Part shown: in pieces, positions 1 through 237 of the stretch
Numbering within the stretch: the first letter of the stretch is position 1
Layout: every line of letters begins with the position of its first letter
Assembly (NCBI RefSeq): GCF_003334335.1
Contig: NZ_QOWQ01000232.1
From: Escherichia coli
GTDB lineage: Bacteria > Pseudomonadota > Gammaproteobacteria > Enterobacterales > Enterobacteriaceae
Length of the DNA stretch: 237 nt
Strand: one strand, 5' to 3'
The notes under the pieces: model-generated
What the model saw: only the letters and a program-made list of their open reading frames with translations
What the model was told of the DNA's origin: nothing
Database searches by the model: none
Program-made: the position numbers and the translations under genes

Positions 1-237
1 GTTTGAATGGAAAGGGCTGAAGAAATTATGCGTGGCAGTCTCCTTTCGGTCCATAATAGCAGAACAAAAGAAAGAGCCAGAAATGACGGTCAGATATTAT
101 ATCAGTTCTGCTGATTTAACCGCTGAGAAATTCGCCACAGCGATCCGAAATCACTGGCACGTGGAGAATAAGCTGCACTGGCGTCTGGACGTGGTAATGA
201 ATGAAGACGACTGCAAAATAAGAAGAGGAAATGCAGC
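1..237 (+). CDS. ISAs1-family (H-repeat-associated) DDE transposase, internal/C-terminal fragment; partial at both window edges
   Basis: Seen in sequence: the frame with codon phase starting at base 2 is open for 78 codons to the window end, while + frames 1 and 3 hit TGA at bases 4-6 and 18-20. The translation is [78 protein letters not shown]. Established knowledge, recalled rather than searched: the segment [30 protein letters not shown] matches the conserved C-terminal region of ISAs1-family H-repeat transposases known from Escherichia coli and relatives. No start or stop codon is in the window, so the true gene boundaries lie outside it. Confidence 0.85.
1..237 (+). mobile_element. Interior of an ISAs1-family insertion sequence (H-repeat element); element ends and inverted repeats not in window
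   Basis: Inference from the transposase CDS: ISAs1-family elements are about 1.2-1.4 kb and consist mostly of this one transposase gene, so a window inside the gene is inside the element. No terminal inverted repeats or target-site duplications are visible here, so whether the element is complete cannot be judged. Confidence 0.7.

What the first reader, a model, noticed from the sequence alone, without database searches (positions are those of the whole stretch)
1..237. Window is entirely inside an ISAs1-family (H-repeat) transposase gene, with no novel system visible
The only coherent signal is one open frame whose translation carries the recognisable H-repeat transposase sequence. All other frames on both strands are interrupted by stops. 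This is a known, widespread insertion sequence family, so I cannot support a claim of novelty from this window.
Basis: partly seen in the sequence, partly recalled or inferred. Interest (0 to 1): 0.25.

Follow-up and report, generated by a model that had tools for sequence, protein, structure and literature searches.

The report
Fragment of ISEc1 (H-repeat) transposase gene
The window is an internal piece of the transposase gene of ISEc1 (the "H-repeat"), a long-known ISAs1-family insertion sequence found in almost every E. coli genome, so it is ordinary.

Summary
Only frame +2 is open across all 237 bases. Its 78-aa translation is residues 252-329 of the 378-aa E. coli K-12 protein YhhI, at 100% nucleotide identity. 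The 78 aa alone score 93 bits against NCBIfam NF033564 (ISAs1 family transposase; curated cutoff 70) and hit Pfam DDE_Tnp_1. The same DNA occurs in 5,234 of 5,426 complete E. coli genomes, with a median of 3 copies.

The element is 1,291 bp with CAGGG...CCCTG inverted ends. Three independent insertions carry perfect 10-bp target duplications, so it has really transposed.

The window cannot say which copy it comes from, or whether that copy is intact. An identical stretch lies in a pseudogene copy with a stop at codon 18. No RNA family, unusual fold, terminator or defence-system match was found. It is already known and of low interest.

The parts
2..235 (+). Partial coding sequence that runs off both ends of the window. 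It covers codons 252-329 of the 378-codon ISEc1 (H-repeat) ISAs1-family transposase gene (yhhI in E. coli K-12).
   Evidence: It is the only open frame and is identical to YhhI 252-329. NF033564 scores 93 bits against a cutoff of 70, and DDE_Tnp_1 gives 2.3e-6. In this frame omega is 0.15 against the Serratia copy and synonymous sites are saturated against Salmonella, while the two other frames give omega of about 1.0.
23..55 (+). Codes for beta-strand residues 259-269. I interpret this as part of the beta-strand insertion domain between the second D and the E of the catalytic triad.
   Evidence: DSSP on the AlphaFold2 model, pLDDT 94.5. The fold is most similar to Tn5 transposase. Assignment to the insertion domain is inferred from its position in the Tn5-like fold.
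80..106 (+). Codes for beta-strand residues 278-286, including the semi-conserved RYYISS segment with S287 at least 90% conserved.
   Evidence: Secondary structure; conservation.
122..196 (+). Codes for the long alpha-helix, residues 292-316, which carries the family signature R300-x-H302-W303-x-V-E306-N-x-L-H310-W311-x-L-D314.
   Evidence: Helix. H302, W303, E306, H310 and D314 are invariant, and R300, W311 and L313 are at least 90% conserved, in 100 family members 35-54% identical to YhhI.
164..166 (+). GAG codon for E306, the inferred third catalytic residue of the DDE triad (D109 and D172 lie upstream of the window).
   Evidence: E306 is 100/100 conserved, and D109 and D172 are each 99/100. 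It lies on the long helix after the insertion domain, as the catalytic E does in Tn5-type transposases. The catalytic role is inferred, not tested.
152..189 (+). Imperfect 14-nt direct repeat (CACTGGCACGTGGA at 152-165, CACTGGCGTCTGGA at 176-189) that encodes the two HW-x-x-acidic motifs (HWHVE and HWRLD), 8 residues apart on the catalytic helix.
   Evidence: Repeat; conservation of both HW pairs and both acidic residues.

Best explanation
The window is an internal 237-bp piece (element positions 897-1133 of 1,291) of ISEc1, the E. coli 'H-repeat', an insertion sequence of the ISAs1 family. It encodes residues 252-329 of the single 378-aa transposase. These residues form the end of the beta-strand insertion domain and the long helix that carries invariant E306. 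E306 together with D109 and D172 forms the inferred DDE metal-binding triad of an RNase-H-like catalytic core, in a Tn5-like fold. The inferred mechanism is as follows. The N-terminal DDE_Tnp_1_assoc domain and the core recognise the roughly 11-bp terminal inverted repeats (CAGGGMAAGAT). The DDE site cleaves the ends and joins them to staggered positions 10 bp apart in the target, which produces 10-bp target-site duplications. Shown here: the identity, the reading frame, purifying selection, the conserved residues, the fold, the element ends and the 10-bp duplications. Inferred: that E306, D109 and D172 are catalytic, and that the chemistry is cut-and-paste as in Tn5. Which genomic copy the window comes from, and whether that copy is intact, cannot be decided from 237 bases.
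Against: Nothing contradicts the identification. There are limits on the mechanism. Transposition of the E. coli H-repeat is reported as never observed experimentally (PMC3032704). No ISAs1-family structure is solved. The K-12 yhhI copy has no flanking target duplication. An identical window occurs in a copy inactivated by a stop at codon 18, so the source copy may be dead.
Confidence: 0.97

Rival explanations
1. The window comes from a decayed, non-functional ISEc1 copy (a pseudogene) rather than an intact transposase gene. The annotation would be the same, but no active protein would be made.
For: The copy beside yafV in E. coli E2865 is 100% identical across the window yet has a TAA stop at codon 18 and is annotated as a pseudogene. 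Many truncated or partial ISAs1 proteins appear among close homologs. Six of the 30 listed 100%-identical hits carry the generic, non-yhhI annotation at the E2865-type position.
Against: Twenty-four of the 30 listed 100%-identical records annotate an intact yhhI. The window itself has no stop or frameshift.
Confidence: 0.25
2. The H-repeat transposase is domesticated. In this reading it is kept by E. coli for a host function at Rhs loci or O-antigen clusters, for example promoting rearrangement of toxin tips or polysaccharide genes, rather than acting as a selfish IS.
For: It is nearly universal in E. coli and almost always chromosomal. It recurs beside Rhs toxin genes in K-12, E2865 and Salmonella L003, and inside polysaccharide gene clusters in L004-L006. 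There is strong purifying selection. Transposition has not been observed in the laboratory (PMC3032704).
Against: Intact terminal inverted repeats and perfect 10-bp target duplications at three unrelated sites, including a nested insertion into another IS, show ordinary transposition. Copy number varies from 1 to 9 per genome. Pseudogene copies are common. Low omega is also expected for an IS that spreads only when its transposase works.
Confidence: 0.03
3. The window hides a second, non-protein function, such as an antisense RNA, an internal promoter or a structured RNA, overlapping the transposase frame.
For: There is one weak sigma-70-like site on the minus strand at 53..25, matching 9 of 12 positions, against 0.2 sites expected in shuffles.
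Against: There is no Rfam match at E<=1. Folding z-scores are -0.18 on the plus strand and -0.97 on the minus strand, so neither differs from shuffles. There is no terminator and no inverted repeat. Third-codon positions are free to vary, to the point of synonymous saturation against Salmonella, which argues against an overlapping nucleotide-level constraint.
Confidence: 0.02

Closest known systems
ISEc1 / H-repeat (H-rpt) of E. coli K-12: yhhI at the RhsB element, with paralogs such as ydcC and ybfD
   Same: Nucleotide identity over the whole window is 100%, in the same reading frame. The containing element in K-12 is 1,291 bp with CAGGG...CCCTG ends and lies downstream of rhsB-yhhH.
   Different: Nothing differs in the window. 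The window's own genomic location is unknown, because an identical stretch is also found at a different locus beside yafV in E2865-type strains.
ISAs1 family of insertion sequences (prototype ISAs1 of Aeromonas salmonicida; also IS1548 of Streptococcus agalactiae, 1,316 bp, PMC7096684; ISPmar4 of Paracoccus, captured in trap plasmids, PMC3281130)
   Same: It passes the NCBIfam equivalog model for the family. It has the two-domain transposase architecture, a single ORF filling an element of about 1.3 kb, terminal inverted repeats and 10-bp target duplications.
   Different: Other members have been caught transposing, but the E. coli H-repeat reportedly has not (PMC3032704). Only sequence footprints of past transposition were found here.
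Tn5 / IS50 transposase (IS4 family), PDB 1mm8, 1muh, 4dm0
   Different: Sequence identity is only 9-11%, and neither phmmer nor a profile search detects a PDB relative. The IS4 Y-(2)-R-(3)-E-(6)-K signature is not present around E306: I299, H302 and L313 occupy the Y, R and K positions (read from the sequence). The target duplication is 10 bp here, whereas Tn5 makes 9 bp (my own knowledge).

Membership tests
ISAs1 family transposase (NCBIfam NF033564, equivalog) | Score at or above the curated whole-protein cutoff of 70 bits | tested here: met
   The 78-aa window translation alone scores 93 bits, E 1.9e-26, over profile positions 227-299 of 314.
ISAs1 family transposase | Two-domain architecture: N-terminal DDE_Tnp_1_assoc (PF13808) followed by DDE_Tnp_1 (PF01609) | tested here: met
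   In the full-length K-12 gene that contains the identical window, PF13808 covers residues 8-94 (1.9e-33) and PF01609 covers 102-343 (1.7e-29). The window itself covers only the C-terminal part of PF01609. The precomputed Pfam domains of close homologs agree.
ISAs1 family transposase | Conserved acidic DDE triad | tested here: met
   D109 is 99/100, D172 is 99/100 and E306 is 100/100 conserved in an alignment of members 35-54% identical to YhhI. Only E306 lies in the window (nt 164-166). The catalytic role itself is not testable with these tools.
ISAs1 family insertion sequence (ISfinder definition as I recall it: about 1.2-1.5 kb, one ORF, terminal inverted repeats, 8-10 bp target duplication) | Element size and a single ORF filling the element | tested here: met
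   The element is 1,291 bp in K-12, 1,290 in E2865, 1,292 in Salmonella L004 and 1,290 in Serratia L006, each with one 377-378-codon ORF. Not testable for the window's own unknown source.
ISAs1 family insertion sequence | Terminal inverted repeats | tested here: met
   The ends are CAGGGAAAGAT and CAGGGCAAGAT (10 of 11 match) in K-12 and E2865, and match 11 of 11 in the Salmonella and Serratia copies.
ISAs1 family insertion sequence | Short direct target-site duplication at insertions | tested here: met
   Perfect 10-bp duplications are GCGTTAAACA (E2865), CGGTGCCTGC (Salmonella L004) and GTTTTACAGA (Serratia L006). The K-12 yhhI copy has none.
ISAs1 family insertion sequence | Demonstrated transposition activity | not testable with these tools
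   The literature held here says H-rpt transposition has not been observed (PMC3032704). Other family members have been captured in trap plasmids (PMC3281130).
ISEc1 / H-repeat specifically | Near-identity to the K-12 H-repeat genes | tested here: met
   Nucleotide identity to yhhI is 100% over 237 of 237 bases.
ISEc1 / H-repeat specifically | Linkage to an Rhs element | tested here: inconclusive
   This holds for the K-12 (rhsB-yhhH-yhhI) and E2865 copies that carry the identical window, but the window's own flanks are not available.
IS4 family (Tn5/IS50, IS10) | RNase-H-like DDE core with a beta-strand insertion domain | tested here: met
IS4 family (Tn5/IS50, IS10) | Y-(2)-R-(3)-E-(6)-K signature around the catalytic E | tested here: not met
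   Around E306 the sequence is I299-R-N-H302-W-H-V-E306-N-K-L-H-W-R-L313. The Y, R and K positions are I, H and L. It therefore works like a Tn5-type transposase but is not an IS4-family member. The signature definition is from established knowledge.

The most novel reading that the evidence does not exclude
The most novel reading the evidence does not exclude is that the H-repeat transposase, which is nearly universal in E. coli and lies repeatedly next to Rhs toxin loci and polysaccharide/O-antigen clusters, is partly domesticated and promotes rearrangement or exchange of those variable loci rather than merely parasitising them.
Probability: 0.03. Interest if true: 0.4.

Novelty: already known. 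Interest (0 to 1): 0.04.

Why it matters
It matters little. This is a routine annotation of a well-known insertion sequence that standard pipelines already label correctly in thousands of genomes. Its practical value is negative: the window can be removed from any list of candidate novel systems. Two by-products are modestly useful. The 10-bp target duplications and the nested insertion show that this IS group really has transposed, even though laboratory transposition of the H-repeat has not been reported. The Tn5-like fold with a non-YREK catalytic helix describes a family that has no solved structure.

Tried and rejected
- Rfam scan of the window at E<=1 found nothing.
- RNA folding of both strands gave z-scores of -0.18 and -0.97, no better than shuffles.
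- The promoter/terminator scan found one weak antisense promoter-like site and no terminator, which is not evidence of function.
- The internal repeat search found only a 14-nt imperfect direct repeat that simply encodes the two HW-x-x-acidic motifs.
- PADLOC defence models gave no hit.
- PDB sequence searches with the single protein and with the 100-sequence profile gave no significant hit. The E=1 match of the 'TIDAMGCQ' segment to the Rhs-type toxin YenC2 is at chance level and I rejected it as coincidence.
- An inverted-repeat search around K-12 yhhI did not report the true terminal repeats, because they are too short. I found them by comparing two insertions.
- A literature search for 'ISAs1' plus 'H-repeat' returned no papers. 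Searches for a published table of ISAs1 family features found none in the held library, so the family definition used in the membership test is from my own recollection of ISfinder and is marked as such.
- Plasmid and phage searches showed that the element is rare on plasmids (23 of 72,556 records, several of them Mb-sized and probably mislabelled chromosomes). It is essentially absent from phages, where the one hit is a 1.5-kb unannotated record.

Full report
**Observation**

The 237-base window has one frame, +2 (nt 2-235), that is open from end to end. Each of the other five frames has at least two stops. This alone is weak evidence, because about 10% of mononucleotide shuffles of the window also have a fully open frame (509 of 5,000). 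The content of the frame settles the matter.

**Identity**

The 78-aa translation ([10 protein letters not shown]...KIRRGNA) scores 93 bits (E 1.9e-26) against NCBIfam NF033564, 'ISAs1 family transposase', an equivalog model whose curated cutoff is 70 bits. The match covers residues 2-78. Pfam DDE_Tnp_1 matches at E 2.3e-6 over model positions 139-185 of 200.

At the DNA level the window matches 5,234 of 5,426 complete E. coli genomes, at 17,113 places. The median is 3 places per genome and the range is 1-9. All but 13 places are chromosomal. In 1,853 records the best place is at least 99% identical, and the feature under the match is annotated 'ISAs1-like element ISEc1 family transposase' (gene yhhI) or 'ISAs1 family transposase'.

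In E. coli K-12 the window is L001 6001-6237, inside the yhhI CDS (5249-6385). This gene lies downstream of rhsB, yhhH and a truncated 'lyase' pseudogene, and upstream of yhhJ. The translation is exactly YhhI residues 252-329 of 378. This is the classical Rhs-linked 'H-repeat' (H-rpt), which a genome paper in the held library notes is listed as an IS in ISfinder (PMC3032704).

**The source copy cannot be identified**

An identical 237-base stretch lies at a different locus in strain E2865, between a degraded Rhs/T6SS region and yafV. That copy has a TAA stop at codon 18 and is annotated as a pseudogene. The window therefore cannot say which locus it comes from or whether its gene is intact.

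**Coding and selection**

I fetched diverged copies from Salmonella (87% aa identity) and Serratia (77%).

| Comparison | Region / frame | Result |
|---|---|---|
| K-12 vs Salmonella | whole gene, frame +2 | omega = 0.041 |
| K-12 vs Salmonella | window, frame +2 | 35 of 57 differences at third codon positions; synonymous sites saturated; dN = 0.12 |
| K-12 vs Serratia | window, frame +2 | omega = 0.149 |
| Both | window, two shifted frames | omega = 1.0-1.1 |

Frame +2 is a real protein-coding frame that has been under purifying selection. The freedom at third positions argues against any overlapping nucleotide-level function.

**What the window encodes**

- Full-length YhhI has the ISAs1 two-domain layout: DDE_Tnp_1_assoc at residues 8-94 and DDE_Tnp_1 at 102-343.
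- The family is very large, with 29,902 50%-cluster representatives at E<=1e-3 and 2,325 at E<=1e-30.
- In an alignment of YhhI with 99 full-length members only 35-54% identical to it, the invariant residues inside the window are H302, W303, E306, H310 and D314.
- R300, W311, L313, E319, D320, W254 and S287 are at least 90% conserved. Upstream of the window, D109 and D172 are each 99% conserved.
- An AlphaFold2 model built on that alignment is confident, with pLDDT 94.5 and pTM 0.91.
- In the model the window corresponds to strands 259-269 and 278-286 and to the long helix 292-316, which bears E306.
- Sequence-only searches of the PDB find nothing significant, so no ISAs1-family structure has been solved.
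- I infer that D109, D172 and E306 form the DDE triad, and that the window carries its third member (codon GAG at nt 164-166) in the signature R-x-H-W-x-V-E-N-x-L-H-W-x-L-D.
- The IS4-family Y-(2)-R-(3)-E-(6)-K motif is not present at these positions, where I299, H302 and L313 sit. The protein therefore resembles Tn5 in fold but is not an IS4-family member.

**The element and evidence that it moves**

Aligning the K-12 and E2865 insertions, which have unrelated flanks, bounds the shared element at L001 5105-6395. That is 1,291 bp, with ends CAGGGAAAGAT... and ...ATCTTGCCCTG that match at 10 of 11 positions as an inverted repeat. The window is element positions 897-1133.

In E2865 the element is flanked by a perfect 10-bp direct repeat, GCGTTAAACA. 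It is nested inside a second ISAs1-family element that is about 67% identical, runs from L002 3904 to 6505 and has its own CAGGG...CCCTG ends.

The Salmonella copy L004 is 1,292 bp and the Serratia copy L006 is 1,290 bp. Both have 11-of-11 matching inverted ends and perfect 10-bp duplications, CGGTGCCTGC and GTTTTACAGA. A chance 10-bp match exactly at both boundaries has a probability of about 1e-6 per insertion.

So this IS group has transposed with a 10-bp staggered target cut, although laboratory transposition of the H-repeat is reported as unobserved (PMC3032704). The K-12 yhhI copy has no flanking duplication.

**Mechanism**

- Shown: the identity, the frame, the selection, the conserved acidic residues, the Tn5-like fold, the inverted ends and the 10-bp duplications.
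- Inferred: the transposase binds the terminal repeats, its DDE site cleaves the ends and transfers them to target positions staggered by 10 bp, and the chemistry is cut-and-paste as in Tn5. Whether a hairpin intermediate is used is unknown.

**Rivals**

- The window may come from a pseudogene copy. I put this at about 0.25, and it cannot be resolved without flanks.
- A domesticated host role is suggested only by ubiquity and by recurrent placement beside Rhs toxins and polysaccharide clusters. The target duplications, the nested insertion, the variable copy number and the frequent pseudogenes argue against it (about 0.03).
- A hidden RNA or antisense function has no support (about 0.02). There is no Rfam match, folding is no better than shuffles, and there is only one weak antisense promoter-like site.
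- PADLOC has no match.
- The element is rare on plasmids and essentially absent from phages.

**Verdict**

The window is an internal fragment of the ISEc1/H-repeat ISAs1-family transposase gene. It is already known, correctly labelled by standard annotation, and of low interest.

Noticed in passing
L002 3904-6505 (E. coli E2865, NZ_AP018808.1): This is a nested insertion. The ISEc1 copy (5106-6395) sits inside a second ISAs1-family element that is about 67% identical (ends CAGGGCAAGATCATG at 3904 and CTCTTGCCCTG at 6505). It is flanked by a perfect 10-bp target duplication, GCGTTAAACA. Both transposase genes are pseudogenes.
   Followed up: yes
L004 1356-2647 and L006 1355-2644: The Salmonella and Serratia relatives (87% and 77% aa identity) have 11-of-11 matching CAGGG terminal repeats and perfect 10-bp target duplications (CGGTGCCTGC and GTTTTACAGA). 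In L003 and L005 no CCCTG right end was found in the expected range, so those copies may be truncated or degenerate at the right end.
   Followed up: partly
L001 5105-6395 versus L002 5106-6395: The 28 mismatches and 1 indel between the K-12 and E2865 copies are concentrated in the first 300 nt of the element. Counts per 100-nt bin are 3, 7, 11, 3, 2, 1, 0, 1, 1, 0, 0, 0, 0. The pattern is mosaic and suggests recombination or gene conversion between H-repeat copies. The window lies in the identical part.
   Followed up: partly
L003-L006; L001 63-5108; L002 698-3838: Relatives of this transposase recur next to Rhs toxin genes (K-12 rhsB; the E2865 RHS core protein; the Salmonella L003 PAAR-RHS-HNH toxin) and inside polysaccharide/O-antigen-type gene clusters (L004 beside a UDP-glucose dehydrogenase; L005 and L006 in Serratia between sugar-nucleotide and export genes).
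   Followed up: no
L001 4758-5108 and 5095-5104 / 6396-6405: The K-12 yhhI element has no flanking target duplication. Its left end abuts a 'lyase' pseudogene that lacks its C-terminus, which would fit an old insertion followed by adjacent deletion or recombination.
   Followed up: partly
window 152-189: A 14-nt imperfect direct repeat encodes two HW-x-x-acidic motifs (H302 W303 ... E306, and H310 W311 ... D314), 8 residues apart on the catalytic helix. All six residues are invariant or nearly so across the family. D314 is as conserved as E306, and its role is unknown.
   Followed up: partly
window 53..25, minus strand: A single weak sigma-70-like site (TGGACC, 17-nt spacer, CATAAT; 9 of 12 positions match) lies antisense to the transposase frame. 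There is no other support for an antisense transcript.
   Followed up: no
YhhI residues about 171-217 (outside the window): The family profile gave a chance-level (E=1) match of the 'TIDAMGCQ...' segment to the RHS-repeat toxin YenC2 (PDB 4igl, 9c4k). I treated it as coincidence despite the genomic Rhs linkage.
   Followed up: no
one search hits P0008, P0090, P0098, P0072: Some database proteins fuse H-repeat transposase sequence to other domains (PF05954, PF05593 RHS_repeat, PF20148) or are named 'receptor' in Shigella sonnei. These are probably gene-calling run-throughs at Rhs/IS junctions.
   Followed up: no

What the first reader, a model, noticed from the sequence alone, without database searches (positions are those of the whole stretch)
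146..194. Conserved catalytic-region motif [15 protein letters not shown] is intact
The motif R-x-HW-x-[VI]-EN-x-LHW-x-LD is the signature C-terminal block of IS4-superfamily and ISAs1 DDE transposases, and I believe the glutamate at bases 164-166 is the catalytic E of the DDE triad. Here it is uninterrupted by frameshift or stop, which is consistent with a functional or recently active copy rather than a decayed relic, at least over this portion.
Basis: partly seen in the sequence, partly recalled or inferred. Interest (0 to 1): 0.3.

Follow-up and report, generated by a model that had tools for sequence, protein, structure and literature searches.

The report
Known E. coli ISEc1 transposase motif
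The window is an internal piece of yhhI, the well-known transposase gene of the E. coli insertion sequence ISEc1 (the "H-repeat" of Rhs elements), and the flagged motif is that family's conserved active-site helix, so the finding is correct but ordinary.

Summary
Frame 2 of the window reads [15 protein letters not shown] at bases 146-190 (not 194), and GAG at 164-166 encodes the glutamate. The window is 100% identical to E. coli K-12 yhhI codons 252-329. yhhI is the transposase gene of the 1291-bp ISAs1-family element ISEc1 (H-repeat B, in RhsB).

The full ORF is intact at 378 aa. It scores 412 bits against NCBIfam's ISAs1 model (cut-off 70). In 125 diverse relatives (35-54% identity), H302, W303, E306, H310 and D314 are invariant, and D109 and D172 are each present in 124 of 125.

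Three caveats apply. The full motif is specific to ISAs1; the IS4 "YREK" residues Y, R and K are absent. Broken copies keep the motif unchanged, so an intact motif does not show activity. No target-site duplications flank any of nine copies, and the literature reports no observed transposition. This is already known and of low interest.

The parts
2..235 (+). Internal part of the yhhI coding sequence (ISEc1 / H-repeat B transposase), codons 252-329 of 378, in frame 2
   Evidence: Open frame. 100% identity to L001:4001-4237 inside the annotated yhhI CDS at L001:3249-4385. Residue numbering.
146..190 (+). Motif [15 protein letters not shown] (aa 300-314), the C1 / catalytic-helix block of ISAs1-family transposases
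   Evidence: Family consensus is R-x-H-W-x-[IV]-E-N-x-L-H-W-x-L-D, with H302, W303, E306, H310 and D314 invariant, and R300 123/125, N307 110/125, L309 112/125, W311 120/125, L313 122/125.
164..166 (+). GAG codon for E306, the inferred glutamate of the D109-D172-E306 triad
   Evidence: Invariant in 125/125. Lies in predicted helix 304-316, after the beta insertion domain. Appears to map to PF01609 model position 164, as Tn5 E326 does. Paired with E326 by hhalign.
152..157 (+). Codons H302-W303 (invariant). W303 corresponds to Tn5 W323; H302 sits where IS4-family enzymes have the R of YREK
176..190 (+). Codons H310-W311-R312-L313-D314, the second HW-x-L-D half of the motif. H310 and D314 are invariant; H310 pairs with Tn5 H329
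   Evidence: The DNA-level internal repeat 152-165 / 176-189 is family D11.
23..106 (+). Two predicted beta strands (aa 259-269 and 278-286) of the insertion domain that sits between strand 5 and the catalytic helix
   Evidence: Secondary structure of the AlphaFold model. Overall fold match to Tn5 transposase.
8..10 (+). Codon W254, kept in at least 90% of the family (function not tested)

Best explanation
The window is codons 252-329 of yhhI. yhhI is the single transposase gene of ISEc1 (H-repeat B), a 1291-bp ISAs1-family insertion sequence that lies downstream of the rhsB toxin gene in E. coli.

The flagged motif forms the end of one helix and most of the next (aa 292-302 and 304-316). These close an RNase-H-like catalytic core. 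E306 (bases 164-166), together with D109 on strand 1 and D172 just after strand 4, would bind the two divalent metal ions that catalyse DNA strand cleavage and strand transfer at the CAGGG... inverted-repeat ends. Because the fold is close to Tn5 transposase and includes a beta insertion domain, transposition most likely runs by a Tn5/IS4-like cut-and-paste route.

Shown here: gene identity, an intact ORF, family membership, conservation of the residues, the fold, the terminal inverted repeats, and purifying selection. Inferred: the catalytic role of each residue and the cut-and-paste mechanism. Not shown: that this copy still transposes.
For: - Identity: 100% match to yhhI. The other K-12 copies match the window at only 97%.
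- Intact 378-aa ORF.
- Pfam DDE_Tnp_1_assoc (aa 8-94) plus DDE_Tnp_1 (aa 102-343, E 1.7e-29).
- NCBIfam ISAs1 equivalog: 412 bits against a cut-off of 70.
- Conservation in 125 representatives at 35-54% identity: E306, H302, W303, H310 and D314 are 125/125; D109 and D172 are 124/125.
- AlphaFold model with pLDDT 95.2 and pTM 0.92. Strand 1 is 105-113 (holds D109), strand 4 is 168-171 (D172 is the next residue), a beta insertion spans 221-286, and helix 304-316 holds E306.
- The Tn5 sequence and numbering were verified against PDB entries.
- Short fragments around E306 and around Tn5 E326 align to PF01609 positions 146-179 and 145-180. This appears to put both glutamates at position 164.
- hhalign of the C-terminal blocks pairs HWHVEN with RWRIEE.
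- Element limits are L001:3105-4395 (1291 bp), with 12/16 matching terminal inverted repeats CAGGGAAAGATCATCA / CAGGGCAAGATTACGA.
- dN/dS among the three intact copies compared is 0.04-0.19.
- PMC2266710: in IS4-type transposases, the E of region C1 is the DDE glutamate.
Against: - No residue-level structural superposition or metal-site geometry could be obtained.
- Full-length profile-profile alignment to Tn5 failed. The C-terminal alignment is weak (E 0.048).
- Pfam's alignment of Tn5 starts at residue 125, so it does not map the first aspartate.
- A second invariant acid, D314, lies two helical turns after E306.
- No target-site duplication flanks any of nine copies.
- Transposition of the H-repeat has not been observed, according to PMC3032704.
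Confidence: 0.9

Rival explanations
1. The gene is intact but this element no longer transposes. It would be an immobile or host-retained (possibly domesticated) transposase gene carried along with Rhs elements, so the intact motif reflects past or non-transposition function rather than a recently active copy.
For: - None of nine copies has a target-site duplication.
- Copies lie almost always in Rhs contexts.
- The element is very rare on plasmids: 25 of 72,556 records. The three records examined carry chromosomal neighbours.
- PMC3032704 says transposition has not been observed.
- 3 of the 9 copies examined are pseudogenes.
Against: - dN/dS of 0.04-0.19 among the three intact copies compared.
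- The catalytic residues are intact and both inverted repeats are conserved.
- Copy number varies from 1 to 9 per genome.
- Other ISAs1-family members are listed among captured functional elements (ISPmar4, PMC3281130).
- ISAs1-family reads were reported as abundant on plasmids from E. coli W3110 populations in PMC9841684, which is indirect evidence only.
Confidence: 0.35
2. The third catalytic carboxylate is D314 (bases 188-190), not E306, which would make the triad DDD as in piggyBac.
For: D314 is also invariant in 125/125 and lies on the same helix, eight residues (about two turns) after E306. piggyBac, a DDD enzyme from my own knowledge, is the second-best structural match.
Against: The W-x-[IV]-E core shared across PF01609 places E306, not D314, opposite Tn5 E326. 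In the weak alignment D314 pairs with K333 of Tn5, which is a DNA-contacting rather than metal-binding residue (from my own knowledge of the Tn5 literature).
Confidence: 0.05
3. The open frame and motif are a chance resemblance in non-coding DNA or in DNA coding on the other strand.
For: None.
Against: - Pfam E 2.3e-06 on the fragment alone.
- 100% identity to an annotated, widely conserved gene.
- The other five frames are closed.
- No Rfam match.
Confidence: 0

Closest known systems
ISEc1 / H-repeat B (yhhI) of the E. coli K-12 RhsB element; paralogues ydcC, ybfD, ybfL and yncI
   Same: Identical over all 237 bases. Same gene, same frame, same motif.
   Different: Nothing. The window cannot be told apart from the yhhI allele present in many E. 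coli genomes: 1853 records have their best match at 99% identity or more.
ISAs1 family of insertion sequences (founder ISAs1 of Aeromonas salmonicida; ISPmar4 of Paracoccus)
   Same: Transposase matches the NCBIfam ISAs1 equivalog and has the Pfam architecture DDE_Tnp_1_assoc + DDE_Tnp_1. The element is 1291 bp with one ORF and CAGGG-type inverted repeats.
   Different: The 8-10 bp target duplications that I recall ISfinder giving for the family were not found at nine E. coli copies. No transposition has been reported for the H-repeat (PMC3032704).
Tn5 (IS50) transposase, IS4 family
   Different: About 10% sequence identity. The Y, R and K of YREK are replaced: I299 and H302 at the Y and R positions; L313 by spacing or D314 by the weak alignment at the K position. 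The N-terminal domain is different (PF13808 rather than Tnp_DNA_bind), there is no Tn5 dimerisation domain, and the protein is 378 aa rather than 476.

Membership tests
ISAs1 family transposase / IS | Protein scores above the curated cut-off of the NCBIfam equivalog model NF033564 (transpos_ISAs1) | tested here: met
   412.4 bits against a cut-off of 70, covering model positions 1-314 of 314.
ISAs1 family transposase / IS | Family signature block R-x-HW-x-[IV]-EN-x-LHW-x-LD with an invariant E | tested here: met
   The window reads [15 protein letters not shown]. The residues invariant in 125 representatives are all present.
ISAs1 family transposase / IS | Element of about 1.2-1.5 kb with a single transposase ORF and terminal inverted repeats starting CAGGG (ISfinder description, from memory) | tested here: met
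   Homology between copies ends at L001:3105 and 4395, giving 1291 bp. One 378-aa ORF. Ends are CAGGGAAAGATCATCA / CAGGGCAAGATTACGA, 12/16 matching.
ISAs1 family transposase / IS | Target-site duplication of 8-10 bp flanking the element (ISfinder description, from memory) | tested here: not met
   No direct repeat in the 15-20 bp flanks of nine copies. This may reflect old insertions or recombination between copies rather than a different mechanism.
ISAs1 family transposase / IS | Demonstrated transposition | not testable with these tools
   PMC3032704 says none has been observed for the H-repeat. PMC3281130 lists ISPmar4 (ISAs1 family) among functional elements captured in Paracoccus.
DDE transposases with an RNase-H-like fold | Strand 1 Asp, post-strand 4 Asp and helix Glu in an RNase-H-like core | tested here: met
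IS4 family in the strict sense | Y-(2)-R-(3)-E-(6)-K signature in region C1 (PMC2266710) | tested here: not met
   Only the E is kept. The Y position is I/V (I299), the R position is the invariant H302, and the K position (E+7) is L313, with the invariant D314 next to it. This is consistent with ISAs1 being classed as a separate family.

The most novel reading that the evidence does not exclude
The H-repeat transposase may be retained by E. coli for a host-level role, for example promoting rearrangement or switching of Rhs toxin C-terminal tips, rather than as a selfish insertion sequence. This would explain strong purifying selection alongside near-universal presence in Rhs contexts, no target-site duplications and no observed transposition.
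Probability: 0.05. Interest if true: 0.55.

Novelty: already known. Interest (0 to 1): 0.05.

Why it matters
It matters little beyond correct annotation. The window is a fragment of a long-catalogued E. coli gene (yhhI, ISEc1/H-repeat). The analysis confirms which codon most likely encodes the catalytic glutamate. It also gives a practical caution: an intact catalytic motif in a short window does not distinguish working transposase genes from pseudogenised copies. One minor open point is that no ISAs1-family transposase has a solved structure or a mutational map, and the family replaces the Y, R and K of the IS4 YREK signature with other conserved residues, including the invariant H302 and D314.

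Tried and rejected
- Sequence search of the PDB with YhhI alone and with the family profile gave only chance hits such as CheY and YenC2, E around 1.
- Full-length and core-only hhalign of the ISAs1 profile against Tn5 alone, or against a 63-sequence Tn5 profile, gave meaningless alignments with probability below 1% (first part, 78). Only the C-terminal block aligned sensibly, and weakly (E 0.048).
- Mapping the aspartates through Pfam failed because Pfam aligns Tn5 only from residue 125.
- The plasmid search meant to find fresh insertions with duplications returned 25 records. The three records examined carry chromosomal neighbours, and none has a duplication.
- Rfam scan of the window found nothing.
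- The original H-repeat paper (Zhao et al. 1993, PMC204594) is not held in the library.
- The IS4 review PMC2266710 does not treat ISAs1.
- Reverse-strand ORFs of 20-21 aa were dismissed as chance.

Full report
**Observation**

The window is open only in frame 2 of the + strand. Bases 2-235 give 78 codons with no stop. The other five frames have 2-8 stops each.

Frame 2 reads [78 protein letters not shown]. The motif [15 protein letters not shown] occupies bases 146-190. GAG at 164-166 encodes the glutamate. The fragment alone matches Pfam DDE_Tnp_1 at E 2.3e-06.

**Identity**

The 237 bases are 100% identical to yhhI of E. coli K-12. The stretch matches 5234 of 5426 complete E. coli genomes, at a median of 3 places per genome and a maximum of 9.

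In K-12 the gene lies downstream of rhsB and yhhH and is annotated "ISAs1-like element ISEc1 family transposase". The other K-12 copies (ydcC, ybfL) match the window at only 97%, so the window carries the yhhI allele. The window covers codons 252-329 of a 378-aa ORF with no interruption.

**Family**

- YhhI has Pfam DDE_Tnp_1_assoc (aa 8-94) and DDE_Tnp_1 (aa 102-343, E 1.7e-29).
- It scores 412 bits on NCBIfam NF033564 "ISAs1 family transposase", against a cut-off of 70.
- An exhaustive search of 1.84 billion cluster representatives found 12,768 relatives at E ≤ 1e-10.
- I aligned YhhI with 124 full-length representatives at 35-54% identity (alignment A1).
- Within the motif, H302, W303, E306, H310 and D314 are invariant. 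R300 is 123/125, N307 110/125, L309 112/125, W311 120/125 and L313 122/125.
- Upstream, D109 (in IAIDGK) and D172 (in TIDAMGCQ) are each 124/125.

**Is E306 the catalytic glutamate?**

Sequence-only links to solved structures failed. Structure gave the link instead.

An AlphaFold2 model built from A1 has mean pLDDT 95.2 and pTM 0.92. Its order of elements is that of an RNase-H-like core with an inserted beta domain:
- strand 105-113, which contains D109
- strands 126-133 and 138-145
- helix 148-161
- strand 168-171, with D172 as the next residue
- helix 178-186
- strand 190-195
- an inserted beta domain (221-286)
- helices 292-302 and 304-316, the latter holding E306

I checked my Tn5 sequence and numbering against PDB chains. 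From my own knowledge of the Tn5 literature, its catalytic residues are D97, D188 and E326.

Both proteins are significant members of PF01609. A 38-aa fragment around Tn5 E326 aligns, apparently without gaps, to model positions 145-180. The equivalent YhhI fragment aligns to positions 146-179 with one extra residue. If that extra residue lies after the glutamate, as the hhalign alignment shows, both glutamates fall on model position 164.

hhalign of the C-terminal blocks alone is weak (E 0.048) but pairs HWHVEN with RWRIEE and H310 with H329. PMC2266710 states that the E of region C1 is the DDE glutamate in IS4-type enzymes.

I conclude that E306 is very probably the catalytic glutamate. The residue-level superposition and metal geometry remain undone. 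D314, also invariant and two helical turns further on, is a low-probability rival.

The motif is not an IS4-superfamily signature. In the alignment, the IS4 hallmark Y-(2)-R-(3)-E-(6)-K corresponds in ISAs1 to I299, H302, E306 and D314 (L313 by strict spacing). Y, R and K are all missing, which fits ISAs1 being a separate family. Only W-x-[IV]-E...H is shared with Tn5.

**Functional or relic?**

Comparing copies defines the element as L001:3105-4395, which is 1291 bp. Its terminal inverted repeats are CAGGGAAAGATCATCA / CAGGGCAAGATTACGA, 12/16 matching.

Of nine copies read, six have intact 378-aa ORFs and three are broken: L003 has a stop at codon 19, L004a is frameshifted, and ybfL is a pseudogene. 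L003 and L004a keep [15 protein letters not shown] letter for letter. An intact motif therefore does not discriminate working copies from broken ones.

Pairwise dN/dS among the three intact copies compared is 0.04-0.19, so the protein has been under purifying selection.

Against recent mobility:
- None of the nine copies has a target-site duplication.
- Copies sit almost always in Rhs contexts.
- Only 25 of 72,556 plasmid records hold the element. The three records examined carry chromosomal neighbours.
- PMC3032704 says transposition of the H-repeat has not been observed.

Other family members are listed among captured functional elements (ISPmar4, PMC3281130). PMC9841684 reports abundant ISAs1-family reads on plasmids from W3110 populations, which is suggestive only.

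**Other checks**

No Rfam family matches the window. Reverse-strand ORFs are 20-21 aa.

**Verdict**

The finding is correct and its interpretation is essentially supported, but this is a textbook, already annotated gene. Novelty: already known. Interest: 0.05.

Noticed in passing
L001:3090-3104 / 4396-4410, and the equivalent flanks in L002-L008: None of nine ISEc1/H-repeat copies has a flanking target-site duplication, although all keep CAGGG... terminal inverted repeats. This fits old insertions, recombination between copies, or movement together with Rhs segments.
   Followed up: partly
L003:3145-4281 and L004:3144-4281: Pseudogenised copies (a stop at codon 19; a frameshift) retain the motif [15 protein letters not shown] unchanged.
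   Followed up: yes
window 152-165 and 176-189: An internal direct repeat, CACTGGCACGTGGA / CACTGGCGTCTGGA (11/14 identical), encodes HW-H-V-E and HW-R-L-D. Both H-W pairs and both acids are invariant or nearly so in the family, and they lie eight residues (about two helical turns) apart.
   Followed up: partly
window 188-190 (D314): In a weak alignment to Tn5, the invariant D314 pairs with K333, the K of the IS4 YREK motif. This would be a charge reversal at a position that contacts DNA in Tn5. Its role is unknown.
   Followed up: no
L001:4380-4395: The yhhI stop codon (4383-4385) lies inside the right terminal inverted repeat, so the transposase ORF runs into the element's end.
   Followed up: no
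L005:8303-10926 (K-12 RhsC region): Three adjacent partial or complete H-repeat segments (ybfQ, ybfL, ybfD) lie head to tail. This suggests tandem or nested copies and deletions.
   Followed up: no
L001:3105-4395 versus L001:4550-8237: The element has 40% G+C against 56% in the flanking yhhJ-rbbA genes, which is consistent with foreign origin.
   Followed up: no
Proteins P0008, P0093, P0090 and P0098: Some database entries name close YhhI relatives "receptor [Shigella sonnei]", or show fusions with RHS-repeat or other domains. These are probably annotation or gene-calling artefacts at Rhs/IS junctions.
   Followed up: no

Follow-up and report, generated by a model that had tools for sequence, protein, structure and literature searches.

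A 237-nt stretch of Escherichia coli DNA is an internal piece of an H-repeat (ISEc1) transposase gene, an element found at the ends of Rhs islands

The stretch of Escherichia coli DNA analysed here, 237 nt in full and called the window below, raises the question of which gene it comes from, and of which genomic copy of that gene it could represent. An earlier note on its letters had recognised an H-repeat/ISAs1 element in it and had expected an Rhs element or an O-antigen cluster in the neighbouring DNA. We addressed these points with protein profiles and with related copies in complete genomes.

The window proved to be a piece from within the H-repeat transposase gene (ISEc1, ISAs1 family). 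Frame +2 (nt 2-235) was the only one of the three forward frames without a stop anywhere in the window, and the ORFs in the remaining frames were 20-35 aa long. The 78-aa product of frame +2 scored 93 bits with the NCBIfam profile NF033564 'ISAs1 family transposase', for which the curated cut-off is 70 bits (E=1.9e-26; aligned to positions 227-299 of the 314 in the profile). It also matched Pfam DDE_Tnp_1 (PF01609) with E=2.3e-6 at model positions 139-185 of 200. Since the profile cut-off is exceeded, the encoded transposase is a member of the ISAs1 family, and the H-repeat/ISAs1 identity of the window is far beyond chance. Together with the 100% identity to annotated ISEc1 genes, this result confirmed the identification in the earlier note.

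On the plus strand, positions 1-237 of the window are equivalent to nt 897-1133 of the 1,291-nt element, with 100% identity to positions 12001-12237 of the K-12 locus (L001). Positions 2-235 (+) are a fragment of the ORF for the ISAs1-family DDE transposase of the YhhI type (codons ~252-329 of 378; NF033564, PF01609), and this fragment corresponds to the C-terminal third of the DDE_Tnp_1 catalytic domain. A conserved 10-residue block at positions 152-181 (+) falls in the region that aligns with the C-terminal portion of DDE_Tnp_1. By analogy with the usual organisation of DDE_Tnp_1 transposases, the third acidic residue of the DDE triad is likely Glu ~306 of the full-length protein, encoded by the GAG at nt 164-166. 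No terminal repeat, target-site duplication or flanking DNA was found within the 237 nt, and an Rfam scan of the window with E up to 1 gave no RNA family.

The anatomy of the whole element was read from identical and related copies. In the K-12 locus the window lies inside yhhI (L001 11249-12385, 378 codons), and the ends of ISEc1 were set by a homology comparison of 16 copies. Because the homology among the K-12 and other copies begins and ends exactly at L001 11105 and 12395, the element is 1,291 bp long; it contains one transposase ORF for a 378-aa protein. This agrees with the compact form of ISAs1-family elements (~1.2-1.5 kb, one transposase ORF). The terminal inverted repeats, which the earlier note had proposed to locate, were recognised in the related copies by eye and by copy comparison. 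They are short and imperfect, CAGGGAAAGATCA and CAGGGCAAGATTA (reverse-complemented) with 11 of 13 positions matching, and both are outside the window; the output of a generic inverted-repeat finder did not include these true termini. Full-length K-12 YhhI carries PF13808 (DDE_Tnp_1-associated) at residues 8-94 (E=1.9e-33) and PF01609 (DDE_Tnp_1) at residues 102-343 (E=1.7e-29), so the architecture of the ISAs1 family, an N-terminal DDE_Tnp_1-associated domain and then the DDE_Tnp_1 catalytic domain, is present. A sequence search of the PDB gave no solved-structure relative of full-length YhhI.

To which copy does the window belong? A megablast of the 237 nt against 5,426 complete E. coli genomes gave 17,113 matching places in 5,234 of them, with a median of 3 in each genome; 13 of the places were plasmid-borne. 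The matches were annotated as 'ISAs1-like element ISEc1 family transposase', often as yhhI. The window was 100% identical, in the same reading frame, to K-12 yhhI (ISEc1 or H-rptB), the H-repeat that ends RhsB, and no difference from it could be detected in the window. Within K-12, yhhI was the only copy with this identity: RhsE-linked ydcC and RhsC-linked ybfL were 97.0% and 96.2% identical to the window, and most of the window region is missing from ybfD and yafF, in ybfD because of an internal deletion. A copy with 99% or greater identity to the window was found in 1,853 records, a number close to that of the genomes with the yhhI-yhhJ junction (1,825). The copy at the yafV site of strains E2865 and O111:H8 was also 100% identical over the window, and its identity to yhhI across the entire element was 97.8%. 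Since the RhsB copy and the yafV-site copy are identical over the window, the 237 nt cannot fix the locus.

We are highly confident that the window is a piece of the ISEc1 transposase gene, taken most probably from yhhI at the end of RhsB or, less likely, from the yafV-site copy. The first candidate source would be yhhI at the distal end of RhsB, between the Rhs tip/immunity genes and yhhJ, an arrangement carried by the 1,825 genomes above. The second and less likely candidate would be the copy in the T6SS-linked Rhs island adjoining yafV (298 genomes). From either source, the cargo upstream of the transposase gene would be a polymorphic Rhs toxin with its immunity gene and orphan modules.

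The strongest alternative places the window in the 'min-5' T6SS/Rhs island beside yafV (E2865/O111 type), and not in the RhsB-linked yhhI. In that case, the element would be a genuine simple insertion that has a 10-bp duplication, with rhs-ydcD and a second, divergent ISAs1 copy upstream of it. The yafV-site copies of E2865 and O111 match the window just as perfectly as yhhI and retain the GCGTTAAACA duplication. However, the E2865-type yafV junction is found about one-sixth as often as the yhhI-yhhJ arrangement, and the transposase gene at the yafV site of E2865 and O111 has an internal stop, which is located outside the window and leaves the window unaffected. We consider this source unlikely, and yhhI is the preferred one.

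The association of the element with Rhs genes was then measured. In 13 of 17 sampled contexts an Rhs gene lay upstream of the transposase gene at a distance of up to 8 kb, and it was immediately upstream in all three window-identical copies inspected (K-12 RhsB, and the T6SS/Rhs-yafV site of E2865 and of O111:H8). These numbers from related genomes agree with the statement in the earlier note that H-repeats are found at the ends of Rhs elements. The 13 Rhs-linked contexts occupied five chromosomal sites, RhsB-yhhJ, RhsC-ybgA, RhsE-pptA, vgrG/Rhs-nfrB and T6SS/Rhs-yafV, which match the Rhs regions tabulated for laboratory strains (PMC3032704). Four contexts were exceptions without Rhs. K-12 yafF is a 280-bp remnant whose T6SS/Rhs island is gone, and L014 (6437-8460) holds an intact solo copy of the ISEc1 family between ansP and yddH. 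In L016 an internally deleted copy adjoins the non-Rhs T6SS effector pair Cpe1/Cpi1, and in L017 an IS1-truncated remnant is carried on a 'plasmid' with chromosomal cus-nfrBA DNA.

The sites were counted with junction queries made of element nt 897-1291 and ~305 nt of the right flank, and a genome was counted at 80% coverage or more. The junction with pptA (RhsE) was found in 2,354 genomes, that with yhhJ (RhsB) in 1,825, that with nfrB in 2,469 and that with ybgA (O157 type) in 686. The yafV junction occurred in 298 genomes as the E2865 type and in 3,181 as a second type, and the solo ansP-IS-yddH junction, without Rhs, in 564 genomes (~10%). All of these counts give the occupancy of a site and not the continued presence of Rhs; for example, K-12 yafF falls within the 3,181 genomes of the second yafV type yet has no Rhs. 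The seven junction types and the gnd-linked class described below comprise ~11,700 of the 17,113 places, with ~31% of the places outside these classes. The tandem copies of the K-12-type RhsC (ybfQ/ybfL/ybfD) are excluded from the census, as they have H-repeat sequence on both sides of the junction. Copies of the ISEc1 family were also annotated beside dkgB and beside a GGDEF-domain gene, outside the seven counted junction types.

The tandem arrangement in K-12 RhsC (L003 12303-14926) contains three abutting H-repeat pieces, namely nt 1-381, a full copy, and nt 25-913 fused to nt 1225-1291. This pattern does not fit a simple nested insertion. Partial-plus-full H-repeat pairs similar to it were seen in L013 and L019.

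The solo class bears on the idea that the H-repeat is a marker. If the window came from a solo copy without accessory cargo, such as that in ansP-IS-yddH, the marker idea would fail for this copy. The solo arrangement is often the single copy of the genomes that carry it; the Rhs element is missing there, and ISEc1 abuts a truncated pptA. In L014, the right end of the element joins within the truncated pptA at the equivalent of position 15224 of the K-12 locus L004. However, solo copies are ~96.6% identical to the window and not 100%, and every window-identical copy inspected was Rhs-linked, so we regard a solo origin as very improbable. The advice in the earlier note to look for cargo in the DNA outside the window is sound by these related-genome numbers, with the 564 genomes carrying a solo copy as the exception class.

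The flanks of the preferred source were inspected in K-12. On the left of yhhI are rhsB, yhhH and a pseudogene for a HEAT-repeat 'lyase', and on the right is core genome (yhhJ, rbbA). The GC content was 59-66% in the Rhs core, 33-44% in the segment of tip, immunity and H-repeat, and 52-60% in the flanks. The HEAT-repeat pseudogene (L001 10758-11108), which presumably resembles yibA of the RhsA element, has an internal stop and lacks its C-terminus. Its annotation stops at 11108, which coincides with the left boundary of the element (11105). It is not a simple insertion split, because the DNA past the element does not continue the gene. Thus, the flank inspection proposed in the earlier note gave Rhs cargo on the left, atypically low GC (33-44%) and an interrupted gene, the pseudogene ending at the element, though not one simply split by insertion. 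Flanks with core genes only, no cargo, no interrupted gene and normal composition, named there as the outcome that would speak against a marker role, were not observed at this window-identical copy.

Target-site duplications were sought in the related copies, again as proposed earlier; those of the ISAs1 family are ~8-10 bp. A perfect direct repeat of 10 bp, GCGTTAAACA, bounds the window-identical yafV-site copy in E2865 (L002 11096-11105 and 12396-12405) and likewise in O111 (L006). At the other 14 of 16 full-length copies no duplication was found when 6-14 bp were searched with one mismatch allowed. A clean duplication was thus seen in a single lineage, that of the E2865 and O111 copies. A simple model in which the insertion splits a gene was rejected for most copies, as duplications are missing at 14 of 16; adjacent deletions could be an alternative cause of their absence.

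The mobility of the element was also assessed from plasmids. In PLSDB, 19 of 72,556 plasmid records matched the ISEc1 window; all were from Escherichia or Shigella and 18 were non-mobilizable. Several of these 'plasmids' were 0.4-4.9 Mb in size and look like mis-filed chromosomes. A plasmid-borne mobile copy was rejected on these numbers. According to the literature, transposition of H-rpt has not been observed (PMC3032704).

Comparison of the sites showed that the right flank was identical within each site, and the left flank varied between strains. A constant right flank with a variable left flank at each site suggests recombination, not fresh transposition. In L008 and L013, the right end of the element abuts an N-terminally truncated Rhs gene. 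Furthermore, a 5,062-bp rhsE'-ydcD-yncI-ISEc1 module is common to the pptA site of K-12 (L004 9903-14964) and the yafV site of E2865 (L002 7337-12396) and O111 (L006 3336-8396). The module is collinear with 96.8% identity, and its homology stops exactly at the right terminus of ISEc1. Within it, yncI (L002 10020-11146; L004 12587-13640) is a pseudogenised, divergent ISAs1-family copy in tandem, just upstream of ISEc1. It has ~67% nucleotide identity to ISEc1, and the ISEc1 target GCGTTAAACA is located just past this yncI copy.

The ISEc1 copies are probably old, now mostly immobile repeats at the fixed boundaries of Rhs islands. They may also provide homologous sequence for recombination events in which Rhs tip modules are exchanged or moved, a role that we infer from the flank patterns alone. 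More specifically, we tentatively suggest that the H-repeat could serve as a fixed right homology arm, paired with the conserved Rhs core on the left, when Rhs tip/immunity cassettes are exchanged and relocated between loci and strains. This arrangement is possible rather than probable; it would fit the flank pattern, the near-absence of duplications, the truncated Rhs genes abutting the element in L008 and L013, and the 5-kb module shared by two sites. Jackson et al. (2009; PMC2935791), the main paper on Rhs evolution, put forward circular intermediates and a movement of rhs to new loci; a term search of that paper gave no mention of H-repeats.

The other genomic setting expected in the earlier note was the O-antigen cluster. 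H-repeat/ISAs1 copies are also present in Vibrio gene clusters according to older literature. A composite query of 400 nt of gnd and the right 691 nt of the element, in both orientations, recovered genomes in which both parts are joined at one place. L019 carries an intact ISEc1-family gene in an O10-type cluster, with acyltransferase/glycosyltransferase genes on one side and gnd on the other, and L020 carries a pseudogene copy at the gnd end of a wzx-type cluster. With the L020 junction as the query, an ISAs1/ISEc1 copy was found at the cluster-facing end of gnd in 357 of 5,426 genomes (6.6%). These include O157:H7, in the order perB-ISAs1-gnd with ~89% identity. Therefore, the claim that H-repeats occur beside or inside O-antigen clusters holds for E. 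coli, with the O10-type cluster and O157:H7 among the examples. In the Salmonella group D2 cluster, an H-repeat remnant is present at the D1/E recombination junction, with yhhI as the comparator (PMC3715488).

An origin of the window from a copy in or beside an O-antigen (rfb) cluster, where H-repeats mark junctions of recombination between clusters, would accord with the 357 gnd-linked genomes, the intact and pseudogene copies in two clusters and the Salmonella D2 remnant, but it is hardly likely, given that the two measured non-O157 copies are 96.2% (L019) and 97.9% (L020) identical to the window, that identity to the query is ~89% in the gnd-IS junction region of O157:H7, and that the gnd-adjacent arrangement is limited to 6.6% of genomes. 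None of the window-identical copies inspected was located in an rfb cluster (galF to gnd, with glycosyltransferase, wzx and wzy). The yhhI copy at RhsB remains the preferred source.

The finding of an H-repeat/ISEc1 element is in itself already known, and the gene is annotated in RefSeq. The association of this element with Rhs elements and with O-antigen clusters has been in the literature since the 1990s. K-12 ydcC (RhsE) and ybfL/ybfD (RhsC) are the same 1,291-bp element with the same ends, likewise downstream of an Rhs gene, and ydcC-type genes are labelled ISEc5 by RefSeq in several genomes. The founding member of the family, ISAs1, is from Aeromonas salmonicida. ISEc1 resembles this family in its single ORF, its length of ~1.3 kb and its short terminal inverted repeats. 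A 10-bp duplication is present where the insertion is still intact, in one lineage; in contrast to the family, most E. coli copies have no duplication and are seemingly fixed at a few chromosomal sites. The H-repeat remnants in O-antigen clusters (Salmonella group D2/D3; E. coli O157) belong to the same element family as the window; the copies in such clusters are ~89-98% identical to it and are often remnants. The practical value of the present results is an annotation cue: a match in E. coli predicts an upstream Rhs or T6SS toxin island in most cases, and an O-antigen cluster instead in ~7% of genomes. The census also puts numbers on the rule that H-repeats mark Rhs elements and on its exceptions (~10% of genomes with a solo copy).

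Several loci showed further features. In the RhsC-site island of strain STE15 (L008), genes for SymE-family type I toxins at 4210-4452 and 9463-9792 are on the opposite strand, positioned between orphan Rhs modules and H-repeat copies. In a bloodstream isolate (L016 5599-9859), the T6SS effector/immunity pair Cpe1/Cpi1 replaces Rhs at the yafV site. This pair is followed by the internally deleted ISAs1 copy, two small ORFs, one of which is annotated as 'integrating conjugative element protein', and another ISAs1 fragment. The 129-kb 'plasmid' pEcFELIX533.1 (L017 1-16060) contains a chromosomal segment with cusCFBA-cusRS and nfrBA-ybcH-envY, and its IS1-truncated ISEc1 remnant is at the usual nfrB junction. 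In strain A35 (L020 1-14219), the his side carries a wzm/wzt mannan cluster of the O8/O9 type, and the wzx-type cluster is located across gnd-ugd-wzzB from it. Adjoining gnd in this strain are the ISAs1 pseudogene and ltrA, a degraded reverse transcriptase gene of a group II intron.
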